Part shown: positions 1 through 64,000 of the stretch, piece by piece | Layout of the letters: each line of letters begins with the position of its first letter | How positions within the stretch are numbered: position 1 is the first letter of the stretch | Source: Parasporobacterium sp. | Lineage (GTDB): Bacteria; Bacillota; Clostridia; Lachnospirales; Lachnospiraceae | NCBI GenBank assembly: GCA_017510065.1 | Contig: JAFWOB010000184.1 | Coordinates: 4,671 to 68,670 of the forward strand | Direction of reading: 5' to 3' | DNA length: 64,000 bases | Position numbers and translations under genes: made by a program | Notes under the pieces: generated by a model | The model's database searches: none | What the model saw: the letters and a program-made list of their open reading frames with translations, nothing else | Told to the model about the DNA's origin: nothing

Positions 1-1944
1 GAGTTTTTTCACACACAGCATGACATCCCTGTGCCAGGTGTCATTGGTGTATGCCCAGTTGATGATCCGGTTCTCATCCCATTCGCGGTCTTCTGCAAAC
101 TCCTGTCCCATGAACAGAAGTTTCTTGCCCGGATGGGTAAACTGATAAGTATAAAGATTCTTCAGTCCGCTCAGTTTGTCCGGGATCGCACCCGGCATCT
201 TATACAGCATCGGTGCTTTCAGGTGTACCACTTCATCGTGGGACAGCACATTGATAAAATACTCGCTGAAAACGTAGTCTGTCGTATGGGTCAGCTGGTC
301 AAAATGATATTTGCGGTATACAGGATCTTTCTTATAGTAATACAGGGTGTCGTTCATCCAGCCCATATTCCACTTATACATGAATCCCATACCGCCTTCA
401 TAGACCTGTTTTGTGATGCCCTGCTCGGCAGAGGAATCCTCGGCGATCAGGAAGGCGCCGGTCCGTTCGATCACTTCCTTGTTCAGCTGTTTCATGAAGG
501 CTATGCTGTCCAGGTTAAGGGAGCCGCCGAATTTGTTGGGTCTCCACTCGGCGCGGCTGAAATTGGTATAGATCATGGCAGCCACCGCATCCACCCGGAG
601 AGCATCCGCATGGAACTCCCGGATCCAGTAGAACGCACTGGAGATCAGGAAACTCCGTACTTCCGGCCTGGAATGGTCAAAAGCTTTGGTGCCCCATTCC
701 GGATATTCCGCCAGCAGCGGATCTTCGGATTCATAAGACGGGGATCCATCGAAATTGTCCAGGCCAAACGCATCTTTTGGAAAATGCGCCGGTACCCAGT
801 CGATGATGACGCCGATTCCGCGGCTGTGCATTTTATCAATGAAATATTTCAGATCGTCCGGATTGCCGTGACGGCTGGAGGGGGAGAAATATCCGGTCAC
901 CTGATAGCCCCAGGACCCGTCGAAGGGGTATTCGCAGATGCCCATGACTTCTACATGGGTGAATCCCATATAAACCACGTAATCCGCCAGTTCATCCGCC
1001 AGATCCCGGTAGTTGAGGAAGCCATCCTTGTTCAGGCTGTAGTTCTTCTTCCAGGAGCCCAGATGGACTTCATAAATAGACATGGGCTTTTCCCTGGTCA
1101 GTTCTGCTGCCGCCCGGTTGATCAGAGCGACTTTTTCTTCCTGGGAAAGATCATGATACGGCTTCGGATCTATCCTTACAATCCCTTCCTGGGCTTTCGC
1201 CACTGCCTGATCGATCTTCTTCTGCCATTTGGCTTCTTCTTTTTCTTTAGCAGCCTTTTTCAGTTCTTCCTGTTTCTTTAATTCCTCTTCTGTAAGAGGT
1301 TTTTTCTGCTCCTTGTCAGGCTTTACGGAGGCTCCTTCTTTTTCCTCTTTGGCTTTTGCCTTTTCCTCTGCCGCCTTTCTTTCTGCCATGATCTTTTCAG
1401 TGGCATACCACTTTGCATCATCCATACTCTTCTTATAGATATAAGAAGCTTCCCTCTCCTGGATATCCTTGATCTTATCTGCGATCTTCGCCGGCATTTC
1501 CTCCGGCGCGGATACCTGGATCCTGTCGTCGTGGATACCGGGCCTCAGATCCTGCATATAAGCACCGTCTGTCCACTCATATTCATGCAGGCCCCAGACC
1601 ACAGACCCGTTGGCCGGCCGCAGTTCGGAATAAAATGCATATGGATCCGCTTTGAACCTGGTCACGCCATCTGCTCCGTCAATCAGGTATTTATAGCAGG
1701 TTCCTTTGTTGACATTGGGAACAAACACCTCCCAGATGCCATGCTCCGTTTTGCTCATCCGCACGATCTTTCCGTCGCTGTAGGCGTCAAAGATCGCCAC
1801 CGAAACATTTTGCGCTTTCTCTGCCCAAACCGCAAAATGAACGCCTTCTTTCCCGTTCTCCGTACAGGTATGGGCGCCTAATTTCTTATAGGCATCATAC
1901 AAGGTTCCCTGATGAAACAGATAGCTGTCGTATTCTGAAAACAT
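1..1944 (-). CDS. glgB: 1,4-alpha-glucan branching enzyme; the 3' end runs off the left edge of the window
   Basis: Absent from the supplied ORF track because it is edge-truncated. My translation of the minus strand from ATG 1944-1942 (GGTGAG upstream) is open to base 1 (648 codons). It reads MFSEYDSYLFHQGTLYDAYKKLGAH..HFAVWAEKAQNVSV..FKADPYAF..PMSIYEVHLGSW..GFTHVEVMGICEYPFDGSWGYQVTGYF..GVIIDWVPAHFPKD..LRVDAVAAMIY..FLIAEDSS, which are the canonical GlgB motifs. The + ORF 31..1281 is its antisense shadow. Confidence 0.9.
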   Translation of the reverse strand, partial: MFSEYDSYLFHQGTLYDAYKKLGAHTCTENGKEGVHFAVWAEKAQNVSVAIFDAYSDGKIVRMSKTEHGIWEVFVPNVNKGTCYKYLIDGADGVTRFKADPYAFYSELRPANGSVVWGLHEYEWTDGAYMQDLRPGIHDDRIQVSAPEEMPAKIADKIKDIQEREASYIYKKSMDDAKWYATEKIMAERKAAEEKAKAKEEKEGASVKPDKEQKKPLTEEELKKQEELKKAAKEKEEAKWQKKIDQAVAKAQEGIVRIDPKPYHDLSQEEKVALINRAAAELTREKPMSIYEVHLGSWKKNYSLNKDGFLNYRDLADELADYVVYMGFTHVEVMGICEYPFDGSWGYQVTGYFSPSSRHGNPDDLKYFIDKMHSRGIGVIIDWVPAHFPKDAFGLDNFDGSPSYESEDPLLAEYPEWGTKAFDHSRPEVRSFLISSAFYWIREFHADALRVDAVAAMIYTNFSRAEWRPNKFGGSLNLDSIAFMKQLNKEVIERTGAFLIAEDSSAEQGITKQVYEGGMGFMYKWNMGWMNDTLYYYKKDPVYRKYHFDQLTHTTDYVFSEYFINVLSHDEVVHLKAPMLYKMPGAIPDKLSGLKNLYTYQFTHPGKKLLFMGQEFAEDREWDENRIINWAYTNDTWHRDVMLCVKKL

Positions 1945-2012
1945 ATTCTCACCGCCAATTCATTTTTAATAGTTTACTGCACCCTCTTCGCGTAAAGACC
2001 TGTCCCCACTGA

Positions 2013-3368
2013 TCAGAATCTTCCGCCTGCATCACTTCTTTCCAGATTGACAAATCTGGTGTACTTGGGCTGCCAGCCCAGTTTGACCGTTCCCGTAGGA
2101 CCATTCCTCTGCTTTGCTATGATCACTTCCGCGATATTCTTCTCCGGTGAATCTTCATTGTAGTAGTCGTCGCGGTACAGGAACATGATCACGTCCGCAT
2201 CCTGTTCGATCGCGCCGGATTCACGGATATCCGCCAGCATGGGCCTGTGATCGGCTCTGGCTTCCACCGCACGGTTCAGCTGCGACAGAACGATGATCGG
2301 AACATTCAGTTCCCTGGCCAGGGATTTCAATCCACGGGAAATGTCGGAGACTTCCTGCTGCCGGTTGTCGCTTCTGGATCCGCTGCCGCTCATCAGCTGG
2401 ATGTAGTCGATAATGATCAGTTTGATGTCCTGTTCCAGCTTGTACTTGCGGCACTTGGACCTGACATCCGCCACTTTGATCCCGGGAGTATCATCGATGA
2501 TCAGTTTGGAGGTTCCGATGGCCTCCGAGCTCTCCATCAGGGCTTCCCAATCCCGGTCGGACAGATCGCCGGACCTTAAGTTCTGGGCGTCGATCTGTGA
2601 CTCCATTGCCAGCATTCTGTTCACCAGCTGTCCGGCAGACATTTCCAGGGAGAAGATGGCAACCGATTCTTTCTTTTTCACGGTCACGTAATCCGCTATG
2701 GTCAGAACAAATGCGGTCTTTCCCATGGAAGGACGTGCCGCAACCAGGATAAAGTCCGAAGGCTGAAGTCCTGCCGTCTTATAATCCAGATCCGCAAACC
2801 CCGTCGCAAGTCCTGTGATATGCCCCTTTGTCCGGGAAGCTTCTTCGATCTTTCTAAGAACATCCGTCACGATATCCGCGATTGGCATGAACTCCTTGGT
2901 ATTCCGGGACTGAACGAGATTGAAGATCTTCTTCTCCGTATCATCCAGGATATCATCAAGTTTTCCGCTCTGCGCATAGCAGTCGGACGCGATCTCTTCC
3001 GATGTCCGGATCAGCCTTCTGAGCGTTGATTTCTCATAGACGATCCTCGCATACTGCTGTGCATTCACGGAAGAATAGACACTGCTGATGATATCTTTGA
3101 TCAGATCCTCGCTGCGGACTTCCTCCGGCACACCGTTTTCCTTCATCCTGTCCAGGACGGTTACCGGATCCACAGCCCTGTTTTCCCGAAACAGCGCTGC
3201 GATGGCATCAAAAACAGCTCCGTTCTGCTTATAATAGAAGTCTTCCCCGGTCAGTAGCTCCACCACCGGACCGATCACTTCATTGTCGATAAACATCGCG
3301 CCAAGCACGGATTGTTCGGCTTTTATATCGTTGGGCATGACCCGTTTGAGCAGTTCATCATCCGCCAT
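2013..3368 (-). CDS. dnaB: replicative DNA helicase (DnaB family; called DnaC in Firmicutes)
   Basis: 451 aa. N-terminal DnaB domain (AEQSVLGAMF), Walker A ARPSMGKTAF, LIIIDYIQLM and VLSQLNR motifs. Lies directly downstream of rplI. Confidence 0.95.
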   Translation of the reverse strand: MADDELLKRVMPNDIKAEQSVLGAMFIDNEVIGPVVELLTGEDFYYKQNGAVFDAIAALFRENRAVDPVTVLDRMKENGVPEEVRSEDLIKDIISSVYSSVNAQQYARIVYEKSTLRRLIRTSEEIASDCYAQSGKLDDILDDTEKKIFNLVQSRNTKEFMPIADIVTDVLRKIEEASRTKGHITGLATGFADLDYKTAGLQPSDFILVAARPSMGKTAFVLTIADYVTVKKKESVAIFSLEMSAGQLVNRMLAMESQIDAQNLRSGDLSDRDWEALMESSEAIGTSKLIIDDTPGIKVADVRSKCRKYKLEQDIKLIIIDYIQLMSGSGSRSDNRQQEVSDISRGLKSLARELNVPIIVLSQLNRAVEARADHRPMLADIRESGAIEQDADVIMFLYRDDYYNEDSPEKNIAEVIIAKQRNGPTGTVKLGWQPKYTRFVNLERSDAGGRF

Positions 3369-3389
3369 ACTGTGTCTTTTCCGTTTCTT

Positions 3390-3836
3390 TTATTCTTCTT
3401 CGACCTTCACCAGAAGGCTGGCCGTCACATCTTTATGCAGCTTCACTTTTACCTTGTGTTCTCCCAGGGCCTTGATCGGATCCGCAAGGACGATCTTTTT
3501 CTTATCCAGTTCCAGTCCCGTCTGATCCAATACCGCTGCAGCGATTTCCTTGGAAGCAATGGCTCCGAACAGTTTGCCGCCTTCCCCGACCTTTACCCGG
3601 ATCACGACCGTCTTATCCGCCAGCTGTGCGGCAAGCGCCTGGGCATTTTCCAGGTTTTCCCTTGCCACTTTGGCCTCATTCGCATTTTTCAGCTTCAGGT
3701 TGTTCAGGTTGTCCGGTGTCGCTTCCACGCCTTTCTTCTTGGGAATGATAAAATTCCTTGCATAACCATCGGAAACATCGCAGATGTCGCCTTTTTTTCC
3801 AAGTGACTTAACGTCTTCAAGCAGAATTACTTTCAT
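3390..3836 (-). CDS. rplI: 50S ribosomal protein L9
   Basis: 148 aa. [34 protein letters not shown] is the L9 N-terminal signature. Confidence 0.95.
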
Positions 3837-3862
3837 GATTGATTCCTCTTTTTATTTCTTTC

Positions 3863-5920
3863 TTATATCAGGTCTTTTTCCTCTATCATCTTCCGGATCG
3901 TAGCGCCGAGAGCCTTTCTGGCATCTTCTACCGTCGTATCTTCCAGCTGGCATCCCGCAATATTCAGATGTCCGCCTCCGCCCATCCGTTCCATGACAAG
4001 CTGAACATTCGTATCTCCGGTGGAACGGGCGCTGATATAGGTCTTTCCCGCTATGTTGGTCAGTACAAAGCTGGCTTTCACACCTTTGATATCAAGCAGT
4101 TCGTTGGCCACCTGGGCCGCGACCACAGTGGGATTAAAGACTCCCTCAGCAGGAGATACAGCCGCGACAAATCCCGGGATGATCTCTTCCGCAGTTTCCA
4201 TGGCAGCTGCCTTGATTCTGGCAGTATCAAGGGTATCCCGGAAGGAATTGTGGACCGCCTGGATATCGATCCCGATCTTACGCAGATATGCCGCCGCTTC
4301 AAAAGTCCTGACTCCGGTGTTTCTGGTAAAGGAGTCCGTATCGATGATGATACCGCCGTACAGTGCCTCTGCTTCCAGTTTGCGCAGGTTGATATTGTCG
4401 GTAATATACTGCAGGATCTCCGTTACCATCTCGCTGGCGGAACTTGCGGTAGGCTCTACATACGACAGGACCAGATTGTCGATCTTTTCGCCGCTCTGCA
4501 GATGATGGTCGATCAGGACAACCGACGAGGTATTCTGTACCAGATCAGGACATTCAAAGAGCTCCGGACGGTTCACATCCACGATCACCAGGGCTGTATC
4601 CTGGGTCACCAAATCTTCTGCCTGCTCCGGGGAAATGAATACTCCCTGGGAATACTCTTCGTCCTCCAGGAACTGTTCGATCACGCCCTGTACGGTATTA
4701 CTGCCGCGGTTTACAATAATATAGGCATGCTTGCCCAGAGACCTGGCGGCCTTATATATACCCACGGAAGCAGCAAACGCGTCGATATCTGCATTCTTAT
4801 GCCCCATGATCACAACCCGTTCCTTAGAGATCAGCACATCCCTGAGGGCGATTGCCTTCACACGGGCCTTGACGCGGGTGTTCTTTTCCACCTGCTTGGT
4901 TTTGCCGCCGTAGAAGTAGACTCTCTCTCCTTCTTTCACCACCACCTGGTCACCGCCTCTTCCCAGGGCAAGTTCCAGCGCGTTATTGGAAGCTGCCTCC
5001 ACCTGGGTATAGTCTTCTCCCACACCGATGCCGATGCTGATGGTGATAACATGCTCGCTGCCCATATCCAGTTTCTTGATCTGGTCCAGGATCTCGAATT
5101 TGTTTCTCTGAAGGCCGGTAAGGTATTTGCGCTTAAAGATCACATAATACCGGTCTCTTTCCAGTTTGCGGACAACTCCTCCCACGTTGCTGAAATAAGC
5201 GCCGATGGTCTTGTCGATCATCGCAGCCTGGACATTTTTCTGCACATCCAGGTCTCTGCTCATGACTTCATCGTAATTATCCACATAGATTGAACCGATC
5301 ACCAACTGCTCCGCCAGGATCCTGCGCATCATGTTCACGATCTCGGTCTCATCAAACAGATAGATCGCGCACAGGGTCATATCATGCTGCGGCATCAGGA
5401 CGATCTTTCCATCAATCAGGTCCTTGGTTACCTTGATATGCTTGATGCACAGCCGGTAATCCCGGTTGTCATAAAAAACGGAGATATTGTTGGAATCCGT
5501 ATCAAAATGAAGATCTCCTTCCGTCAGTTCGTGGAAGATCTGGGTAATATTGTTCAGTCCGGCTTTCTCGTCATAGATTCGACCGAAGATCCTATTGTAG
5601 GCAATGATCCTGCCATCCGGATCCGTCAGCACATAAGGCATGGGAAAGTCGCTGATCAGTTCTCCTTCCAGTCCTCCGTACTGTCTGGCAAACCGGACCA
5701 GTCCCCTTTCCAGGTTGCGGTTATTGATGGCAAAAAACACAGCCAGCGCCAGCACATAAAGGACAAAAGCAGCGGCTGCCACAAGCCCCGTAGGGATATA
5801 GATAAAGAACAGGGCGATCGTAAGTCCCAGAAGGATCAGTCCGAACACAGCGGGAAAGATGAGGTATCCCCGCATGACAACACCCATATTCAGCAGCAGT
5901 TCTTTTTTCTCTTTTTTCAT
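3863..5920 (-). CDS. gdpP: DHH/DHHA1 phosphodiesterase with membrane anchor, GdpP-type cyclic-di-AMP phosphodiesterase
   Basis: 685 aa. Two N-terminal hydrophobic helices and a PAS/degenerate-GGDEF-like middle. DHH motifs (GHKNADIDAFAAS, VLIDHH) and the DHHA1 GGGGH motif. Conserved position between rpsR and rplI. Confidence 0.85.
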   Translation of the reverse strand: MKKEKKELLLNMGVVMRGYLIFPAVFGLILLGLTIALFFIYIPTGLVAAAAFVLYVLALAVFFAINNRNLERGLVRFARQYGGLEGELISDFPMPYVLTDPDGRIIAYNRIFGRIYDEKAGLNNITQIFHELTEGDLHFDTDSNNISVFYDNRDYRLCIKHIKVTKDLIDGKIVLMPQHDMTLCAIYLFDETEIVNMMRRILAEQLVIGSIYVDNYDEVMSRDLDVQKNVQAAMIDKTIGAYFSNVGGVVRKLERDRYYVIFKRKYLTGLQRNKFEILDQIKKLDMGSEHVITISIGIGVGEDYTQVEAASNNALELALGRGGDQVVVKEGERVYFYGGKTKQVEKNTRVKARVKAIALRDVLISKERVVIMGHKNADIDAFAASVGIYKAARSLGKHAYIIVNRGSNTVQGVIEQFLEDEEYSQGVFISPEQAEDLVTQDTALVIVDVNRPELFECPDLVQNTSSVVLIDHHLQSGEKIDNLVLSYVEPTASSASEMVTEILQYITDNINLRKLEAEALYGGIIIDTDSFTRNTGVRTFEAAAYLRKIGIDIQAVHNSFRDTLDTARIKAAAMETAEEIIPGFVAAVSPAEGVFNPTVVAAQVANELLDIKGVKASFVLTNIAGKTYISARSTGDTNVQLVMERMGGGGHLNIAGCQLEDTTVEDARKALGATIRKMIEEKDLI

Positions 5921-6029
5921 GTCCCGTTTTCCTTAAGGAACATACGTCCTGTTGTCGGTTTCTGCATCGCATTCTTTTAGGAATGTATTATAACATATAA
6001 ACATACTCCAGAACAATTTATTTCCTGTA

Positions 6030-6067
6030 AAACATAAAAACAGCTCCGGCAGATTGTGCCGGAGCTG
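6030..6067 (-). terminator. intrinsic terminator after rpsR
   Basis: On the minus strand: CAGCTCCGGCA-caat-cTGCCGGAGCTG followed by TTTTTATGTTTT. Confidence 0.7.
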
Positions 6068-6116
6068 CAGTTGTTCCTGATATCGCAGACGATATCTCCG
6101 TACCTGCCGGAAAGGA

Positions 6117-6383
6117 TCAGTCTACGGAATAAGGCATCAGGGCAATATGGCGTGCTCTCTTGATAGCAGTGGTAATGCTTCTCTGATGCTTTGCACAGGT
6201 ACCTGTGATTCTTCTCGGAAGGATCTTGCCTCTTTCAGAGACGTATTTCTTCAGAGTTGCTACATCCTTGTAGCTGATCTCCTGTGCTTTTTCTCCACAG
6301 AAAATACAGACTTTCTTTCTTCTGCGGATATTCGGGCGTCTCCTCATGGGAGCTCCCTCTTTATCAGTCTTGTTAAATGCCAT
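6117..6383 (-). CDS. rpsR: 30S ribosomal protein S18
   Basis: 88 aa. [12 protein letters not shown]...[31 protein letters not shown] is typical S18. Confidence 0.95.
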
Positions 6384-6438
6384 TTTATGACCTCCTTAGT
6401 CATCTGTACAATCTCTTAAGACTGTACCCAAATCCTGT

Positions 6439-7029
6439 TTAGTTAAATGGCAAACCCTCGTCTTCCAGGGCGTCTGGGATCTGCATGAATCCCTCGTCTG
6501 CTGCTTCCTGCATCGGAGCGGGCTGCACATTTTCAGGAGGATTCATAAATCCCTGAGAAGGAGCCGGCTGCGGTGCTGCCTGCTGACCTGCGTAGCCCTG
6601 CGGTGCATAGCTTTGCTGCGGGGCCGGCTGCGGCGCTGCCTGTTGTCTCTGATAACCCTGCTGCGGCGCTGCCTGCTGAGTTGCATATCCCTGCTGACCG
6701 CCGGATGCTGCTTTGCTTTCCGCAAATTCGGCATTTTCAACAACTACATCCGTTGTATAAACCTTGGTGCCATCCTGTCTGGTATAGCTGCCGGTCTGGA
6801 TCCTGCCTTCCAGGCACACCTTGGTTCCCTGATGAATATATTTCTCAAAGAACTCTGCTGTCCGCCCGAAAGCCACACAGCTGATGAAATCCGCTGTCGT
6901 TTCGTTGTCTCTTCTGAATCTTCTGTCTACAGCCACCGTGAACCTGGCTACAGCCATCGAATCGCTGCCCTGCGCAAATCTGATCTCCGGATCTCTGGTC
7001 AGACGTCCCATAAGTATTACTTTATTCAT
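6439..7029 (-). CDS. ssb: single-stranded DNA-binding protein
   Basis: 196 aa. OB-fold N-terminus MNKVILMGRLTRDPEIRF, a long Q/P/A-rich linker and an acidic tip EDEGLPFN. Sits between rpsF and rpsR. Confidence 0.95.
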   Translation of the reverse strand: MNKVILMGRLTRDPEIRFAQGSDSMAVARFTVAVDRRFRRDNETTADFISCVAFGRTAEFFEKYIHQGTKVCLEGRIQTGSYTRQDGTKVYTTDVVVENAEFAESKAASGGQQGYATQQAAPQQGYQRQQAAPQPAPQQSYAPQGYAGQQAAPQPAPSQGFMNPPENVQPAPMQEAADEGFMQIPDALEDEGLPFN

Positions 7030-7073
7030 AGTAACTCCTTCTTGTACGAGTGTTAAGTGCCACTTTTAGCTGC

Positions 7074-7367
7074 TTACTCTTCGTCAAGACGAACAACTAA
7101 ATAACGGATAACGCCGTCCATGATACGTAACTGCTGTTCCAGTTCGTTCGGGCAATCGGAATTATCACTCTCGAAGTGAACAAAATAATAGAACGCTTCA
7201 TCCATCTTCTGGATTTCATAAGCAAGTTTTCTCTTGCCCCAGTCGTCAACATCGGTGAAATTGCCGCCGAATCTCTGGATCATGTCTTTGATCTTGTCGA
7301 TGACTGCTGCGCGTTCTTCATCTTCGAGCCTAGCACTTACAACAACTGCTATTTCATATTTGCTCAT
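7074..7367 (-). CDS. rpsF: 30S ribosomal protein S6
   Basis: The track ORF starts at 7466. The internal ATG at 7367 is preceded by AAAGGAGGT and gives MSKYEIAVVVSARLEDEE..., the normal S6 N-terminus (97 aa). Confidence 0.9.
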   Translation of the reverse strand: MSKYEIAVVVSARLEDEERAAVIDKIKDMIQRFGGNFTDVDDWGKRKLAYEIQKMDEAFYYFVHFESDNSDCPNELEQQLRIMDGVIRYLVVRLDEE

Positions 7368-7437
7368 GTTCTCGCACCTCCTTTTGGTCTCTGGCCCCAT
7401 CCCAAAGATGGAGCAAGGAATATTATCACGAGTAGAT

Positions 7438-7466
7438 ATATTATCACAGGCGTAACAGGAATGCAA
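7438..7466 (-). promoter_or_regulatory. sigma-A type promoter of rpsF-ssb-rpsR
   Basis: Minus strand: TTGCAT (7466-7461), 17-nt spacer, TGa-TAATAT (7443-7438). It lies inside the rejected N-terminal extension of the rpsF ORF. Confidence 0.5.
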
Positions 7467-7495
7467 AGGATTTTTTCTGTTTTTCGAAAAGTTCC

Positions 7496-8023
7496 TCAGT
7501 ACTCGATCCCGGACCTGGCACGGATCCCTTCATCAAAGGGATGCCTGATCTTTTTGATCTCTGAAATGTAATCCGCCATGCTGCAGATCTCAGGAGCCGG
7601 ATCCCGTCCTGTCAGCACCACTTCCAACGATTCCGGCTTTTTCTCCAGGAACTCTGTCAGGCGGTCTTTTTCCACGATCTTCAGTTTGACTGCCGCATTG
7701 ATCTCATCCAGGACCAGCAGGTCAAATCCCTCCTGCTGTGCCTTCCGGACAGCGTTTTCAAAATAAGCGCCGTAATACTTTGCAGCTTCCTGCCTGATGG
7801 GATTGTCTTCCTTCCTGATAAATCCGAATTCTTTTTCGATGGGAAGGACTGTAATCCCGGGAATCTTTTCCAGGGAAACAAGCTCTGCAGACCGATTGTT
7901 CTTGAGAAATCTGGCGATCAGTACCTTTTTCCCGGCACCGGCTGCCCGTACCGCCAGCCCGACAGCCGCTGTCGTCTTTCCCTTCCCGTCACCGCAGTAA
8001 ATATGGATAAGCCCTTTTTCCAT
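7496..8023 (-). CDS. cobO: cob(I)yrinic acid a,c-diamide adenosyltransferase (CobA/CobO/BtuR family)
   Basis: P-loop CGDGKGKTTAAVG and family-typical length. Start moved to ATG 8023 (MEKGLIHIY), which removes a Lys-rich extension with no homology. Confidence 0.8.
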   Translation of the reverse strand: MEKGLIHIYCGDGKGKTTAAVGLAVRAAGAGKKVLIARFLKNNRSAELVSLEKIPGITVLPIEKEFGFIRKEDNPIRQEAAKYYGAYFENAVRKAQQEGFDLLVLDEINAAVKLKIVEKDRLTEFLEKKPESLEVVLTGRDPAPEICSMADYISEIKKIRHPFDEGIRARSGIEY

Positions 8024-8119
8024 GTTTTTTCGCCTTTCGGTTTGATTGATGCTTTTCAGTTTATCTTTCTGCTGAGGCTTCGTCAACCCCGCCGCATGGT
8101 GTTATTTTTCCTGTTTTCA

Positions 8120-8147
8120 TTGCAAAAAAGGCGCAGAAATGTATAAT
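8120..8147 (+). promoter_or_regulatory. sigma-A type promoter for the 8181 gene
   Basis: TTGCAA (8120-8125), 16-nt spacer, TATAAT (8142-8147), about 34 nt before the ATG. Confidence 0.55.
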
Positions 8148-8180
8148 ATTAGAGAAAATCTATAAAAGGAACTATTTATT

Positions 8181-9161
8181 ATGGATGCAAAATTAAAAGC
8201 CCGCTGCGATCGGCAGATCACGAACGAAAAAGCTTTAAGAAACATGTCAACGCTTGTATCGGAACCGTCGATCAAGGTAGGTTCCCTGCTGTATACAGCT
8301 CTGGACCTTCCCGTGTCTGACGATAACGTTTATGCCGCACAGCAGATTCTGGAAACAAAAGGCCGCTTTTTTTCCAATTTTCGCGGCGTTCTGCAGGCCC
8401 TGCTCCTTCTCAGGATGGCTGTTTCCAAAAATCCGGAAACATATATTGATACAATCATCGATACCTATAACCAGCTGGAGAAAGAAACAGGTATTTCCGG
8501 TCTTTTCACGGTTCTTTCCTCCGTTATCATCACAGAGCAGCACAAAGATCAGGAGATCGGATCTGTCGTCACACAGGTTGCGGATCTGTTCGGACATATC
8601 CGGAGCAGTCATCCGGAACGTTCCAACGAGTCGGAACTGGCTTACGTGGCGCTGATGTACTGTTCCGGAAAAGCAGATATCGGTCTGGAAGAAGAAAAAG
8701 AAAAAATCTATACCGCATTAAGGGATAAGCTGCAGATTTCCGATGAAGCGGCCCGCGCCACTACCCTTGTTCTCATGACAAACAGCAGATCCGCTGCCGT
8801 AAAGGTGGACGAGTTCGTTGATTTCTATAAGCGCTTACAGTTAACCGGGCACGCCACCGGCAAAAACCAGTATATGTCCATTTACGGTGCATTTGCAGAC
8901 CTGAAATTCCTGGAAGAACTGGACATTCCGGAAAATGAGACGATCGCTGCCATCGGTGAAGTCGATGACTACTTAAAGAAACAGCCCGGGTATGGACCGT
9001 TCTCCATCAAAAAGGACATGCGCAGGGTTCTCGCTGCAGCTTTGACGCTTCAGCATTACACCATTGAGATCCCGCAGGCGCGTATTGCTGATTTTGACCC
9101 GGATGTTTCCATAGAATTGCTTCTTTTCATTGTAATGATGAGTCTCGTGGCAATCAGCTGA
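8181..9161 (+). CDS. hypothetical protein (possibly DUF4003-like; helical, with a hydrophobic C-terminal tail)
   Basis: 326-aa ORF with its own promoter and a downstream terminator. The family assignment is from memory only and is not verified. Confidence 0.6.
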   Translation: MDAKLKARCDRQITNEKALRNMSTLVSEPSIKVGSLLYTALDLPVSDDNVYAAQQILETKGRFFSNFRGVLQALLLLRMAVSKNPETYIDTIIDTYNQLEKETGISGLFTVLSSVIITEQHKDQEIGSVVTQVADLFGHIRSSHPERSNESELAYVALMYCSGKADIGLEEEKEKIYTALRDKLQISDEAARATTLVLMTNSRSAAVKVDEFVDFYKRLQLTGHATGKNQYMSIYGAFADLKFLEELDIPENETIAAIGEVDDYLKKQPGYGPFSIKKDMRRVLAAALTLQHYTIEIPQARIADFDPDVSIELLLFIVMMSLVAIS

Positions 9162-9182
9162 GAACAATATTATATGTAAACC

Positions 9183-9220
9183 AAAAAGCGGGAAGCCATA
9201 TGGGTTTCCCGCTTTTTTTA
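9183..9220. terminator. bidirectional intrinsic terminator between convergent genes
   Basis: AAAAAGCGGGAA-gccatatggg-TTTCCCGCTTTTTTT, with A-run and T-run flanks. Confidence 0.75.
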
Positions 9221-9243
9221 TGCAATTATTGTAATTAATTGCG

Positions 9244-10527
9244 CTATACAGTTTTAGCGGTATTGGGTTTTTTAATGAACAGGGCAATGATCCCGGCCAG
9301 CACACAGATCACAGCCACGCCGGCTAAGACGATGATATACGCTCCGGAATTGGTCATGCCTCCGGCCATCAGATGTCCCTGCACTGCCTGCACCAGCTTT
9401 GTTCCAAAGGAAGCGATCATAAGATTCATGGTCATGATCGGCAGGTTCTGACCATAGTTTCGTGACCCGTAAAACTTATTGACGAAGGCTGACTGGCTCG
9501 GTGTAACTCCGCCATAGGAAAGACCTGTTGCAATGTATGCGATGATCAGGACCAGCCGGCTGCCGGTTATCATAGCCAGGATAATGATGCCTATGGAAAT
9601 AATGAACATACCGCAGACAATGACCAGGGTTGCCTTATATCCGATCTTGTCGAACATACCGCCGAAAATGATACGGCCGATACCGTTGAAAATAGAGATC
9701 AGTCCAACGATAATGGCAAGAAGGCTGGCGTTGTCGTTCAGCGCCGGAACAGCAGCTGTGGCGATCGGCGTTCCGAGGAATACCACGGCAAGACCGGCAA
9801 CCGATGTCAGGATCGCCCAGGCAAACATCATCCAGAAACTTGTCCTTTTCACCATCTCAGAAGTAGTGACATCTTCAAATGGTGCCGTTGTGTTTTTACG
9901 TTTCTTCCCTTCTTTCGACGTCGGTGCGATAAAGTCCAGTCCTGGTTTCTTTAAGATCAGTGCGCCGATCGTGATGAAAACAAAGCAGCCGATGCCGATC
10001 GCCAGGAAGCAGATATACCAGGGAATACCGCCCTTTCCGTCCATCTGATCTACATTTGACGCATATAACAGACCCATGACAAACGCACTGATACCGAACC
10101 CCATAAGCAGGATCCCGGAGATCAGACCCTGTTTGTCCGGGAACCAACCGGAAACAGCACTTAAGACTGCGTTATACGCAAGTCCGGCGCCGAGTCCTCC
10201 CAGCAAGCCGAAGCCCAGATAAATGATCACGATCGATCCGGTCAGATTCCCGACCAGGCCTGATATGAGAAAACCGGCAACCATCAAAATGGCAGAGATC
10301 ACAAGGTTCAGTTTTACATTGAAACCTTTTTTCTGCATCTGTCCGCCGAAAAATCCGCCCAGGCAGAAAAATGCCATAACGATTGTGGATGTCCATGTGA
10401 GAGCGTCCTGGCTCCAAAGGTTCGCCAGCGGTTTTGAGAAGGTTGTCCAGGCATAGACAAGTCCTGCAAATAACAGAACCAACACACCCATGACAGCATA
10501 AATAGAACGGGGTAAAGCTTTTTTCAT
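9244..10527 (-). CDS. MFS transporter (oxalate/formate antiporter-like family)
   Basis: 427 aa and highly hydrophobic, with about 12 helices. The N-terminus MKKALPRSIYAVMGVLVLLFAGLVYAWTTFSKPL is typical of OFA-family MFS proteins. Confidence 0.8.
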   Translation of the reverse strand: MKKALPRSIYAVMGVLVLLFAGLVYAWTTFSKPLANLWSQDALTWTSTIVMAFFCLGGFFGGQMQKKGFNVKLNLVISAILMVAGFLISGLVGNLTGSIVIIYLGFGLLGGLGAGLAYNAVLSAVSGWFPDKQGLISGILLMGFGISAFVMGLLYASNVDQMDGKGGIPWYICFLAIGIGCFVFITIGALILKKPGLDFIAPTSKEGKKRKNTTAPFEDVTTSEMVKRTSFWMMFAWAILTSVAGLAVVFLGTPIATAAVPALNDNASLLAIIVGLISIFNGIGRIIFGGMFDKIGYKATLVIVCGMFIISIGIIILAMITGSRLVLIIAYIATGLSYGGVTPSQSAFVNKFYGSRNYGQNLPIMTMNLMIASFGTKLVQAVQGHLMAGGMTNSGAYIIVLAGVAVICVLAGIIALFIKKPNTAKTV

Positions 10528-10711
10528 AGTTCTTTCTGATCCTTACTGCTAAATATCAATTGCATATAATTTTAACATATCTTTCCGCAGATGTCACATG
10601 CAATTGCACGGCGCTGCAACGCATTTACCGATACAATTCGGATCTTTTATGGTATGATGATCTCATCCTGTTCTGTAAGGCGCAGAGAAGAAAACATAAC
10701 GGAGGCTTATC

Positions 10712-11122
10712 ATGCTGAAAGATCTGATTGAAAAATACTATTTCACAGGCAACTATAATTGCGCGGAAACAGTCCTTCATGCAGCCAATGAATACTACGG
10801 GCTGGAACTTCCGGAGCGGGAGATGAAACTGGTCTCCGGATTCGGTGCCGGTATGCAGACCGGAAATGTCTGCGGCGCCCTTCTTGCGGCGATCAGTGTC
10901 CTTTCCCTCAGGTATGTGGAAACAAAAGCCCATGAAAGCGCTGCGATCAAGCCAACTGCGACACTGCTGACCGAAAAATTCATGGATGCCCTGAACGGCA
11001 GCCTGCTGTGCCGGGAGATAAAACCTGCCTATTTCCGGGAGGAGGTCCGCTGCCTTGCAACCGTGCAGGCAGCCTGCGATGTCATCGAGCAGACGATCCG
11101 GGAATACGAAGAAACAAAATAG
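10712..11122 (+). CDS. C_GCAxxG_C_C family redox-active protein
   Basis: 136 aa. Contains YNCAETVLHAA...GNVCGALLAA (the C-GCAxxG-C-C pattern). SD is ACGGAGG. Confidence 0.85.
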   Translation: MLKDLIEKYYFTGNYNCAETVLHAANEYYGLELPEREMKLVSGFGAGMQTGNVCGALLAAISVLSLRYVETKAHESAAIKPTATLLTEKFMDALNGSLLCREIKPAYFREEVRCLATVQAACDVIEQTIREYEETK

Positions 11123-11155
11123 GAAGTTTCGGAACAAAAGCTCCCGGATTCATCC

Positions 11156-11184
11156 TTGACTTTGCATGGGTAAACTGATAAAGT
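11156..11184 (+). promoter_or_regulatory. promoter of the aroF-tyrA leader
   Basis: TTGACT (11156-61), 17-nt spacer, TAAAGT (11179-84). Confidence 0.5.
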
Positions 11185-11212
11185 AGCTTTCAAACAGAAA
11201 GGACTGCTCAGC

Positions 11213-11281
11213 ATGAAGAAGAACTTCACCTATCGCGCATATTATTATCATACCTGTCGGGGCGGTCAGGCTGTTTTGTAA
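11213..11281 (+). CDS. candidate Tyr-rich leader peptide (22 aa) of the aroF-tyrA operon
   Basis: Read directly from the DNA: atg aag aag aac ttc acc tat cgc gca tat tat tat cat acc tgt cgg ggc ggt cag gct gtt ttg taa, giving MKKNFTYRAYYYHTCRGGQAVL. SD GAAAGGA lies 9 nt upstream. A terminator follows 27 nt after the stop. Confidence 0.45.
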   Translation: MKKNFTYRAYYYHTCRGGQAVL

Positions 11282-11307
11282 TGCGCAGAGTGAGATCAGA
11301 AGATCCG

Positions 11308-11340
11308 CGGCACAGGTACAGCAGCCTGTGCCGTTTTTAT
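11308..11340 (+). terminator. leader (attenuator) terminator upstream of aroF
   Basis: CGGCACAGG-tacagcag-CCTGTGCCG followed by TTTTTAT, 42 nt before the aroF ATG. Confidence 0.7.
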
Positions 11341-11382
11341 ATTCTATGCTGGAGAATCTGAAAACAGATAAGGAGAACTGCA

Positions 11383-12399
11383 ATGATCGTTGTATTAAAA
11401 CACGGAACACCGGATGACAAACGTGACCAGCTCATCGAATGGATCAAAGGACAGGGACTGGAAGTCCATATGTCCATAGGAAAAAACCAGACCATCCTCG
11501 GAATGGTAGGCGATACCGGGAGTATTGACAAGGACCTGATCGCATGCCTTGATATCGTAGATTCAGTCAAGACGGTGACGGATCCCTTTAAGCTCTGCAA
11601 CCGCAAATTCCATCCTGCCCCTTCCGTTGTAAATGTAAGCGGCGTTCCCATCGGTGCAGGCCATTTTGCCATGATCGCGGGTCCCTGTTCAGTGGAATCG
11701 GAAGAACAGATCATCGAGGTGGCAAAAGCTGTCAAGGCCTCCGGCGCCAATTTGCTGCGGGGCGGCGCATTCAAGCCCCGGACTTCTCCCTATGATTTTC
11801 AGGGACTGAAAGCAGACGGACTGGAACTTCTGAAAATTGCCCGGGAAGAAACCGGCCTTCCCATCGTCTCCGAAGTCATGGGAGCCGAACAGCTCCCCTT
11901 GTTTGAAGACATTGACATGATACAGATCGGTGCCCGGAATATGCAGAACTTCAACCTTCTCCGGGAGATCGGCAAGCTCAATAAACCCGTTCTCCTGAAA
12001 CGAGGACTTTCCAACACGCTGAAGGAACTGCTGATGAGTGCTGAATACATCATGGCCGGCGGTAATGAGCAGGTGGTCCTGTGCGAGAGAGGCATCCGTA
12101 CTTTCAGTGATTATACCCGGAACACCCTGGATCTGGCCGCTGTTCCCATGCTCCATAAACTGACCCACCTTCCGGTGATCGTAGATCCCAGCCATTCCAC
12201 AGGAATGTCCGATCTGGTCTGTCCGATGGCAGTTGCCGCTGCGGCCTGCGGAGCGGACGGTCTGATGATCGAAGTGCATAACGACCCTATGCACGCTCTC
12301 TGTGACGGTGCCCAGTCCCTGAAGCCGGAAGATTATGCAGATGTAGCGCGTAAAGTATTTGCCATCCGGGATATCATGACAAAACCGGCAGCAATCTGA
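11383..12399 (+). CDS. aroF: 3-deoxy-7-phosphoheptulonate (DAHP) synthase, type I-beta with an N-terminal ferredoxin-like/ACT-like regulatory domain
   Basis: 338 aa. The N-terminal ~70 aa ([25 protein letters not shown]...) is followed by the KDO8P/DAHP synthase barrel ([26 protein letters not shown]). Confidence 0.9.
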
Positions 12400-12419
12400 A
12401 AGGAAAGGAAGAAACCCCT

Positions 12420-13253
12420 ATGACAGCAGGAATCGTCGGGCTTGGCCTGATCGGCGGATCATTTGCCAAAGCTTATCACAAAAAAGGAGAACGGGTTCTG
12501 GCATTCAACCGGAGCCGGGAGGTTGTGGACTTTGCCATGATCAACGGAGACGTGGATGCCGTCCTCACGAAAGACAACGTGTCCGAATGTGATATTATCA
12601 TCATCTGTATCTATCCGGAAGCGGCAGCGCAGTATCTTGCATCCATAGCGCCATATATCCGCAAGGATACCATCGTCATCGACTCCTGCGGTACCAAGCG
12701 CAAAATCTGCAGCCTGTGCTTCCCCATCGCACAGCAGTACGGTTTTACCTTTGTCGGCGCCCATCCCATGGCAGGCACCAAGTTCTCCGGCTACAAATAC
12801 GCCTATACAGATCTGTTCCGGAACGAACCCATGGTACTCGTTCCTCAGGACCAGGGCGATATCTTCCTTCTCAGCAAGGTGAAGAAACTCCTGGAGCCGG
12901 TCGGTTTCGGGACCTATTCCGTCACAACGGCAGAAGAGCATGACCGGATGATCGCCTTTACCTCCCAGATGGCACATGTGGTTTCCAACGCCTTCATCAA
13001 AAGCCCCACTGCCTCCTTCCACAAGGGGTTTTCCGCAGGCAGTTATAAGGACATGACCCGGGTGGCCTGGCTCAATCCGGAACTCTGGGCAGAACTGTTT
13101 CTGGAAAACCGGGATTTTCTCCTGGAGGAACTGAAGACTCTTTCAGACAGTCTCGGGCAGTACGAAAAAGCGATCCGGGAAAATGATCACGATGAACTGG
13201 TAAGGCTCTTGGAAGAAGGAAGAAAAAGAAAAGAAGAAGTTGACGGGATCTGA
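12420..13253 (+). CDS. tyrA: prephenate dehydrogenase
   Basis: 277 aa. Rossmann motif GIVGLGLIGGSFA and GAHPMAG. Lies 20 nt after aroF. Confidence 0.85.
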   Translation: MTAGIVGLGLIGGSFAKAYHKKGERVLAFNRSREVVDFAMINGDVDAVLTKDNVSECDIIIICIYPEAAAQYLASIAPYIRKDTIVIDSCGTKRKICSLCFPIAQQYGFTFVGAHPMAGTKFSGYKYAYTDLFRNEPMVLVPQDQGDIFLLSKVKKLLEPVGFGTYSVTTAEEHDRMIAFTSQMAHVVSNAFIKSPTASFHKGFSAGSYKDMTRVAWLNPELWAELFLENRDFLLEELKTLSDSLGQYEKAIRENDHDELVRLLEEGRKRKEEVDGI

Positions 13254-13276
13254 AAAACCCGCACCTTTTGAAAAGC

Positions 13277-13327
13277 AAAAAAACAGCCCGTCCGAAGTTT
13301 CTTTACACTTACAGACGGGCTATTTTA
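13277..13327. terminator. bidirectional intrinsic terminator (tyrA on +, orphan transcript on -)
   Basis: AGCCCGTC(13285-92)...GACGGGCT(13314-21), extendable to about 14 bp. It is flanked by AAAAAAA on the + side (= U7 on the minus strand) and followed by ATTTT on the + strand. Confidence 0.8.
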
Positions 13328-13534
13328 CAATTTCCTGAAGTTTCACTATATAACCTCTCTTCCTATTGAATTGTCCTTTGGAAATCTTCTGAATTCCTTT
13401 CTTCTATTCAGTGATTTCCGAGATTTACATTTTCATTGGACCATACCTCTTTTTTCTGCCCGGTTCAAGATCAGAATTTGTTTTTGTCAATTAGCTTAAT
13501 CAGCTTGGATTATTCTTCTTGTTCCGTTCTTTAT
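13277..13534 (-). ncRNA. candidate orphan small RNA (~255 nt), family unknown
   Basis: Bounded by a consensus promoter (13541-13569) and the U7 terminator. No ORF longer than about 20 codons has a credible SD. Purine-rich with many GGA motifs. Contains a 13-bp hairpin GGAAAUC-A-CUGAAU / AUUCAG-AA-GAUUUCC with AAGGA in its loop (about 13375-13420). Confidence 0.45.
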
Positions 13535-13540
13535 GTCCAT

Positions 13541-13569
13541 ATTATACAAATGAAGCCTTATAGTGTCAA
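13541..13569 (-). promoter_or_regulatory. consensus sigma-A promoter with no downstream gene
   Basis: Minus strand: TTGACA (13569-64), exactly 17 nt, TATAAT (13546-41). Confidence 0.65.
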
Positions 13570-13618
13570 TATTATTTGTGCACTTTAAAAATACAATTGT
13601 ACAAATATTTATACAATC

Positions 13619-14119
13619 TTAGTTCGAAGTTCCGCAATCTGCCGATCCTTCCGAATACAGCATCTGAAGTCCGTGCTCCAGGCTGTCCAGCACAGCCAGA
13701 AGATTTTCCCTGGCTGCCTTTTCACTTCCCGGCAGGTTGATGATCAGGGACCTTCCCCTGATCCCGGCGGCACTTCTGGAAAGGCATCCCCGCGGCGTGA
13801 TCTTCATACTTTCTACCCGCATCAGCTCGGGAATCCCGGGCGTTTCCCGCTCGATCACCGCTTTTGTTGCTTCCGGCGTGACATCTCTCGGGGAAAAGCC
13901 GGTTCCCCCGGTGGTCAGCACCAGTGAGACCTTTCGTTCATCACAGCACCTGATCAGTTCGTCTTTGATCTGTTCCATCTCATCCGGAATGATGGCAGTA
14001 CAGACCACCTGGTAGCCGTGTTCGCTCACCAGTTTTTCAAGCATCGGCCCGCTGGTATCCACTCTCTCTCCTCTGGATCCTTTGTCACTGACTGTTATCA
14101 CTGCCGCTGTATAGTTCAT
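13619..14119 (-). CDS. mogA: MogA/MoaB-family molybdenum cofactor biosynthesis protein
   Basis: Start moved to ATG 14119 (MNYTAAVITVSDKGSRGERVDTSGP...). Contains TTGGTGFSPRDVTPEA. About 166 aa. Confidence 0.8.
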   Translation of the reverse strand: MNYTAAVITVSDKGSRGERVDTSGPMLEKLVSEHGYQVVCTAIIPDEMEQIKDELIRCCDERKVSLVLTTGGTGFSPRDVTPEATKAVIERETPGIPELMRVESMKITPRGCLSRSAAGIRGRSLIINLPGSEKAARENLLAVLDSLEHGLQMLYSEGSADCGTSN

Positions 14120-14139
14120 CTTCGTTCCTTTCCGCGCTG

Positions 14140-14634
14140 TTAAAGAAGCACGCGTCTTTTGTATTCTCCGTGTACGCCGCCGGTCTTTTCCTCCAGCCGG
14201 ATCTGGGAGATCACCATATCCTTCTGCACTGCCTTGCACATGTCATACACATTCAGAGCCGCGATACTGACTGCTGTCAAAGCTTCCATCTCCACGCCCG
14301 TCTTTCCACTGCAGGATACCCTGGCTGTGATCTTTACTGCACATTCTTCTTCGTCCAGTTCCAGGGAAAGGTCCGTGCCGTCGATCTGTACCGGATGGCA
14401 CATGGCGATCACCTCCGGGGTTTTCTTTGCGCCCATGATCCCTGCCACCTGGGCAACCGTCAGCACATCGCCCTTCTTCATTCCGCCGCTTTTGATCAGC
14501 TCCATCGTTTCACGGCTGACCAGCACTTTCCCAGTAGCGACGGCAGCTCTCCGGGTTACGTCTTTCTCCCCTACATTGACCATCCTGGCTCTGCCCTGTT
14601 CATTAAAATGTGTGAAATCCTTTTCTGTTTCCAT
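14140..14634 (-). CDS. moaC: cyclic pyranopterin monophosphate synthase accessory protein MoaC
   Basis: 164 aa. Contains MVNVGEKDVTRR...KKGDVLTVAQVAGIMGAKKT...MCHP...GVEMEALTA. Confidence 0.9.
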   Translation of the reverse strand: METEKDFTHFNEQGRARMVNVGEKDVTRRAAVATGKVLVSRETMELIKSGGMKKGDVLTVAQVAGIMGAKKTPEVIAMCHPVQIDGTDLSLELDEEECAVKITARVSCSGKTGVEMEALTAVSIAALNVYDMCKAVQKDMVISQIRLEEKTGGVHGEYKRRVLL

Positions 14635-14638
14635 GTTC

Positions 14639-15592
14639 TCACCCGCCGATCTGATTCATGTTCCTGCCTGCATGGCTGCGGTTTTCAGAAGAAAGCTCCC
14701 CGTGCCACTCCGGTTTTGCCGCCACTGCCTTTTTGATCTGGGCGATCATCTGCTCTTCATCCATACCTTTGATGGAATACTCTGCCTCCCTGTGCAGGCA
14801 TGGCTTGATCTGCCCGTCCGCCGTGATCCGGATCCGGTTGCAGGTTCCGCAGAAATGCCTGCTCAGGGGATTGATGAGGCCTATGTTGCCCTGAGCGCCG
14901 GGAAGATGATATAGCCTTGCCACCCCGCCGTCCTGCGGGATTTCGGAAAGCTGCGGCAGTATCTCCAGCACTTTCTGTCCCGGAACATAAGCGGAAGGTC
15001 CGAATTCACCGCTGTCATACATGGGCATCAGTTCAATAAACCTCACATCCACCGGATATTTCACCGTCAATTCGGCCATAGAGGGGATCTCATCGTCATT
15101 GAATCCGCCGATCAGTACCGCATTGATCTTGATCTTGTCAAATCCTGCGTCGACTGCTGCCTCAATACCTGCCAGAGCCTCATCGAAATGACCCCGCCGG
15201 GTAATATAATGGTATTTATCCTCATCCAGGGTATCCAGGCTGATGTTGATCCTTTTTACCCCTGCGGCTTTCAGATCCTTTGCCAGTCCGGGAAGAAGGG
15301 TTCCGTTTGTGGTAATGCAGACATCCTCGATCCCGGAAACAGCCGCTGCTCTCTCGCAAATAGAAAGGATATTTTTCTTGACCAGCGGTTCCCCGCCCGT
15401 GATCCGGAGCTTATGAATCCCGAGAGAGGCTGCTGCTTTCACGGCACAGATCATTTCTTCTTCTGTCAGCATCTCCGAATGGTCTTTTTTGCAGATCCCG
15501 TCTTCGGGCATGCAGTACCGGCACCGCAGGTTGCAGAGTTCTGTCACTGACAGACGCAGATATGAAATTGTTCTTCCGTATTGATCGATCAT
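14639..15592 (-). CDS. moaA: GTP 3',8-cyclase MoaA (radical SAM)
   Basis: 317 aa. CNLRCRYCMP radical-SAM cluster motif and the C-terminal CGTCNRIRITADG motif. Confidence 0.9.
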   Translation of the reverse strand: MIDQYGRTISYLRLSVTELCNLRCRYCMPEDGICKKDHSEMLTEEEMICAVKAAASLGIHKLRITGGEPLVKKNILSICERAAAVSGIEDVCITTNGTLLPGLAKDLKAAGVKRINISLDTLDEDKYHYITRRGHFDEALAGIEAAVDAGFDKIKINAVLIGGFNDDEIPSMAELTVKYPVDVRFIELMPMYDSGEFGPSAYVPGQKVLEILPQLSEIPQDGGVARLYHLPGAQGNIGLINPLSRHFCGTCNRIRITADGQIKPCLHREAEYSIKGMDEEQMIAQIKKAVAAKPEWHGELSSENRSHAGRNMNQIGG

Positions 15593-16608
15593 CAGTATCT
15601 CCCGAAGGTGCAGTTGGGGAAATGACAGACCTTACACTGTTGGCACAGGCCTCCGTCCCCGAGTCTAACAAGATCTTCTTTCGTAAATCTGACTCCCGCA
15701 AAGATCTGCGGAAGCAGCACATCAAACATGGTGGTGGAAAGACTAATGGCAGCTCCCGGTACTCCCAGGATCGCCGTATCCCCCAGATATCCCACCAGTG
15801 TCATATTGCCCGGCTGGGAAGGCACGCCATGGGAAATGATCTGTGCTCCCAGTTTCCGGATGGCAGTAGGCGTCAGGTCATCCGGATCCACCGACATGCC
15901 TCCGGTAAAGATCAGGAAATCCGCCCCCTGATCCAGGTATCCCTTTGCTGCCGCAACGATCATCTCCAGGTCATCGTCACAGATACTCACTCCCAGGATC
16001 TGCGATGGATAGGCTTTCATCTTGGCTCTCACCACCGGTTCGAATTTATCTTCGATCCTGCCGGAATAGACTTCCGACCCTGTTATGATAACACCGATCG
16101 TTCTATTCTGAAAGGGAAGAAGATCAAACAGTTTTCTCTTGCTGCACAGCTCTTCCGCCTTAAGGATCTGCTCTTCCCTGGTGGTCAGGGGAACGATCCG
16201 CATCGATGCGATCCGGGCTCCTGCTTCCACCGGATAATGATCCGGCAGGCAGCTGATCGTAATATCGCCGATGGAATTAATTTCTTCCAGCAGTTTTGTA
16301 TCGACCCGGAACATGCCCCGGATATCCGCCATCAGCTGCATCTTCCCTTCCGAAGGGCCTGTATAATGAGCACCTGCTACCGGGGCCATGGCAGCCATCC
16401 TGAGGGCTGCATCCTCTTCATGGATCTCACCTTCTGCATCTTCCCATACAAAAACCGTCTTTTTCCCGATGTCCAGAAGGGCCGGGACGTCTTCCTTTGT
16501 GATAACATGTCCCCGTTTGAAGGCAGCTCCCTTAAAGCCGTCCCGCATCGCGGTAATGTCATGACACAGTTCCATTCCGATGGCTTCTTCAACCGTTACT
16601 TTTTTCAT
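15592..16608 (-). CDS. molybdopterin-binding (MoCF_BD/MoeA-domain-III-like) protein of unknown role, with a C-terminal Cys motif
   Basis: 338 aa. Contains GVIITGSEV...FTGGMSVDPDDLT (MoCF-binding fold) and ends in CQQCKVCHFPNC. Its stop overlaps the moaA start by 1 nt. Confidence 0.7.
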   Translation of the reverse strand: MKKVTVEEAIGMELCHDITAMRDGFKGAAFKRGHVITKEDVPALLDIGKKTVFVWEDAEGEIHEEDAALRMAAMAPVAGAHYTGPSEGKMQLMADIRGMFRVDTKLLEEINSIGDITISCLPDHYPVEAGARIASMRIVPLTTREEQILKAEELCSKRKLFDLLPFQNRTIGVIITGSEVYSGRIEDKFEPVVRAKMKAYPSQILGVSICDDDLEMIVAAAKGYLDQGADFLIFTGGMSVDPDDLTPTAIRKLGAQIISHGVPSQPGNMTLVGYLGDTAILGVPGAAISLSTTMFDVLLPQIFAGVRFTKEDLVRLGDGGLCQQCKVCHFPNCTFGRY

Positions 16609-16629
16609 ATTCTATCCTTATCTGCTGTA

Positions 16630-17850
16630 TTATATCTGGAATCCGTCCAGCACTGTACCTGCTTCCAATTTCCCGGTTCCTGCGGGAACCACTGCCAGGA
16701 CATTGCATCCGATGGAACTTCCGATCATGATATTGCCCTGCCCCTTCGGCAGATGCATGACTGCCTGCCCGTTTTCAATGCTCAGCCTTCCTTTCAGAAG
16801 ACGAACGGTTTTGCTTTTCTTTCCAAATCCTTCCGCCATGGTCACTTTAATGGTATCCGGCATATAAAACATCAATCCTGTCATTTTTCGCACTGCCGGA
16901 CGCAGGACTGTATAATAATTAAGAATGGAAGAAGACGGATTACCGGATAATGCACATACTGCCTTTCCATCCTTCATTCCATAACAGCATGCCATCCCGG
17001 GCTTCAGATCCACCCCGTGGATCAGGATCTCACACCCCGCAGCCTCCATGGCCTGCGGCGTCAGATCATAATCCCCTGCGGAGACCCCACCGGTAAGGAC
17101 CACCAGGTCCGTCTCTTCCAGACCTTTACGGATGAGCTCTGCGATTGCGGACACATCGTCGCCTGCCGTTCCGAGATAGACCGGAACACATCCGTCCTTT
17201 TGAAGCGCCGCTCCAATGGTATAGCGGTTGGTATTGCGGATCTTCCCCTCCGGGACCGGCCCTTCCTCCGAAGCTTCCACCAGTTCGCTCCCGGTGGAGA
17301 TCATACCGACCAGCGGCTTTCGAAAAACTACAGGATATCCGATTCCCTGGGCAGCCAGTGTGCCGGCCAGTCCCGCATCGATCACGGTGCCTGCTGCAGC
17401 CAGGATTTCACCTTTTCTGACATCTTCGCCCGCATAGACGATATTGTCCCCGGAAGATGCAGGAGCAAACAATGTGACGGCATCCTCAGTAAATTTCGTT
17501 TTTTCATACATGACAACGGCATCCGCTCCCTGCGGGATCGGCGCGCCCGTCAGGATCTTCGCTGCAGTTCCCGGAACAATGTCCCGGGAAGGAACACTGC
17601 CCGCCGGGATCTCTTCGACCACCCGCAGAGTCACCGGCGTTTTTTCCGAAGCTCCTGCCGAATCCTCCGCCCGAAAGGCATAGCCGTCATAAGGTGATCT
17701 GTCAAACGCCGGCACATTTTCAGACGCCAGCAGATCTCCGGCCAGGATCCTGCCTGCCGCTTCTTCCAACGCTGTTCGTTCTGTTCCGGTTTTCTGTACC
17801 AGAGAGATCAGCAGATCTCTGGCTTCCCGGTAATTCGCATGTTCTGTCAT
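16630..17850 (-). CDS. moeA: molybdopterin molybdenumtransferase MoeA
   Basis: 406 aa. Contains DRSPYDGYA, ISTGSEL and VLTGGVSAGDYD. Confidence 0.85.
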   Translation of the reverse strand: MTEHANYREARDLLISLVQKTGTERTALEEAAGRILAGDLLASENVPAFDRSPYDGYAFRAEDSAGASEKTPVTLRVVEEIPAGSVPSRDIVPGTAAKILTGAPIPQGADAVVMYEKTKFTEDAVTLFAPASSGDNIVYAGEDVRKGEILAAAGTVIDAGLAGTLAAQGIGYPVVFRKPLVGMISTGSELVEASEEGPVPEGKIRNTNRYTIGAALQKDGCVPVYLGTAGDDVSAIAELIRKGLEETDLVVLTGGVSAGDYDLTPQAMEAAGCEILIHGVDLKPGMACCYGMKDGKAVCALSGNPSSSILNYYTVLRPAVRKMTGLMFYMPDTIKVTMAEGFGKKSKTVRLLKGRLSIENGQAVMHLPKGQGNIMIGSSIGCNVLAVVPAGTGKLEAGTVLDGFQI

Positions 17851-17864
17851 ATTCTCGTCCTTTT

Positions 17865-18908
17865 TTACTGCTTCAGCAGCATGATCGCTTTTTTCGGGAT
17901 ATGGATCTCGATCCGGTCAGATTGTACACTCTGCCAGGCAGCTTTGTCCAGTTCCCAACCGAATGCCAGGGCTTTCGGATGATCCGCAAGCCTCAGCATG
18001 ACCGTATAGGAAAACGGGTTTTCCGTCACCGACACCACATCGCACAGGAAGCGGTTCTCCGGGGATTTTCCATTGGTATCATGATGGCGGATCCCGATAT
18101 AGGAAGCATTTCCCACCGCTTCTTCTGTTTCCAGCACCAGGTCCCAGTCTGTTGCCAGGACCCTGTGTTCATCCAGCTTCCTGATGGGAGAGATATTTTT
18201 GCATCCCGTCAGCATGCAGGCAGTCCGGGTTCCCGGATCGGCAAATACGGCTGCCCGGTCTCCGTAGACATCCACCGCCCCATTATTCATGACCGCGATC
18301 CTGTCCGATAATCGGAAGACTTCATCCCGGTCATGGGAGACCATCAGAACTGTTTTTCCGAATTCCCGTATGATCTGCCTGGTTTCCTGTTCCATACGAA
18401 ACCGCAGGTGACTGTCCAGAGCGGAAAAAGGCTCGTCCAGCATCAAAAGTTCCGGCTCCGACACTAAGATCCTGGCCAGCGCTGTTCTTTGCTGCTGCCC
18501 TCCGGAAATCCGGGAAGGAAGACGGTCTTTTAATTCTGTCAGGTCAAATCGTTCTATGATCTCCCGGGTCTTTTCCTGCCGGATCTTCTTATCCCGGTAC
18601 CGGTTTGTTCCGGTGTAAATATTCTGCCAGACCGTCATATTGGGAAACAGGGCGTAATTCTGGAACATCAGCCCGGCGCGGCGTTTCTGCGGCGGAAGGT
18701 TGATATGCTTTTCCGAATCAAACAGCACGGTATCGTTTACCACGATCCGCCCCCGGTCCGGCTTTTCGATCCCGGCAATGCATTTTAATGTCATGCTCTT
18801 TCCGCAGCCGGAAGCCCCCAACAGAGATACGACCTCATTTTCCGCTTCCAGCAATACCTTCAGGCAGAAGTCTCCCAGTCTTTTTTCGATATCCAGATAG
18901 ATCGACAT
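17865..18908 (-). CDS. modC: molybdate ABC transporter ATP-binding protein with a C-terminal TOBE-like domain
   Basis: 347 aa. Walker A GASGCGKS, signature SGGQQQR, Walker B LLMLDEP. Adjacent to modB and modA. Confidence 0.8.
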   Translation of the reverse strand: MSIYLDIEKRLGDFCLKVLLEAENEVVSLLGASGCGKSMTLKCIAGIEKPDRGRIVVNDTVLFDSEKHINLPPQKRRAGLMFQNYALFPNMTVWQNIYTGTNRYRDKKIRQEKTREIIERFDLTELKDRLPSRISGGQQQRTALARILVSEPELLMLDEPFSALDSHLRFRMEQETRQIIREFGKTVLMVSHDRDEVFRLSDRIAVMNNGAVDVYGDRAAVFADPGTRTACMLTGCKNISPIRKLDEHRVLATDWDLVLETEEAVGNASYIGIRHHDTNGKSPENRFLCDVVSVTENPFSYTVMLRLADHPKALAFGWELDKAAWQSVQSDRIEIHIPKKAIMLLKQ

Positions 18909-18909
18909 A

Positions 18910-19578
18910 TCAGCTGCCCTTCTTTCGCTCTTTTTTCTCTACCATGTTGACTGCCAACAAGACCACAAAGGAGATGGCCATATTGACCAGGACCCATTTC
19001 AAGGCCAGGGCGTCATTGTCTGTCCGCCACAGCTGATACACTGTCGTGGAGATTGTGGCGGTCCGCCCCGGTGTATAGCCGGCGATCATACTGGTAGCGC
19101 CGTATTCTCCCAAGGCTCTGGCAAAGGCCAGCACAGTCCCTGCGATCAGCCCCTGTTTGCAGTAAGGGATCCGGATCCGCCAGAAGATAAAGGAATCGGA
19201 CAGACCGATGGTTTTCCCGGAATAAGCCAGGGTCTCATCAAAGGATTCAAAGGCCCCCCGCGCAGTCCGGTACATCAGGGGAAATATGACAACTGTAGTT
19301 GCAAAAATTGCTGACCACCATGTCATGGTCAGCTTGATCCCGAAAGTATCTAAAAACCACGCTCCGATCACATGTTTCGGCCCCAGTACCCGCAGGAGAA
19401 GATAGCCCACGACCGTTGGCGGCAGCACCAGGGGCATGGTAAGGATGACATCCAGGATGCCCTTGATAATACGCGGGATCTTTGCAATATAATACGCCGC
19501 AAAGATCCCGACAAAAAATATGATCACCGTACTGATCCCCGCGATCCGCAGGGAATTCCATAAAGGAAACAGATCCAT
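18910..19578 (-). CDS. modB: molybdate ABC transporter permease
   Basis: 222 aa. EAA-like loop ARALGEYGAT. Lies 2 nt from modC. Confidence 0.85.
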   Translation of the reverse strand: MDLFPLWNSLRIAGISTVIIFFVGIFAAYYIAKIPRIIKGILDVILTMPLVLPPTVVGYLLLRVLGPKHVIGAWFLDTFGIKLTMTWWSAIFATTVVIFPLMYRTARGAFESFDETLAYSGKTIGLSDSFIFWRIRIPYCKQGLIAGTVLAFARALGEYGATSMIAGYTPGRTATISTTVYQLWRTDNDALALKWVLVNMAISFVVLLAVNMVEKKERKKGS

Positions 19579-19599
19579 TTGATCCTCCGTCTGGCAGAG

Positions 19600-20454
19600 T
19601 TACTTCGCTTCCGCCTCTTTCTCTGTCAGCGGAGAGAATCCTACCGATTCAAATACTTCACTGGCTTCCGGTCCCTGCAGGTAGGCAAGGAATGCCTTTG
19701 CTGCTTCTTCGTTTTTGCTGATATTCAGGACGGCTGCCGGATAGATCACCTGGCCGCACATTTCCTTGGTCGCGGTGTCTACTACTGTAAGTTTTGCAGA
19801 AAATGCATCCGTTGCATAGATGATGCCGCAGTCCACTGCTGCTTCGGAAACCTGGGTGGTCACTTCCTTAACATTGGAGCCGTAAGTCAGAACGCCTGCT
19901 GCCGCAAGTTCTTCTTCATTCAGTTCATAGAATGCGAAGATCTTCTGGGTGTACTGTCCTACCGGAACGTCGGAATTGCCCATGGCAAGAAGAACGTTTC
20001 CTTCTTTCAGTCTGGCAGCCAGATCATCATAGGATTCGATACCGGCAGGATTGCCCTCCGGAACTGCCAGAGCGACTTTGTTCTCCAACAGGTCGATCCT
20101 GGTATCGGAAAGCACAAAGTCCAGGCCGTCCGGATTGCCGCTGTCCGCGTCCTTCGCTGCATCCAGGGCATTCATCTGCTTCGGGGCAGCGCTGATAAAC
20201 AGGTCGCAGTCTGCTCCTTCTTCGATCTGGGTCTTCAGGGTTCCCGATGAATCAAAATTAAAGACCAGGGTCACTTCCGGGGCAGCCTCTTTGTATTTTT
20301 CTGCGATCTCTTCCAGGGTTTCCGTCATGGAAGCGGCGGCAAATACGATCAGCTCCACATTCTCCTGTTCCGGAGCCTGCTCTGCCATAACGACGCCTCC
20401 CAGCATGCCAAGTGTCATGCAAAGTGTGATGATGACTGCGATTACTTTCTTCAT
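19600..20454 (-). CDS. modA: molybdate-binding periplasmic protein
   Basis: 284 aa. Signal peptide, then FAAASM...SSGTL...ISA motifs of ModA. SD AAGGAGG. Confidence 0.85.
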   Translation of the reverse strand: MKKVIAVIITLCMTLGMLGGVVMAEQAPEQENVELIVFAAASMTETLEEIAEKYKEAAPEVTLVFNFDSSGTLKTQIEEGADCDLFISAAPKQMNALDAAKDADSGNPDGLDFVLSDTRIDLLENKVALAVPEGNPAGIESYDDLAARLKEGNVLLAMGNSDVPVGQYTQKIFAFYELNEEELAAAGVLTYGSNVKEVTTQVSEAAVDCGIIYATDAFSAKLTVVDTATKEMCGQVIYPAAVLNISKNEEAAKAFLAYLQGPEASEVFESVGFSPLTEKEAEAK

Positions 20455-20491
20455 GTTCTTTTCCTCCTTGTGTTACTTTGTTTTCAGAACA

Positions 20492-20521
20492 ACAAAAAAT
20501 CCGTCTTCGAAAGACGGATAC
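20492..20521 (-). terminator. leader terminator (expression platform) upstream of modA
   Basis: Minus strand: AUCCGUCUU-ucg-AAGACGGAU followed by UUUUUUG, 37 nt before the modA ATG. Confidence 0.75.
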
Positions 20522-20522
20522 C

Positions 20523-20699
20523 AATTGGGACAAAGAACATGCGGACATGGTCTCTGGCTGCTGTGTATGCCGTCTCCTTTTCAAATAGGAAGGTCATCTC
20601 GTTTCCAACATGGCCCCGGGCAGACGAGCATATGCTGCGTTTCTCTCTGCCGGATCCTGGCCCATAGCGATATGCCTTAGGGAACAGGATCTCGAAGAC
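20523..20699 (-). promoter_or_regulatory. structured 5' leader of the mod/moa operon; candidate Moco riboswitch
   Basis: About 245-nt leader between the promoter (20706-33) and modA. AGACGG-C-AUAC in the leader can pair with the terminator 5' arm GUAU-CCGUCU (antiterminator). The context (molybdate uptake plus Moco synthesis) fits the Moco RNA motif. I could not verify the consensus from memory. Confidence 0.45.
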
Positions 20700-20705
20700 A
20701 ATTTC

Positions 20706-20733
20706 ATTATAACAGCCTTTCCTGCTTTTTCAA
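20706..20733 (-). promoter_or_regulatory. promoter of the modA operon
   Basis: Minus strand: TTGAAA (20733-28), 16 nt, TGt-TATAAT (20711-06). Confidence 0.6.
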
Positions 20734-20807
20734 GTTCTTTCCAAAACGCAGGTACCGATACATACTTCCTGTCAGCAGGCCATTCGATGCTTTGTCGCAT
20801 TAATGTG

Positions 20808-20835
20808 TTGACATATTCATAAGTGCGAGTATAAT
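20808..20835 (+). promoter_or_regulatory. promoter of the citrate synthase operon
   Basis: TTGACA (20808-13), 16 nt, TATAAT (20830-35). Confidence 0.65.
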
Positions 20836-20871
20836 TGTATGCATATATCCATGAAAGGAGAGCGTCAGCTC

Positions 20872-22239
20872 ATGCTTGAATTATCAAACAAGACCAACTT
20901 GCTCGAACAGAGCGGATACAAATACTCCCTGCAGGATGTAGAGGAAGCCAATCTGTACAGGGATATTTATAATTATGAAGAGGTTCCCCGGGTCGGGTTC
21001 AACCACCGCCGGGTACCGATGGCGATGCCGGAAGAGATCTGGATCACCGACACCACGTTCCGTGACGGACAGCAGTCCATGGAGCCGTATACGGTAGATC
21101 AGATCGTTGATCTGTATAAACTGATGAGCCGTCTGGGTGGTCCCTTCGGTATTATCCGCCAGACAGAGTTTTTCGCATACAGCTGGAAGGACCGGGAAGC
21201 CATCCGCAGATGCCAGGACCTGGGGCTTCAGTTCCCGGAGATCACCACCTGGATCCGGGCAAACCGGGAAGACTTCAAACTGGTAAAGGACCTGGGGATC
21301 CGGGAAACCGGTATCCTGGTATCCTGCAGCGACTATCACATTTTCAACAAATTAAAGCTGACCCGCAAGCAGGCCATGGAACAGTATCTCGCGACTGTTG
21401 ACATGGCGTTCGAGGCCGGCGTTATGCCCAGGTGCCATCTGGAAGATATTACCAGGGCTGACTTCTACGGATTTGTAGTTCCCTTCGTGAATGAACTGAT
21501 GAAGCGAAGCGAACAGGCCGGGATCCCTGTCAGGATCCGTGCCTGCGATACCATGGGATACGGCGTACCCTACACGGAAGTAGATCTTCCCCGAAGTGTC
21601 GCCGGTATCATGTACGGTCTGCAGTTTTATTCCGGCGTTCCCAGCGAAATGCTGGAATGGCACGGCCATAATGATTTTTACAAGGCGGTTCCGAATGCGG
21701 TCGTCGCCTGGTTGTACGGCGCATCTTCCGTGAACTGTACTCTTCTGGGCATCGGAGAGAGGACCGGCAACATCCCGCTGGAAGCCATGGTCATGGAATA
21801 TGCTGCTCTGAGAGGTTCCTTCGACGGCATGGATTCCACGGTTATCACAGAGATCGCTGACTACTATAAGAACAACATCGGATACAAGATCCCGCCCATG
21901 ACGCCCTTTGTGGGCAGGGACTTCAACGTCACCCGCGCCGGGATCCACGCAGACGGGATCCTGAAAGACGAAGAGATCTACAATGTCTTCAATACCAGAA
22001 AGCTGCTGAACCGGGCGCCTTCCGTCCTTCTGGGACAGAATTCCGGGCTTGCCGGAATCGCCTACTGGATCAACAACAATTACGGGCTTACAGGAGATAA
22101 GCAGGTTCAGAAGCACGATCCCCTGGTCCTTTCCGTCAAGGAATGGATCGACAACGAATATGTCGGCGGCAGACAGAGTACTCTTTCGGTCAGTGAGATT
22201 GAATCCAAGATCAAAGAATTATCAGGAGGTCAGTTATGA
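20872..22239 (+). CDS. Re-face citrate synthase (homocitrate/isopropylmalate synthase family)
   Basis: Contains IWITDTTFRDGQQS and a DRE-TIM barrel of the HCS/IPMS family, and is followed by aconitase and IDH. ATG 20872 was chosen because the predicted TSS lies after the first ATG and AAAGGAGAG precedes 20872. The exact start is uncertain. Confidence 0.7.
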   Translation: MLELSNKTNLLEQSGYKYSLQDVEEANLYRDIYNYEEVPRVGFNHRRVPMAMPEEIWITDTTFRDGQQSMEPYTVDQIVDLYKLMSRLGGPFGIIRQTEFFAYSWKDREAIRRCQDLGLQFPEITTWIRANREDFKLVKDLGIRETGILVSCSDYHIFNKLKLTRKQAMEQYLATVDMAFEAGVMPRCHLEDITRADFYGFVVPFVNELMKRSEQAGIPVRIRACDTMGYGVPYTEVDLPRSVAGIMYGLQFYSGVPSEMLEWHGHNDFYKAVPNAVVAWLYGASSVNCTLLGIGERTGNIPLEAMVMEYAALRGSFDGMDSTVITEIADYYKNNIGYKIPPMTPFVGRDFNVTRAGIHADGILKDEEIYNVFNTRKLLNRAPSVLLGQNSGLAGIAYWINNNYGLTGDKQVQKHDPLVLSVKEWIDNEYVGGRQSTLSVSEIESKIKELSGGQL

Positions 22240-22880
22240 TGCACAAAACCATTTCCCTTGCAGACCAGATATTTGAACGGCTGGAGAGCGATATCCTCAC
22301 CGGTGTTTACCCCATCGGTTCTGTTCTTACCGAACTGTCCCTCAGTGAAGACCTGGGCGTCAGCCGTACCCCCATCCGGGAAGCGGTCCGCCGTCTGGAG
22401 CAGGAGCATCTGGTGGAGCCATCCTCCAAAGGCGTTGTGGTCCTTTCCATCACTCCTCATGACGCAATGATCATCTATGATATCCGGATCCAGGTGGAAG
22501 GACTGGCTGCAAGAGCCTGCGCGGAAAATATCACCGACGAGCAGCTTGCCGAGATGAAAGAATTGCTGGAACTGCAGGAGTTTTATATCAAAAAGGCCGA
22601 TTCCGAAAAGATCAAAAATACAGACAGCCAGTTCCATCAGATGATCTACCAGTTTGCGGGAAGTCCTGTCTATTACGACACCCTGGCACCGCTGCATAAC
22701 AAGACCCAGAAGTTCAGAAAAGCTTCCGTGGCGCGGTCAGGCAAAGCAGTCAACAGCCATGAAGAGCACCATGATATCTACAAAGCCATTGCGGCCCGGG
22801 ATCCTGACGCTGCAGAGCTTGCGATGAAGCGTCATGTGGAAGAAGCAAAGAAACGTCTGGCTGAACTGGCAGAGATCTGA
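22236..22880 (+). CDS. GntR-family transcriptional regulator (FadR/FCD subfamily)
   Basis: 214 aa. Winged-helix region LSEDLGVSRTPIREAVRRLEQEHLV plus an FCD-like C-terminal domain. Its ATG overlaps the upstream stop (ATGA). Confidence 0.85.
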   Translation: MMHKTISLADQIFERLESDILTGVYPIGSVLTELSLSEDLGVSRTPIREAVRRLEQEHLVEPSSKGVVVLSITPHDAMIIYDIRIQVEGLAARACAENITDEQLAEMKELLELQEFYIKKADSEKIKNTDSQFHQMIYQFAGSPVYYDTLAPLHNKTQKFRKASVARSGKAVNSHEEHHDIYKAIAARDPDAAELAMKRHVEEAKKRLAELAEI

Positions 22881-22928
22881 TCCGTCCGGATCGTATACAT
22901 ACAGAAATATTTTACGAGGAATATAAAA

Positions 22929-25187
22929 ATGGCAATGATAGAACGATTTTCATCCTGTATCAAACTGGAAAACGGCACTCCCGTCCCATCCGGGAAAGAC
23001 CCGGCTTCCAGAGAAAAGACCATGGCGTACCAGATCCTGCGTGCCCACGAAAAACAGCATAAAAATGACGGGCTGATGCGGATCGGTTTTGACGCGATGA
23101 TCTCACACGATATCACTTATGTCGGGATCATCCAGACTGCCCGTGCCAGCGGCATGAAGCAGTTTCCGATCCCCTATGCCCTTACCAACTGTCATAACAG
23201 CCTGTGCGCCGTAGGCGGTACCATCAACGAAGATGACCACGCCTTCGGACTTTCCGCTGCCCGTAAATACGGCGGCATCTATGTACCGGCCAACCAGGCA
23301 GTCATTCACCAGTTTGCCCGGGAAAAACTGGCAGGCTGCGGGAAAATGATCCTGGGATCCGATTCCCATACCCGCTATGGCTGCTACGGAACCATGGCAG
23401 TCGGAGAAGGCGGCGGTGAACTTGCCAAGCAGCTCCTGCATAACACCTGGGATATTGAAGAGCCTGAAGTCGTCCTTGTCTGGCTGGATGGAAAAGTTCC
23501 TCACGGCATCGGACCTCACGACGTAGCCATTGCCCTGGTGGGGGCTACATTCCCGGACGGATTTGTCAAAAACAGGATACTGGAATTTGCAGGTCCCGGC
23601 ATCCGGGATCTGAGCATGGATTTCCGCATCGGAATCGATGTCATGACCACGGAAACCAGCTGCCTCAGTTCCATCTGGATCACAGACGATACAGTGAAAG
23701 ACTATTATAATACTATCGGCCGGCCGGAAGATTTCCATGTTCTTGCGCCGCAGGAAGGCGCTGTTTATGACAGCATGGTCACTATTCATCTGGAGGAAAT
23801 GGAGTCTATGATCGCACTCCCCTTCCATCCTTCCAAAGCCTATACCATCCATGAACTCCAGAAGGATCCGGAAGGCATCTTCCGGGAAATTCAGGAGGAA
23901 TGCAATGCGTCCCTGAACGGAAAGGTCACGATGGATCTTCTGCGCTGCATCGGAAAGGACGGTAAGATCCTCTGCGATCAGGGTATTATCGCAGGATGTG
24001 CCGGCGGCATGTATGAAAACATTTCAGAAGCAGCCGATATCCTTCGCGGCAAAAGCATCGGAAACGGTTATTTTGACCTTTCCGTTTATCCTTCCAGCAC
24101 GCCGATCAATCTGGCAGTTATGAAAGACGGCATTGCCGCAGACCTGACCCTCGCCGGGGCTGTCATGAAGCCGTGCTTCTGCGGACCCTGCTTCGGTGCG
24201 GGAGATACGCCTGCCAACAACGCTCTTTCCATCCGCCATACCACCCGTAATTTTGCCAACCGGGAAGGATCCAAACCAGGAAACGGGCAGATCTCGGCTG
24301 TCGCATTGATGGATGCCCGTTCCATCGCTGCCACTGCGGCAAACGGCGGGATCCTGACAGCTGCCACAGACGTGGAGTATGAGATCACCCCAAGGCAGTA
24401 CGAGTATGACGATACGGTCTATCAGAAACGCTGCTATTTCGGATTCGGCAATCCCCTTCCGGACGAAGAGCTCCGGCTCGGTCCCAACATCAGGGACTGG
24501 CCGAAAATGCCGAGGCCTAAGGAGGATCTTCTGGTACAGTTGTGCGCCGTGATCCACGATGAAGTTACCACCACGGACGAACTCATTCCTTCCGGCGAAA
24601 CCTCCAGTTACCGTTCCAATCCCATTGCTCTGTCGGAATTCGCTTTGAGCCGCCGGGTACCGGATTATGTGGAACGCTCCAAAGCGGTCAGAAGTCTGGA
24701 AGAAACTCTGGAACAGGGGGCCGTTCCGGAGGAAGCCGCTGAAATTCTGAAGGCTTTCGAAGCAGATCCCGGAAAAACCACCATCGGCTCCTGTGTCTTC
24801 TCCCATAAACCGGGAGACGGATCCGCCAGGGAGCAGGCCGCTTCCTGTCAGAAAGTGCTTGGAGGCTTTGCCAATATCTGTTATGAATATGCGACAAAGC
24901 GCTATCGCTCCAACTGCCTGAACTGGGGCATCGTACCATTTACCATGGATCAGGATGCCGACTTCCCGTACCAGGCAGGCGACTGGGTATACATTCCAGG
25001 CGTGATCTCCGGCATTCTTGCCGGCCAGGAAGAGTTCGGCGCCAAAGTCCTTTCTTCCGACGGAACGATCAGGGATCTGAAGCTTTATGTCAAAGGATTG
25101 TCAGAAGAGGAAAAGCAAATTGTCACGGAAGGCTGCCTGATGAACTACTACGCTGCAAAAGCCGCCTCTTCAGAAAACAATAAGTGA
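22929..25187 (+). CDS. aconitate hydratase
   Basis: 752 aa. Contains GSDSHT, an Fe-S ligand region (CFCGPCFG) and a swivel domain. An alternative start at Met32 is possible. Confidence 0.85.
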   Translation: MAMIERFSSCIKLENGTPVPSGKDPASREKTMAYQILRAHEKQHKNDGLMRIGFDAMISHDITYVGIIQTARASGMKQFPIPYALTNCHNSLCAVGGTINEDDHAFGLSAARKYGGIYVPANQAVIHQFAREKLAGCGKMILGSDSHTRYGCYGTMAVGEGGGELAKQLLHNTWDIEEPEVVLVWLDGKVPHGIGPHDVAIALVGATFPDGFVKNRILEFAGPGIRDLSMDFRIGIDVMTTETSCLSSIWITDDTVKDYYNTIGRPEDFHVLAPQEGAVYDSMVTIHLEEMESMIALPFHPSKAYTIHELQKDPEGIFREIQEECNASLNGKVTMDLLRCIGKDGKILCDQGIIAGCAGGMYENISEAADILRGKSIGNGYFDLSVYPSSTPINLAVMKDGIAADLTLAGAVMKPCFCGPCFGAGDTPANNALSIRHTTRNFANREGSKPGNGQISAVALMDARSIAATAANGGILTAATDVEYEITPRQYEYDDTVYQKRCYFGFGNPLPDEELRLGPNIRDWPKMPRPKEDLLVQLCAVIHDEVTTTDELIPSGETSSYRSNPIALSEFALSRRVPDYVERSKAVRSLEETLEQGAVPEEAAEILKAFEADPGKTTIGSCVFSHKPGDGSAREQAASCQKVLGGFANICYEYATKRYRSNCLNWGIVPFTMDQDADFPYQAGDWVYIPGVISGILAGQEEFGAKVLSSDGTIRDLKLYVKGLSEEEKQIVTEGCLMNYYAAKAASSENNK

Positions 25188-25201
25188 TTGTGGAGAAAAC
25201 C

Positions 25202-26416
25202 ATGAATAAGATACAGATGACAACCCCGCTGGTGGAAATGGACGGGGATGAAATGACAAGGATCCTGTGGCAGATGATCAAAGACAAGCTGATCCTGCCC
25301 TATGTGGATCTGAAGACCGAATACTATGATCTGGGACTGCTGCACCGGAATGATACGGACGATCAGGTGACCGTAGACGCCGCCAATGCAGCCGTAAAGT
25401 ACGGGGTAGCGGTAAAATGCGCCACCATTACTCCCAACCGGCAGCGCATGATCGAATATCCGCAGCTCAAACAGCAGTGGAAAAGTCCCAACGGAACGAT
25501 CCGTTCCATCATGGACGGAACAGTATTCCGGACACCCATTGTGATCGACTCTGTCAAGCCGGTGGTGAAAACCTGGAAAAAACCCATTACCGTTGCCCGT
25601 CATGCCTACGGCGATGTTTATAAAGCCGTGGACATGAAAACAGAAGAGCCGGGTGAATGTACCATGACTTTCAAAGGCGTCAGCGGAAAGGAAACCACTG
25701 TGGTGGTACAGAAAGTGGACGGGCCCGCTGTGTTCCAGGGGCAGCATAACAAGTCCGCCTCCATCCGCTCCTTTGCAAGAGCGTGCTTCCAGTTTGCGAT
25801 CGACCAGAAGCAGGATCTGTGGTTTTCCACCAAGGATACCATTGCCAAGATCTATGACAGTGAATTCCGTGCCATTTTTGAAGAGGAATTTGAAAATTAC
25901 AAAGCCCGTTTTGAAGAACTGGGGATCACCTATTTCTATACACTGATCGACGATGCCGTCGCCCGCGTCATCCGCTCGGAAGGCGGTTTTATCTGGGCCT
26001 GCAAGAACTATGACGGAGATGTCATGAGCGACATGATCTCCACAGCCTTCGGTTCTCTGGCCATGATGACCTCCGTTCTGGTAACCCCGGACGGCAAATA
26101 CGAGTATGAAGCCGCCCACGGCACAGTCACCAAGCATTATTATAAATACCTGAAAGGCGAATCCACCAGTACCAACCCCATGGCCACCATCTTCGCCTGG
26201 AGCGGCGCACTGAGAAAGCGCGGGGAACTGGACAGCCTTAACGATCTGATAAAATTTGCGGACAATCTGGAGAAAGCCTGTTTTGATACCCTGAATGCAG
26301 GAATCATGACCGGAGACCTGGCCAATCTGGCAGAATCCGGCGCCTGCCAGAAACGCGCTACCAGCGAAGAATTCCTGGATGCCGTCGCCATGCAGCTTCA
26401 GCAGCTGATGTCATGA
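25202..26416 (+). CDS. icd: NADP-dependent isocitrate dehydrogenase (eukaryote-like subfamily II, ~400 aa)
   Basis: Contains VEMDGDEMTRILW, KCATITPN, GTVFR, ARHAYGD, NYDGDV(M)SD and HGTVT. Start moved to ATG 25202 (GGAGAAAACC upstream). Confidence 0.9.
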   Translation: MNKIQMTTPLVEMDGDEMTRILWQMIKDKLILPYVDLKTEYYDLGLLHRNDTDDQVTVDAANAAVKYGVAVKCATITPNRQRMIEYPQLKQQWKSPNGTIRSIMDGTVFRTPIVIDSVKPVVKTWKKPITVARHAYGDVYKAVDMKTEEPGECTMTFKGVSGKETTVVVQKVDGPAVFQGQHNKSASIRSFARACFQFAIDQKQDLWFSTKDTIAKIYDSEFRAIFEEEFENYKARFEELGITYFYTLIDDAVARVIRSEGGFIWACKNYDGDVMSDMISTAFGSLAMMTSVLVTPDGKYEYEAAHGTVTKHYYKYLKGESTSTNPMATIFAWSGALRKRGELDSLNDLIKFADNLEKACFDTLNAGIMTGDLANLAESGACQKRATSEEFLDAVAMQLQQLMS

Positions 26417-26435
26417 CCTTGGAGGACTTTGCAGT

Positions 26436-26984
26436 ATGCAGACCATTCCCATCTTTGCCTTCTCTGCCTGGTCAGGCACCGGCAAAACAACCATCCTGGA
26501 ACAATTGATCCCGCTGCTGAAGCAGCGGGGTCTTCGGATCGCAGTCCTCAAACATGACGCCCATGATTTTGAGATCGACCGGGAAGGCAAGGATTCCTGG
26601 CGTTTTTCCCATGCCGGAGCCGATATCACGGTGATCAGTTCCTCGCAAAAAACTGCGCTGATCGAGCAGCGCAGTCTGTCTGTTTCCGATATTCTTTCCC
26701 GGATCCATGACGTGGATCTGATCCTGGCGGAAGGTTACAACGATCTGTCGGCCGATTCCAGCGATTTAGTGGCCAATGCCTGCAACCTGCCGGCCGATGT
26801 ATCATATCGTCTGTACCGCATCGGGATCAGCCGCGCCGCCACCAAAAGAGGCCTTCGCACTCCCGCACAGGAATGCATTGCGGTCATGACTGACGAGTCG
26901 GAACTGGCTCTTCCTTCCGGGACCAGACGATTCGGCCTGCAGGATATCTCCGGCCTGGCCGATCTGATCCTGGAACTTCTGTGA
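26436..26984 (+). CDS. mobB: molybdopterin-guanine dinucleotide biosynthesis adapter protein MobB
   Basis: 182 aa. Contains FSAWSGTGKTT and VLKHDAHDFEIDREGKDS. Confidence 0.85.
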   Translation: MQTIPIFAFSAWSGTGKTTILEQLIPLLKQRGLRIAVLKHDAHDFEIDREGKDSWRFSHAGADITVISSSQKTALIEQRSLSVSDILSRIHDVDLILAEGYNDLSADSSDLVANACNLPADVSYRLYRIGISRAATKRGLRTPAQECIAVMTDESELALPSGTRRFGLQDISGLADLILELL

Positions 26985-27031
26985 TCTTTCCTTTTGTTGG
27001 AGTCTGACCCTGCTCTCAACGATGTTCGACT

Positions 27032-27829
27032 TTACTTTAAATGCAGCCGGATAAGACTCCTGACACAGTCCGGCTCCAGCGGATACCCTTCCGCTTCAAA
27101 CGTCTGCAGCAGGTTGACTCCCGGAACGATCCCGGCGCTTCTCATCTGATCCAGCTTCCACAGATAATGTCTGTAATAATCCTCCTTAAGCATCCGTCCG
27201 TTATGTTCCAGATACCATTCTCTATAGTCTCTGAGCGAAAACAGATGGAAATCCGGATAGATGATCTCCCCTCCCGGCAGATAAACAGGGTCTTCATAGC
27301 GAAATGGTATTTCCTCGGAAAGCAGCATATTTGCGATCATCTGCTCGGACTTTGACCTGACATAAAATCCCCCGTCTGTGATAAAGATCAAGTGCTCCGG
27401 ATGAGACAGATTTTTCGGATATTCCGCATTTGCCCATTGATAGTACCGATTCCTTTTGTCAACCAATACCTCAGGCAGAAGCTGCCGTAATCCGGGGTGC
27501 CGTTCCAGGTACGCCGCAACCTCCGAGCTGTCCCTGTGCCATCTCAGATATTCTTCGGCAGCTTTTAGTTCCCTTCTCAGATCCTTCAGCATTTTCTTAT
27601 AATAATCCCTTTTCGCCAGCTGCATAAGAAGCGGGCTCTGTCTGTTCAGATAGTATTCCTCTTTCTCTCCCAAACTGTTTCCGGTTCTTTTCATGCTATA
27701 GCGATAGACATCGCTCTGCCGCCTACAGATCAGCCTGTCCTGTGGTGCTTCATCGACAAACCGGACAATCCGGTCGATCTTATCTTGTATTTCAGCTTTT
27801 TGTTTCATCATATAGTCAGTTGTGATCAT
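27032..27829 (-). CDS. hypothetical protein: N-terminal coiled-coil plus a C-terminal PD-(D/E)xK / TnsA-N-like nuclease-fold domain
   Basis: 265 aa. SD AAGGAGA. The C-terminal pattern VRSKSEQMIANML..IPFRYEDP..IYPDFHLF..WYLEHNG resembles S-x-x-E ... PDF ... E-x-(K) nuclease cores. The family was not identified. Confidence 0.6.
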   Translation of the reverse strand: MITTDYMMKQKAEIQDKIDRIVRFVDEAPQDRLICRRQSDVYRYSMKRTGNSLGEKEEYYLNRQSPLLMQLAKRDYYKKMLKDLRRELKAAEEYLRWHRDSSEVAAYLERHPGLRQLLPEVLVDKRNRYYQWANAEYPKNLSHPEHLIFITDGGFYVRSKSEQMIANMLLSEEIPFRYEDPVYLPGGEIIYPDFHLFSLRDYREWYLEHNGRMLKEDYYRHYLWKLDQMRSAGIVPGVNLLQTFEAEGYPLEPDCVRSLIRLHLK

Positions 27830-27894
27830 GTTTTTCTCCTTTTTTGAAAAGATTATGTCGTCTTTCTTTCGCGATTTGTCTCTACGTGAAAAAT

Positions 27895-28089
27895 AAGAAT
27901 AGTCATTTTGAAAAAACTATTCGCAAATTGAATGTTGAAGCAAAAAAAGAATACTTTTAAGTTCCTATTTATCCGTTTTTCCTGCAAATATCAAAAACAA
28001 GAATAGTGCACTATTCTTATTTGCCCGGAATCAATGAATCGCGAAACAAAACTATTCTTAAAACAGCGGATAAATAAAAAAACGGATAG
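27895..28089. repeat. phased array of AAGAATAGT/ACTATTCTT palindromic sites in the AT-rich region upstream of 27829
   Basis: AAGAATAGT at 27895, AAGAATACT at 27947, the perfect 20-bp palindrome AAGAATAGTGCACTATTCTT at 27999-28018, and ACTATTCTT at 28051. Starts are spaced exactly 52 bp. Flanking inverted pair TATTTATCCG (27966-75) / CGGATAAATA (28067-76). Confidence 0.7.
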
Positions 28090-28137
28090 TTGATAAAGAT
28101 CCGAAGATAGTTCGATTGATGTGATGACATTATAATA

Positions 28138-28171
28138 GCAGTTTGTGCCGAAAAACACAAACTGCTTTTTT
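28138..28171. terminator. hairpin terminator downstream of the gamma-CA gene
   Basis: GCAGTTTGTG-ccgaaaaa-CACAAACTGC. The T6 run is on the + side and a U/A-rich tract is on the minus side. Confidence 0.5.
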
Positions 28172-28192
28172 ACCTCAGGCTATAAATCTGTT

Positions 28193-28711
28193 TCAGTTCT
28201 CCTCCTCACTGCCGCTGTAGATCCTGCCAAGAAAAATGTATTCTCCGGCAGCATGTTCCATAATCTTCAGATGCTCCTGCGTTACCGGGAGCACGGATCT
28301 GGCAGGACTTCCCAGGATCAGGGAATGGGAAGCAAAGGTCTTCCCTTCCGTAAGCAGAGCGCCGGCTCCTACCAGGCAGTGATCGCCGATTACGGCATTG
28401 CTCATAATGATCGATCCCATCCCGATCATGCTGCCGTCACCAATGCTGCAGCCGTGGATGATCGCGCCGTGCCCGACTGTAACATTTTCCCCGACCTCGG
28501 TCCGACCGCCTCCATCGCAGTGGATCACACAGTTGTCCTGGATATTGCTGTTCTTTCCTATATGAATCCTGCCGGTATCTCCTCGAAGGACCGCGCCGTA
28601 CCATACGGAAGATCCTTCCTCCAGAACCACATCGCCGACGATCACTGCGTTCGGCGCGATAAAAGCAGCCCTGGCCGTATCCGGCACCTTGTCATTAAAT
28701 GCTTGGATCAT
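28193..28711 (-). CDS. gamma-class carbonic anhydrase-like / hexapeptide-repeat protein
   Basis: 172 aa. Contains IAPNAVIVGDVVLEEGSSVWYGAVLRGD...IGKNSNIQDNCVIH (left-handed beta-helix repeats). Confidence 0.85.
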   Translation of the reverse strand: MIQAFNDKVPDTARAAFIAPNAVIVGDVVLEEGSSVWYGAVLRGDTGRIHIGKNSNIQDNCVIHCDGGGRTEVGENVTVGHGAIIHGCSIGDGSMIGMGSIIMSNAVIGDHCLVGAGALLTEGKTFASHSLILGSPARSVLPVTQEHLKIMEHAAGEYIFLGRIYSGSEEEN

Positions 28712-28777
28712 ATCCTGTTTCCTTTCCGGTTTCTAAGCCGCTGCAAAAACCAGCAGCCATTCTCACCAAGCGCCTTC

Positions 28778-29797
28778 TCAGTGATTCTCATCTGTAAAAG
28801 CCCGTTCCATCAGGGTGTTCAGCATCTCCTTCGGCTGCATTTCATCAAATACCACTGCATGCACGGCCTCAGTGATGGGCATTTCCACATGATATTCTGA
28901 AGCCAGTTTCATCGCAGCCGGAAGCGCATTGATTCCTTCCACTACCATCCCGACTTCCTTGATCGCCTGTTTCGCGGAAAGACCCTGCCCGATCAGGAAT
29001 CCAGCCCGGTTGTTTCGGCTGTGGACACTGGTAGCCGTCACGATCAGGTCGCCGATCCCGGCCAGCCCTGCAAATGTCTGCTCCCTGCAGCCCATGGCTC
29101 GTCCGAGCCTGGTAATCTCCGCCATCCCCCTGGTGATGATCGCTGCCCGCAGATTGTCTCCGTAGCCCATTCCGGAAGCAATACCGGAAGCTAAAGCCAT
29201 AATATTTTTCATGGCGCCGCAGATCTCAACGCCCTTAACGTCTTCATTTGTATAAACCCGCATGACCTGGTTGGAAAAAACATTCTGCACCAGCCGCGCT
29301 GCTTCTTTGTCTTCGCCCGCGGCAACGATGGTCGTCGGCATATCCACAGCAACTTCTTCCGCATGGGTAGGGCCTGAAAGAGCTACCAGGCGCACATGGA
29401 TATCCGGTCTCATTTTCCGGAATACGTCGCCGATGATCTCTGTCATGGTCATCAACGTATCCGTCTCAATTCCCTTTGCCACGTCTACGATCAACTGTCC
29501 GTCCGGAACAAACGGCGCGGCTTTTCGTGCTGTGTCCCTGACATAGACGGAAGGAACCGCAAACACCAGGATATCCCTGCCTTTGCAGACTTCTTCCATT
29601 TCTTTTGTAAATACGATCTCATCCGGGATCACTGCACCCGGGAGATTGGGATGGATCCTGGTTCCGGAAAGTTTATCGATTTCCTCAGGAATCGCCGACC
29701 AGCAGGTCACCTGGTTTCCTGTTTTGCTAAGCATGCATGCAAGGGCCGTTCCCCAGGTTCCGGTACCAATGATTCCTATATTGTATTGTTCATTCAT
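28778..29797 (-). CDS. gpsA: NAD(P)H-dependent glycerol-3-phosphate dehydrogenase
   Basis: 339 aa. Contains IGTGTWGTALA and GAMKNIMALASG. Confidence 0.9.
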   Translation of the reverse strand: MNEQYNIGIIGTGTWGTALACMLSKTGNQVTCWSAIPEEIDKLSGTRIHPNLPGAVIPDEIVFTKEMEEVCKGRDILVFAVPSVYVRDTARKAAPFVPDGQLIVDVAKGIETDTLMTMTEIIGDVFRKMRPDIHVRLVALSGPTHAEEVAVDMPTTIVAAGEDKEAARLVQNVFSNQVMRVYTNEDVKGVEICGAMKNIMALASGIASGMGYGDNLRAAIITRGMAEITRLGRAMGCREQTFAGLAGIGDLIVTATSVHSRNNRAGFLIGQGLSAKQAIKEVGMVVEGINALPAAMKLASEYHVEMPITEAVHAVVFDEMQPKEMLNTLMERAFTDENH

Positions 29798-30021
29798 TTG
29801 TCTGCTCCTTTTTTACTGCATATTCTGCTGTCCGAAGACAGCAGCAAGGATATCCAAAGTATACTTTAGGGCGCTTTTTTTCACAACCGCAAATCCTCGG
29901 AAATGGTTTTTCTCCCGCCTTTCTTATATTATAATGTGATTGATATGTCTTTCCACTTCAGATGGAAAGGGATCTATGAAGACAATGAACTGACAGTACT
30001 TTATCAGACAGGAGAATGATC

Positions 30022-31788
30022 ATGAAACGATTAGCGAAAAAACTGCTGCCTCTTCCCGCCTTCCTTTTGATCCTGTGCCTTCTGGCAGGAACTGCCTCCG
30101 CTCTTGACAGGCCGGGCCTTTTTAACCGGAAGAGCGAACAGGAAACCACCTCGGCTGAGGATCGGATTCCGGGCCAGCTGTATGCGGATGATATCGAGGA
30201 AATGAACAACGGCAATGTGACCATGCTCTTTTCCGAAGACGGATATCTGACCTTCCTGCAGGGAAAATACTATGAGGAAAAGGTAGAAAACGAAGAAGAC
30301 GGCATCCTATCCCTGTATGGGATCCAGGCACTCCTGGGCCTTTCAAAAGGCTCGGAATTCTTTTGTGTATACGGAGAGAAGGATCCCTATGGCTATACCT
30401 ATTATACTTATCAGCAGCGCTACGGCGATCTGACACTGCAGAATGCGGTCCTTAAGATTATCGTAGATCCGGAGGGATATACCGCCGGACTGGTCTGCTC
30501 TTTTACACCCAATGTCGGGATCGCTCCCGAAGATGAAACTTCCATCACCGCGGAAGAAGCAATCCAGATCGTTAAGGAGACCTTCCCGAACGATGATCTG
30601 CATTTTTATCCGGAAGCTTCCCGCCAGACTTCTGTTACCGTCGATGACATAGCCTACCATGCCTGGGCAGTGTTTTCCAACTTCCCAAATGCCGATGAGT
30701 TCGGCGGTGAACGCCGGTATCTGGAGCATCTGGTCGCCTATAACGGCATTTACCTGTCCTATATGGCAGTGCCTACCACTATGGAACTGGTTCCCGGCGA
30801 TGAAATGCAGACCGTCATCGCCCTGACCTGGTTTGACGGAAAAGAAGCCGACACTTACACCGGCACGGTAACGCTTCATGACGGAACGGAAAAAGAGATC
30901 ACCGTTCCTGTCGTAAAAGATCCTGAAACCGGCATCTACTATCTGGCTGACCTTGAGCGGCATATCCTTCTGTCCGATTATTATACGTATCTGACCAATT
31001 ATGAATACGTACCGTTTACATCCGAGGACAATACCGGCTGGCCGGAACATTATCTGATCACCTACGCCAACTATATCAAGGTGTATGATTTCTATGATCG
31101 CTTCGGCATGCATTCCGTAGACGGATTCGGCATGCCGATCCTGATCCTGTACGATTACTGTGAACTGCAGCAGCCGTATTATCCGGTCGACAACGCCGCC
31201 TTCTGCGGCTTTATGAACGGCTGGGCACTGTTTGGGGCCAGCGCCGTCAATGACTATGGAGAATGTGTAGATGTCCTTGGGCACGAATTCACCCATGCCA
31301 TTACCAATTACATCCGGCAGGGCGATCTGTACGAAAATGAATCCGGCGCCTTAAATGAAGCAACCAGCGACATCATGGGAAATATCTGCGAAATGTATCT
31401 GGGAGAGACGCAGGATACACAGTGGCTGATCGCAGAACACACAGGAGATCCGCTCCGGAGCATGAGTTTTCCATGGCTTCATAAGCAGCCGGTAAAGATC
31501 GGCGGGGAATTTTATATCGAAACCAGTTCGATCCCCTTGATGTACAACGATTTCGGCGGCATCCACACCAACTCTTCCCTGGTGAACTATGTTGCCTGGC
31601 AGCTGTGGGCTCATGGACTCTCCCTGGAAGATTCCTATTATCTGTGGCGGGAAGCCATGAATTTCCTGACTCCTCTTTCCGGTTTCCGGGAAATCCATTA
31701 TGCGCTGTCATTTGCTGCCGAAATCCTCGAAATGGATGTCACATGGATCGGGCTGATCCATATGCTGTGTGCGGGTGCAGGGTACTGA
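30022..31788 (+). CDS. secreted M4 (thermolysin-like) zinc metallopeptidase
   Basis: Signal peptide MKRLAKKLLPLPAFLLILCLLAGTASA. Zinc motif HEFTH (about 31282-96) plus downstream GALNEATSD (third ligand Glu). Start at ATG 30022, 7 nt after GGAG. Confidence 0.8.
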   Translation: MKRLAKKLLPLPAFLLILCLLAGTASALDRPGLFNRKSEQETTSAEDRIPGQLYADDIEEMNNGNVTMLFSEDGYLTFLQGKYYEEKVENEEDGILSLYGIQALLGLSKGSEFFCVYGEKDPYGYTYYTYQQRYGDLTLQNAVLKIIVDPEGYTAGLVCSFTPNVGIAPEDETSITAEEAIQIVKETFPNDDLHFYPEASRQTSVTVDDIAYHAWAVFSNFPNADEFGGERRYLEHLVAYNGIYLSYMAVPTTMELVPGDEMQTVIALTWFDGKEADTYTGTVTLHDGTEKEITVPVVKDPETGIYYLADLERHILLSDYYTYLTNYEYVPFTSEDNTGWPEHYLITYANYIKVYDFYDRFGMHSVDGFGMPILILYDYCELQQPYYPVDNAAFCGFMNGWALFGASAVNDYGECVDVLGHEFTHAITNYIRQGDLYENESGALNEATSDIMGNICEMYLGETQDTQWLIAEHTGDPLRSMSFPWLHKQPVKIGGEFYIETSSIPLMYNDFGGIHTNSSLVNYVAWQLWAHGLSLEDSYYLWREAMNFLTPLSGFREIHYALSFAAEILEMDVTWIGLIHMLCAGAGY

Positions 31789-31817
31789 TCCTCTGCTGCA
31801 GAAAAGAAAGGAGTTTC

Positions 31818-33161
31818 ATGATGTTCAGAAAAACTGCTGCCATACTCCTGGCCGTACTGTTTACGGTCTGCATCTTTCAAAACGCCTTGGCATTTGAGAT
31901 CTATACCGAGCCGGACGATCCGGATTTGATGTCCTCCATACTTTCTGCCATGACGGAAGAAGATCCCACATCCGCCCTGCTTCCCAATGCCGTGGAAGCT
32001 GCCGCTTCGCTCCGTCCCCTCCTTCGTCTAGGCGGCGGTGCATCGAGCCTTCTTCCTGATCTATCCGGCGAAAAAACCCCGGACAGCCTGATCCCGGCAC
32101 GGACAAAAAACGACCACAAGGAATATACCATTACCCGGGTCTGGGATTACGATACCGGACGCACCCTAGGCAGGTGCTATGCTCCGTCGGACCATCTGGT
32201 CAGCACCCGGTTTATGACCGATCTCACCGGAGAAGGAGAATGCTCCATTGCCTGCCCGTTCCAGCTCATCATGCAGGCAGTCAATCCCTCCGGAACCCGG
32301 TCCATGGTCTACCGGTCGGCCATGAGATATCTGTACCCGCCTGATCCGGACCACTATTTTGTGGAAGGACAGCGCTACGGACTTAATATGAATACATTTA
32401 TCGGATACCCCATGGAAATGATGATGTATCCCCGCACGGCGAATGAATACGCGGATCTGCTGGCCGTTTCCTATGCGTGCGGCGAGGACATTTACCGGAT
32501 GGACATGAACTATGTGACAGACAGCGAGGATCTCTTCCTGGCACAGAAGTCCCAGGAGCAGAAAGACTATATGAACCTTCTGAACCCCATGGGGTACTTG
32601 TTCCAGGTAACCTGCGACGGCGTCCTGACCACTTATGCGGAAGGGTCCTACTATCTGGACGCCAAAAGCGGTCCTCTGGTGATGAAGATCGTTGTCTGTA
32701 CCAGCATTATCCATATGGTCGAAACGGATCTATATACCAACGCTGTTATGGATTTTGCGGAAACCGTCGTTCCCTATGTTTACAGCTGTATTGCTGCAGA
32801 AGCAGAATCCAAAGAAGCATTTGCCGATTTTGATCTGTTCGTGGCCAATTCCCGGGCAACAGATGAATTTGCTCTGGTAACGATGAAAGAATCCCAGCTC
32901 CTGAACGAGATCATTTCCGGCGGACCGGTTACCTATGATGAAGAGGAGATCATGGAAAGCCTGGGATACGAGGACGGGAGTTTCTACGAGGATCAGTTCA
33001 GCGACTATATCCTGGATCAGAATGACTTCACCACCTCAGACGGACGCTCCTTCAAGGTTCCCACTTCTTTTGACTATGTCTACGAGAAGGATGACGGAAC
33101 GATCTATGTGACCAACGGCACGGAACAGCCGCCCGGAAGCACACGGCTGTACGCCAATTAA
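31818..33161 (+). CDS. secreted hypothetical protein (447 aa)
   Basis: The track ORF 31605.. overlaps the peptidase. ATG 31818 follows AAAGGAG and gives the signal peptide MMFRKTAAILLAVLFTVCIFQNALA. No recognisable domain. Confidence 0.7.
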   Translation: MMFRKTAAILLAVLFTVCIFQNALAFEIYTEPDDPDLMSSILSAMTEEDPTSALLPNAVEAAASLRPLLRLGGGASSLLPDLSGEKTPDSLIPARTKNDHKEYTITRVWDYDTGRTLGRCYAPSDHLVSTRFMTDLTGEGECSIACPFQLIMQAVNPSGTRSMVYRSAMRYLYPPDPDHYFVEGQRYGLNMNTFIGYPMEMMMYPRTANEYADLLAVSYACGEDIYRMDMNYVTDSEDLFLAQKSQEQKDYMNLLNPMGYLFQVTCDGVLTTYAEGSYYLDAKSGPLVMKIVVCTSIIHMVETDLYTNAVMDFAETVVPYVYSCIAAEAESKEAFADFDLFVANSRATDEFALVTMKESQLLNEIISGGPVTYDEEEIMESLGYEDGSFYEDQFSDYILDQNDFTTSDGRSFKVPTSFDYVYEKDDGTIYVTNGTEQPPGSTRLYAN

Positions 33162-33174
33162 GCAAAACTCCGGT

Positions 33175-33222
33175 TTTTTAAAAAGGGGCAGCTGCATACA
33201 GATGCAGCCGCCCCTTTCCTAT
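33175..33222. terminator. bidirectional terminator between convergent genes
   Basis: AAGGGGCAGCTGCAT-acag-ATGCAGCCGCCCCTT, flanked by TTTTTTAAAAA and TTTCC. Confidence 0.75.
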
Positions 33223-33246
33223 ATTACATTTGAGTTTTCTTTAAAG

Positions 33247-34278
33247 TTATTCCGCCTTCCGGATGGAAACTCCCATGATCTCTGCAAGGCTTCCGAAATC
33301 GCCATCGTCGATCGGAGAAAACGTAAACTCCAGGAGGCCTTTGCCTTCTACCACTGTCGACAGGCACATAGCATCATTGGCCGGTATAAAATACAGGATA
33401 AACGGATTGTCGTTGATCGTGAAGTGATCGATGTCCTCCACTTCTTCCAGTGTTCCCAGCAGTTCTTCGTACTGTTCCAGCGTAATGTCCGCCGACACAA
33501 ACTGTACGGATGCATACGCATCCCCCGCTTCGGTGGTATAGAATCCGATGAAGGTATCCGCTCCCGGCTGTCCCGGAGGAAGCTGACCCGGGGAAAGGAT
33601 GTCCGGGATCCACATTTCATATCCAACCTCTTCGAATGTTACAAACTCGCCCTTCAGGCCTTCCTCCTCAATCTCTTTCGCTACATTTTCCCAGTACAGT
33701 ACATAGGGATCCCACTCTTCAATATCACCGCCGCGGAAATCGATCTCATTGCCATCTGCATCCAGGAAGATGCAGGCTGCCGCCACTTCTTCCAGCAGGT
33801 CACCCACCGTTCTTCCCAGCTCTTCCACCTCTTTGGAGGCAAACATATAGGTTCTGCCCTCTACGTTTGTGACCAGCCGGCGGTCCCGTGCTGTATATTC
33901 CTGGATCGAATACTCATAATCGATCTCATAGAACGTAAGCCCGGGATCCCCAACGGGCACGATCTGAGCTTCTTTTGTGATTGTGAGATCCGGGTACTGT
34001 TTTTTCATAAATTCCGTAAAATACCCATCAATAAAATCCAGTGCATCCTCATAGCCTTCATAGGCCCTGAGCATGACATACGGGATCGAATTGTATTCCT
34101 GTGTATAGATATAATAGTTTCCGTCACTGCTAAGCGTTGCCATGGTATTGTCCGGGACTTCGACCTTTATATTCCAGTCTGCCAGTGTATCGTACTCCGG
34201 CTCGTCCGCAAAACTCATCCCTGCTGCTGCCAACAGGAATATAAATGCCATGCAAAGCGCAAGTATCTTTTTTTTCAT
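33247..34278 (-). CDS. secreted acidic hypothetical protein (343 aa)
   Basis: Signal peptide MKKKILALCMAFIFLLAAAGMSFA. SD AAAGGAGAA. No recognisable domain. Confidence 0.7.
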   Translation of the reverse strand: MKKKILALCMAFIFLLAAAGMSFADEPEYDTLADWNIKVEVPDNTMATLSSDGNYYIYTQEYNSIPYVMLRAYEGYEDALDFIDGYFTEFMKKQYPDLTITKEAQIVPVGDPGLTFYEIDYEYSIQEYTARDRRLVTNVEGRTYMFASKEVEELGRTVGDLLEEVAAACIFLDADGNEIDFRGGDIEEWDPYVLYWENVAKEIEEEGLKGEFVTFEEVGYEMWIPDILSPGQLPPGQPGADTFIGFYTTEAGDAYASVQFVSADITLEQYEELLGTLEEVEDIDHFTINDNPFILYFIPANDAMCLSTVVEGKGLLEFTFSPIDDGDFGSLAEIMGVSIRKAE

Positions 34279-34556
34279 CCTGTTCTCCTTTCTTCTGCAT
34301 ATGATCCACTACTGTCTTACTCATGATAAGTATATCATTGTCTGTCTGCTTTTTACAGGGCAAGAGGAAATCATTTGAAAACTCTATTGGAAAATGTAAA
34401 AAACACCCTTCCCGGCTTGTGGATTCTGCTATTTTCGAGCTGCAATATTAATTTACTGGTACCTTTCTGTCATTCCTCTTTTCCGTTTGTTACAATCATG
34501 CTGTTAAAAAGCGGCGAAACGGTTCCGCCGCACACATTATCAGGAGGGAAACAGTT

Positions 34557-36746
34557 ATGAAGAAATTACTTACGATCATGATCGCAGTCTGTATGATCTT
34601 CAGCTTATGCATGACTGCATCGGCAGGCGCTCCTGCTCCGGCACCGGAGGGAGAAAGCGTTGGTGCTCCTGCAGAAGGCGGATCAGAAGGCGGCGACAGC
34701 GCGCAGGCACCTGCCCAGGGCGGTGACAGCAGCGCTGATCAAGGCGCAGGCGGTCCCGGTGGCGACAGCGCAGGCGGTCCCGGCGGCGACAGCGCAGGCG
34801 GCGGTCCGGGAGGACCGGGAGCAGGCGGCGGTAATGCAGGAGCAGCTACCGATACGGTAACCGTGGATCTGGTTCCGGAAGAAGTGGATGAACTGCTCAT
34901 CGGACCGGAAGGCTATGAATTTACAACAGACATGTATGTGGGAAAACTGGAGATCGATCCGTCAGCGCAGATCTCCTCCCAATATCCGATCATCGTTTTC
35001 TTTGAAGAATCCGATTCCGTTGAAAACGGGACCATCATCGGCAATGTTCAGTTTGTCTCCGACTACGATGAAGTGATCGCCATCGTCCATACCAATGATG
35101 TCCACGGCCATATCGAAGTGGAGCCCTATGTAAAGGGATATGCCGATGAGCTCAAGGCTTCCGGAGACTACTCCCTGGTACTGACCGTATCTGCAGGAGA
35201 TATCTACGGCGGCGGCGAAGCGGTAGCAGGATCCTATAACGGAGAATTCATCCCTGCCATCATGGACGATGTCTATGATGTGATCGCACCGGGCAACAAT
35301 GATTTCGGCTCCTACGGCGTAGTACGCCAGAACATCCTGCTTTCAAGACTCTACGAGAATTCACAGACTCTGTGCGCCAATGTGGAGACCAAGGATGAAG
35401 GCCTTGCCCTGGAAGAATACGCGGATGATTATGAAACAAAGATCGGGGATGAGCTCTTTGACGAACTGTATGATAAGGTAACTGCCGATGAAAACGGAGA
35501 GCTCGACCTGTCTGCCCTGGAAATGGAAGACCTGCCGGGTAATGCGCCGGCTTATCCGCACACCACAACCTTTACAACAGACAAAGGCACTGTGATCGGT
35601 CTCTTCGGCCTTACCACCAGCGGCGGTGCTCTGGATGTGGAACTGGACGGCACCGGCTCCATCACAAATGCACAGGCAAGCGTGGACGAACTCCGTGCGG
35701 AAGGAGCAGATATCGTCATCGGCGTCGGCCATACCGGATGGATGGGAGAAGAGGCAACCGGCGCTTCTTCCAATGACACCAACTCCTGGCAGCTGGCCAA
35801 TAAAGTACAGAACCTGGGGGTTTTCATTGACGGTCATACCCACTCCATCATCAATGAAGGACAGGGCGTCCTGGTCGGAGACGATCCGACCTATGTAAAC
35901 CAGGCGGAAAGCTTCGGCAACTGCATCGGAGAAATGTATCTCTACGTAAAAGACGGTGAACTCCTTGCCGTAAACGGCAATGTGATCCGCGATATGGAAG
36001 GGATCCCGGCAGATGCGCAGGTCCAGGAACTGGTAGACCTGGCCATGGCCCGCGTAAAAGAAGATTTTGGCAAGCCTATTGCCCATACCGATTATTTCCT
36101 GAACGGAGAAAGACTGTCTTCCGGCAATGAAGGCGGCAGTGTAAGAGGCAATGAGACCAACCTGGGCGATCTGATGACCGACGTAATCCGCGCGGCAGCA
36201 TCAGAGAAAACGGGCGTTGATTACGACTTTGTCTCCTACCCGGGATTCTGGCTTCGCTCCTCTGTGGAGGCAGGTGACATTACCCTGGAGAACCTGCAGG
36301 CGATCTTTGCCAACCCCACAGTTCTTTACTATGATACCTATACCGGACAGCAAGTTCTGGACATGGTTAAGAAAGGCCTGAACAGCATCTATCCTGAAAA
36401 GGAAGATACCACCTTCACCCATTACTCCGGCATCGAAGTCACCTATACCTACAACGCCGGCGGCTCCGGCACTCCGGTGACCATCAAAGTTGGCGACACC
36501 CTGGTGTATGATGCTGCGAACGGCGGTCTCCAAGTAGATGACTCCTGGACCTGCGAAGGCATCCTGACCATGACCGGCGGCGAGATCGACAGCTACACCG
36601 GCGATATGGCCAACTGGGTATGCGGCAGCAAGGAAGATGTCCAGCAGATGATCGGCGACTGGTTCCAGAGCCATACGGCTGAGGATTACACCGTCTACCC
36701 GAACACCGTCGCCCCCGGCGGACGTATCGTGGAAGTGGAAGGCTGA
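34557..36746 (+). CDS. secreted bifunctional metallophosphatase / 5'-nucleotidase with an N-terminal G/P/S/A/E-rich linker
   Basis: Signal peptide, low-complexity residues ~24-95 (GGPGGDSAGGPGGDSAGGGPGG). Then calcineurin-like motifs (HTNDVHGH, GDIYGG, PGNNDFG, GHTHS) and a 5'-nucleotidase C-terminal domain. Confidence 0.8.
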   Translation: MKKLLTIMIAVCMIFSLCMTASAGAPAPAPEGESVGAPAEGGSEGGDSAQAPAQGGDSSADQGAGGPGGDSAGGPGGDSAGGGPGGPGAGGGNAGAATDTVTVDLVPEEVDELLIGPEGYEFTTDMYVGKLEIDPSAQISSQYPIIVFFEESDSVENGTIIGNVQFVSDYDEVIAIVHTNDVHGHIEVEPYVKGYADELKASGDYSLVLTVSAGDIYGGGEAVAGSYNGEFIPAIMDDVYDVIAPGNNDFGSYGVVRQNILLSRLYENSQTLCANVETKDEGLALEEYADDYETKIGDELFDELYDKVTADENGELDLSALEMEDLPGNAPAYPHTTTFTTDKGTVIGLFGLTTSGGALDVELDGTGSITNAQASVDELRAEGADIVIGVGHTGWMGEEATGASSNDTNSWQLANKVQNLGVFIDGHTHSIINEGQGVLVGDDPTYVNQAESFGNCIGEMYLYVKDGELLAVNGNVIRDMEGIPADAQVQELVDLAMARVKEDFGKPIAHTDYFLNGERLSSGNEGGSVRGNETNLGDLMTDVIRAAASEKTGVDYDFVSYPGFWLRSSVEAGDITLENLQAIFANPTVLYYDTYTGQQVLDMVKKGLNSIYPEKEDTTFTHYSGIEVTYTYNAGGSGTPVTIKVGDTLVYDAANGGLQVDDSWTCEGILTMTGGEIDSYTGDMANWVCGSKEDVQQMIGDWFQSHTAEDYTVYPNTVAPGGRIVEVEG

Positions 36747-36814
36747 CAACAAGCCCCAGGCAGATCTCGTTTCCCGGCAGACCATAAAGCTTTTTCTAAC
36801 GGGCAGGAGGAAAA

Positions 36815-37016
36815 TGCAACGATTTGCCGGGTATGCGTGATTTTGTAAGACCCCCTTGCAACGATTTGCCGGGTATGCGTGATTTTTATGCCAAAACTGG
36901 CCGAAAAATCATTCATACCCGGCATTTTGTTGCATTTTTCCGCTGAGAATCGTTCATAGCCGTCAAATCGTTGCAGCGCATTTTGGAAAATCATTCATAC
37001 CCGGCAAATCGTTGCA
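36815..37016. repeat. clustered 30-nt repeat family, locus 1 (2 direct + 3 inverted copies)
   Basis: TGCAACGATTTGCCGGGTATGCGTGATTTT occurs at 36815-44 and identically at 36857-86. Inverted copies lie at 36905-34, 36946-75 and 36987-37016 (AAAATCATTCATACCCGGCAAATCGTTGCA). Spacing is 41-48 nt. Confidence 0.85.
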
Positions 37017-37029
37017 ACAGCTGAGCCTG

Positions 37030-37833
37030 TCAGGCTTCTTCCATCTTCACATGGGTCAGCGGGCCTCCGATACCGGCTTCTCCCAGCGCAGTGGAAATAT
37101 CTTTCATTAAGGCATTATAAACATCCCAGTACTTGTCCCCTTTTGCCCAGACTCGTACTGCATATTTCATACCGCCCGGCACGCCTTCCACCGGGGCGGC
37201 AAAGGGTTCTGCCGGCGCATGAAGAACGTCTCCGTTCCGGGCAATCGTATCCTGGATCACTTTCTGAACGGTTTCGATCTCATTGCCCGCTCCGATGTTA
37301 AATGTAAGATCCACTCTTCTGGTCTCTTCCGCTGAGCAGTTGGTCACATTGGCCCCCATCAAAGTCCCGTTCGGGATCGTCACCTGCTTGTTGTCCACCG
37401 TATTGAGCACAGTATAAAAAAGGGATACTTCCTTCACCGTTCCGTCTGCTCCTGTCGCACCGATGAAATCGCCAACCCGGAAGGGCTTAAAGACCAGCAG
37501 CATGATGCCGCCCGCCAGATTGCTCAGAGCTCCCTGCAAGGCCATGCCGATCGCCACGCCGCAGGATGCCAGCACCGTAACAATGGAGGCCATCGGTACT
37601 CCCAGAACTCCGATAATGGAGATCACCAGAATGATATGCAGACCGATCTTGATAAAGCTCCTGATAAAAGATCTTACCGTAGGCTCCAGTTTATTGATAA
37701 ATCTTCCTTTGTCCAGGAATTTCAGAAGCCATTTGATGACCAGTCTTCCCACGATCAGGATCACAATGGCGAGCAGGATCTTTCCCCCGGCCTGTGTCAA
37801 CAGATCAATCGCTTTCTTTGCAAATTCTTCCAT
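37030..37833 (-). CDS. small-conductance mechanosensitive channel (MscS family)
   Basis: TM helices followed by the MscS beta-domain (FRVGDFI...GTVKEVSLFYTVL...IPNG). Start set at ATG 37833 (AAGGAG upstream); the track start 37869 lacks an SD. Confidence 0.85.
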   Translation of the reverse strand: MEEFAKKAIDLLTQAGGKILLAIVILIVGRLVIKWLLKFLDKGRFINKLEPTVRSFIRSFIKIGLHIILVISIIGVLGVPMASIVTVLASCGVAIGMALQGALSNLAGGIMLLVFKPFRVGDFIGATGADGTVKEVSLFYTVLNTVDNKQVTIPNGTLMGANVTNCSAEETRRVDLTFNIGAGNEIETVQKVIQDTIARNGDVLHAPAEPFAAPVEGVPGGMKYAVRVWAKGDKYWDVYNALMKDISTALGEAGIGGPLTHVKMEEA

Positions 37834-38022
37834 AATGAATAAAACTCCTTTCCTTTGCTGCTTTTGCATCGATATTGGTGTTATCTTAACATATCCGCGA
37901 AATTTTTTTCAAAAAGACTGTAACATTTTTGCAGGAAGATGCATTAATATATAGCGGGACGAAAAAGGAGATTCAGGTTCCGAAACGATCCGGCCGAAAC
38001 ACACAGAAAGGGAAACTACACA

Positions 38023-38496
38023 ATGCAGTCCATGGATGAGATCTATCAGCAATACGCCAAAACCGTCTACCGGTTTTTGCTGTCTCTCACCCATGACAGC
38101 GAGCTGGCAGAGGAGCTGACTCAGGAAACGTTTTACCAGGCGATCCGGACCAGCAATCATTACGATGAAAGCTGCCGGATCACCACCTGGCTGTGCGGGA
38201 TTGCCCGAAACGCTTTTCTGACACATCTGCGCAAGCATCCTGTTCAGGAAGATATCGAAGAACAGGAGATCCCGGTGGACTCTGCGGAAAAGGACGCCCT
38301 CCGGTCTGTGGAGCGGATGGAACTGTTCCGGCTGCTGCATTCCCTGGAAGATCCCTTCCGGGAAGTGATGTATCTGCGGATCTTTGGCGATCTGTCCTTC
38401 CGGGAGATCGCGCAGATCCTCGACAGATCAGAGAACTGGGCAAGAGTCACCTATTACCGCGGAAAAGAGAAACTAAAGGAACAGATACAGCCATAA
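38023..38496 (+). CDS. ECF-type RNA polymerase sigma factor
   Basis: 157 aa. Region 2 (AEELTQETFYQAI) and region 4 (LSFREIAQILDRSENWARVTYYRGKEKL). Confidence 0.85.
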   Translation: MQSMDEIYQQYAKTVYRFLLSLTHDSELAEELTQETFYQAIRTSNHYDESCRITTWLCGIARNAFLTHLRKHPVQEDIEEQEIPVDSAEKDALRSVERMELFRLLHSLEDPFREVMYLRIFGDLSFREIAQILDRSENWARVTYYRGKEKLKEQIQP

Positions 38497-39899
38497 TGGA
38501 GAAAACGATGAATAGAATACCTTGTGAAGTCGTGCGTGACCTGCTGCCCTCCTATGTAGATCAGCTGACAAGCGATATCACCAATCAATATATGGAAGAA
38601 CATCTGGCGCAGTGCCTTCCCTGCCGGGAACTCTGTCAGACCATGAAAACGCCGGAACCGGATGTATTCCGGGATCTGGAAATTACCAGTCCGTCAAAGG
38701 AAAATGCGGATGACAGAAAAATCGATTTTCTGAGAAAAACCCGCCGCCGGAACAAAGGGATCCTCTTCGGATGCATTGCTTTTGTGGTGCTCCTTCTGGG
38801 CGTTTTGTTCGTCACCCGTTATCTGATTGGAAAAGACCTGGTTGACACACATGGCGATTTCTTCATGTGGGATCTGCAGGTAGATGAAAACCATCTGGAT
38901 CTAGACGGACGGGTAGTCAATGACATTTTCAAGATCACCGGGTTCGAAACGCAGATCCGGGACGGGGTCCTGTATATTGATGCCAAGATCGTTCCTTCCG
39001 GGTTGGTGGCAAGCATGCTCTACGGGCGGGAATTTCATTTTGACTATGACGCGAAAGAGCCCATCCATCAGGTCAATGTAAACGGCCGGATCCTGTACAA
39101 CGAAGGCGATATGATCTCCATGCAGGCTTCCAGCATTTACCAGTCCAGGCATCTGTATATCGGAGATATGCCGATGAACAGCTATACCGCGAACATGCTG
39201 AATCTCTCCAACTATCTGGGGCCTTATGAAAATGAACTGCAGACAGAAAAGGAGCCCTATGGATGGACGATCCGGCTGAAGGAAGAGATCCCGGCTAATA
39301 AAAAGGCTGTCCGGGAGGAGGATATGAACGCCTTCTCCTATGTGATACTGGCGGTGATCCGCAACCTTGACAGTGTCACCTTCGAATACAGGGTTGACGG
39401 TAAAACCTTCTCCAGGACCACGACCTCCGAAGATGCCTCGGCATTTCTGGGACAGGATATCAAGGACTGCTATGACGATGTCAGCCTGCTGGACGACCTG
39501 CTCCGCAAAAGCGATCTGAACACCTATGCCTTCGGCTCGGTGTCTGCTATAGATCAGCGTCTCATCTACTTTCATGTGGTCAACAACGCCGATGAACCAC
39601 TCCAGGCCATCCTCGCCGATGTCTACGTCGACGGTGAACTGGCGGAAAGCCAGGGAAGTACCAATGCTGATGAATCCCCTCTGGAGAAAGGCGAACTGCT
39701 GACGTTCTTTCTCGACAACGAGCACACTATAGACAAGCTGGAGGATCATTCCGAACTGAAACTGGAGTTTTCGGTGCAGACCCCGGAGGGAAAGACCTAT
39801 AAAATACCAGGCCAGATGCGGATCCCCCTCTCCAGCGGTCTCATCCATGATATCCACATTGCCGGTAATTCTGAGAGTGGATTTACCGTGAGCCAGTGA
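38496..39899 (+). CDS. anti-sigma factor (zf-HC2, single TM, extracytoplasmic DUF4825-like domain)
   Basis: The ATG overlaps the sigma stop (TAATG). MEKTMNRIPCEVVRDLLPSYVD...HLAQCLPCRE is the zf-HC2 motif. TM helix GILFGCIAFVVLLLGVLFV. The upstream part of track ORF 38193.. is rejected. Confidence 0.75.
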   Translation: MEKTMNRIPCEVVRDLLPSYVDQLTSDITNQYMEEHLAQCLPCRELCQTMKTPEPDVFRDLEITSPSKENADDRKIDFLRKTRRRNKGILFGCIAFVVLLLGVLFVTRYLIGKDLVDTHGDFFMWDLQVDENHLDLDGRVVNDIFKITGFETQIRDGVLYIDAKIVPSGLVASMLYGREFHFDYDAKEPIHQVNVNGRILYNEGDMISMQASSIYQSRHLYIGDMPMNSYTANMLNLSNYLGPYENELQTEKEPYGWTIRLKEEIPANKKAVREEDMNAFSYVILAVIRNLDSVTFEYRVDGKTFSRTTTSEDASAFLGQDIKDCYDDVSLLDDLLRKSDLNTYAFGSVSAIDQRLIYFHVVNNADEPLQAILADVYVDGELAESQGSTNADESPLEKGELLTFFLDNEHTIDKLEDHSELKLEFSVQTPEGKTYKIPGQMRIPLSSGLIHDIHIAGNSESGFTVSQ

Positions 39900-39927
39900 T
39901 TGCCTCCTCTTCAACTTGTGATATAAT
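39900..39927 (+). promoter_or_regulatory. promoter of the AAA+ gene
   Basis: TTGCCT (39900-05), 16 nt, TGa-TATAAT (39922-27). Confidence 0.5.
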
Positions 39928-39965
39928 GCATATTTGAGATGACTTGCGAGTACAGGAGGATTTAC

Positions 39966-40961
39966 ATGGCTGACAATAAACTGGTCAATCTGTTTGACGA
40001 TCTTTACGGCTCTCCGGAAGTTACGACGAATGCGAAGGGAACGAACAATAAACAAACCAATGCCCCATGGGTTGAGAAATATCTGGCCAACCGGGCCGCT
40101 GCAGGAGAACCTGTACCTGCAAAGCAGGAAGCTGCAGCAGTTCAGGAAGAAGAAACAGATCCCATGGAAGAGCTGGACGCTCTCATCGGTCTCCAGTCCA
40201 TCAAACATGATGTGAAGGAGCTGATCGCCTATGCCAAAGTCCAGAAAATGCGGGAGGAAAACGGTCTGAAAACCGCCCCTGTTTCCCTGCATCTGGTATT
40301 TACCGGCAACCCCGGCACCGGCAAGACCACCGTGGCCAGGATCATGGCCAAGCTGTACCGTCAGATCGGTGTTCTGTCCAAGGGACAGCTGGTGGAGGTG
40401 GACCGTTCCGGTCTGGTCGCAGGCTATGTAGGACAGACCGCACTGAAGACCCAACAGAAGATCGAAGAAGCTCTGGGCGGCGTTTTATTCATTGATGAAG
40501 CCTACGCTCTTGCCAAGGAAGGAAATGATTTCGGGCAGGAAGCCATCGATACCATCCTGAAGGCAATGGAGGACAACCGGGGCGATTTCATCGTGATCGT
40601 GGCCGGTTACACACATCCCATGGAAACCTTTATCGAAAGCAATCCGGGTCTGAAATCCCGTTTCAACAAATACATCGAGTTTGCGGATTACACCATGGAA
40701 GAACTGACGGCGATCTTCCAAACCTTCTGTGACAAATACGAATATGAGATCGATGAGGAAAACCTGGAACGGGTGACCGAGCTGCTCCGGATCAAGAAGA
40801 CGGAAACCTTTGAGAATTTCGCAAATGCCCGGGAAGTAAGGAACCTGTTTGAAAAGATCATTACCAATCAGGCCCGGAGGCTCAGCGATATGGAAAATCC
40901 CAGTGTGGAAGATATGCGAAAGATCCTTTATGAAGATCTGTTTGACGAGGAAGAACAATAA
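39966..40961 (+). CDS. AAA+ ATPase, SpoVK/CbbX-like
   Basis: Start at ATG 39966 after AGGAGG. Walker A GNPGTGKTT, Walker B VLFIDEAY, and the SpoVK-type C-terminal helical domain. Confidence 0.85.
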   Translation: MADNKLVNLFDDLYGSPEVTTNAKGTNNKQTNAPWVEKYLANRAAAGEPVPAKQEAAAVQEEETDPMEELDALIGLQSIKHDVKELIAYAKVQKMREENGLKTAPVSLHLVFTGNPGTGKTTVARIMAKLYRQIGVLSKGQLVEVDRSGLVAGYVGQTALKTQQKIEEALGGVLFIDEAYALAKEGNDFGQEAIDTILKAMEDNRGDFIVIVAGYTHPMETFIESNPGLKSRFNKYIEFADYTMEELTAIFQTFCDKYEYEIDEENLERVTELLRIKKTETFENFANAREVRNLFEKIITNQARRLSDMENPSVEDMRKILYEDLFDEEEQ

Positions 40962-41002
40962 AGCTGGCTTCATTACAATAGCAGCTGATCTTGCTCTGTG
41001 AT

Positions 41003-41351
41003 CTGTTCTTGTTTGTTCTCATTTTGGTCATTTGTCGGTTCTGAGAACACCAGCTGTTCTCAGAACACTCTTTTTCGAATATAGAGAATACAAAGTATTC
41101 TTGTAGAACCATTTTTCTATATATGAGAACTGGCAGACTATTCTCAAATCTCTTGTTTGCTCCAAAAAAGAATAAAAAGTGTACTCAAACAGGCATATCT
41201 TTGGAATAAAGAACACTTGGGCAGTTCTTAAAAAACAGAATGGCCTAAAAAAAGAACACTTGATATTCTCAACATCTAAAAACAGCCAAATAAAGAACAT
41301 CTGGCGTTCTCAATAAATGAAAATAGCTGAAAGAAGAACACCTATGGTTCC
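41003..41351. repeat. array of AGAACA-N-TGTTCT-type palindromes / ~42-bp degenerate tandem units in an AT-rich gap
   Basis: GTTCTGAGAACAC (41038-50) and GTTCTCAGAACAC (41056-68). AGAATACAAAGTATTCT (41085-101). GAGAAC..ATTCTC (41125-45). Then AAGAACAC-N6-AGTTCTT (41209-29), AAGAACAC-N5-ATTCTC (41252-70), AAGAACAT-N5-GTTCTC (41293-311) and AAGAACAC-N5-GTTCC (41334-51), spaced 43/41/41 bp. Confidence 0.75.
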
Positions 41352-41367
41352 TGTCGACCAGAAGACA

Positions 41368-41405
41368 AAGGGGCTGCCGCAATTATCCTATCGCGACAGC
41401 CCCTT
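41368..41405 (-). terminator. terminator after rnfB
   Basis: AAGGGGCTGCCGC...GCGACAGCCCCTT hairpin. On the minus strand it is followed by CUUUGUCUUC. Confidence 0.6.
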
Positions 41406-41425
41406 CAGAATGAAAACTCGAACTC

Positions 41426-42247
41426 TTATTTGTCTTTGTTGAATACGCCGCGGAAATCGGCTTCCATGATGCAGCCGGTCGGACAGATATCGTCGCAGGT
41501 TCCGCAGCTGATACATTTGCTGTAATCGATCTTCGCCAGGTTGTTGTCCATGGAAATGGCTTCTGCCGGACAGTTCTTGACGCATTTCTGACAGCCGATA
41601 CAGCCGTGTGTACAGACTTTTCTGGTCTGGGCACCCTTGTCATGATTGCTGCAGGTCACCTGACAGGTGATGGTATCTGCTTCCAGGGTGATCAGATGAT
41701 TCGGGCACGCCTTGGCGCATAGACCGCAGCCGATGCATTTTCTGGTATCCACATGGGCGATCCCTTTTTCCAGGCAGATTGCACCCTGCGGACAGACCGC
41801 TGCACAGTCTCCCAGGCCGATACAGCCGTAGGTACAGGAACCTCTGCCGCCGTAGAACAGCTTCACAGCCTTACAGCTTTCGATGCCCTGATAATCCATC
41901 TTATCATGGGTGACATCACAGTCGCCTTTACAATGGATCACGGCGACCTGCTCCACAACATCTTCCGCTTCCACGCCCAACACCGCTGCGATCTGCGCCG
42001 CCACGCCGTCGCTTCCGGGAATACATTTGGATGTCCTGGTCTCTTCCCCATTTGCCAGTGCGGCAGCATAGCCGTCACATCCCGCGTATCCGCAGGCTCC
42101 GCAGTTGGCTCCGGGAAGACATTCTCTGATCTTGCTTTCGGTTTCATTGACCGGTACCGCCATCACCTTGGATGCGATGGAAAGGACCACTGCGCAGATA
42201 AGGCCGATGACCGTGACCGAAACGATGGCTAACACAATTCCGTTCAT
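41426..42247 (-). CDS. rnfB: Rnf electron transport complex subunit B (polyferredoxin)
   Basis: 273 aa. N-terminal TM helix, CGACGYAGC cluster and several CxxCxxCxxxCP ferredoxin motifs. Confidence 0.9.
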   Translation of the reverse strand: MNGIVLAIVSVTVIGLICAVVLSIASKVMAVPVNETESKIRECLPGANCGACGYAGCDGYAAALANGEETRTSKCIPGSDGVAAQIAAVLGVEAEDVVEQVAVIHCKGDCDVTHDKMDYQGIESCKAVKLFYGGRGSCTYGCIGLGDCAAVCPQGAICLEKGIAHVDTRKCIGCGLCAKACPNHLITLEADTITCQVTCSNHDKGAQTRKVCTHGCIGCQKCVKNCPAEAISMDNNLAKIDYSKCISCGTCDDICPTGCIMEADFRGVFNKDK

Positions 42248-42258
42248 ACAGCACCTCC

Positions 42259-42855
42259 TTAACCGAACAGGTTTTCAACGACGCCGTTGAACCCGAAGAA
42301 TGACAGGGAAAGGATTGAAGCTGCCACCAGAACGATGGGCAGTCCCTTGAAGGACTCCGGCGGGTCGCTTGCCTCAATATGTCCCCTGACGCCTGCAAAC
42401 AGCACCATGGCCAGCATAAATCCGATACCGGAACCCAATGCATTGAAGATGGATTCCACAAAGGTATAGGATTTATCGATATTGGCGATGGTAACAGCCA
42501 GGACCGCGCAGTTGGTAGTGATCAGCGGCAGGTATACGCCCAGTGCCCGGTAAAGAGCCGGGATAAACCGTTTCAGGACGATCTCGACCAGCTGCACCAG
42601 GGCGGCGATGACCAGGATAAAGACGACTGTCTGCAGATATCCCAGTCCGTTCGGGGTCAAAAGAAGCATCTGGATCGGCCAGGTAACCGCTGTTGCCAGC
42701 ACCATAACAAAGATAACGGCGATGCTCATGCCGGTGGCGTTTTTCAATTCCTTGGACACGCCCAGGAACGGACAGATCCCCAGGAACTGACGAAGAACGT
42801 AGTTGTTGACCAGTACGCCGCTTAATAAGATGACGATCAATGCTTTGAAACTCAT
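42259..42855 (-). CDS. rnfA: Rnf complex subunit A
   Basis: 198 aa integral membrane protein; RnfA/NqrE-like sequence (LGICPFLGVS). Confidence 0.9.
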   Translation of the reverse strand: MSFKALIVILLSGVLVNNYVLRQFLGICPFLGVSKELKNATGMSIAVIFVMVLATAVTWPIQMLLLTPNGLGYLQTVVFILVIAALVQLVEIVLKRFIPALYRALGVYLPLITTNCAVLAVTIANIDKSYTFVESIFNALGSGIGFMLAMVLFAGVRGHIEASDPPESFKGLPIVLVAASILSLSFFGFNGVVENLFG

Positions 42856-43583
42856 TTCACTGCGCCTCCTTCCTGAACAGCGGCTTTCTCAGCCTCTCCT
42901 GCTGCCGACGTGCAGCCCTCACAGGAAGTCTTGCCGCAGGATGCCGCAGACGGACAGGTATCACATCCATATTCCGTGATCCTCTTGTTGCGGTGCTTCG
43001 TGATCCTGTTGACCAGAGCCATCAGGCAGGCAAATACGAAAAATCCGCCGGGTGCCATGGTCATAAGGGAAATGTTGTTGTCCTTCAGCACCGGGATCTC
43101 CATACCAAACCATGTGCCGCTGCCGAGGATCTCACGGATCGACGCCATGACAAGAAGGGTCAGGGTAAACCCGATTCCCATGCCGACTGCATCCAGGAAC
43201 GATGCAAAGGGTTTGTTCTTATTGGCAAACATCTCGGCCCTTCCCAGGATGATACAGTTAACAACGATCAGGGACAGGTAGATGCCCAGCGCTTCATACA
43301 GACTGTAGGCGTAAGCCTCCATCACCAGCTCGATAATGGTAACAAAGCCGGCGATAACGGTAATATAGCAGGGGATCCTGACCTTGTCCGGGATAATATT
43401 GCGAAGCAGGGAGATCACGATGTTGGAACAGATCAGAACGAATGTAAATGCGATTCCCATGCCGATGGCATTGGAGGCCTGGGTCGTGACCGCAAGTGTA
43501 GGGCAGGTTCCCAGGACAAGCACCAATACCGGATTTTCTTTGATAATACCCTTTGTGAGTATTGATAACTTAGATTCTTTCAC
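42852..43583 (-). CDS. rnfE: Rnf complex subunit E with a C-terminal Cys-rich tail
   Basis: 243 aa. RnfE/NqrD-like core (LVLGTCPTLAVT) plus a ~45-aa tail CDTCPSAASCGKTSCEGC. Confidence 0.9.
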   Translation of the reverse strand: MKESKLSILTKGIIKENPVLVLVLGTCPTLAVTTQASNAIGMGIAFTFVLICSNIVISLLRNIIPDKVRIPCYITVIAGFVTIIELVMEAYAYSLYEALGIYLSLIVVNCIILGRAEMFANKNKPFASFLDAVGMGIGFTLTLLVMASIREILGSGTWFGMEIPVLKDNNISLMTMAPGGFFVFACLMALVNRITKHRNKRITEYGCDTCPSAASCGKTSCEGCTSAAGEAEKAAVQEGGAVK

Positions 43584-43586
43584 TGT

Positions 43587-44120
43587 TTATTCCACCCCCG
43601 TAACGATCCCGAATGCTTCAAATGCATCCGCAACTGCTCCAAGATAAGCTTTGGAAGAGATTGTGGCGCCGGAGATTGCGCTCACGCCTTCCAGCATTTC
43701 ATCCTTGCCGGAGAACTGGCTCCGGAAAGGTTCTTCTGCTGTCTTGGATCCCATACCTTTGGTCTCACTGTGTTTTAATGTCTTGACGTCGATGATCTTT
43801 CCTTCATTATCCATTCCCAGGATCAGATCCATCTCACCGCCGTATCCCATCGTTGTCAGCATAAACACATAGCCGGTGTCGTTGGTGGCTTTGTATACTT
43901 CCTTGACAGTGGAAGGAAGGCTTTCCGCCTCGATCAGTTCAAATCCGTCTGCATCCGGTATGATCTCTGCTCTGGCTGCCTCGGCCCGTTCCAGGGCAGA
44001 CTGCCTGATCACCGGTTCCGTTGCGCTGTTGGTCAGGGCAAGGAGTGCCGTGATCACCAGACAGATGATCGTAAGAACGGCAATGGGCATTACAAAATCT
44101 TTTTTCACTGAGCTTTTCAT
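43587..44120 (-). CDS. rnfG: Rnf complex subunit G (FMN-binding)
   Basis: 177 aa. N-terminal anchor and the FMN-attachment motif SGATISS. Confidence 0.9.
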   Translation of the reverse strand: MKSSVKKDFVMPIAVLTIICLVITALLALTNSATEPVIRQSALERAEAARAEIIPDADGFELIEAESLPSTVKEVYKATNDTGYVFMLTTMGYGGEMDLILGMDNEGKIIDVKTLKHSETKGMGSKTAEEPFRSQFSGKDEMLEGVSAISGATISSKAYLGAVADAFEAFGIVTGVE

Positions 44121-45034
44121 GCCTTTGCACCTCCTACCGGTCTCGTGATCCTGATCCGGTTGATGTAAGGAGTCAGGATGTTCATTAACAGGATGGAATA
44201 GGACACGCCTTCCGGATAATTGCCGTATACACGGATGATCACGGTTAGGATGCCGGCTCCGAGTCCGAATACGACTTTGCCGATGGCCGAATACGGAGTC
44301 GTCACATAGTCGGTCGCCATAAAGATCGCGCCGAGCATCAGTCCGCCGGACATGATCTGGTACACAGGCATCTGGCCCAAGGCGAGGGTGAATAAAAAGA
44401 CGGTTCCGATATAAACCACCGGCGTATGCCAGGTGATCACTTTACGGATCACCAGATAGATCCCGCCCAGCAGAAGGGCAAGGACGGAAGTCTCGCCAAG
44501 GCAGCCGCCTCTTACGCCGAGGAACATCTGTAAAAGGCTTGGGAGCTGGTCCGTTGCGCCTGTGGAGATCAGCCCTAAAGGCGTTGCGGAAGAGACCGCA
44601 TCCGGAAATACCCAGGTGGTCATAGAGACGGAAAATGCCAGAAACATCACGATACGGGCGGTGATCGCCGGGTTTACAAAGTTCTTGCCGACGCCGCCGA
44701 ACAGCTGCTTGATGCCGATGATCGCCACGATACAACCGATGAGCGCCTGCCAGATGGGGATGCCCACCGGAAGGTTATAGGCCAGCAGGATACCGGTTAC
44801 CACAGCGGTCAGGTCCCCTACCGTCACTTTCTGATGCATCAGTTTCTGCCAGATAAATTCAGAAAGAACACAGCCCGCCACACAGACGCCGGTCACCACA
44901 ACAGCCCGGTACCCGAAAATGATCACCGATGCGATCAATGCCGGCATAAGGGCGATGATCACATCCACCATGATCCTCGGTGTGGACGTTTTCTGCCGGA
45001 TATGAGGGGAAGAAGAAACGGTTAAACTGCTCAT
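44117..45034 (-). CDS. rnfD: Rnf complex subunit D
   Basis: 305 aa polytopic membrane protein; NqrB/RnfD family with a C-terminal FMN site region. Confidence 0.9.
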   Translation of the reverse strand: MSSLTVSSSPHIRQKTSTPRIMVDVIIALMPALIASVIIFGYRAVVVTGVCVAGCVLSEFIWQKLMHQKVTVGDLTAVVTGILLAYNLPVGIPIWQALIGCIVAIIGIKQLFGGVGKNFVNPAITARIVMFLAFSVSMTTWVFPDAVSSATPLGLISTGATDQLPSLLQMFLGVRGGCLGETSVLALLLGGIYLVIRKVITWHTPVVYIGTVFLFTLALGQMPVYQIMSGGLMLGAIFMATDYVTTPYSAIGKVVFGLGAGILTVIIRVYGNYPEGVSYSILLMNILTPYINRIRITRPVGGAKA

Positions 45035-46374
45035 TTGTTTTCCTCCTTTGCTGCCTTTTTCTCGGCCTCCAGTTTTTTAGCTGTCTGGTAATCCCGCAGC
45101 ATGGCCTTGGACAGCTTCATCACATGGACGAGAGGTCTTTTTGCCGGGCAGCCGAAAGCACAGCAGCCGCATTCCATACAAAGGCCGACCTTTTCCTGTT
45201 CCAGGATTTCCGGTTTTTTCAGGTTAAAGGCTCTTTCGATCTCCAGAGGAAGAAGCCGCATCGGACAATGCTTGACGCAATTGCCGCAGCGGATACAGGC
45301 GGTAGGTTCCGGAAGGATCCCGTCTTCTCTGTCAAATGCCAGCACCGCATTGGTCCCCTTCAGGACCGGTACTTCCGCATCCGGCACCGCGATGCCCATC
45401 ATGGGGCCGCCGTACAGGATCTTGGCGGGATCCGTCTTAAAGCCGCCGCAGAATTCAAAGAGGTATTTGATCGGCGTCCCGATCGGAGCGATCACATTCT
45501 GTGGTTTTGCCACAGCGGAGCCGTCCACGGTAATGCATTTTTCCACCAGCGGCATACCGGTAGTGATATAGCGGTACAATGCTGCCAGTGAGGTACAGTT
45601 CATCACGATACAGCCGGCGTCTGCAGGAAGTTTCCCCTCCGGCACCTCACGGCCTGTGATGTTGTAGATCAGGACTTTTTCACCGCCCTGCGGGTACATG
45701 GCAGGAAGAGATTCCACTCTCATGCCCTGTTTTCCCTGGCACAGTGTCCCCAGCTTACGGATGCACTCCTGCTTATTGTTTTCAATCCCGAAAACCACTT
45801 CCGGAATCTGAAGATACTTCTGGACGAGTTCGGCACCTCCGACGATCAGTTCCGCATCGTCCAGCATCGTCCTTGTATCGGACGTGATATAGGGCTCGCA
45901 TTCTGCTCCGTTTACCAGCAGATAGTCGATCTTCACGCCGTCTTTCACAGACAGTTTTACCGATGCGGGAAATCCTGCACCGCCCAGACCTACCAGACCG
46001 CTGGCTTTCACGGCTTCGATCAGTTCCTGCTTCGAGGTGACCGGGACAGGCGCCATATCCGGACAGACTTCCTGTTCTCCGTCTGTTTCGATAATGACTG
46101 CCGTTCCTTTCTGTCCCGTAGACAGCAGGATCTCATCAATCTTTTTCACTTTCCCGGACACTCCGGAATGGATCGGCGCAGATACAAATCCACCTGCCTC
46201 CGCGATCATCTGCCCTACTTTGACCGGATCACCGGCTTTAACCACAGGTTTCGCCGGCGCACCGATATGCATGGACATGGGGATGATCACTTCAGGAGGA
46301 ATCGGGATCCGGACTGCAGCAAGATCTGCTGTATGTTTCCAGTGAGGCGCTTTAACGCCGTGCAATCTTTTCAC
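45031..46374 (-). CDS. rnfC: Rnf complex subunit C (NADH-binding, 2x[4Fe-4S])
   Basis: 447 aa. Contains GLGGAGFP plus CIRCGNCVKHCP and CMECGCCAFGCP. Confidence 0.9.
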   Translation of the reverse strand: MKRLHGVKAPHWKHTADLAAVRIPIPPEVIIPMSMHIGAPAKPVVKAGDPVKVGQMIAEAGGFVSAPIHSGVSGKVKKIDEILLSTGQKGTAVIIETDGEQEVCPDMAPVPVTSKQELIEAVKASGLVGLGGAGFPASVKLSVKDGVKIDYLLVNGAECEPYITSDTRTMLDDAELIVGGAELVQKYLQIPEVVFGIENNKQECIRKLGTLCQGKQGMRVESLPAMYPQGGEKVLIYNITGREVPEGKLPADAGCIVMNCTSLAALYRYITTGMPLVEKCITVDGSAVAKPQNVIAPIGTPIKYLFEFCGGFKTDPAKILYGGPMMGIAVPDAEVPVLKGTNAVLAFDREDGILPEPTACIRCGNCVKHCPMRLLPLEIERAFNLKKPEILEQEKVGLCMECGCCAFGCPAKRPLVHVMKLSKAMLRDYQTAKKLEAEKKAAKEENK

Positions 46375-46423
46375 TTCTTTTCTCCTTCGGTTTTTTTATG
46401 ATACAGTTCACACGATTATAATA

Positions 46424-46452
46424 ATGATACTCACAGCGATGCGTTTTTTCAA
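46424..46452 (-). promoter_or_regulatory. candidate promoter of the rnf operon
   Basis: Minus strand: TTGAAA (46452-47), 17 nt, TATCAT (46429-24). Confidence 0.4.
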
Positions 46453-46501
46453 GGGATAGTTAATTATTAGTCAGGAATCCTAAGTGATTGTGATCATTTA
46501 T

Positions 46502-46569
46502 GAAAAAAGCCCCGGGACCCGCATCTGAAAACATCTTTGATGATGGTTTTCAGAGGCGGATCCCGGGGC
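46502..46569 (-). terminator. long-hairpin intrinsic terminator after the SPFH gene (hairpin H1)
   Basis: 24-bp stem (22 paired) GCCCCGGGACCCGCATCTGAAAAC / GTTTTCAGAGGCGGATCCCGGGGC with a 13-nt loop. Followed by UUUUUU on the minus strand. Confidence 0.8.
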
Positions 46570-46615
46570 AGTCTGTACCTTTATGCGTACCGGTCAGCTG
46601 ATTAGGATCTGCTGA

Positions 46616-47425
46616 TTATTTTGTGCTGTTTTCCAGAGTGTCGACCGATACAAATGTGCCGCTGCTGCCGGTGACTTTCGGAAGGATACCGTCCCATTTC
46701 TGGATCTTCTGGTATTCGATGATCTCTTCTGTCAGGGACTCGGCGATGGTCTTGTTGGCATCGGCTTCTGCCTGGGCTCTGATCCTGATGGATTCTGCTT
46801 CCGCCTGGGCATTGGTGATCGCTCTTTGTTTGTCGGTCTCCGCTTTCAGAAGCTGCTGTTGAGCGACCTGTTTCTCTTCGATTGCCGTGATGAAGGCTTC
46901 TGAGAATTCAAAGTTGATGATATTGACGTCCGTTACATAAAGTCCTGCATCGTTCAGCTTCTCGTTCAGTCCCTCTACCAGGCCTTCCGAGATCATGTTC
47001 CTGTTGGTCACGCTCTCCTCTGCCGTATACTGAGCCGTAATGGCTTTCAGAACTTCGTTGACTGCCGGGGTGATCAGGATGCCTTCATAGTTCGGTCCTA
47101 CATTTTTGTAAATGCTGTAAGATTTGGAAGTATCCACCCGGTAGTTGATCGCCAGTATGGTATCTACGGTCTGCAGGTCCTTGGAAAATGCTTCCGTATG
47201 CACTTCCAGTTTCACGATCCTGTTGTCGATCATCACAATATTCTGGATAAACGGGATCTTCAGATGCAGACCTTCCTGCAGGGTGCTCTCCGTCACCTTT
47301 CCCATGGTTACGATAACGCCGGTATGTCCGGCTTCCACCACGGAGAAGGCGTTAAAAAAGAAGATCAGAACAACGATAATGGCAATGATGGCAATGATCA
47401 CCTTTTTACTGATTTTTTTCTGCAT
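46616..47425 (-). CDS. SPFH/band 7 (prohibitin/HflC-like) membrane protein
   Basis: 269 aa. N-terminal TM helix, SPFH domain, and a coiled-coil (QQQLLKAETDKQRAITNAQAEAES). Confidence 0.85.
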   Translation of the reverse strand: MQKKISKKVIIAIIAIIVVLIFFFNAFSVVEAGHTGVIVTMGKVTESTLQEGLHLKIPFIQNIVMIDNRIVKLEVHTEAFSKDLQTVDTILAINYRVDTSKSYSIYKNVGPNYEGILITPAVNEVLKAITAQYTAEESVTNRNMISEGLVEGLNEKLNDAGLYVTDVNIINFEFSEAFITAIEEKQVAQQQLLKAETDKQRAITNAQAEAESIRIRAQAEADANKTIAESLTEEIIEYQKIQKWDGILPKVTGSSGTFVSVDTLENSTK

Positions 47426-47572
47426 GATATGTCTCCTCTCTGCATGCGGACCGTTTGAAAACGGTCCGCTGTCTGTTTCTTATGTTTCCCTGATTATAAC
47501 AGGATCGTTCGGTAGATAAATAAATACGTTTGCAAGAATCGGTGCCTTATTGTCCCGTTTTAGAAAAATAGA

Positions 47573-50386
47573 TTATCCGATCAATACGCCGGAAGCATTG
47601 AAGGTATATGTCTTTCCATCGATCTTCCGCGTGCCGGTTACCATGGCGCCACCGGACAGGAAATAATACCATTTGCGGTTGATCCTCTTCCAACCGGTTA
47701 CCATAGAACCGCTGCTTTCAAAATAGTACCACTTGCTGCTGATCTTCTTCCAGCCGGTCACCATCTCTCCGCTGCTTTCCAGATAATACCATTTGCTGCT
47801 CTTGTTCAGCCAGCCGGTCTGCATCACGCCGCTTCCGTTAAAATAGTACCATTTTTTGGAAATCTGCTGCCAGCCAGTCTGCATAGCTCCGTTACTGGCA
47901 AAATAAAACCATTTGCTGCCAATCTTTTTCCAGCCGGTCTGCATGTAACCGGAACTGTCAAAATAATACCATGTGCCGTCGATCTTCTGCCATCCGGTTA
48001 CCGGCAGTCCGTCCTTGAAGAAACACCAGCCATTTTCCTGCCGCATCCACATACCGCTTTTACTGAAGTTAAGAACCAGCTCAAATCCCAGGGACGGGTT
48101 ATACTCCATATAGAAGTGAAGTACTACCGTTCCCGCTTTTTTGATCTTGAAATTGTATATCCCGCTGGAAATTCTCGCAGGTGTTTCCAGAACGGCCTGA
48201 TTGGAGTTTTCGATGATCATCTGGTTAAAACCGTCCTCGCCATCCGTATAATAAAACCAGCATTCAATGTTGCTGCCGATGGGGTTATTAAGCGGAAATC
48301 CGGAATAAAAATACCCATCCTCTGAAATACTGTTGCGCCAGACTAAGCTGTACTCGGTGGGAGCCTGCCCCGTAATGGTTTTCCCGCATCTGCTGCAGAC
48401 TGCGGTAAACTGATTGCTGCTGTTTAATGTATAATCGGAAAACTGGTGATGGCAGGTTACAGTCATGACATAGGAAGCGGTAAATGTAGTTCCCAGCTTA
48501 GCCGTAATGGTGGCTGTTCCCGGTTTCAGTGTGGTTACCCAGCCGCTTGAAGACACTTTTGCCACCGTTTTCTTGGAAGAGGCCCATGTCAGATTCGTGT
48601 CTGCGATCGGGATGGAGCCAAAGGTTCCATCGTCTTCATCAGTCAGATAAAAACGGGCATTCAGCTTGAACGTTTCATCATCAAGATGGGTCCCTTCCGC
48701 CAGGTCAAACCGAAGGACTGCAGTACCCAGCAGATCCTGCCTGATCTGTGCATTGACAACCAGGTCCTGATCCGGAAGCTGGGTTGCCGTCTCTGCCACG
48801 CCTCCGCCGAAACACTGTACCCAGTAATAATTCCCGTTAATGATAAAACAGCCGACCCCGATGGACCTGTAACCGCCCAGGATATTTGCCCTATGCCCCT
48901 CGGAATTCATCCATTGGTTCATGGTCCCTGCAGCGGTGGAGGAACCGGCAGCGATATTTTCCCCGCTCATTTTACTGCAGGCGGAAAAGCAGGAGCTTCC
49001 GTCCGGCCTGGTATGGGAAAAGCTTACCGCAATTTCCCCGGCCCGAAGCATAGCCGCTTCCAGCAGGTCTTGATCCATCACAAGCGCAGAAAGACCTTCT
49101 TTAGCCCGCTCCTGATTTACCAGAGTAAGCACCTCATAAGCCAGGGTATAACTGACCTGTCCAGTATAGGTTACCGTCTCTCCGGTAACCGCCGTTGTAA
49201 GCTTTATTTCCTCGACTGTTACCGTTGTATCATCGGTCACAAGAATCTCATACTCGATCTGATTGATGGTGACTTTCAGCCATTCCTCACTGGTAAAGTC
49301 TTTATGGGAGGTCAGCATCCAGATGCCGTCTTCCTGCACGGCACTAAAAAGTTCTTCATTGCTGCACTGAACATCTGTCACTTCTCCCGTCAGACCAAGC
49401 TCCTCCAGAATATCCGAAAGCCGGATGCTGCTGCCGCTCTCCAGGATATACTGCAGTTTATGATACGTGAATTCCACCGTATAATAGGAGAAGCTGTCTG
49501 TCTCCGCATAGACGGCGCATCCATCAATTCCGATCGTTTCTTCTTCGTAGAGTACTCCTGTGTCCATTTCCTGCACAAACCCGGCATCGGAAATATGGTA
49601 GATCTGTGCTTTCAGGTTGCTGTCCTGCGTTTCTTCAGCAGAAAAAGATACGGTCACCTTCTGTCCGTCCTTCGGCTGCAGTTCTTCGCCTGCTCCATCA
49701 AGCACTTTGATATCGAGGGTATAGGAGACTGCCACAACTTCATCTTCCCTGCGGACACTATCAATCAGGCTTTCCACGTTCTGCCGGACGCTGGCAGGCA
49801 CGGATTGTACAGACAGTACTGCATCTGCCGGGAATACTCCTTCCGGCGCACTGACAGAAACAAGAACTCCCTCCACTTGCGCATTCCCAAAAAATGCCGG
49901 CAGCTCTTCTTCCGAAATTTCTTCCGTTTCTGGTTCTGTCTGAGGTTCTTCTGCTGCTTCTTCCAGGAGCTCGCCGATGGTCTCTTCTTCTGCAGTCTCT
50001 TCCTGCGTTGTTTCCTCTTCGGTAGTTTCTTCCTCGGTGGTTTCTTCCTCTGTTGTCTCTTCCTCCGTGGGCTCTTCTATGGTCGTCTCTTCTTCCGTAG
50101 TCGCTTCCTCGGCAGCCTCTTCAGTCGTTGTCTCTTCTTCTGTGGGCACTTCCTCTGTTGTCTCTTCTTTCGTGGTCGCTTCTATGGTCGTCTCTTCTTC
50201 GATCGCTTCTATGACAGGCTCTTTTGTGGTCTCATCAATGTCTGCCTCTGTCACGGCAATTTCTTCTGCAGCTTCCTGTTCCGCATACTGCGTTTCCTCC
50301 GCAGAAACCGGAAGCACGATGCAGCTGAGGATCATGCATACAGCTAAGATCAATACTGTTGTTTTCTGTAATAGGTATTTCATCAT
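47573..50386 (-). CDS. secreted surface protein: E/T-rich linker, CAP/SCP domain, Big_2-like domain, C-terminal cell-wall-binding (CW_binding_1) repeats
   Basis: Start at ATG 50386 (AGGAGAG 7 nt upstream) gives the signal peptide MMKYLLQKTTVLILAVCMILSCIVLPVSA. CAP-like region LVNQERAKEGL...NIAAG...WMNSEGHRANIL. Seven GW-x-K-x4-W-YYF 20-aa repeats at the C-terminus. Confidence 0.8.
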   Translation of the reverse strand: MMKYLLQKTTVLILAVCMILSCIVLPVSAEETQYAEQEAAEEIAVTEADIDETTKEPVIEAIEEETTIEATTKEETTEEVPTEEETTTEEAAEEATTEEETTIEEPTEEETTEEETTEEETTEEETTQEETAEEETIGELLEEAAEEPQTEPETEEISEEELPAFFGNAQVEGVLVSVSAPEGVFPADAVLSVQSVPASVRQNVESLIDSVRREDEVVAVSYTLDIKVLDGAGEELQPKDGQKVTVSFSAEETQDSNLKAQIYHISDAGFVQEMDTGVLYEEETIGIDGCAVYAETDSFSYYTVEFTYHKLQYILESGSSIRLSDILEELGLTGEVTDVQCSNEELFSAVQEDGIWMLTSHKDFTSEEWLKVTINQIEYEILVTDDTTVTVEEIKLTTAVTGETVTYTGQVSYTLAYEVLTLVNQERAKEGLSALVMDQDLLEAAMLRAGEIAVSFSHTRPDGSSCFSACSKMSGENIAAGSSTAAGTMNQWMNSEGHRANILGGYRSIGVGCFIINGNYYWVQCFGGGVAETATQLPDQDLVVNAQIRQDLLGTAVLRFDLAEGTHLDDETFKLNARFYLTDEDDGTFGSIPIADTNLTWASSKKTVAKVSSSGWVTTLKPGTATITAKLGTTFTASYVMTVTCHHQFSDYTLNSSNQFTAVCSRCGKTITGQAPTEYSLVWRNSISEDGYFYSGFPLNNPIGSNIECWFYYTDGEDGFNQMIIENSNQAVLETPARISSGIYNFKIKKAGTVVLHFYMEYNPSLGFELVLNFSKSGMWMRQENGWCFFKDGLPVTGWQKIDGTWYYFDSSGYMQTGWKKIGSKWFYFASNGAMQTGWQQISKKWYYFNGSGVMQTGWLNKSSKWYYLESSGEMVTGWKKISSKWYYFESSGSMVTGWKRINRKWYYFLSGGAMVTGTRKIDGKTYTFNASGVLIG
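47576..48050 (-). repeat. tandem 60-nt coding repeats (choline/cell-wall-binding repeats)
   Basis: GWQKIDGTWYYFDSSGYMQT, GWKKIGSKWFYFASNGAMQT, GWQQISKKWYYFNGSGVMQT and so on, about 7.5 copies. Confidence 0.85.
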
Positions 50387-50596
50387 TACATTTCTCTCCT
50401 GTCTTTTTTTATGCTTGTCAGCCTGATTATTACTGATGTTTGTTATTTTACTAATAAAACAGTATGGGTTCAATTATCCGCCGTCAAATTTCCTTCCCCG
50501 GCTGTCCTGAGGAAATAAAGAAAGAAGCATCCAATCCCGGATCTGGATCGAACGCTTCTCCTGCTTGATTCAAAATCAGGCTCCAATCAATCTGTT

Positions 50597-51511
50597 TTAC
50601 AGCCCGTTGATATACCGACAGGCAGCCAGGGCGGCAGTCGCGCCGTCCGCCGTCGCGGTTGTCAGCTGACGAACGAACTTGCTGCGGCAGTCCCCTGCCA
50701 CAAAAACTCCCGGGGTTTTGGTAAGACACTGCTCATCCGTATCAAAATAGCCATAGGAGTTCAGGTCCGCCAGATCAGCGAAGGGTTCGTTTTCCGGAAT
50801 CAGACCGATTGCCACAAACAGGCCGTCACAGGAGATCTGCTGGGTCTGACCGGAGGTACGGTCTTCCACTTCCACGCCGGTCAAGATGCCGTCAGCCGTG
50901 ATCAGACGATTGAACTTCACATTGGTGATCGCCCGGACATTCGGCTTGGAAAATAACACATCCTGAAGACGGGATTCCCCGGTAAAATACTCCAGATCCT
51001 GCAGCATGATCACTTCGCTGCTCTTCTCGGCAAGAAGGATCGCTTCCTGCAGCGCACTGTTGCCGCCGCCGGCAACACACACGGTTTTATCTGCATAGAA
51101 ATCCCCGTCGCAGACGGCACAGAAGGAAATACCTTCGCCCACCAGATCCTCTTCGCCTTCCAGACCAAGCATGCGGTGTTTGACACCGGTAGCCAGGATT
51201 ACGGTCCGTCCCTCGTAAACGCCGCCCTCTTCGGTCTTCACGATCTTGCTATCTCCTGCATCTTCCACAGATACTACGGTTTCGAACTCAATCTGAGCGC
51301 CCTGGGCAAGGATCTGGTCCAGGGTATGTTCTGCAAATTCATTGCCGCTCATGGACAGTGTGCCCGGATAATTCTCCACCTTCGGGGAATGGGTGATCTG
51401 GCCGCCGAATCCGGTTTTTTCGATCACAAGCGCCTGTTTTCCGTTTCTCTGTGCATAGAGTGCCGCGGTCATTCCGGCCGGCCCTCCGCCAACAATTATC
51501 ACATCTATCAT
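50597..51511 (-). CDS. trxB: thioredoxin-disulfide reductase
   Basis: 304 aa. GGGPAG FAD motif, redox-active CAVCDG, and GGGNSA NADPH motif. Confidence 0.9.
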   Translation of the reverse strand: MIDVIIVGGGPAGMTAALYAQRNGKQALVIEKTGFGGQITHSPKVENYPGTLSMSGNEFAEHTLDQILAQGAQIEFETVVSVEDAGDSKIVKTEEGGVYEGRTVILATGVKHRMLGLEGEEDLVGEGISFCAVCDGDFYADKTVCVAGGGNSALQEAILLAEKSSEVIMLQDLEYFTGESRLQDVLFSKPNVRAITNVKFNRLITADGILTGVEVEDRTSGQTQQISCDGLFVAIGLIPENEPFADLADLNSYGYFDTDEQCLTKTPGVFVAGDCRSKFVRQLTTATADGATAALAACRYINGL

Positions 51512-51546
51512 TTTTGCTCTCCGTATAATAGTTCTGTATGGTTACA

Positions 51547-51615
51547 GATTGCCCCCGATCCCTCTCTGAAAAACAATCAGCGAATGCGTTTTTCAGAGAG
51601 GGATCGGAGGCAATC
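51547..51615. repeat. 28-bp-stem hairpin (H2) between nrdD and trxB, related to H1
   Basis: GATTGCCCCCGATCCCTCTCTGAAAAAC / GTTTTTCAGAGAGGGATCGGAGGCAATC (27 of 28 paired) with a 13-nt loop. No U-tract follows on the minus strand. Confidence 0.8.
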
Positions 51616-51639
51616 CGTAAATCACACAGAATACTCTGT

Positions 51640-54048
51640 TTATCTCTTCATCAGCCAGCCCTTGATATCGGACACGCCGCGGTATTTCTCCACATTTCCT
51701 CCGTTCAGAAGGACCAGGGTCGGAGCCTGCTTAACGCCGTATTTTTCCACCAGCTGCTTTTCTTCATTGGCATTGAGCGCCTTATATCTTACGCCTGCCT
51801 TGTCCAGGATCGCGCCGGCAGCCCTGCAGTTCGGACAGGTCGGAGTCTTGAAGAGGATCGCTTCGAACTCATCTGCCGGAGCCGGATTCTTCCACTCCTT
51901 CTGAACCGCCGCCGTATCATGCACTTTCTCTACTGGCTCATCCACCGGTGCCGGATTCGGGCCTGTATGGGACAGAACGGATCTGCCGATATTGTAAACC
52001 TTGCGGTCCTTGTACTCCTGCGCCTTGCCGTCATTCCAGTTCTGCACCGGACGGTAGTATCCTGTAATACGGCTGTAGACTTCTGTCTTGGCGCCGCAGA
52101 TCGGGCAGGTGAACTGCTCTCCTGTCAGATAGCCATGATCCTTGCAGACGGAATACGTCGGGGACATGGTGTAATACGGCAGTTTATAGTTTTCCGCAAT
52201 CTTGCGCACCAGGTTGGCTGCGGCCTTCCAGTCCGGAAGCTTCTCACCCAGGAAGGCGTGGAAGACGGTACCTGAAGTATAAAGAGTCTGCAGATCATCC
52301 TGGATATCCAGTGCCGAGAATACATCTTCGGTATAACCGACCGGCAGGTGGGAAGAGTTCGTATAATACGGCGTTCCGTTCATATTGGCCGTAATGATAT
52401 CCGGGAACTGCTCCTTGTCGTGTTTTGCAAACCGGTATGTGGTGGACTCTGCCGGAGTCGCTTCCAGGTTGTACAGGTCACCGTACATCTCCTGATAATC
52501 GGACAGGCGTTCTCTCATATGATTCAGCACGTCTCTCGTAAACCGCTGTACTCTTGCGTCCGTCAGATCCGCGCGAAGCCATTTTGCATTCAGACCGACT
52601 TCGTTCATACCGATCAGGCCGATGGTGGAGAAGTGGTTGTTGAAGGTGCCCAGATACCGCTTGGTATATGGATACAGACCCTGCTCCAGAAGAGTGGTGA
52701 TAACGGTTCTCTTGGTCTTCAGGGATCTGGCGGCGATATCCATCAGGCTGTCCAGACGTTTGTAGAAGTCTGCTTCATCCGCTGCCAGGTAGGCGATACG
52801 GGGCATATTGATGGTCACGACGCCGATGGAACCTGTGGATTCGCCGGAACCGAAGAATCCGCCGGATTTCTTCCGAAGTTCCCGAAGGTCCAGACGCAGT
52901 CTGCAGCACATGGAACGGACATCGGAAGGCTCCATATCGGAGTTGATGTAATTGGAGAAATACGGTGTGCCGTATTTCGCTGTCATTTCAAAGAGCAGCT
53001 TGTTGTTCTCGGTTTCGCTCCAGTCGAAATCCCGTGTGATGGAATAGGTCGGGATCGGATACTGGAACCCGCGGCCGTTGGCATCGCCTTCGATCATGAT
53101 CTCGATGAAGGCCTTGTTGACCATATCCATCTCTTTCTGGCAGTCCCCGTAGGTGAAATCCATCTCTTTTCCACCGATGATCGCATTCAGGTTCTTCAGG
53201 TCATTGGGAACCGTCCAGTCCAGAGTAATGTTGGAGAACGGAGCCTGTGTACCCCATCTGCTCGGTGTATTCACGCCGTAAACAAAGGACTGGATGCACT
53301 GCTTCACTTCCTTTTGGGAAAGGTTGTCTACCTTTACGAAAGGAGCCAGATAGGTGTCAAAGGAGGAGAATGCCTGTGCGCCTGCCCATTCATTCTGCAT
53401 GATTCCCAGGAAATTGACCATCTGGTTGCAGAGGGTGGACAGATGATTGGCCGGTGAAGAAGTGATCTTTCCGGGAACGCCGCCCAGACCTTCCTGGATC
53501 AGCTGCTTCAGGCTCCATCCTGCGCAGTATCCTGTCAGCATGGAAAGGTCGTGCAGATGGATCTCTGCTTTTCTGTGGGCTTGCGCGATCTCATCATCAT
53601 AAACTTCGCTGAGCCAGTAGTTGGCCGTGATCGCGCCGGAGTTGGACAGGATCAGACCGCCGACAGAATAGGTAACGGTGGAATTCTCCTTGACCCTCCA
53701 GTCATTGATCTTCAGATAATCGTCAACCAGGTCCTTGTAGTTTAACAGCGCGGAGTTGATATTACGCACTTTTTCCCGCTGTCTGCGGTAAAGGATATAT
53801 GCTTTGGCAACATCTGAGTAGCCGGACTCGGACAGAACCTTCTCCACGCTGTCCTGGATCTGTTCTACTGTGATCTTGTCATTTTCAATTTTGCTTTCGA
53901 AATCGGAAGTGACGTGCAGAGAGATCAGTTCGATCACGCTGGGATGATACTGTTTGTCCAGCGCTACAAATGCCTTGGTGATCGCGTTGCTGATCTTGCT
54001 GATATTAAAATCAACCACTTTTCCGTCTCTTTTGATTACTTGATACAT
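51640..54048 (-). CDS. nrdD: anaerobic (class III) ribonucleoside-triphosphate reductase fused to a C-terminal thioredoxin/glutaredoxin-fold CxxC domain
   Basis: 802 aa. ATP-cone N-terminus, NrdD core (SMCCRLRLD), Zn ribbon CPICG and glycyl-radical motif SRITGYYRPV. Then a 44-aa linker and a 73-aa domain AILFKTPTCPNCRAAG...APTLVLL. Confidence 0.9.
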   Translation of the reverse strand: MYQVIKRDGKVVDFNISKISNAITKAFVALDKQYHPSVIELISLHVTSDFESKIENDKITVEQIQDSVEKVLSESGYSDVAKAYILYRRQREKVRNINSALLNYKDLVDDYLKINDWRVKENSTVTYSVGGLILSNSGAITANYWLSEVYDDEIAQAHRKAEIHLHDLSMLTGYCAGWSLKQLIQEGLGGVPGKITSSPANHLSTLCNQMVNFLGIMQNEWAGAQAFSSFDTYLAPFVKVDNLSQKEVKQCIQSFVYGVNTPSRWGTQAPFSNITLDWTVPNDLKNLNAIIGGKEMDFTYGDCQKEMDMVNKAFIEIMIEGDANGRGFQYPIPTYSITRDFDWSETENNKLLFEMTAKYGTPYFSNYINSDMEPSDVRSMCCRLRLDLRELRKKSGGFFGSGESTGSIGVVTINMPRIAYLAADEADFYKRLDSLMDIAARSLKTKRTVITTLLEQGLYPYTKRYLGTFNNHFSTIGLIGMNEVGLNAKWLRADLTDARVQRFTRDVLNHMRERLSDYQEMYGDLYNLEATPAESTTYRFAKHDKEQFPDIITANMNGTPYYTNSSHLPVGYTEDVFSALDIQDDLQTLYTSGTVFHAFLGEKLPDWKAAANLVRKIAENYKLPYYTMSPTYSVCKDHGYLTGEQFTCPICGAKTEVYSRITGYYRPVQNWNDGKAQEYKDRKVYNIGRSVLSHTGPNPAPVDEPVEKVHDTAAVQKEWKNPAPADEFEAILFKTPTCPNCRAAGAILDKAGVRYKALNANEEKQLVEKYGVKQAPTLVLLNGGNVEKYRGVSDIKGWLMKR

Positions 54049-54145
54049 ATAGTATAAGCCTCCCCGGGATAGTATTTAACGCGCAGCATTTTCGAAGCAT
54101 CGCTCAAAAAGCCACGTCTTAAACCTTACCACGGGCAGACTTGTC

Positions 54146-54193
54146 TGTCAATATATTGTGGTGGAAATCAAAGATAAAAACTATATATAGTGG
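54146..54193. promoter_or_regulatory. tandem NrdR boxes upstream of nrdD
   Basis: TGTCAATATATTGTGG (54146-61) and AAAACTATATATAGTGG (54177-93). Both are close to the acaCwAtATaTwGtgt palindrome. Centres are about 31 bp apart. Confidence 0.7.
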
Positions 54194-54259
54194 TCTCAGT
54201 AAAATTTGTCTATTTTTGACAATTGACGAAAGGAGTGCTGCATGCTTTCGTTTTGCCTG

Positions 54260-54949
54260 TCAGGTTCCCCGGATCTGTACCCTCTTTACATATCCCTGCA
54301 GGATCTTCTGATAGGTGAGAAGCTTCTCCGGATCCGGAGCATGAAAGCCTTCAAACGGTACGGAATCTCTGTCGGTGAAACTTTGCAGGAAATGACACTC
54401 TGCCCCTTTGATCAGTTCTCCGATCCCGTAAAAATCCTCCTCTTCATGAAGCGGTTCTGCCACCGTAGTCCGGAATTCAAAGTCGATGCCACTGTTCATC
54501 AGAAGGGAAATGCTTCTTCGGATCCTGCCGAGGTCGATGCTTTCCAACCCTGCGGTCTGCGCGTATTTATCGGGACTGTTTTTGATATCCATCGCAGCGT
54601 AATCCACAAGGCGCTCTTCCAGGATCTTCTGCAGCATCTCCGGATGATAGCCGTTGGTATCCAGCTTCACGGCAAAGCCCATATCCCGGATCTTTTTCAT
54701 CAGTTCCGGCAGGTCTTTGTGCAGGCAGGGTTCTCCTCCCGTGATGGCGACGCCATCCAGAAGTCCCCGGCGTTTTGACAGGAAATTCAGGAACTCCTCC
54801 TCTTCCATGACCGGCTGCGCCGTCCCGTCGATCAGTTCGTAATTGTGGCAGAAAGGGCAGCGGAAATCACACCCGCCCAGAAATATGGTGCAGGCTACAT
54901 GTTCCGGAAAATCCAGCAAGGTCATTTTCTGAAGTCCATGAAGTTTCAT
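54260..54949 (-). CDS. nrdG: anaerobic ribonucleotide reductase activating protein (radical SAM)
   Basis: 229 aa. Contains GGCDFRCPFCHN and GVAITGGEP. Confidence 0.9.
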   Translation of the reverse strand: MKLHGLQKMTLLDFPEHVACTIFLGGCDFRCPFCHNYELIDGTAQPVMEEEEFLNFLSKRRGLLDGVAITGGEPCLHKDLPELMKKIRDMGFAVKLDTNGYHPEMLQKILEERLVDYAAMDIKNSPDKYAQTAGLESIDLGRIRRSISLLMNSGIDFEFRTTVAEPLHEEEDFYGIGELIKGAECHFLQSFTDRDSVPFEGFHAPDPEKLLTYQKILQGYVKRVQIRGT

Positions 54950-54961
54950 TTCTTTCCCTCC

Positions 54962-55900
54962 TTAAACTGCCACCAGGATATGCAGGTTGCGGACCGTGGC
55001 ATCTGCGATGGAATCATTGACGGAGTAAGCATGTTTTTCCAGATCTCCGCAGATCGCTTTTGTAAGGTTCTGCTCCATCAGTTCATCGATCACATCGGCT
55101 GCGATCCCTTCGATCACATTGTATTTTTCTTCTGCCGCTTCCTCCCGGTTATCGGACGTGATCAGATATTCTAAAAGTTCCGCCTCGATGGAGAGGATGT
55201 CCAGTTCGCGCATGGCCCGGAAACTCCATTTATAATACGGCTGGTATTTTTTATTAAGAAGAAACACTGCCGCCATCGTGCTTTTCACAAATTCAAAGAC
55301 CGCCAGCTGGGCGGCGCCGTACTCCCCGTGGGCAATGGTACGGCGGTAGTTGTACTGTCCGGCCTGGGCCATCAAAAGCAAATGTCCCGCCAGCTTCTTG
55401 CGGCGGATGTCCTCCGGATAATAAGCCAGTCCCTTCCGGATCTTTGTGACTTCACCGTAATTGTCAAAATACAGCTCTCCGTTCACCGCTTCCGCCAGGG
55501 ACTGCTCCGGCAGGGACAGCCAGTCATTTACGGACAGGATGCCGCTTTCGCTTCCGGTTTTCTCTGCAAAGAATTCCGCTGTCCGTATCACGCCGTGCCG
55601 GGCTCCGCCTACCGGCTGCATCAGGGATCTTTTATAACCCATGAATTCTTTCGGAAGCTTTGCGTATGCGCGCTCCAGTAAAAAAGCACTCTTTCGGTCC
55701 ACGATCTCTTCGCCCGGCAGGAAAATGCAAAATCCCGGCTCCAGATCATGATCTGCCGAGATCTCATCGTCATAGCCGAAACATTCGGACCCGCTTCCGG
55801 TCAGTCCTGCCGCCAGATAAGGAAGCAGTTCCGGAAATCCTTCTAACATCTCTTTGCCGTATTCTTCATAAAATGCTTTTGACAGTTCCAGTCCTTTCAT
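54962..55900 (-). CDS. DUF4037-type (nucleotidyltransferase-fold-like) protein
   Basis: 312 aa. N-terminal LTGSGSECFGYDDEISADHD pattern. Overlaps the upstream TPR gene by 4 nt and lies 12 nt before nrdG. Confidence 0.65.
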   Translation of the reverse strand: MKGLELSKAFYEEYGKEMLEGFPELLPYLAAGLTGSGSECFGYDDEISADHDLEPGFCIFLPGEEIVDRKSAFLLERAYAKLPKEFMGYKRSLMQPVGGARHGVIRTAEFFAEKTGSESGILSVNDWLSLPEQSLAEAVNGELYFDNYGEVTKIRKGLAYYPEDIRRKKLAGHLLLMAQAGQYNYRRTIAHGEYGAAQLAVFEFVKSTMAAVFLLNKKYQPYYKWSFRAMRELDILSIEAELLEYLITSDNREEAAEEKYNVIEGIAADVIDELMEQNLTKAICGDLEKHAYSVNDSIADATVRNLHILVAV

Positions 55901-56763
55901 ACTTCTGCATCTCCGTCAGCATCATTTCGCCGGTAGATTTCTTCCGCCCGGCGGTTCAGCTCTTCTGCCTGCATGAAATACCCGTACCAGGAAAATGCCG
56001 GGGCACACTTCTCACACACGAAGGCGTAGTACCCGTCCCTGGGGGCACTGGTGGTATCCAGCAGTTCATAAGCTTTGTCCATGAAGGAATTGATCTGTTC
56101 CTCCGCTTCCTCCGGCCCCTTCTCATCTTCCGCCGCATTGGCCATATTGATGTAGGTGATCGCCTGCTCCAGTTCTCCGCCGGGTACTTTCTCCATGACG
56201 GACAGCGCTTTCTGATACAGTTCTCCTGCCCGTTCAAACTGCTTCAGGGACACACAGACGAGAGCCATATTGTTGTATAGGCCTCCCAGAAGCTGCGGAT
56301 CCGTACGGGAACTGGATTCGTAGACATCCTTCGCCTTTTCGAACAGCACGAGAGACTGTTCATTTTCTCCGAAGGCATTGTAAGCGGTGGCCACATTGGT
56401 ATAAGTCGTGCCGGCGCTGATGGTTCCTTCAAAATCCATTTCCTTCAGAAGATCCAGGGCTGCCCGGGCCTGTTCAAATGCCGCCTCTTTCTCGGCGGTT
56501 TTCCGATAATGCCCCACCAGCTCATTGCGGATCATCAGCTCGCCCCGCTGATCTCTGCCAAGTCTGGCTTCCTCCAGCCAGTAAAGAAGATGCCTCTGCG
56601 CTCCGGCGTAGTCCCTGCGGCTCATATACTCATCCATTTTCTCAATGATACGGCGCTGCGGAACGCTTTTTGCTGCAGGCTCCGCACCATAAGGCTCGTC
56701 GCAGAGCACACATCTGGGTTCTATATAATCTTCCGCTTTCAGGATGTTGGAATTCTCTGTCAT
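55897..56763 (-). CDS. tetratricopeptide-repeat protein
   Basis: Start moved to ATG 56763 (AAAGGAGA upstream; MTENSNILKAEDY). TPR-like helical repeats. The longer track ORF start lies inside the repeat cluster. Confidence 0.7.
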   Translation of the reverse strand: MTENSNILKAEDYIEPRCVLCDEPYGAEPAAKSVPQRRIIEKMDEYMSRRDYAGAQRHLLYWLEEARLGRDQRGELMIRNELVGHYRKTAEKEAAFEQARAALDLLKEMDFEGTISAGTTYTNVATAYNAFGENEQSLVLFEKAKDVYESSSRTDPQLLGGLYNNMALVCVSLKQFERAGELYQKALSVMEKVPGGELEQAITYINMANAAEDEKGPEEAEEQINSFMDKAYELLDTTSAPRDGYYAFVCEKCAPAFSWYGYFMQAEELNRRAEEIYRRNDADGDAEV

Positions 56764-56861
56764 GCGGATGGGTCTCCTTTCCTTTTTAAAGGGTTCCTTT
56801 TTTCGCTGCCTTCTATTGTACATGAAGTGCGTTCTGTTTTCCACTGGCATGTCGGAAATGG

Positions 56862-57104
56862 CTACATCAAATGCGACGCTATGCATGATTTTCGCCGGTC
56901 TTCTGTAACGTTTGTGACGCTATGCATGATTTTTTGCACTGTTTTCGATGGTATGCATGATTTCAGCCCCAAAAATCGGCGTAAATTGGCGTAAATCCAT
57001 GCATACCGTTCATTTCGCTGCAGCGGATTTTGGAAAATCGTGCATAGCGTTCATTTTGTTACAGCAAAGCCTTAAAAATCATGCATAGCCTCGTTTTTGT
57101 TACA
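56862..57104. repeat. clustered ~30-nt repeat family, locus 2 (3 direct + 3 inverted copies)
   Basis: Direct copies end in GACGCTATGCATGATTTT (56875-92), GTAACGTTTGTGACGCTATGCATGATTTT (56905-33) and ..GATGGTATGCATGATTT (56936-63). Inverted copies lie at 56993-57023, 57034-64 and 57075-104 (AAAATCATGCATAGCCTCGTTTTTGTTACA). They are homologous to the locus-1 units. Confidence 0.85.
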
Positions 57105-57110
57105 CCGTCC

Positions 57111-57166
57111 AAAAAAGGCAAATGCTTTTGCTGCAGCAAAGCCGCCGGATGAACCGGCGGCCTTGC
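57111..57166 (-). terminator. terminator after the 873-aa secreted protein gene
   Basis: Minus strand: GCAAGGCCGCCGG-uucau-CCGGCGGCUUUGC, then a small hairpin GCAAA/UUUGC, then CUUUUUU. Confidence 0.7.
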
Positions 57167-57202
57167 TTCTTCCTTCTATATAATGTTCTGCACGTCTATA
57201 GA

Positions 57203-59824
57203 TCACTGAGCCAGTGCTTCCTCCAACAGCGTCTGGAACTCGCCCAGATCAGGAACCATTTCATAGATGCTGAATCCGCCTTCTTTGTCAACCAGGTCTT
57301 TGATCACAGGCTGACCGTCTACCATTTCGTAGAACACATAAACGGTGATATCGCCTGCCATTTCACTGTAGGTATCTACTTCCACCACATCACCTTCCGG
57401 GAGTTCTTCCAGCGCAACGGGGCCTTCAGCCGGCTCTGCGGGAGCGCCTGCCGGTGCTTCTCCTTCCGGAGACTCTCCTTCAGGAGACTCTGCCGGAGCC
57501 TGCGCAGCTTCCGCTGCCGGATCGACCTGGATCAGACCGTTATCAAGGATCGTCACCTGACCGTTTACAACAGAAGTATCATCCACGTTCAGGACAGATA
57601 CATAAGAAGTCTCGGTGACATTCCAGACAGCGCCGTTCTTCAGAGTGACGATCATACCGTTGTTAACAGTTTCTGACGGATAGCAGGTTACGCGGCCAAG
57701 ATTCTCGCGGCATCCCAGGATACGGCCATCTTCTGTTTCGATCAGATCATCGCCGTACGGAAGAGATCTTTCAATGCCGTCAACCGCATGCTCGCACCAG
57801 CCGGAGGAAATGATACCGGTCAGTTCGGAATTGTCCAGTGTCAGGATCAGGTTCTTGGAAGTATACTGATGGCAGTTGAAAATGTCGCCTTCCAGAGCGG
57901 TATCGCCTATGCAGTCCTCAAAGTAAGCTTCGACTGCTGCATTGTACTGATAGCTGGAGTCTTCCGGCCACATCATCGTATTGGCCTTGCCCCAGAAATT
58001 CGTTTCCGTTACATCAAAGTTTTCATCCTTGCCGGCGATGCTGTCGTCGAAATCAACTTCCGTACCGCCCAGGGCACCCGGGTCATCGGAATCAAATGCA
58101 AGGACCAGCACCGGTGCATTGACGTCGCAGTTGCGCACATACAGGTTGGAGCCGGTTGCGCTGGCTACCATCATGCCACCGGAGGAGCCGCCGTCATCGC
58201 CGCCGTCGTCCAGCATCTCCTGGACATATCCCTCGCCGGTTCCCTTATAGACAAACGCGATCTCATCCGCATTCAGGACGGAATCCGCGCACATGGTAAT
58301 ACCGCCTGCATTGGAATGGCACATGACGATGCTCTTGCGGGCATTGACTGTGGTTCCGTTGACATAAGCAGATGAAGCGTATTCATTGGCTTCTACATTG
58401 CCGTAGTCCGCATTGACGACACAGTTAGAGTAAACGTTGATATTCGCACCGATCGAATAGGATGAATACCCGGTGCGTCCCTGATCCATGTCAAGGATAT
58501 CCAGTTCACTGTTGACCAGAGTATTTTTGCCCGGGAAATAATACAGCGAATAGTCGTTTGTCTGCGGAAGCGCTTCCAGAGCCTCTGCACTGTCTACAGC
58601 AGCCAGTGTTGCCAGATACTCATCGGTAAGGCCGGTTGCGGCAACTGCAAATTCATTGAGTTCCATGATCTCGCCGTCCGCATTGGCATAGCCTTCGCCT
58701 TCCACGTAGGCTGCGGTCAGCTCTGCCAGGTCGTCTGCCCACGGATATTCCGTTCCGTCAACGGACAGGCAGGCCCAGCCGAAGGACTGGATCAGAGTGT
58801 TGTAATAATATACATCATAATAATCGCAGAACTGGCAGGTACGTACCACGCCGTGAAGTCCCAGCACCCATACTGCGCAGTCTTCTCCTTCAATATCACC
58901 GGTAGAGGTCAGCTTACTGTCAGATACATAGATCGTCGGATAATTGTTTCTGTCAGACAGACCGCCGTACAGAACGGTACGGGTCACGCCGTCGCCGGTG
59001 CCTTCAAAGTTGCGGACATGAAGAACCGATGCGCCGGTAGCTGCGATGGCGCAGCCGTCTCCGGTAAAGTCATTGCCGCCGGATGCATGGTTGCCGGTCT
59101 GCAGGGTATGGAATTTGGAATCCTCGATCGCATACTCTCCGCCGGTTACCGTCACAACGCTGATGTTCGGGGCATCTGCCGTAATATCGGCATTTTTCAT
59201 GCCGTCCTCTGTGATCTCACCGTTCACGCCGGACTCTACTACCACCAGATTGTCTGTGTTTCTGGTGACCAGAGATTTGTTATGGAAATACTCTCCCTGC
59301 TCATTATGGCTGTCGGTCAGCGGAACTACTTCAAATACCACTTTGCCTTCGTAGGTTCCCGGAGCCTGGGTCACAACCTGGCCGTCCACGGTCATGATCA
59401 CGCCATAGCCTTCTTCCGGAATATAAAGATTGTCTTCTTCCAGGGTCACGCCGTCTTCAAATGTTAATGTTTCGGTGATCACCTGACCTACCAGCGGTTC
59501 CGGTGCAGCAGCTTCCTCTGATCCGCCGGGTGCGGATTCTCCGCCTTCCGATCCTCCTGCTGATTCACCGGCCGGTGCTTCCCCTGCCGGAGACTCGCCT
59601 TCCGGAGATTCCCCTTGCGGAGACTCACCCGGAGCTTCCCCTGCGGGAGATTCTCCCGGTGCCGCCTCTTCGGCGATGGCTTCCGGTGCCGCCTCTTCCT
59701 GCCCGCCTGCGATCACGAACCCATAGGTCTGCTCCGCAGCCGGCTGGGCCAGTGCAGGAACTGCCATCATGACTGTGACTGCCACAGCCAGAAGGAGCGC
59801 CAGCATTTTCTTCATCCCCTTCAT
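57203..59824 (-). CDS. large secreted protein of unknown function with (G/A)ESP(E/A)GE repeat linkers near both termini
   Basis: 873 aa. SD AAGGAGGG. Signal peptide MKGMKKMLALLLAVAVTVMMAVPALA. Repeats APGESPAGEAPGESPQGESPEGESPAGEAP (about 59509-59692) and APAESPEGESPEGEAPAGAP (about 57419-57523). The central region is Gly/Asn/Asp/Thr-rich and possibly beta-helical. Confidence 0.75.
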   Translation of the reverse strand: MKGMKKMLALLLAVAVTVMMAVPALAQPAAEQTYGFVIAGGQEEAAPEAIAEEAAPGESPAGEAPGESPQGESPEGESPAGEAPAGESAGGSEGGESAPGGSEEAAAPEPLVGQVITETLTFEDGVTLEEDNLYIPEEGYGVIMTVDGQVVTQAPGTYEGKVVFEVVPLTDSHNEQGEYFHNKSLVTRNTDNLVVVESGVNGEITEDGMKNADITADAPNISVVTVTGGEYAIEDSKFHTLQTGNHASGGNDFTGDGCAIAATGASVLHVRNFEGTGDGVTRTVLYGGLSDRNNYPTIYVSDSKLTSTGDIEGEDCAVWVLGLHGVVRTCQFCDYYDVYYYNTLIQSFGWACLSVDGTEYPWADDLAELTAAYVEGEGYANADGEIMELNEFAVAATGLTDEYLATLAAVDSAEALEALPQTNDYSLYYFPGKNTLVNSELDILDMDQGRTGYSSYSIGANINVYSNCVVNADYGNVEANEYASSAYVNGTTVNARKSIVMCHSNAGGITMCADSVLNADEIAFVYKGTGEGYVQEMLDDGGDDGGSSGGMMVASATGSNLYVRNCDVNAPVLVLAFDSDDPGALGGTEVDFDDSIAGKDENFDVTETNFWGKANTMMWPEDSSYQYNAAVEAYFEDCIGDTALEGDIFNCHQYTSKNLILTLDNSELTGIISSGWCEHAVDGIERSLPYGDDLIETEDGRILGCRENLGRVTCYPSETVNNGMIVTLKNGAVWNVTETSYVSVLNVDDTSVVNGQVTILDNGLIQVDPAAEAAQAPAESPEGESPEGEAPAGAPAEPAEGPVALEELPEGDVVEVDTYSEMAGDITVYVFYEMVDGQPVIKDLVDKEGGFSIYEMVPDLGEFQTLLEEALAQ

Positions 59825-59923
59825 AAATGTTCCCTCCTTTAAATAAAGTTCCCTTCTATATATGTGAAAAAACCATTTTTATAGTAACACTTTATTCAAG
59901 TAAACTCTATGGAAGCCCCTGAC

Positions 59924-59974
59924 AAAAAAAGACGGCTGTAAACAGCTTTTTTATCAAAAAGCATTTACAGCCGT
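59924..59974 (-). terminator. terminator after buk
   Basis: ACGGCTGTAAA...TTTACAGCCGT with an inner AGCTTTTT/AAAAAGC pairing. Followed by UUUUUUU on the minus strand. Confidence 0.75.
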
Positions 59975-60015
59975 AACAATTTGGCAATATTTAGTAAAAT
60001 TACCCTGTTCTTATC

Positions 60016-61122
60016 TCACAGCAGGCTCTTGTTCACGTCAAAGACCGGTACGCCGGAATAGACCTTGGGCTCTTCCTCTCCCCGCAGGACTCTCAGTACG
60101 CCATGGGCCAGGGCTTCCATCTCAAATTCTCCCGGATACGCATAAACCGGAGCGATGAAGCCGCAGGCTTCTTCAATGGAATGCACCAGGTCTTCATTGT
60201 GTATCAGGCCGCCGCTCAGCAAGATCCCATCCGCCTTTCCGTGCAGGACCGCTGCCATCGCACCGATCTCCTTGCAGATGGAATAAACCATGGCATCCCA
60301 CACCAGGGCTTCTGCATGACTTCCTTCTTTGGCCTTCTCATAGACTTTTTTCATATCCGACGTCCCGAGAAGATCCACCACACCGCCGCTTCTGGTACAT
60401 AGCCGGCTCAGCTCCTCCTGCGTTTTTCCGGTCCGGAAAATATATTCGATCAGATACCCTGCAGGAATAGTCCCGCACCTGGTGGGAGCAATGGGACCGA
60501 GACCCTTGGCAATGTCATTGCCGTCCACCATTCTGCCGTTTTTGTGCGCGCTGATGGAAATGCCGCCGCCGATGTGGCAGACGATATAGCTGCTGTCTTC
60601 ATACCTTCTTCCATGGAGCTTGGAGTGCCGGATCGCTGTCTCCTTCAGGTTCAGCGCATGCAGGTGGCTTTCCCGACGGATTTCCCGGATTCCGGTGATC
60701 CTGGCCACCGGTTCAAATTCGTCCACTTCCGGCGGATTGACCGTATAAACTTTGCAGCCATACTGTTTTGCGATCTGGGCCGCGATCTGGCCGCCCAACT
60801 GGGCAGGATGATAGACCCCGTTGATGCCCACACGGGCATGTTCCAGCATCAGGTCGCTGATCTCATAGGTGCCGCCCTCCACCGGAAGGACGCTTCCGCA
60901 TCTTCCCACGCAGGCAGTAAGTCCTGAAAGATCCACCTGATTCTCCTCCAGTACCTGGAGAATGTTTTTCATACGGGCGGGCAGCTGGGCGGAAATGGAA
61001 GGATAGGCTTCCAGCTCCTTGGCATCGTACTCCACCGTATGGGAAAAGACGCAGGTTTCCTCTTCGAACAGGGCGATCTTTGTAGAGGTGGAGCCCGGAT
61101 TTACGACAAATATTTTATTCAT
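60016..61122 (-). CDS. buk: butyrate kinase (ASKHA family)
   Basis: Contains NKIFVVNPGSTSTKIALF and the HIGGGISI motif. About 368 aa. Start at ATG 61122, 8 nt after GGAG; the upstream ferredoxin stop lies within ATGATCATG. Confidence 0.85.
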   Translation of the reverse strand: MNKIFVVNPGSTSTKIALFEEETCVFSHTVEYDAKELEAYPSISAQLPARMKNILQVLEENQVDLSGLTACVGRCGSVLPVEGGTYEISDLMLEHARVGINGVYHPAQLGGQIAAQIAKQYGCKVYTVNPPEVDEFEPVARITGIREIRRESHLHALNLKETAIRHSKLHGRRYEDSSYIVCHIGGGISISAHKNGRMVDGNDIAKGLGPIAPTRCGTIPAGYLIEYIFRTGKTQEELSRLCTRSGGVVDLLGTSDMKKVYEKAKEGSHAEALVWDAMVYSICKEIGAMAAVLHGKADGILLSGGLIHNEDLVHSIEEACGFIAPVYAYPGEFEMEALAHGVLRVLRGEEEPKVYSGVPVFDVNKSLL

Positions 61123-61124
61123 GA

Positions 61125-61316
61125 TCATTTCTCCAGGAAAATGGCCGTTACCGCACAGTCCCTGGCAGCATCCCGTGCCTGCTGCTTCAGTTCATCGGTA
61201 TCCGGGTCTTTGAGAACGTCGATGCAGTCCTCTTCAAAATTATGGGCAAACAGTTCGGGATACAGTCCGACACAGATCCCGCAGCGGATGCAGTAATCCT
61301 TGATCTCTATTTTCAT
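61125..61316 (-). CDS. small ferredoxin
   Basis: Contains CIRCGICVGLYP...ARDCAVTAI, about 63 aa. Start preferred at the internal ATG 61316 (GGAGAAAAAC upstream). Confidence 0.75.
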   Translation of the reverse strand: MKIEIKDYCIRCGICVGLYPELFAHNFEEDCIDVLKDPDTDELKQQARDAARDCAVTAIFLEK

Positions 61317-61373
61317 GTTTTTCTCCATTCTTGTACTTTATCACGATACGCTCAGACACCCGGTCATCACGTC

Positions 61374-62894
61374 CTACAGCCGATCAATATACTCGCTTGC
61401 GCAGTCGCCCGCCGCAAATCCCAGCGGCATGGCAAAGTACGCCGCACCGAGACCAGCGATGATGGGATTGCCGTACAGTTCGTTCAATACGTTGTCGCCC
61501 GCTGCAAACAGTCCCGGGATGGGATCAAAGTTTTCCTTGATGACCTGCATGTCGCCGTTGATCCGGATGCCGCCGATGGTATTGTAGCCGCCGCAGTAGA
61601 TCCGCATGCAGTAGAACGGTCCTTTCTTCACCGGACGCAGGTACTGTGCCGGTTTGTCAAATTCCTCATCCACGCCGGACGCAGCAAATCCATTGTACCG
61701 ATCAATGGTCTTTTTCAGGCCTTCCTCGCTGATCCCCGCCTGCGCGCAGATCTCTTCCAGAGTATCTGCCATGAAGACATGCTTGTTGCCCCAGTTTTCG
61801 ATCAGGTCCTTAAACTGTCCCCGGACATCGGTCAGTTTTTCTGCCGGGAAAACAAAATAGAAATAATCCACCTTCTCTTCCAGGTGTTTCCGGGTATCGT
61901 CGTCAAAGATCATGTAGCTCACCCGGTCCGGCTGGTTCCGGATCCCCCGGCAGGTGGAGATATGGTTGTTGGACAGGCTCTCGTCAAAGAACCGCTCACC
62001 CCTTTTATTGACCCACAGATAAGGCTGCTCGGTCATGATCTTGAACTGATTGTACGTGATCCATGCCGTGCTGGTCTCGATTCCCGGACCCGGTATCATA
62101 TCATGGCCTTCAATGGAAATATTACCGACGGCTCCGCCCAGTTTCCAGGCAAGTTTGTGACCGTCGCCGGTCTGTTTCGTATTCGGGAAACAGTTAAAGG
62201 TCACATTGCCTCCGTTCGGCGCATCTTTGCCGGTGTAGGTAAAACCGGTATGCTCGCGGATCATTTCCGGATCATCCTGCACGCCGCCGGCACAGATGAT
62301 CACCGCCTTACAGGAAACATGGACTTCTTCCTTTGTTTTATTATGTACGCCGATGGCCTCGCAGACGGCACCGTTTTCATCCAGCTTGATATCCGTCAGC
62401 GGCGTATCCAGAAGGTATGTTCCGCCCCGTTTGATGATGTCCCGCATGGCGTACAAACCCACCAGGGCGCCTCCGTGACCTCGTCCCCTTCCCAGGGCAT
62501 GGGTGTCATCCCCATGGACATTGATGGCCGGCGGGAATCCGTCCGCCCGCTCCGGTGCGCCAAGGTCTTCCAAGGGCACTGCATCCGCTACTTCCATTTT
62601 TACTCCCAGGCGCTCGATGAACTCCCTGGTTCTCCAGGAGTTGTCCACATAACGGCGGATCACCTTGGGATTGCCGTTGTAGTTGCCGTATTCATAAAGC
62701 AGATGAAATGCTTTGTCCTGATAGGCTTTCTCGTTGCGGACGACAATATACTGGATCGCACAGTTGGCCACGCCCCCCTGGAAAGGACGCTTTTCAAAAA
62801 TGACTACTGTTTTTCCTTTTTGCAGAGCTGCATCCGCCGCGCTGTAGCCGGCTGCCCCGCTTCCCATAATCACAATGTCTGCTGTCAGATTCAT
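61374..62894 (-). CDS. FAD-dependent oxidoreductase (FAD_binding_2; soluble fumarate-reductase/KstD-like)
   Basis: 506 aa. N-terminal DIVIMGSGAAG and the C-terminal GLFAAGD FAD motif. Confidence 0.8.
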   Translation of the reverse strand: MNLTADIVIMGSGAAGYSAADAALQKGKTVVIFEKRPFQGGVANCAIQYIVVRNEKAYQDKAFHLLYEYGNYNGNPKVIRRYVDNSWRTREFIERLGVKMEVADAVPLEDLGAPERADGFPPAINVHGDDTHALGRGRGHGGALVGLYAMRDIIKRGGTYLLDTPLTDIKLDENGAVCEAIGVHNKTKEEVHVSCKAVIICAGGVQDDPEMIREHTGFTYTGKDAPNGGNVTFNCFPNTKQTGDGHKLAWKLGGAVGNISIEGHDMIPGPGIETSTAWITYNQFKIMTEQPYLWVNKRGERFFDESLSNNHISTCRGIRNQPDRVSYMIFDDDTRKHLEEKVDYFYFVFPAEKLTDVRGQFKDLIENWGNKHVFMADTLEEICAQAGISEEGLKKTIDRYNGFAASGVDEEFDKPAQYLRPVKKGPFYCMRIYCGGYNTIGGIRINGDMQVIKENFDPIPGLFAAGDNVLNELYGNPIIAGLGAAYFAMPLGFAAGDCASEYIDRL

Positions 62895-62927
62895 TCTGAT
62901 TCCCCCTGTCTGTTCTTTGTTTTCGTT

Positions 62928-64000
62928 TCAGATATTTGGTATTTCTTCCGTGAAGATCTCCATCTCTTCACCGTTTTTCCTGATATTCAGCCATTTCTTC
63001 CAGGAAGCATCCATTTCCGGATAATCCTCCCGCAGATGGAAAGATCTGGATTCTGTCCTGGCAAGGGAGGCGCGGTAAAACATTTCTCCGCAGAGCACCA
63101 TTGCCTGCGCATCCAGACATTTGCTGAGTTCATGCAGGTTTTCTGCCTTCATCCGGGGAAGCATTTCCTTCGCCTCCAGGATGATCCCGAGGGCTTCTTC
63201 CATGCGTTCCTTCGTCTTCACGAACGAATAATCGCAGGGAGCCATGGCATCCTGTACCCGGCATATTACATCCCGCGGGGAAATCCCCTCTTCCCTGTCA
63301 AAATAATGATAAGTACTCTCTTCCAGCCGGTCAAGCAGTTCTGCCGGCGGCTGCTCACCAGTCCTTTTTATGCCATGCAGCAAAAGGACCGCTGTACTGC
63401 CCCCTTTGTCTCCGGAATACAGGGCATTTAAGATCCCTGTTCCATGGATCTTGGCGGGCGGCGCAGGAACGGCCCCTGCTCTGGCACTGCCGGCACCGGA
63501 GGTATCGCCGATGGCCAGAAGCCCCGGGATATCGGTTTCCATACCGTGACCTACCCGGATTGCGGACATTTCGGAAATGAATCCGGGGAACACCTCGTAC
63601 TGTTCATGCTCATACGGATACTCCGCCAGGGACTCTACCCGGTGCATCCTGCGCATGGCATTGGGATGGAAATGAAACAGCGCTCCGCTCTCGTCCCGGA
63701 ACTTCTGGTAATGCACTTCCACCGGGCCGTTCCCCGCCATGGTCTCCCGGTACCAGGCATAGGCTGCCATCGGATCCATGGAAGAATGAAAACCGGGACG
63801 CCATTTCTGGGAAATGTTTTCCTCCCCCACATACAGGCAGTCATGGGCTGTATGGGCACCGGAATGCTGTCCGTAGTAGCGCTGCCCGTCCTGGCCGAAC
63901 CTTCCGAAATCCCCCATCCCGCAGAATTCCACATTGCGGAAGCGGCATCCGGCGTCATACGCCAGTTTCTGGGAAACCCCGGTACTGCACCAACTCGGGG
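62928..64000 (-). CDS. FAD-binding flavoprotein (succinate dehydrogenase/fumarate reductase/AprA-like); the 5' end lies beyond the right edge
   Basis: The reading frame stays open upstream of the track start (a GTG at 63932) to base 64000, by my own translation (..PSWCSTGVSQKLAYDAGCRFRNVEFCGMG..). Contains GLLAIGDTSG and a helical C-terminal domain. Confidence 0.75.
   Translation of the reverse strand, partial: PSWCSTGVSQKLAYDAGCRFRNVEFCGMGDFGRFGQDGQRYYGQHSGAHTAHDCLYVGEENISQKWRPGFHSSMDPMAAYAWYRETMAGNGPVEVHYQKFRDESGALFHFHPNAMRRMHRVESLAEYPYEHEQYEVFPGFISEMSAIRVGHGMETDIPGLLAIGDTSGAGSARAGAVPAPPAKIHGTGILNALYSGDKGGSTAVLLLHGIKRTGEQPPAELLDRLEESTYHYFDREEGISPRDVICRVQDAMAPCDYSFVKTKERMEEALGIILEAKEMLPRMKAENLHELSKCLDAQAMVLCGEMFYRASLARTESRSFHLREDYPEMDASWKKWLNIRKNGEEMEIFTEEIPNI

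Follow-up and report, generated by a model that had tools for sequence, protein, structure and literature searches.

Leader-peptide attenuation of biosynthetic operons is represented in E. coli by trpL, pheL and hisL, which share with the leader described here both the regulatory logic and the parts: a Shine-Dalgarno (SD) sequence, a short open reading frame (ORF) with codons for the product of the pathway, and four RNA segments that form the alternative helices 1:2, 2:3 and 3:4. Our leader lies upstream of aroF and tyrA in the window, by which we mean the whole 64,000-nucleotide stretch of DNA that was analysed. The stop codon is in or beside segment 2 both in the classical leaders of Proteobacteria and in the window. 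On the other hand, the window family has no sequence or covariance-model relationship to the Rfam families Trp_leader, Phe_leader (RF01859) and His_leader, and the window differs from the classical systems in that it would sense Tyr codons, in its clostridial host, and in its DAHP synthase, which is of type I-beta and not I-alpha. The E. coli aroF-tyrA operon is controlled by the TyrR repressor, and we know of no Tyr leader in that organism. The aroR leader of Corynebacterium glutamicum is reportedly that of Neshat et al. 2014.

It is a Phe-Tyr-Phe leader peptide that attenuates the aroF operon, with experimental support, and that responds to phenylalanine, tyrosine availability reportedly having no effect (PMC11802643). 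Compared by description, aroR attenuates, and the window leader would attenuate, expression of a DAHP synthase aroF, while aroR differs in its actinobacterial host and in having one Tyr codon only. A second system, uORFC-13-1 (Brewer et al. 2021, RNA Biol, PMC8632094), is a candidate uORF attenuator described solely from sequences 5' of aroF, with a promoter, an RBS, a start codon, one or more Phe codons, an extra base-paired element and an adjacent terminator. It occurs in Acholeplasma laidlawii (PG-8A, genome 13) and in unassigned environmental sequences, with 24 representatives, and its U run is described as encoding "at least one phenylalanine", with no mention of a Tyr run (PMC8632094). 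By description, uORFC-13-1 and the window element share a position immediately 5' of aroF, a uORF with a terminator, and a Firmicute-related lineage; no Rfam match to uORFC-13-1 was found on the window or on family members. These two, the one upstream of Acholeplasma aroF and the other in C. glutamicum, are the closest precedents.

Leaders for histidine have been proposed in Firmicutes, namely in the B. cereus group, Peptostreptococcaceae and Erysipelotrichales, where ribosome-mediated attenuation replaces the T-box in scattered lineages (PMC2965389, PMC9413887). Like that for the window family, the evidence behind their prediction is comparative, but they concern His, other genes and unrelated sequences, with no aromatic genes and no pair of Tyr and Phe paralogues. 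The mechanism had been called unusual for the lineage in the original prediction; it is rarely described in Firmicutes, yet Firmicute precedents exist and the element turns out to be widespread in these Clostridia. Our literature searches turned up neither a leader with Tyr codons nor one upstream of aroF or pheA in Clostridia. The mechanism is classical; what is new, as far as could be established, is its specificity for Tyr, the existence of Tyr and Phe paralogues and the broad occurrence of the element in gut Clostridia.

The window element very probably controls aroF-tyrA by ribosome-mediated (leader-peptide) attenuation of transcription, with charged tRNA-Tyr as the signal sensed. Its parts are as follows.

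11156 to 11184, + strand: promoter-like site of sigma-70 type, TTGACT (11156-11161), 17-nt spacer, TAAAGT (11179-11184)
11197 to 11203, + strand: Shine-Dalgarno sequence GAAAGGA of the leader ORF, 9 nt 5' of its ATG
11213 to 11281, + strand: leader peptide ORF of 22 codons, MKKNFTYRAYYYHTCRGGQAVL, with homologous ORFs upstream of 67 of 76 related aroF genes
11233 to 11258, + strand: segment 1, the 5' strands of the predicted protector hairpin, from minimum free energy (MFE) folds, with P1 covarying across the family
11260 to 11289, + strand: segment 2, the putative switch strand, which holds the leader stop codon, from window folds and the family consensus GUAAGGGUAAUUUGUGAUGC
11290 to 11308, + strand: spacer hairpin between segments 2 and 3, GAUC (11294-97) with GAUC (11302-05), from folds
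11307 to 11317, + strand: segment 3, terminator 5' arm GCGGCACAGGU, nearly invariant across the family
11324 to 11338, + strand: segment 4, terminator 3' arm GCCUGUGCCG plus the U run at 11334-38, whose U11334 closes the stem, from a terminator scan and family pairing
11383 to 12399, + strand: aroF, first regulated gene, with RBS AAGGAG at 11370-75; Pfam DAHP_synth_1 (1e-77) and DAHP_snth_FXD (2.6e-19)
12420 to 13253, + strand: tyrA, prephenate dehydrogenase, second gene of the operon; Pfam PDH_N and PDH_C

The promoter, SD sequence and ORF listed above, and the four TAT codons plus one Phe codon within the ORF, had all been named in the original prediction, and all are present. The promoter-like site matches the consensus at 9 of 12 positions and carries a TG at 11176-77 (extended -10), from which position only a transcription start at about 11191 would follow. 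Since consensus matches are common in the region (11 promoter-like sites against 3.9 expected), the hexamers alone are not significant; terminator-like sites number 7 against 4.0 expected. Of the leader codons, the four for Tyr are all TAT, one at 11231-33 and three consecutive ones at 11240-48, the single Phe codon is TTC (11225-27), and the stop is TAA (11279-81). The leader measures about 150 nt to the terminator, whose stem (11307-11334; core CGGCACAGG / CCUGUGCCG, 9 G-C-rich pairs) is followed by T5 at 11334-38. The hairpin and T5 had been predicted correctly, while the distance from T5 to the aroF ATG (11383) is about 44 nt and not 42. Pfam agrees with the assignment of the regulated genes to DAHP synthase and prephenate dehydrogenase, the former being of type I-beta with an N-terminal ferredoxin-like regulatory domain. 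The genes 3' of tyrA lie on the opposite strand, and the operon therefore consists of two genes. The locus combines a short ORF and its SD sequence, a cluster of cognate codons and an intrinsic terminator with, in silico, an exclusive antiterminator that depends on ribosome position.

Transcription would begin near 11191, and a ribosome would translate the 22-codon leader while RNA polymerase advances. With Tyr-tRNA plentiful, the ribosome would reach the stop codon at 11279-81 and cover segment 2; after its release, segment 1 would recapture segment 2 in the hairpin 11233-11289, leaving segments 3 and 4 to form the terminator (11307-11334 plus U5), so that transcription would end before aroF. 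With Tyr-tRNA scarce, the ribosome would stall on the TAT run at 11240-48 and cover segment 1, the freed segment 2 (11260-11286) would pair with 11310-11336, no terminator would form, and aroF-tyrA would be transcribed. This scheme implies that translation and transcription are coupled at the leader and that Tyr limitation raises readthrough, both of which we infer.

Within segment 1, the P1 5' strand is GCGCAU (11235-40) and the P2 5' strand is AUACCUG (11250-56), and the three consecutive Tyr codons sit between and within these strands. Segment 2 has two possible partners: segment 1, reached through CAGG (11267-70) and AUGCGC (11281-86), and the entire terminator region, with which it would make the antiterminator. 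The spacer hairpin, variable in sequence and length across the family, would be the apex of the antiterminator. A conserved 1:2 hairpin (11233-11289), which spans the Tyr codons, was absent from the original prediction; with it, the element shows all four segments of the classical layout.

Ribosome dependence was modelled by restricting the fold to RNA lying 3' of the footprint of the ribosome, which was taken as -15 to +12 relative to the A site. Equilibrium folding of the whole leader with masked footprints was discarded as misleading, since pairs could span the bound ribosome. For a stall that places 11240-48 in the A site, 11259-11342 is predicted to take up a long antiterminator as its MFE fold (-35.2 kcal/mol), against -28.7 kcal/mol for the best terminator-containing fold under the same stall. 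A ribosome at the stop codon (11279-81) has a footprint that covers segment 2, and the terminator is then predicted to form (-24.1 kcal/mol), while with no ribosome the 11233-11289 hairpin and the terminator are predicted to form together (-39.7 kcal/mol). The ribosome-position logic proposed earlier, with antitermination upon a Tyr stall, including the pairing 11267-75/11320-28, and termination at the stop codon, is thus reproduced in silico. That pairing comprises 9 pairs (8 Watson-Crick and one G-U), but it is only the centre of a far longer helix in which 11260-11286 would pair with 11310-11336, specifically 11260-74 with 11321-36, 11277-80 with 11317-20, 11282-83 with 11313-14, and 11285-86 with 11310-11.

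For comparison across genomes, an AroF protein scan of one genome per GTDB species gave 80 loci with 66-83% identity, almost all from metagenome-assembled genomes (MAGs) of Oscillospiraceae, Lachnospiraceae, Christensenellaceae, Acutalibacteraceae and unclassified Clostridia, together with Hominicoprocola isolates; the closest AroF relative (83%) is in a Lachnospiraceae MAG (L001). The gene tyrA follows aroF in 78 of these 80 loci. Among the 76 loci with at least 200 nt upstream, a short ORF (ATG start, 10-40 aa, at least 4 aromatic residues in 8) precedes aroF in 67 (88%), compared with 67 of 2265 control windows of 400 nt taken from the same loci (3%); with at least 6 aromatic residues in 8, the figures are 52/76 (68%) and 0.09%. 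Conservation of the ORF and its Tyr codons in related aroF leaders had been set in advance as a test capable of refuting the proposal, and the outcome (67/76 against a 3% background) is strongly in its favour. Typical family peptides are MKSIFVFAYYYYFTMDS, MKNFVFASYYFYFTASSGKGNL and MQSSKRYYSYYYLSNRTRGAVL. A terminator follows nearly all family leaders, the four missed by the scan having imperfect stems.

Several observations bear on translation: (i) 55 of the 68 leader ORFs in the family have an SD-like motif in front of them; (ii) 58 of 62 distinct leaders have, in the aromatic frame, an ATG ORF that crosses segment 1, and 46 of these 58 carry an SD-like motif, compared with only 7 ORFs, none with such a motif (0/7), in the other two frames across all 62; (iii) the aromatic run changes length in whole codons (YYYYF, YFYFYYYF, FFFYF); and (iv) variation within the run is always U(A/U)(U/C) or UGG. 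These are indirect but consistent indications that the leader ORF is translated.

The element is widespread in Oscillospiraceae, Lachnospiraceae and related Clostridia, as judged from these loci. Three loci truncated by contig ends (L019, L026, L063) keep the downstream part of the element and one (L012) is without upstream sequence, while nine aroF loci are truly without a leader (L025, L031, L032, L039, L047, L050, L053, L054 and L057); eight of the nine (all but L032) showed no T-box or other Rfam element. The window copy scores 61 bits with covariance model R1, against 75-130 bits for most members, and an nhmmer profile built without the window and without its closest relative recovers 11199-11342 at an E value of 7.8e-12; by these scores it is a divergent member of the family. 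Its run is all-Tyr, as in its nearest relatives (L001, L002, L007 and L043). The R1 scan found no second copy in the window, and none was found in the 80 genome loci; the window contains no pheA.

Aligned family members (alignment A1) are conserved at the RNA level, irrespective of the position of the stop codon. The 5' part of the consensus runs nnnGCA, aromatic codons, UACUUUAC(U/C), loop, GUAAGGGUAAUUUGUGAUGCnnn and a variable spacer hairpin, and the 3' part (GAU)GCGGCACAG(GU), loop, (AC)CUGUGCCGC(AUU), then Us. By comparative evidence, this scaffold is the classical 1:2 / 2:3 / 3:4 layout. The 1:2 pairing is a long hairpin over the aromatic codons, in which P2 (CUUUAC/GUAAGG) is 82% paired and P1 shows compensatory pairs, namely GCGCAU/AUGCGC in the window and UUGCACCG/CGGUGCAA, AGCACGCA/UGCGUGCC and CGGUAUCA/UGAUGCCG elsewhere, with a mean energy of -12 kcal/mol (z = -2.8 against shuffles). 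Across 55 leaders, both partners have changed in 10 of the 13 pairs of the 3:4 terminator helix. Segment 2 resembles segment 4 in its 3' half, UUUGUGAUGCA, which can pair with segment 3: this 2:3 register is 82% paired, against 24-59% with the partner slid, and the duplex averages -10.3 kcal/mol, against -6.0 for shuffled controls. Covariation in 2:3 is weak because both strands are nearly invariant.

The core of the antiterminator conserved in the family is the 3' part of segment 2 (UUUGURAUGC with the terminator 5' arm) and not the part originally predicted. In the window it forms the inner part of the long antiterminator and was rejected as the main antiterminator there, being weak (-7.0 kcal/mol, z = +0.8) because the UAA stop codon falls in it; the longer helix is used instead in the predicted fold. 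The window copy therefore appears to rely on the extra pairing of 11260-74 with 11321-36, which is common only to close relatives such as L001.

When the folding scheme was applied to 57 family leaders, the terminator disappeared from the MFE fold of 15-16 under a stalled ribosome, against 1 with the ribosome at the stop codon or absent, and segment 3 was sequestered upstream before segment 4 was made in 56-57 of 57 stalled cases, against 31-32 otherwise. Under a stalled ribosome the terminator is still the most stable equilibrium fold in about 70% of family members, and the decision must therefore be kinetic and co-transcriptional there. Attenuation of the E. coli trp operon is a kinetic, co-transcriptional control. 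The attenuator reading is strongly supported by comparison, with the ribosome-dependent folds being predictions in silico, and a Tyr attenuator upstream of aroF-tyrA, as originally predicted, is upheld with a corrected and extended structure.

An exact-pattern scan of metagenomes with GTAAGGNTAATTTGTGATGC returned at least 120 stretches, mostly from the human gut among the matches listed. Among these listed matches, the downstream gene is aroF in at least 49 stretches, with leaders of the FAYYYYFT type, and a monocistronic pheA in at least 48, identified by its chorismate mutase, prephenate dehydratase and ACT domains (CM_2 + PDT + ACT). The pheA leaders, MYVSAMFAFIFTFTGLQ, have the same scaffold with Phe codons and no Tyr run; they take the form M(M)YVSAMFAFIFTFTGLQ or a close variant, the run containing Phe at four or five codons and Tyr at none, and the same Phe leader stands at 4 more pheA loci found via PheA homologues of 66-86% identity. 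Only two of the 80 aroF loci are without tyrA (L030 and L076); both have the arrangement aroF-aroB-aroA and Phe-dominated leaders. At least two Tyr codons occur in the run of 70 of 73 unique aroF-tyrA leaders and in none of 8 unique pheA leaders (among the matches listed and the PheA-homologue loci). For Tyr versus Phe codon counts, Fisher's test gives p = 5e-5, a value to be read with the close relationship of the pheA leaders to one another, the codon swap resting on few independent events in a narrow, near-identical group. Within these sequences, the leader codons track the regulated pathway.

The strong conservation of the RNA could be explained in another way, namely that it is a ligand- or protein-binding attenuator, either a Tyr/Phe riboswitch or the target of an RNA-binding regulator, whose bound factor sets the fold and of which the ORF is a by-product. 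Segment 2 is conserved over about 20 nt, beyond what pairing alone obviously requires; this stretch (GUAAGGGUAAUUUGUGAUGC) and the arm GCGGCACAG hardly differ from one clostridial family to another or between aroF and pheA leaders, an invariance that exceeds that of most leader-peptide attenuators, and the pheA leader DNA stays near-identical while PheA falls to 66% identity. We nevertheless consider this explanation very improbable for several reasons: (i) conservation of the ATG, the SD sequence and the open frame is specific to the aromatic frame; (ii) the run length shifts by whole aromatic codons; (iii) Tyr codons give way to Phe codons exactly where pheA is regulated, with the rest of the scaffold unchanged; (iv) the RNA has two simple hairpins and no conserved multi-helix junction; (v) it shows no Rfam match, TRAP-type triplet array or T-box core; and (vi) the invariance is explicable without a factor, as segment 1 has to encode U-rich aromatic codons, segment 2 has to pair with both 1 and 3, and segment 3 has to pair with 4.

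Known classes were searched for directly. No T-box riboswitch (RF00230) was detected, either in 10900-11600 with E values as high as 10 allowed or in the whole window at the gathering score; the T-box core GGUGGNACC is absent, and the leader has only about 150 nt to the terminator, against about 200-300 nt for a T-box. A TRAP attenuator (9-11 (G/U)AG triplets spaced 2-3 nt apart) was rejected as well, as there is no array of 5 or more such triplets and only 4 in 198 nt. A permissive Rfam scan of 10900-11600 yielded only a sub-threshold osmY match (E 0.016, 21.6 against 46.9 bits), which we regard as a chance likeness of a hairpin plus RBS, and the whole window contained only a Moco riboswitch elsewhere. 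Of two family members scanned, L103 gave Phe_leader at 18.5 bits against a threshold of 55, and L006 nothing relevant. Over the leader region, the whole window, these two members and ten leaderless loci, no known Rfam family fits.

Conservation is also seen beyond the aromatic run, with Ala before it and Thr after it, as might be expected if the nascent peptide F-A-Y-Y-Y-Y-F-T, in the manner of TnaC or Erm leaders, arrested the ribosome, with free tyrosine or some other small molecule as the signal and not the charging of tRNA-Tyr. The flanking Ala (GCA) and Thr (ACU/ACC) codons are, however, the strands of P1 and P2, which explains their conservation, while the length of the peptide, the length of the run and the C-terminal tail vary freely, the stop codon lies at three different places relative to the RNA motif, and the window peptide (YRAYYYHT) is without most of the consensus. 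Induction by the free amino acid would moreover turn a biosynthetic operon on when its product is abundant, which is the wrong sign, and taken together these points make peptide arrest highly improbable. That the hairpin is a constitutive partial terminator or stabilises the mRNA, with the window ORF arising by chance, is hardly credible: promoter-like (11 against 3.9) and terminator-like (7 against 4.0) sites are indeed common in the region, but the ORF background is 3% against 88%, a profile search places the window copy in a conserved family, the frame of the ORF is retained across that family and the helices covary.

Returning to attenuation by the translating ribosome, we favour on balance, from sequence comparison, the broader proposal that the window element is one of a set of paralogous leader-peptide attenuators, widespread in Clostridia of gut and rumen and not described before, in which one RNA scaffold has been recoded with Tyr codons for aroF-tyrA, Phe codons for pheA, and mixed codons for aroF-aroB-aroA and possibly an ABC transporter of family PF04392. 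Together these would form an aromatic amino acid regulon read through tRNA charging, including the first natural Tyr-codon attenuator. If true, tyrosine would join the amino acids sensed by leader-peptide attenuation, and in gut Clostridia that are abundant and for the most part uncultured (Oscillospiraceae, Lachnospiraceae) the first step of aromatic amino acid synthesis would be governed chiefly by a mechanism regarded as "proteobacterial". Understanding of the attenuation mechanism itself would be unchanged. The Tyr and Phe paralogues on one scaffold would represent a natural specificity swap, suggesting that such switches evolve by recoding a few codons. In practical terms, the element provides a rule by which aroF and pheA loci in metagenomes, hundreds of them, could be annotated, its covariance model could enter Rfam, and it could serve as a compact Tyr- or Phe-responsive part for the engineering of anaerobes.

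One metagenome match (L094) was rejected as a chance 20-mer lying in a coding region, and L122 and L137 look like assembly chimeras. In the window, the gene 5' of the leader (10712-11122) is an unrelated one, assigned to C_GCAxxG_C_C.

The RNA scaffold of the aroF-tyrA leader, with its aromatic-codon ORF, switch strand (segment 2) and terminator, also precedes a monocistronic pheA with CM_2, PDT and ACT domains in loci L085, L097, L099, L101, L103, L201-L203 and L206, where the leader peptide, M(M)YVSAMFAFIFTFTGLQ, is rich in Phe codons. PheA identity falls to 66%, yet the pheA leader DNA is almost unchanged. The arrangement is exemplified by L103:

L103, about 3150-3300: leader
L103, 3341-4486: pheA

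In L110 (5200-5930), an IS200-like Y1 transposase gene (PF01797) interrupts a pheA-type leader inside its terminator. In two relatives with all-Tyr leaders, L043 and L007, a pheA homologue lies divergent from the aroF leader region:

L043, 1571-2641, minus strand: divergent pheA homologue
L007, 3-554, minus strand: divergent pheA homologue

Phe likewise dominates the leaders of L030 and L076 (FFSFTFFFYFT and FSYFYFFFQGFYFF), in which aroB and aroA take the place of tyrA downstream of aroF:

L030, 2812-2970: leader region
L076, about 2740-2925: leader region

A complete leader (peptide MNRMHNSYYYAYFYFTGSFSKGNL; terminator arms GCGGCACAGG/CCUGUGCCGC) was found in a single case, L096, before a lipoprotein gene of the ABC_sub_bind family (PF04392), the motif lying on the minus strand of the stored locus (position 465 in the reoriented sequence); on this one case, the same control may extend to aromatic amino acid uptake, with the lipoprotein as its target.

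Other aroF upstream regions differ: (i) L036 and L045 carry, 100-260 nt upstream of aroF, a leader type of 33 codons, including Phe, Tyr and Trp codons, with C-terminal WRWRKF (e.g., MLNNDLNANGRFTFVYSAFYFASSVRNWRWRKF) and no clear canonical terminator, which may represent a separate attenuator design, and (ii) the region upstream of aroF in L025 (2740-3000), where the aromatic ORF is absent and a degenerate segment 2 and terminator remnant persist (gtaattttgtgatatg ... gcggcatctctctttttt), looks like a decayed attenuator.

Elsewhere in the window, a Moco (molybdenum/tungsten cofactor) riboswitch matches RF01055 at 64.6 bits versus a gathering score of 36, with Mo-cofactor genes in its neighbourhood:

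20558-20709, minus strand: Moco riboswitch
14639-15592, minus strand: MoaA-like radical SAM protein
13619-14239, minus strand: MoCF_biosynth protein

Follow-up and report, generated by a model that had tools for sequence, protein, structure and literature searches.

We propose that a predicted RNA of ~258 nt, encoded between mogA and tyrA in Parasporobacterium sp., is the product of a small stand-alone gene that works by being translated, much like the mccA transcript, as a producer of a very short peptide; we put the probability of this reading at roughly 0.55. The RNA carries two SD-led mini-frames, one of three codons in module A and one of eight codons in module C, the latter directly in front of the terminator (Table 1; positions refer to the window, i.e. 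the whole stretch of 64,000 nucleotides that was analysed). Genes of 3-8 codons are invisible to annotation, and here one seems to have been kept at the amino-acid level across many genera. Its carriers belong to a dominant gut and rumen family, and its promoter resembles those of tRNA and ribosomal protein genes. Our literature search returned nothing relevant on peptide strings or mini-ORF RNAs in Clostridia and no paper describing the unit.

The transcription unit, its conservation and its distribution

The initial annotation had described the locus as an orphan, self-contained transcription unit with a perfect sigma-A promoter on the minus strand, a hairpin and U7 terminator that functions better on this strand than on the other, and no membership in a known RNA family. 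All of these points were borne out. Perfect TTGACA-17-TATAAT promoters occur 18 times in the 3.47-Mb genome, compared with roughly 1 expected from an arithmetic estimate. Since the other perfect promoters serve tRNAs, rpsL, rplM, rpmF, HU and pckA, the promoter of the candidate unit appears to belong to the top expression class. A promoter with 10-12 of 12 matching positions precedes nearly all homologous units. Transcription is predicted to start at ~13534 on the minus strand.

Table 1 Predicted features of the transcription unit, listed from upstream to downstream on the minus strand
Feature	Positions	Strand	Basis
AT-rich palindrome TTGTA-N10-TACAA, upstream of the -35 box	13597..13616	minus	read from sequence
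Sigma-A promoter: TTGACA (13569-13564), 17-nt spacer, TATAAT (13546-13541)	13541..13569	minus	12/12 match
5' domain of the RNA with a small AGCU/AGCU hairpin (13505-13493)	13453..13534	minus	folding; clade-specific
Module A: SD AGAGG (13450-13446), GGUCC box (13442-13438), ATG AAA ATG TAA = MKM* (13436-13425)	13425..13452	minus	sequence and homologues
AAGGA hairpin: 13 bp, loop AGAAGAAAGGA, variable spacer	13380..13419	minus	predicted by folding
Module C: AAUAGGAAGAGAGG box with SD (13360-13354), 7-nt spacer, GTG AAA CTT CAG GAA ATT GTA AAA TAG = MKLQEIVK* (13346-13320)	13320..13367	minus	sequence and homologues
Intrinsic terminator: stem 13321-13285 (~13 pairs, one bulged U), then G and U7 (13283-13277)	13277..13321	minus	folding

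The terminator hairpin lies ~250 nt downstream of the promoter, and the terminator segment folds with -27.5 kcal/mol. A simple terminator scan limited to loops of ≤8 nt had passed over this hairpin because its loop exceeds that size. On the plus-strand side the stem is followed by AUUUUAC instead of seven U residues, so that the hairpin probably also serves the convergent tyrA gene, but less well than the minus strand. Among 43 family members compensatory changes were found in 11 of the 12 stem pairs considered, and 97.9% of the cells are paired. The fold z-score of the whole RNA (-4.06) is mostly owed to this terminator.

The unit fills the gap between the stop of a gene for a MogA-type protein (PF00994; 13619) and the stop of the convergent prephenate dehydrogenase gene tyrA (13253). 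Its G+C content is 32-38%, compared with 50-58% in the flanks, and it is single-copy in its own genome, in which neither further copies nor other mini-ORF arrays were found. The palindrome upstream of the -35 box may be an operator, an UP-like element or a weak mogA terminator. In relatives the segment from 13576 to 13618 is 92.5-100% identical, as compared with 71-89% for their flanking genes, and elsewhere in the genus the palindrome overlaps the spacer and the -10 box of the promoter. The 5' domain of the RNA shows 92.7-96.3% identity in the relatives G001 and G027 and is partly common to G011 and G020.

A comparison with the congener G001 gave 98.9% DNA identity for ORF C plus terminator, 92.9% for module A and 92.7% for the 5' domain, whereas tyrA and mogA reached only 76% and 71%, respectively; the AAGGA hairpin (13380-13419) was the sole segment of the unit with no match. 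This pattern argues for a unit that is under selection and far more conserved than its flanking genes. The 3' ~100 nt were found by BLAST against 60 relatives in about half of the genus genomes. In a collection of species-representative genomes two DNA patterns matched 55 and 70 loci, almost all of them in Lachnospiraceae MAGs from the human gut and from ruminants, and related units occur at >130 loci overall. Cultured carriers comprise Eubacterium ramulus ATCC 29099, Faecalicatena contorta, Dorea acetigenes and a Bilifractor isolate. When a covariance model was built from the 3' module, it found 1-3 copies per genome in 41 of the 400 genera sampled within the family, while among 400 genomes of the class only three significant matches fell outside the family. 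Two of these, from other Clostridia families, share the layout and end in MKLDFKSEQK*. Many of the homologous loci are MAG sequences, a few of them labelled Treponemataceae, Bacteroidaceae or Bulleidia, which is implausible and probably reflects mis-binning, and sequence counts of the family are not counts of independent events.

The covariance models of Rfam 15 gave nothing at the window locus at the gathering threshold, matches up to E = 10 being at chance level only, and nothing at the unit in 15 homologous loci. Plasmid and phage collections contained zero matches to the unit, and the idea of a mobile-element origin was dropped on these grounds.

With regard to gene neighbourhood, no gene family recurred beyond local synteny in the immediate and 4-kb neighbourhoods of 120 units, and no modifying or export gene for a peptide was linked to the unit in these neighbourhoods. 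About 57% of the units face a convergent downstream gene, which then shares the hairpin as a bidirectional terminator; co-directional downstream genes begin 60-980 nt away. Because different loci have unrelated neighbours, and so often a convergent gene downstream, the unit does not appear to be a leader or cis-regulator of a neighbouring gene. A leader-peptide transcription attenuator was also rejected, as there is no same-strand downstream gene here and no antiterminator conserved across the family. In the window the terminator 5' arm has a weak alternative pairing (-11.3 kcal/mol), which is specific to its clade.

The mini-frames and their coding signal

The RNA had initially been considered to lack any meaningful ORF. 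While this holds for long ORFs, it overlooks the SD-led frames MKM* and MKLQEIVK*, and the view of a structure-based RNA gives way to the conservation of a small peptide ORF instead of a fold. Homologues were found across genera, and covariation is confined to the terminator helix. Candidates for sRNAs in Firmicutes that seem to be free of ORFs therefore need to be checked for conserved mini-frames.

Module C, with 98.9-100% identity in relatives, is always the last module of the family units; its box AUAGAAAGAGAGG is followed after a 7-nt spacer by GTG and 6-8 codons. A pattern in which nothing but the box before GTG was fixed, with the frame itself unconstrained, retrieved 71 loci, and all 71 have 6-8 sense codons and an in-frame stop, for which TAA, TAG and TGA are all used. 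The peptides of this set follow M-K/R-L-(L/Q/K/R)-(E/D/N)-(I/Y/F)-H, with a family consensus of M-K/R-L-x-E-I-H*. Among the cultured carriers, the predicted products are MKLRFNR in E. ramulus, MKLQEYH in F. contorta and MKLLEFH in D. acetigenes. In diverged members GTG changes to ATG, CTT to TTA, CTA, CTG or CTC, and the SD GAGAGGUU to GAAGGUG, while MKLxEIH is kept. One subfamily, which derives from covariance-model matches and is likewise unconstrained in frame, reads GAAGGUGUAGACA AUG AAA UUA CUG GAA AUU CAU UAA, i.e. its SD is rewritten, the start is ATG and Leu3 is encoded by TTA, and the resulting peptide is MKLLEIH. Altogether Leu3 is encoded by five to six synonymous codons, among them CTT, CTA, CTG, CTC and TTA, with zero non-Leu residues at codon 3 in the unconstrained sets, and codon 7 is CAT as well as CAC. 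Since the start switches between GTG and ATG, Leu3 varies synonymously and all three stops occur, ORF C appears to be conserved at the coding level, which implies that its residues matter.

Of 106 instances of ORF C, 89 have 7 sense codons; the window copy has 8. His is the last residue in 85 of the 106, Asn in 2, and Lys in the window, whose clade has ...EIVK* in place of the consensus ...EIH*; therefore a C-terminal His is not essential. In 122 instances the distance from the stop to the terminator stem ranges from -6 to +3 nt, and the TAG of the window overlaps the first stem bases. The predicted pairing of module C with the 16S tail (-13.1 kcal/mol) ranks in the top 13% of gene starts.

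In the main subfamily CTT, GAA and ATT are near-invariant, and RUGAA and UUCAU can pair weakly. As nucleotide conservation around ORF C exceeds the need of the peptide alone, some constraint at the RNA level appears to co-exist with the coding constraint. An SD/start hairpin (AGGUU/AACUU) was discarded, since it has zero compensatory changes and is missing from the ATG/TTA subfamily. We also rejected a mimic of the translation start of a real gene, as the genome has no notable gene that begins with a comparable SD and MKLxE/D-I.

Module A is 92.9-100% identical in relatives, and its layout (SD, RRWCC, ATG, 1-2 further codons, stop) is present in most units of the family. The products vary (MK*, MA*, MR*, MGK*, MKM*), with Lys, Ala, Arg, Gly or Glu after the ATG, and in one relative the module is reduced to ATG-TAA. 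For the 16S tail GGAUCACCUCCUUUCU, which was confirmed by the assembled 16S genes of two carriers ending in ...GGAUCACCUCCUU, a pairing of -16.0 kcal/mol with module A was predicted. The median for 690 long-ORF starts of the same genome is -8.3, and 4% of them are as strong as module A. Three blocks of the 22 nt before the module A start (AGAAA, GAGGU and GGUCC) can pair with the 16-nt tail. The SDs of the window copy are 5-nt cores (GAGGU) only. One subfamily has a penultimate module that lost its start codon and retains GGAGGUACGGUCC and a TAA at fixed distance. Because this start-less module is conserved, ribosome docking as such seems to be selected, and docking rather than translation may be the selected feature of module A.

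A GUCC...GGAC hairpin around module A reaches 5-7 bp in some subfamilies but was rejected as a general element, since overall the best stems enclosing the module (4.4 bp on average) are no better than in shuffles (4.3 bp). A longer hidden ORF was rejected as well: a 21-codon TTG frame (13490-13425) runs into MKM*, has no SD, and its upstream extension is not conserved across the family. Some relatives possess an additional module B (M-K/R-G-R-(D/G/A)-P*), which is absent from the window.

Known short-frame systems and a proposed mode of action

The closest analogue of the unit appears to be the short mccA transcript of microcin C, known in E. coli and H. pylori. In this transcript a strong SD precedes an ORF of 7 codons, next to which lies the terminator; the RNA is ribosome-bound, 'exceptionally stable' and very abundant (PMC4231749). 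By removing an attenuating structure upstream, the ribosome brings about termination (PMC4231749; PMC6495379), and ORFs of 2-8 codons allow reiterative translation without ribosome dissociation (PMC6495379). The unit described here likewise has an SD-led ORF of ~7 codons (8 in the window), which falls within the 2-8 codon range, and an intrinsic terminator directly downstream. By analogy, its peptide would probably keep the N-formyl group and its RNA would be abundant and ribosome-bound.

There are also clear differences. Unlike the mcc operon, the unit has neither mccB-E nor conserved neighbours in its neighbourhoods, and unlike mccA it is chromosomal, occurs in about 10% of the genera of one family, carries an extra 5' mini-ORF module and lacks a conserved upstream attenuating structure. 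MccA-type precursors have a C-terminal Asn that is required by MccB (PMC6495379), whereas the peptides of the unit end in His, or in Lys in the window. Membership in the MccA family was rejected, since both the C-terminal Asn and an adjacent mccB (E1/ThiF-like adenylyltransferase) are missing.

Module A resembles the phage lambda bar minigenes and the start-stops of E. coli in being composed of an SD, ATG, 1-2 codons and a stop. In contrast to minigenes, its post-ATG codons vary, so that no single tRNA is targeted, and it is always coupled with the conserved 7-codon frame. The 5' stabiliser SDs of Firmicutes (STAB-SD of cry3A and the ermC leader) protect a downstream protein-coding message. 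Like these, module A places a strong SD-like site close to the 5' end without starting a real gene, and relatives have start-less copies of it; however, the only cargo of the unit is an 8-codon frame. In CreT RNA toxins, a mini-ORF with repeated rare codons is repressed by an adjacent CRISPR-like creA guide together with Cas (PMC8501985). A toxin of this type was rejected because the post-start codons vary and no neighbour is conserved, and unlike minigene and CreT systems the unit has a constitutive-looking consensus promoter and no link to an antitoxin or CRISPR.

The scheme that we favour starts from what was computed or observed, i.e. the promoter, the terminator, the conservation of the family, the coding substitutions, the distance between stop and stem, the complementarity of the SDs to 16S rRNA and the lack of a conserved neighbour. 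The near-maximal sigma-A promoter would give rise to an abundant short transcript. Near its 5' end, the SD of module A and the extra complementarity to the 16S tail would dock a ribosome, which would be released after three codons and, by analogy with the Firmicute 5' stabiliser SDs, would keep the RNA covered and stable. Nearly all SD-led frames detected in the family have ≤8 codons, a length at which a ribosome could re-initiate on the same RNA. The SD-led frame of module C at the 3' end, with 8 codons here and 7 in most relatives, encodes a peptide that appears to be under selection and would be translated repeatedly. Judged from the size of the ribosome footprint, the terminator hairpin behind the stop would be melted in each round and would re-form afterwards. 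The output would be many copies of a tiny, probably N-formylated peptide.

The individual parts of this scheme deserve different degrees of confidence. We are rather confident that the mini-frames are translated and that translation is central to function. That the free peptide is the effector is a tentative idea, for which we see somewhat less than even odds, and it is clearly less probable that the peptide has its role only within the ribosome or that the output is ribosome occupancy itself. The full version, in which an orphan mccA-like RNA keeps ribosomes tethered and turns out, in large amounts, a free N-formylated peptide of seven or eight residues as effector (fM-K/R-L-x-E-I-H; fMKLQEIVK here), is speculative. 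The same is true for the possible roles of such an effector, which could have a regulatory function within the cell, be secreted or sensed by the host as a formyl peptide, or act on its own ribosome. There is precedent for the latter, since macrolide-resistance peptides of 4-6 residues act on the ribosome that made them.

If the peptide is the product, the unit would represent a new kind of very small gene product of commensals, probably N-formylated and hence of the type that is sensed by host receptors. If peptides are indeed mass-produced in this way, the gene would rank with the shortest known conserved genes and would have no dedicated modification enzymes. If instead ribosome engagement is the product, the unit would be a minimal natural RNA built around docking and re-initiation. 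The cultured carriers make both readings testable.

Alternative explanations

Among the alternatives, the one that survives best is that the mini-ORFs serve to load ribosomes, hold them and recycle them, or else to use up initiator tRNA, release factors or Pth, so that the RNA would buffer or sense translation capacity. The peptides would then matter only inside the ribosome, e.g. by setting the pace of termination. The unusually strong pairing of module A with the whole 16S tail and the conservation of its start-less copies agree with such a role, as does the length of the frames, nearly all of which have 8 codons or fewer. Relatives furthermore have MKGR(D/G/A)P* frames with Pro-stop ends, and Pro-stop is a slow-termination context. 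However, the RNA of the window has two sites, too few for titration unless it is extremely abundant, and no output pathway is visible. Moreover, the amino-acid conservation of ORF C is more specific than pacing seems to require. We therefore consider both the occupancy function and the confinement of the peptides to the ribosome unlikely.

It is still less probable that the RNA is a trans-acting riboregulator or sponge, whose purine-rich SD-like boxes pair with C/U-rich RNAs while the mini-ORFs are incidental. In this case starts, in-frame stops and residues should hardly be maintained despite nucleotide changes, as they are. Although the RNA is purine-rich and single-copy, has its own promoter and terminator, and the boxes before its start codons are conserved beyond a minimal SD, covariation is found in the terminator helix only, the module A hairpin is not general (4.4 versus 4.3 bp in shuffles) and no candidate target emerged.

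A third explanation, which we regard as improbable, is a terminator that is controlled in cis by the ribosome. If a ribosome stalled while finishing ORF C, it would block the 5' arm of the hairpin and cause readthrough, here into the antisense strand of tyrA. As the stop abuts the stem, at a distance of -6 to +3 nt, the terminating ribosome and the hairpin are probably mutually exclusive in view of the ribosome footprint. Ribosome-controlled termination is also the mode of action of the short erm and msrD leader peptides, and the weak alternative pairing of the 5' arm in the window (-11.3 kcal/mol) would be compatible with this mode. This candidate antiterminator is, however, not conserved, and many copies of the unit share their hairpin with a convergent gene as a bidirectional terminator. 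It also counts against readthrough as a function that the downstream genes are unrelated, are convergent in about 57% of cases and, if co-directional, start 60-980 nt away.

The CsrA/RsmA-type sponge that had been suggested initially, in which GGA motifs in loops would sequester a CsrA-like regulator, is contradicted by our results. The RNA is small and purine-rich and has GGA motifs like CsrB and RsmZ, and the loop of a 13-bp hairpin holds one of its seven GGA motifs. However, csrA is absent from the genome, GGA is not enriched, and conservation of the GGA-loop hairpin fails already in the nearest species. A search for csrA (PF02599), positive in E. coli, B. subtilis and T. maritima, found no copy in this genome or in 23 of 25 carrier genomes, including 16 of 16 of the genus. 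The proposed number of at least seven GGA motifs was correct with a count of 7, but it corresponds to chance expectation, as shuffled sequences contain 5.0 ± 1.8 (p = 0.2). The hairpin with the AAGGA loop does exist as predicted; it is the least conserved segment of the unit, and its loop carries an 11-nt insertion in G027.

Candidate operator upstream of the promoter

The inverted repeat TTGTA-N10-TACAA lies a short distance upstream of the unit's −35 box, and the segment that carries it is 92.5–100% identical among relatives. The palindrome is also present in other species of the genus, where it overlaps the spacer and −10 box of the homologous unit's promoter (12 of 110 units). It may serve as an operator, in which case expression of the unit may not be constitutive.

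Features of the unit and its surroundings in the window
Feature	Position	Strand	Remark
Palindrome TTGTA-N10-TACAA	13597-13616	minus	a short distance upstream of −35 box
21-codon frame, TTG start (MTKTNSDLEPGRKKRYGPMKM, then stop)	13425-13490	minus	continues into MKM mini-ORF
Terminator loop sequence (U)GUAAAGAAA	13309-13299	minus	
Promoter-like TTTACA-18-TACAAT	13302-13331	plus	10/12 match; within terminator loop and ORF C (the last SD-led frame)
Moco/tungsten-cofactor riboswitch RF01055	20558-20709	minus	64.6 bits; known element

Terminator loop and opposite strand

Although the terminator stems of the homologous units covary freely, many of these units, distant members included, have (U)GUAAAGAAA in the loop; in other subfamilies, GAUGACGAGAAAGUC or GAGAGGAAAAAGAAUC is the common loop sequence. 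The loop may be functional. The promoter-like site on the plus strand faces antisense to the unit. Its TTTACA is the opposite-strand reading of UGUAAAG, a widely conserved terminator loop motif, and its −10 box relies on the clade-specific ATTGTA. The match could have arisen by chance in AT-rich DNA.

Further short frames and module variants

The frame with the TTG start is open in the three closest species, lacks an SD and is not kept across the family. The third type of conserved mini-ORF, M-K/R-G-R-(D/G/A)-P, ends in Pro-stop in every case and was found at L100 (Eubacterium ramulus ATCC 29099), L027, L037, L042, L053, L063, L064 and L139-L142, all loci in other genomes; the window contains none. 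This context resembles that of TnaC, which ends in HRP-stop, and the RAGP/RAPG arrest motifs. In the penultimate module of loci L136-L142, copies of module A (SD, RRWCC box and a minimal ORF) consist of CAGGAGGUACGGUCC, 10 nt and UAA; these retain the SD box and UAA, with ACA, AAA, ACC or AUC in place of the start codon.

Copy number and genomic setting

Some genomes possess two to three copies of the unit, at times near each other with a single gene between them. Locus L055 comprises two units in opposite orientation, 1.4 kb apart, flanking a nitroreductase-like ORF, and two units lie 2.6 kb apart on contig C30 of genome G339. The records for L044, L071, L110, L046 and L053 label the unit-bearing contigs as Treponemataceae, Bacteroidaceae, Bulleidia or Anaerovoracaceae; probably they belong to Lachnospiraceae and were mis-binned, or else the labels are incorrect. 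Elsewhere in the window, the RF01055 riboswitch is located upstream of the mod/moa operon, whose last gene is mogA.

Follow-up and report, generated by a model that had tools for sequence, protein, structure and literature searches.

A lineage-specific palindromic repeat family in Parasporobacterium sp. and its candidate Vsr-fold nuclease partner

An intergenic cluster of direct and inverted units

We analyzed a 64,000-nt stretch of DNA (the window) from Parasporobacterium sp., a gut bacterium. At positions 56863-57104 it contains an intergenic cluster, termed locus 2, of ~30-nt units, three in direct and three in inverted orientation. The cluster lies between the terminator of an 873-aa gene and the start of a TPR-DUF4037-nrdG gene group, the last member of which is a radical-SAM activase gene. 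Each unit follows the formula CTGYAAC-N10-GYTATGCATGATTTT, with two conserved boxes (box 1, CTGYAAC; box 2, GYTATGCATGATTTT), and successive units are spaced by 41/31/43/41/41 bp on either side of a small central hairpin. Allowing up to three mismatches, the core GCTATGCATGATTTT has three + strand matches in the cluster (56878, 56919, 56950) and three - strand matches (56993, 57034, 57075); the window as a whole contains 11 matches compared to 2.3 expected, a count reached in 0 of 100 shuffles. Whole-unit borders were set by a unit HMM (nhmmer), and coordinates on contig C159 minus 4670 give window positions. The features of the locus are as follows:

56815-56843, - strand: promoter-like site TGGAAA-17-TACAAT for the TPR gene, outside the element (promoter scan)
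56863-56892, + strand: unit A1, outermost direct (nhmmer match C159:61533-61562, sequence)
56903-56933, + strand: unit A2, direct (core matches, unit HMM, sequence)
56935-56964, + strand: unit A3, inner direct, TTGCAC...GGTATGCATGATTTC (core matches, unit HMM, family alignment)
56965-56992, no strand: centre, with the remnant of a CCCC..GGGG mini-hairpin and a 10-bp tandem duplication (sequence, cluster comparison)
56993-57023, - strand: unit B3, inner inverted (core matches, unit HMM)
57034-57064, - strand: unit B2, inverted, 41 bp from B3 (core matches, unit HMM)
57075-57105, - strand: unit B1, outermost inverted (core matches, unit HMM match 57075-57104, family alignment)
57141-57161, - strand: G+C-rich terminator-like hairpin 3' of the stop of the 873-aa gene (inverted-repeat and terminator scans, the latter reporting the + strand)
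57203-59824, - strand: 873-aa gene

Unit A1 has a degenerate box 1 (CTACATC) and GCTATGCATGATTTT as box 2. Unit A2 reads CTGTAAC-GTTTGTGAC-GCTATGCATGATTTT and lies 41 bp past A1, and A3 follows after only 31 bp; this short A2-A3 spacing defines the orientation of the element. The central tandem, GGCGTAAATT/GGCGTAAATC at 56978-56997, is a 10-bp duplication that is peculiar to locus 2, because the gap between the two inner cores is 29 nt here; of the 50 clusters that combine both unit orientations, 44 have a gap of 17-21 nt, most often 19. The element ends in ...GTTACA(C), and conservation in the family alignment falls sharply past unit B1. By eye, locus 2 resembles its counterparts on C74 and R26 beyond the element border, a likeness that is not significant by blastn-short. 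The initial annotation had described the three direct and three inverted copies, the small tandem at their centre and the position between the two gene groups, and sequence and unit HMM both recovered the units exactly where it had placed them.

The hairpin at 57141-57161 is outside the element, and so locus 2 is not the terminator of the 873-aa gene. On the other side, the open reading frame at 55897-56886 runs into the element, which bears out the earlier suggestion that the cluster had created a spurious N-terminal extension; the true start of the TPR gene is likely the ATG at 56763, which is preceded by GGAGA. That the cluster might serve the TPR operon as promoter, insulator or RNA stabiliser, also suggested at that stage, found no such backing: the promoter-like site is outside the element, and element orientation is random with respect to gene direction (9 same, 7 opposite). 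Most likely, the window copy serves no dedicated function in the adjoining TPR/nrdG-like operon. An Rfam scan of 55500-58500 returned nothing relevant.

A dispersed family with a fixed layout

Searching the 3.47-Mb genome with the unit HMM yielded 263 unit matches in ~54 clusters, several of them at contig ends of what is a metagenome-assembled genome (MAG; 90% complete, 242 contigs). The layout is always direct units followed by inverted units, with a modal form of +++--- and 234 bp. Arrays comprise 2-4 direct and 1-3 inverted units, which follow the turn of the helix with 30/41/52-bp periods; spacings of 41-42, 31 and 33 bp place all boxes on one helical face, and the central inverted pair is kept even in truncated copies. 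In the oriented family alignment the element borders are sharp; the two arms are inverted relative to each other and the outer ends read TG...CA. Units are bipartite and lack self-complementarity, and no GTAG/CGTC tag was found in them. Pairing is possible only between opposite arms, which bear different position-specific unit types and whose variable parts are non-complementary; the predicted single-strand fold is nonetheless strong (-52.5 kcal/mol, z=-6.5). All copies are intergenic and favour gene 3' ends, being enriched in convergent gaps (21/47 copies versus 19% expected, p=4e-5) and depleted in divergent gaps (3/47 versus 26% expected, p=5e-4).

The window contains a second cluster, locus 1, with five related core sites at 36830-37001:

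36815-37016, no strand: locus 1, a ++--- copy of a sister subfamily with TGCAACGATTTGCCGGGTATGCGTGATTTT and GGTATGAATGATTTT units

Locus 1 sits between two convergent genes, 5'-nucleotidase-like and MscS-like, and differs from locus 2 as a member of a distinct subfamily (GCCGGGTATGCGTGATTTT / GGTATGAATGATTTT). Units of this subfamily also occur in Parasporobacterium sp. RGIG2565 (G341; locus L044, site 2), and score and layout make C139 and C116/C14 probable further members. Identical adjoining units within the subfamily are explained by a 41-42-bp tandem duplication. The initial annotation had treated loci 1 and 2 as homologous parts of one dispersed family and had named chance similarity as the alternative; with ~54 clusters sharing the direct-then-inverted layout, the family is far beyond chance. 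Its proposal of locus-specific homogenisation by concerted evolution, in contrast, was not supported, since units are closer to same-position units elsewhere than to their own neighbours. Among 21 full-length copies, non-core identity was 49% within the same element and 56% to the same-position unit in other copies, and for locus 2 the corresponding values were 55% and, against copy C74_1542, 72%.

The family is present in G341 and in the 'R26' metagenome contigs, both ~90% identical to this genome, and was absent from 24 genomes of the same genus and from 300 genomes of the same family (300 genera); viral contigs gave no match. Most loci are stable and syntenic across the three ~90%-identical genomes. 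Presence/absence polymorphism, which the earlier account had named as a point to compare between strains, was found at C148, where this genome has empty sites opposite two copies of G341, and unit number differs at three orthologous loci. Such polymorphism between close relatives, together with a family beyond chance, fits the earlier phrase 'functional or mobile element'. The ortholog of the window-copy locus itself is absent from the 1.6-Mb MAG of G341, where the search gave element-to-element matches only. In comparisons of filled and empty sites (G341 versus C148; R26 versus C56, C84 and C219), flanks were too diverged or incomplete to give exact junctions, and no target-site duplication was visible in 17 aligned copies. 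The copies are old, with no sign of recent bursts: median pairwise identity between them is 72%, and no pair exceeds 86%. A solo-LTR-type origin was rejected given the absence of gene or UTR remnants beside solo copies.

We compared 15 orthologous loci to estimate rates of change within the element. Divergence was 5.6% in box 2, 9.4% in box 1, 12.8% in the variable part, 14.6% in the spacers and 8.8% in the flanks (boxes versus remaining element, Fisher p=3e-10), such that spacers diverge 2-3 times as fast as the conserved boxes. The slower change of the boxes could be due to gene conversion between copies or to alignment register bias within repeats, instead of selection at each locus.

A nuclease-like gene framed by its own array

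Only one gene is enclosed by two arrays. This 334-aa gene (C128:2461-3462) has a full ++++--- copy of the element on each side, an arrangement that is syntenic in G341. It has four paralogs at 33-37% identity, each adjoining its own direct-then-inverted array with a differing unit sequence; the C95 paralog has arrays on both sides, and the C144-type array is also dispersed (19-24 loci). At C36, a paralog with its own array in this genome corresponds to a plain canonical element in G341, an arrangement that is not explained by simple homing. At every locus inspected, the gene was free-standing between unrelated genes, with no intron or intein host.

Homologs of the partner gene are found in 18 of 24 congeners (1-7 each). 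Clear phased direct-then-inverted arrays adjoined the homolog at no fewer than 5 of the 11 congener loci fetched, and two more had direct-only repeats. In two of these genomes the flanking array type is itself dispersed, with 35 matches in G002 and 72 in G004 versus 1 and 0 for the respective controls. Distant homologs also adjoin inverted-repeat pairs, and the protein family comprises 2,780 representative clusters at E<=1e-30. Five paralogs with different cognate arrays, together with the pattern in G002 and G004, make a chance neighbourhood very unlikely. The C128 gene, which lies outside the window and was missed by the initial annotation, is likely the element's partner, a link drawn from position and co-variation only. 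One other kind of partner was rejected: the five Y1_Tnp genes of the genome (C7, C72, C238, C156 and C199), which as RAYTs might have been partners, are on contigs devoid of arrays, and the array-flanked C128 gene has no Y1 domain. An orphan PD-(D/E)xK-like gene at 27032-27829 showed no relationship to the partner family (hhalign probability 0.2%).

The C128 protein combines a variable N-terminal two-thirds, for which no solved or Pfam relative was found, with a C-terminal nuclease domain of the Vsr/EDxHD-type PD-(D/E)XK group. Its AlphaFold2 model (mean pLDDT 90) and a profile match (E=1.5e-6) point to a single solved relative, the catalytic domain of the homing endonuclease I-Bth0305I (3r3p; Foldseek probability 1.0, TM 0.55 on target, rmsd 2.8 over 68 columns), and on this model the catalytic domain has a predicted Vsr-like PD-(D/E)XK fold. 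The I-Bth0305I catalytic positions E170, D196, N208, H213 and D222 (Taylor et al. 2011, PMC3239194) correspond to E197, D242, D255, H260 and D269 in the C128 protein. Four of these (E197, D242, H260 and D269) are invariant in 25 family sequences, and the predicted catalytic residues of the C128 protein are intact. Pfam recognizes the family weakly (E>=5.7e-5), with MTES_1575 matched by 16 and DUF559 by 11 of the 25 relatives, and this genome's own C128 protein had no match.

A proposed repeat-nuclease pairing and its alternatives

Dispersed palindromic repeats are common in bacteria, and, REP/RAYT apart, few of their partners and spreading routes are known. We consider it probable that locus 2 belongs, as a solo copy, to a REPIN/RAYT-like repeat, lineage-specific, intergenic, palindromic and ~234 bp long, the partner of which is a Vsr-fold nuclease. 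The boxes would be DNA sites of one specific protein, the C128 enzyme, which, by analogy with REPIN/RAYT systems, may occupy the phased boxes in oligomeric form. Its core site would be the inverted pair at the centre, which is always retained; there it would nick or cut, and cutting would drive or maintain the spread of solo copies and the conservation of their boxes. This could happen through break-induced copying or conversion among copies, or by the hairpin-prone DNA being excised and inserted again. PD-(D/E)XK nucleases hydrolyse DNA and have no joining activity, so the copying route needs host repair and stays speculative.

The TATGCATGATTTT arrays and their cognate nuclease gene resemble the pairing of REP, BIME or REPIN repeats with RAYT (TnpA_REP, HUH-Y1) (Bertels & Rainey 2011, PMC3116915; Messing et al. 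2012, PMC3479197; Bertels et al. 2017, PMC5581495), although the enzyme would be a different one. In both cases, the repeats are extragenic, hairpin-prone, biased to gene 3' ends and present in tens of copies; a vertically inherited cognate gene is flanked by the same repeat; several paralogs are each paired with their own repeat family; and the system is lineage-restricted, with a recognition sequence that persists long-term. Unlike REPs, which are 20-40-nt stem-loops with a GTAG/CGTC tag, the units here are bipartite and ~30 nt long, and the candidate partner is a Vsr/EDxHD-type PD-(D/E)XK nuclease instead of a Y1 HUH transposase.

Similarity to the EDxHD endonucleases, and to the Vsr, DUF559 and MTES_1575 nucleases, lies in the C-terminal domain, where the predicted fold and all five active-site positions correspond to those of I-Bth0305I, and extends to a multidomain organization with a separate, here putative, DNA-reading region. 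I-Bth0305I is a homodimer with a ~60-bp footprint centred on a pseudopalindrome (PMC3239194), which resembles the element's central inverted box pair. Unlike EDxHD homing endonucleases, the C128 protein is encoded by a free-standing gene, its N-terminal part is without a counterpart in structure or Pfam databases, and its putative sites are dispersed multi-unit arrays instead of a single allelic target. Pfam matches of the protein family are weak, the best at E=5.7e-5.

A broader reading, which we advance tentatively and rate somewhat below an even chance, is that these genes and arrays form a new repeat-enzyme class. Under it, proteins of ~330 aa from a large, fast-diverging family with an EDxHD/Vsr-fold nuclease domain would each read their own helically phased, mirror-symmetric array through the variable N-terminal region, the arrays would bracket the gene and be seeded through the chromosome, and a nuclease, not an HUH transposase, would propagate or maintain the repeats.

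Four other explanations were weighed against the nuclease-partnered repeat. The first, which we regard as unlikely, is that the clusters are host-serving binding arrays (for nucleoid organisation, boundary formation or titration), bound by a domesticated Vsr-like or other host protein and without mobility. This would account for boxes that are all in helical phase and conserved at orthologous loci and for the stability of most loci across the three genomes, and an unknown protein polymerising on constant-period repeats has been proposed by Subirana and Messeguer (PMC8161180). It fits poorly with a family confined to a very narrow clade, an array type that differs for each paralog, polymorphism in presence and unit number, and placement where insertions are least harmful (gene 3' ends) instead of at regular or regulatory positions. 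Moreover, the invariant catalytic residues argue for cutting, not binding alone.

Slightly less likely still is an ordinary MITE with multiple subterminal transposase sites, moved in trans by a DDE transposase missing from the MAG, in which case the Vsr-like gene would be a frequent neighbour. Inverted arms, TG...CA outer ends, a small non-coding size and about three site-like units per arm with asymmetric spacing do recall the ends of Mu, Tn7 and IS21; copies are present or absent between relatives; and an autonomous element could be missing from a fragmented 90%-complete assembly that breaks at several copies. Nonetheless, no +/- array pair encloses a transposase in this incomplete MAG or among the loci fetched from G341 and R26, and neither an autonomous DDE partner, nor a target-site duplication, nor near-identical young copies were found there. 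The sequence of a passive MITE should also decay uniformly, but here the boxes have stayed conserved at orthologous loci, and the matching of five paralogs to different arrays, repeated in G002 and G004, makes a chance neighbour very unlikely.

More doubtful is an RNA-level element, in which read-through from the upstream gene would let the transcript fold into an extended, interrupted hairpin that terminates transcription, stabilises mRNA or gives rise to small RNA, as for REP/BIME. The strong predicted fold and the bias to gene 3' ends are what such an element would show. Against this, the variable parts of opposite arms do not pair, orientation is random with respect to transcription (9 versus 7), the window element is set apart from the stop of the upstream gene by a terminator hairpin of that gene's own, Rfam has no match, and the paralog-specific arrays around nuclease genes are left unexplained. 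Finally, an operator array of NrdR (for the nrdG-like gene) or CodY (for AATTTTCTGAAAAAT-like spacers) is very improbable: the cluster is upstream of the TPR/DUF4037/radical-SAM operon and the elements, which make up 0.3% of the DNA, hold 6 of the genome's 28 CodY-box-like palindromes (<=2 mismatches), an enrichment. But the same element occurs at ~54 unrelated loci, mostly gene 3' ends, a distribution that contradicts this reading; the promoter-like site is outside it, the search of this genome for a CodY homolog found none, and the core sequence is unlike the NrdR box.

For the nuclease-partnered repeat, a further point of comparison is the constant-size, variable-sequence tandem repeats of Firmicutes, which are described as head-to-tail arrays with repeats of 52 and 20-21 nt (Subirana & Messeguer 2021, PMC8161180). 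They share whole-helical-turn periods, several unrelated families per genome, intergenic location and a proposed protein partner; unlike them, the arrays described here are mirror-symmetric, have a 41/31-bp period and come with a candidate partner gene. Under the broader reading, the same protein family could also be the partner of the constant-period, variable-sequence repeats of Firmicutes and Actinobacteria. Locus 2 has led to a concrete, testable candidate, an unannotated nuclease family with a gene framed by its own repeat. If the protein reads and cuts the phased boxes, this would be a second, mechanistically different repeat-enzyme symbiosis; thousands of hypothetical proteins would gain a function, and natural long-site DNA-recognition modules with matched targets would become available. 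For the annotation of these MAGs, the elements account for ORFs with spurious extensions and for many of the contig breaks.

Anatomy and copy number of the repeat family

The six-unit repeat cluster at 56862-57104 has the sequence initially described for it. Allowing up to three mismatches, the 15-mer GCTATGCATGATTTT occurs on the plus strand at 56878, 56919 and 56950 and on the minus strand at 56993, 57034 and 57075. Five sites related to GCTATGCATGATTTT lie in the related cluster, locus 1 (36830-37001), and the window as a whole contains 11 matches compared to 2.3 expected, a count that none of 100 shuffles reached. The central tandem GGCGTAAAT(T/C) x2 is a real 10-bp duplication (56978-56997), which accounts for the 29-nt gap between the inner cores of this copy as one extra helical turn. 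The reported location of the cluster was borne out: it has the 873-aa gene's terminator hairpin (57141-57161) on one side and the minus-strand TPR, DUF4037 and radical-SAM activase genes on the other. The spurious N-terminal extension attributed to the cluster was likewise confirmed: ORF 55897-56886 is an artefactually extended TPR gene, whose start is likely at 56763. A promoter-like site of this gene (56815-56843) lies immediately outside the repeat. No Pfam match at E ≤ 0.01 was returned for the 873-aa gene itself (57203-59824, minus strand), which lies upstream of the element.

A search with an HMM trained on the 11 units of the window identified 263 unit matches in ~54 clusters across the 3.47-Mb genome (242 contigs), in which the window is C159:4671-68670. 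These copy numbers are lower bounds because the metagenome-assembled genome (MAG) is 90% complete and because the repeat breaks assembly, with contigs starting or ending within an element (C14:27-182, C116:4647-4760, C219:6-116, C220:6-116, C75 and C168); C219 and C220 are identical over their first 111 bp. Plus units precede minus units in every cluster. The commonest form is +++--- (20 loci, modal length 234 bp), accompanied by shorter (+-, ++-, ++--- and others) and longer (++++---) forms. Canonical start-to-start spacings are 41 and 31 in one arm and 41 and 41 in the other; because its arms are thus unequal, the element can be assigned an orientation, and copies occur both ways round. Distances between box centers (41-42, 31, 33, 41 and 41) are near whole numbers of helical turns. 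Of the 50 clusters with both unit orientations, 44, truncated ones among them, have an inner-core gap of 17-21 nt (mostly 19), indicating that the central inverted pair is the retained part. Based on an oriented alignment of 17 full copies, box 1 (CTGYAAC), box 2 (GYTATGCATGATTTT) and parts of the long-arm spacers are highly conserved, and conservation falls to background directly beyond CTGCA...TGCAG. Full copies are old: their median pairwise identity is 72%, and the closest pair, the window copy and C74_1542 on contig C74, reaches the maximum of 86%.

All copies are intergenic. According to gene calls from a crude ORF picker, 21 of 47 copies occupy convergent gaps (19% expected from gaps ≥150 bp; p = 4e-5), 23 are flanked by tandem genes and only 3 are in divergent gaps (26% expected; p = 5e-4). 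Elements show no preferred orientation with respect to the direction of genes (9 against 7).

A probable nuclease-like partner gene and its paralogs

Two ++++--- copies on contig C128 enclose a gene, an arrangement conserved in Parasporobacterium sp. RGIG2565 (G341), and tblastn revealed four paralogs of this gene (33-37% identity). Every paralog adjoins its own direct-then-inverted array with its own sequence, so that array sequence is paired with paralog.

Candidate partner gene, paralogs and adjoining arrays
C128:2461-3462, minus strand: candidate partner ORF, 334 aa, between two ++++--- copies
C128:2155-2441 and 3647-3932: flanking element copies, ++++---, same orientation
C95: paralog, array on both sides, TGCAGnACATTTCAACTTTGGCAG
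C144: paralog, array on one side, TGCAGAAAAAnTCCGnTTGTGTACG, 30-bp period
C142: paralog, array on one side, 37-nt pair with GGTACACAAC
C36: paralog, array on one side, CAGCCTGTGAACGATT

The C144-type array is itself dispersed (19-24 loci; for example, C144:908-1148, C10:3406-3577 and C145:520-723, all outside the window) and has a direct-then-inverted layout with a 30-bp period and a long A/T-rich center. At C36:13127-14512 the paralog is accompanied by its own CTGTGAACGATT-type array; the same site in G341 (L037:1946-2210) carries a plain canonical TATGCATGATTTT element with no gene and, beside it, a TTATGAACGAT remnant.

The 334-aa protein itself had no match in Pfam or NCBIfam; weak Pfam matches occur among its relatives (MTES_1575 in 16 and DUF559 in 11 of 25). 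An alignment of 25 homologs showed a poorly conserved N-terminal region of ~110 residues and 20 invariant positions, including P116-E117 in a mid-protein SPELCF motif and S192, S194, E197, D242, E253, Y254, H260 and D269 in the C-terminal part. The profile matched one solved structure, 3r3p, the catalytic domain of the homing endonuclease I-Bth0305I (E = 1.5e-6), which was again the top meaningful structural match of the AlphaFold2 model (pLDDT 90, pTM 0.89; probability 1.0), while the N-terminal two-thirds of the model had no structural match. The I-Bth0305I active site comprises E170, D196, N208, H213 and D222, which correspond to Vsr E25, D51, H64, H69 and D97 (PMC3239194). Based on the HMMER alignment and spacing, all five map to the partner protein, as E197, D242, D255, H260 and D269, and its nuclease active site therefore looks intact.

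Together with the start of box 2 (ATTTTCTGAAAAATC), the long-arm spacers (for example, window 57024-57040 and 57065-57081) make up palindromic A/T runs that look like a CodY box. Because a search of the genome yielded no CodY gene, these spacers more likely belong to the putative site of the partner protein.

At E ≤ 1e-30, an exhaustive HMMER search returned 2,780 representative clusters, most of which are full-length proteins of ~320-340 aa. Of 24 genomes of the genus, 18 have profile matches, at one to seven copies each; 16 other families of the order had none. At least 5 of 11 loci taken from congeners had clear phased direct-then-inverted arrays adjoining the gene; these arrays have periods of 41 or 52 bp and are unrelated in sequence. 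Two more loci had direct-only repeats. In both congeners tested, the flanking array type was also dispersed in its own genome: TTCYGGGTTCGTTTT had 35 matches at ~8 loci in G002 (1 for the control), and TGGTCAT...TGGAAA had 72 at ~11 loci in G004 (0 for the control). Inverted-repeat pairs also occur beside the more distant homologs P0015, P0017, P0018, P0019 and P0028. The closest proteins compared, from C142 and P0015, are 50% identical, and their arrays share a TGTACA-containing box.

Distribution and divergence between relatives

Searches with BLAST and a two-core pattern detected no copies in 24 further congeneric genomes, in 300 genera of the same family, in 16 further families of the order or in viral contigs. 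The family is present in G341, a MAG from goat gut with ~90% nucleotide identity, and in metagenome contigs labelled 'R26 coassemble' (88-95% identity). Most copies occupy orthologous positions in G341 and R26; G341 lacks the locus orthologous to that of the window copy. Short element-free intergenic DNA of the present genome at C148:11381-11430 and 12700-12761 lies opposite two G341 copies, and unit number varies at three orthologous loci (C130_60759, C74_1542 and C46_280). Flanks were too diverged in filled-versus-empty comparisons for exact junctions or a target duplication to be read. A 1.4-kb indel, present in R26 (L058:2674-4112) and absent here (C219:878-945), contains one element and a small secreted-protein-like gene.

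Across 15 orthologous loci, box 2 diverged by 5.6% and box 1 by 9.4%; the values were 12.8% for the variable decamer, 14.6% for spacers and 8.8% for the flanks, which are mostly coding. Divergence was lower in boxes than in the remainder of the element (p = 3e-10, subject to register bias in repeat alignments), which suggests that the boxes are kept in place through selection or conversion.

The initial annotation had proposed homogenisation within each locus, and this was not supported. Among 21 full copies, the non-core 18 nt were 49% identical within an element compared to 56% for same-position units elsewhere and 48% for other positions in other elements; the window copy showed 55% identity between its own units and 72% to those of C74_1542. 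Positional homology between loci thus exceeds within-locus similarity. Locus 1 is unlike the present cluster because it is a separate subfamily, the units of which recur in G341 at L044 site 2; C139_6656 and C116/C14 are probable members based on score and layout. Three direct units at L044 site 2 are exact 41-bp tandem duplicates, and tandem duplication, not locus-wide homogenisation, explains identical neighboring units.

Interpretation and related systems

The family is a conserved, phased, mirror-symmetric box array that is dispersed and turns over slowly, and the partner protein has a nuclease domain with intact catalytic residues. We consider a partnership between the dispersed arrays and this Vsr-like, nuclease-like protein reasonably probable. 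The variable N-terminal region would read the boxes, and an oligomer may assemble on one DNA face with the central inverted pair as its core site, recalling I-Bth0305I, a homodimer with a footprint of ~60 bp around a pseudopalindrome. Nicking or cutting could then promote copying, conversion or excision of the hairpin-prone element, which as single-stranded DNA folds at -52.5 kcal/mol (z = -6.5).

Phasing and conservation would also agree with a binding array that serves the host, yet the narrow clade, the paralog-specific sequences and the invariant catalytic residues fit this poorly and make it unlikely. We regard a classical MITE with a missing transposase as slightly less plausible still, given that no target duplication was visible, that neither an autonomous partner nor young copies were found in this 90%-complete MAG and that boxes are conserved in place. 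A role at the RNA level is improbable: the variable segments are non-complementary, orientation is random and the terminator hairpin is separate from the element. An operon-specific operator, by far the least credible reading, was excluded by the distribution of the element and the absence of CodY.

The logic of the proposed partnership resembles that of REPIN/RAYT systems (PMC3116915, PMC3479197, PMC5581495), but two of their defining features, a self-palindromic tagged REP unit and a Y1 transposase partner, are missing here, which places the element outside that family. A further parallel is with the Firmicutes repeats of constant period and variable sequence, on which an unknown protein has been proposed to polymerise (PMC8161180). 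In the full-text literature we found no paper linking DUF559 or MTES_1575 proteins with dispersed repeats.

Other arrays also occur in the window. At 41003-41351, AAGAACAC..GTTCT dyads with a ~42-bp period lie in an A/T-rich gap after convergent genes; their motif differs from that of the element, and no gene is linked to them here. At 27895-28089, 52-bp-phased AAGAATAGT sites adjoin an orphan 265-aa PD-(D/E)xK-like gene (27032-27829). Profile comparison revealed no similarity of its protein to the partner family (hhalign probability 0.2%), and array and gene may constitute an analogous system with a different nuclease.
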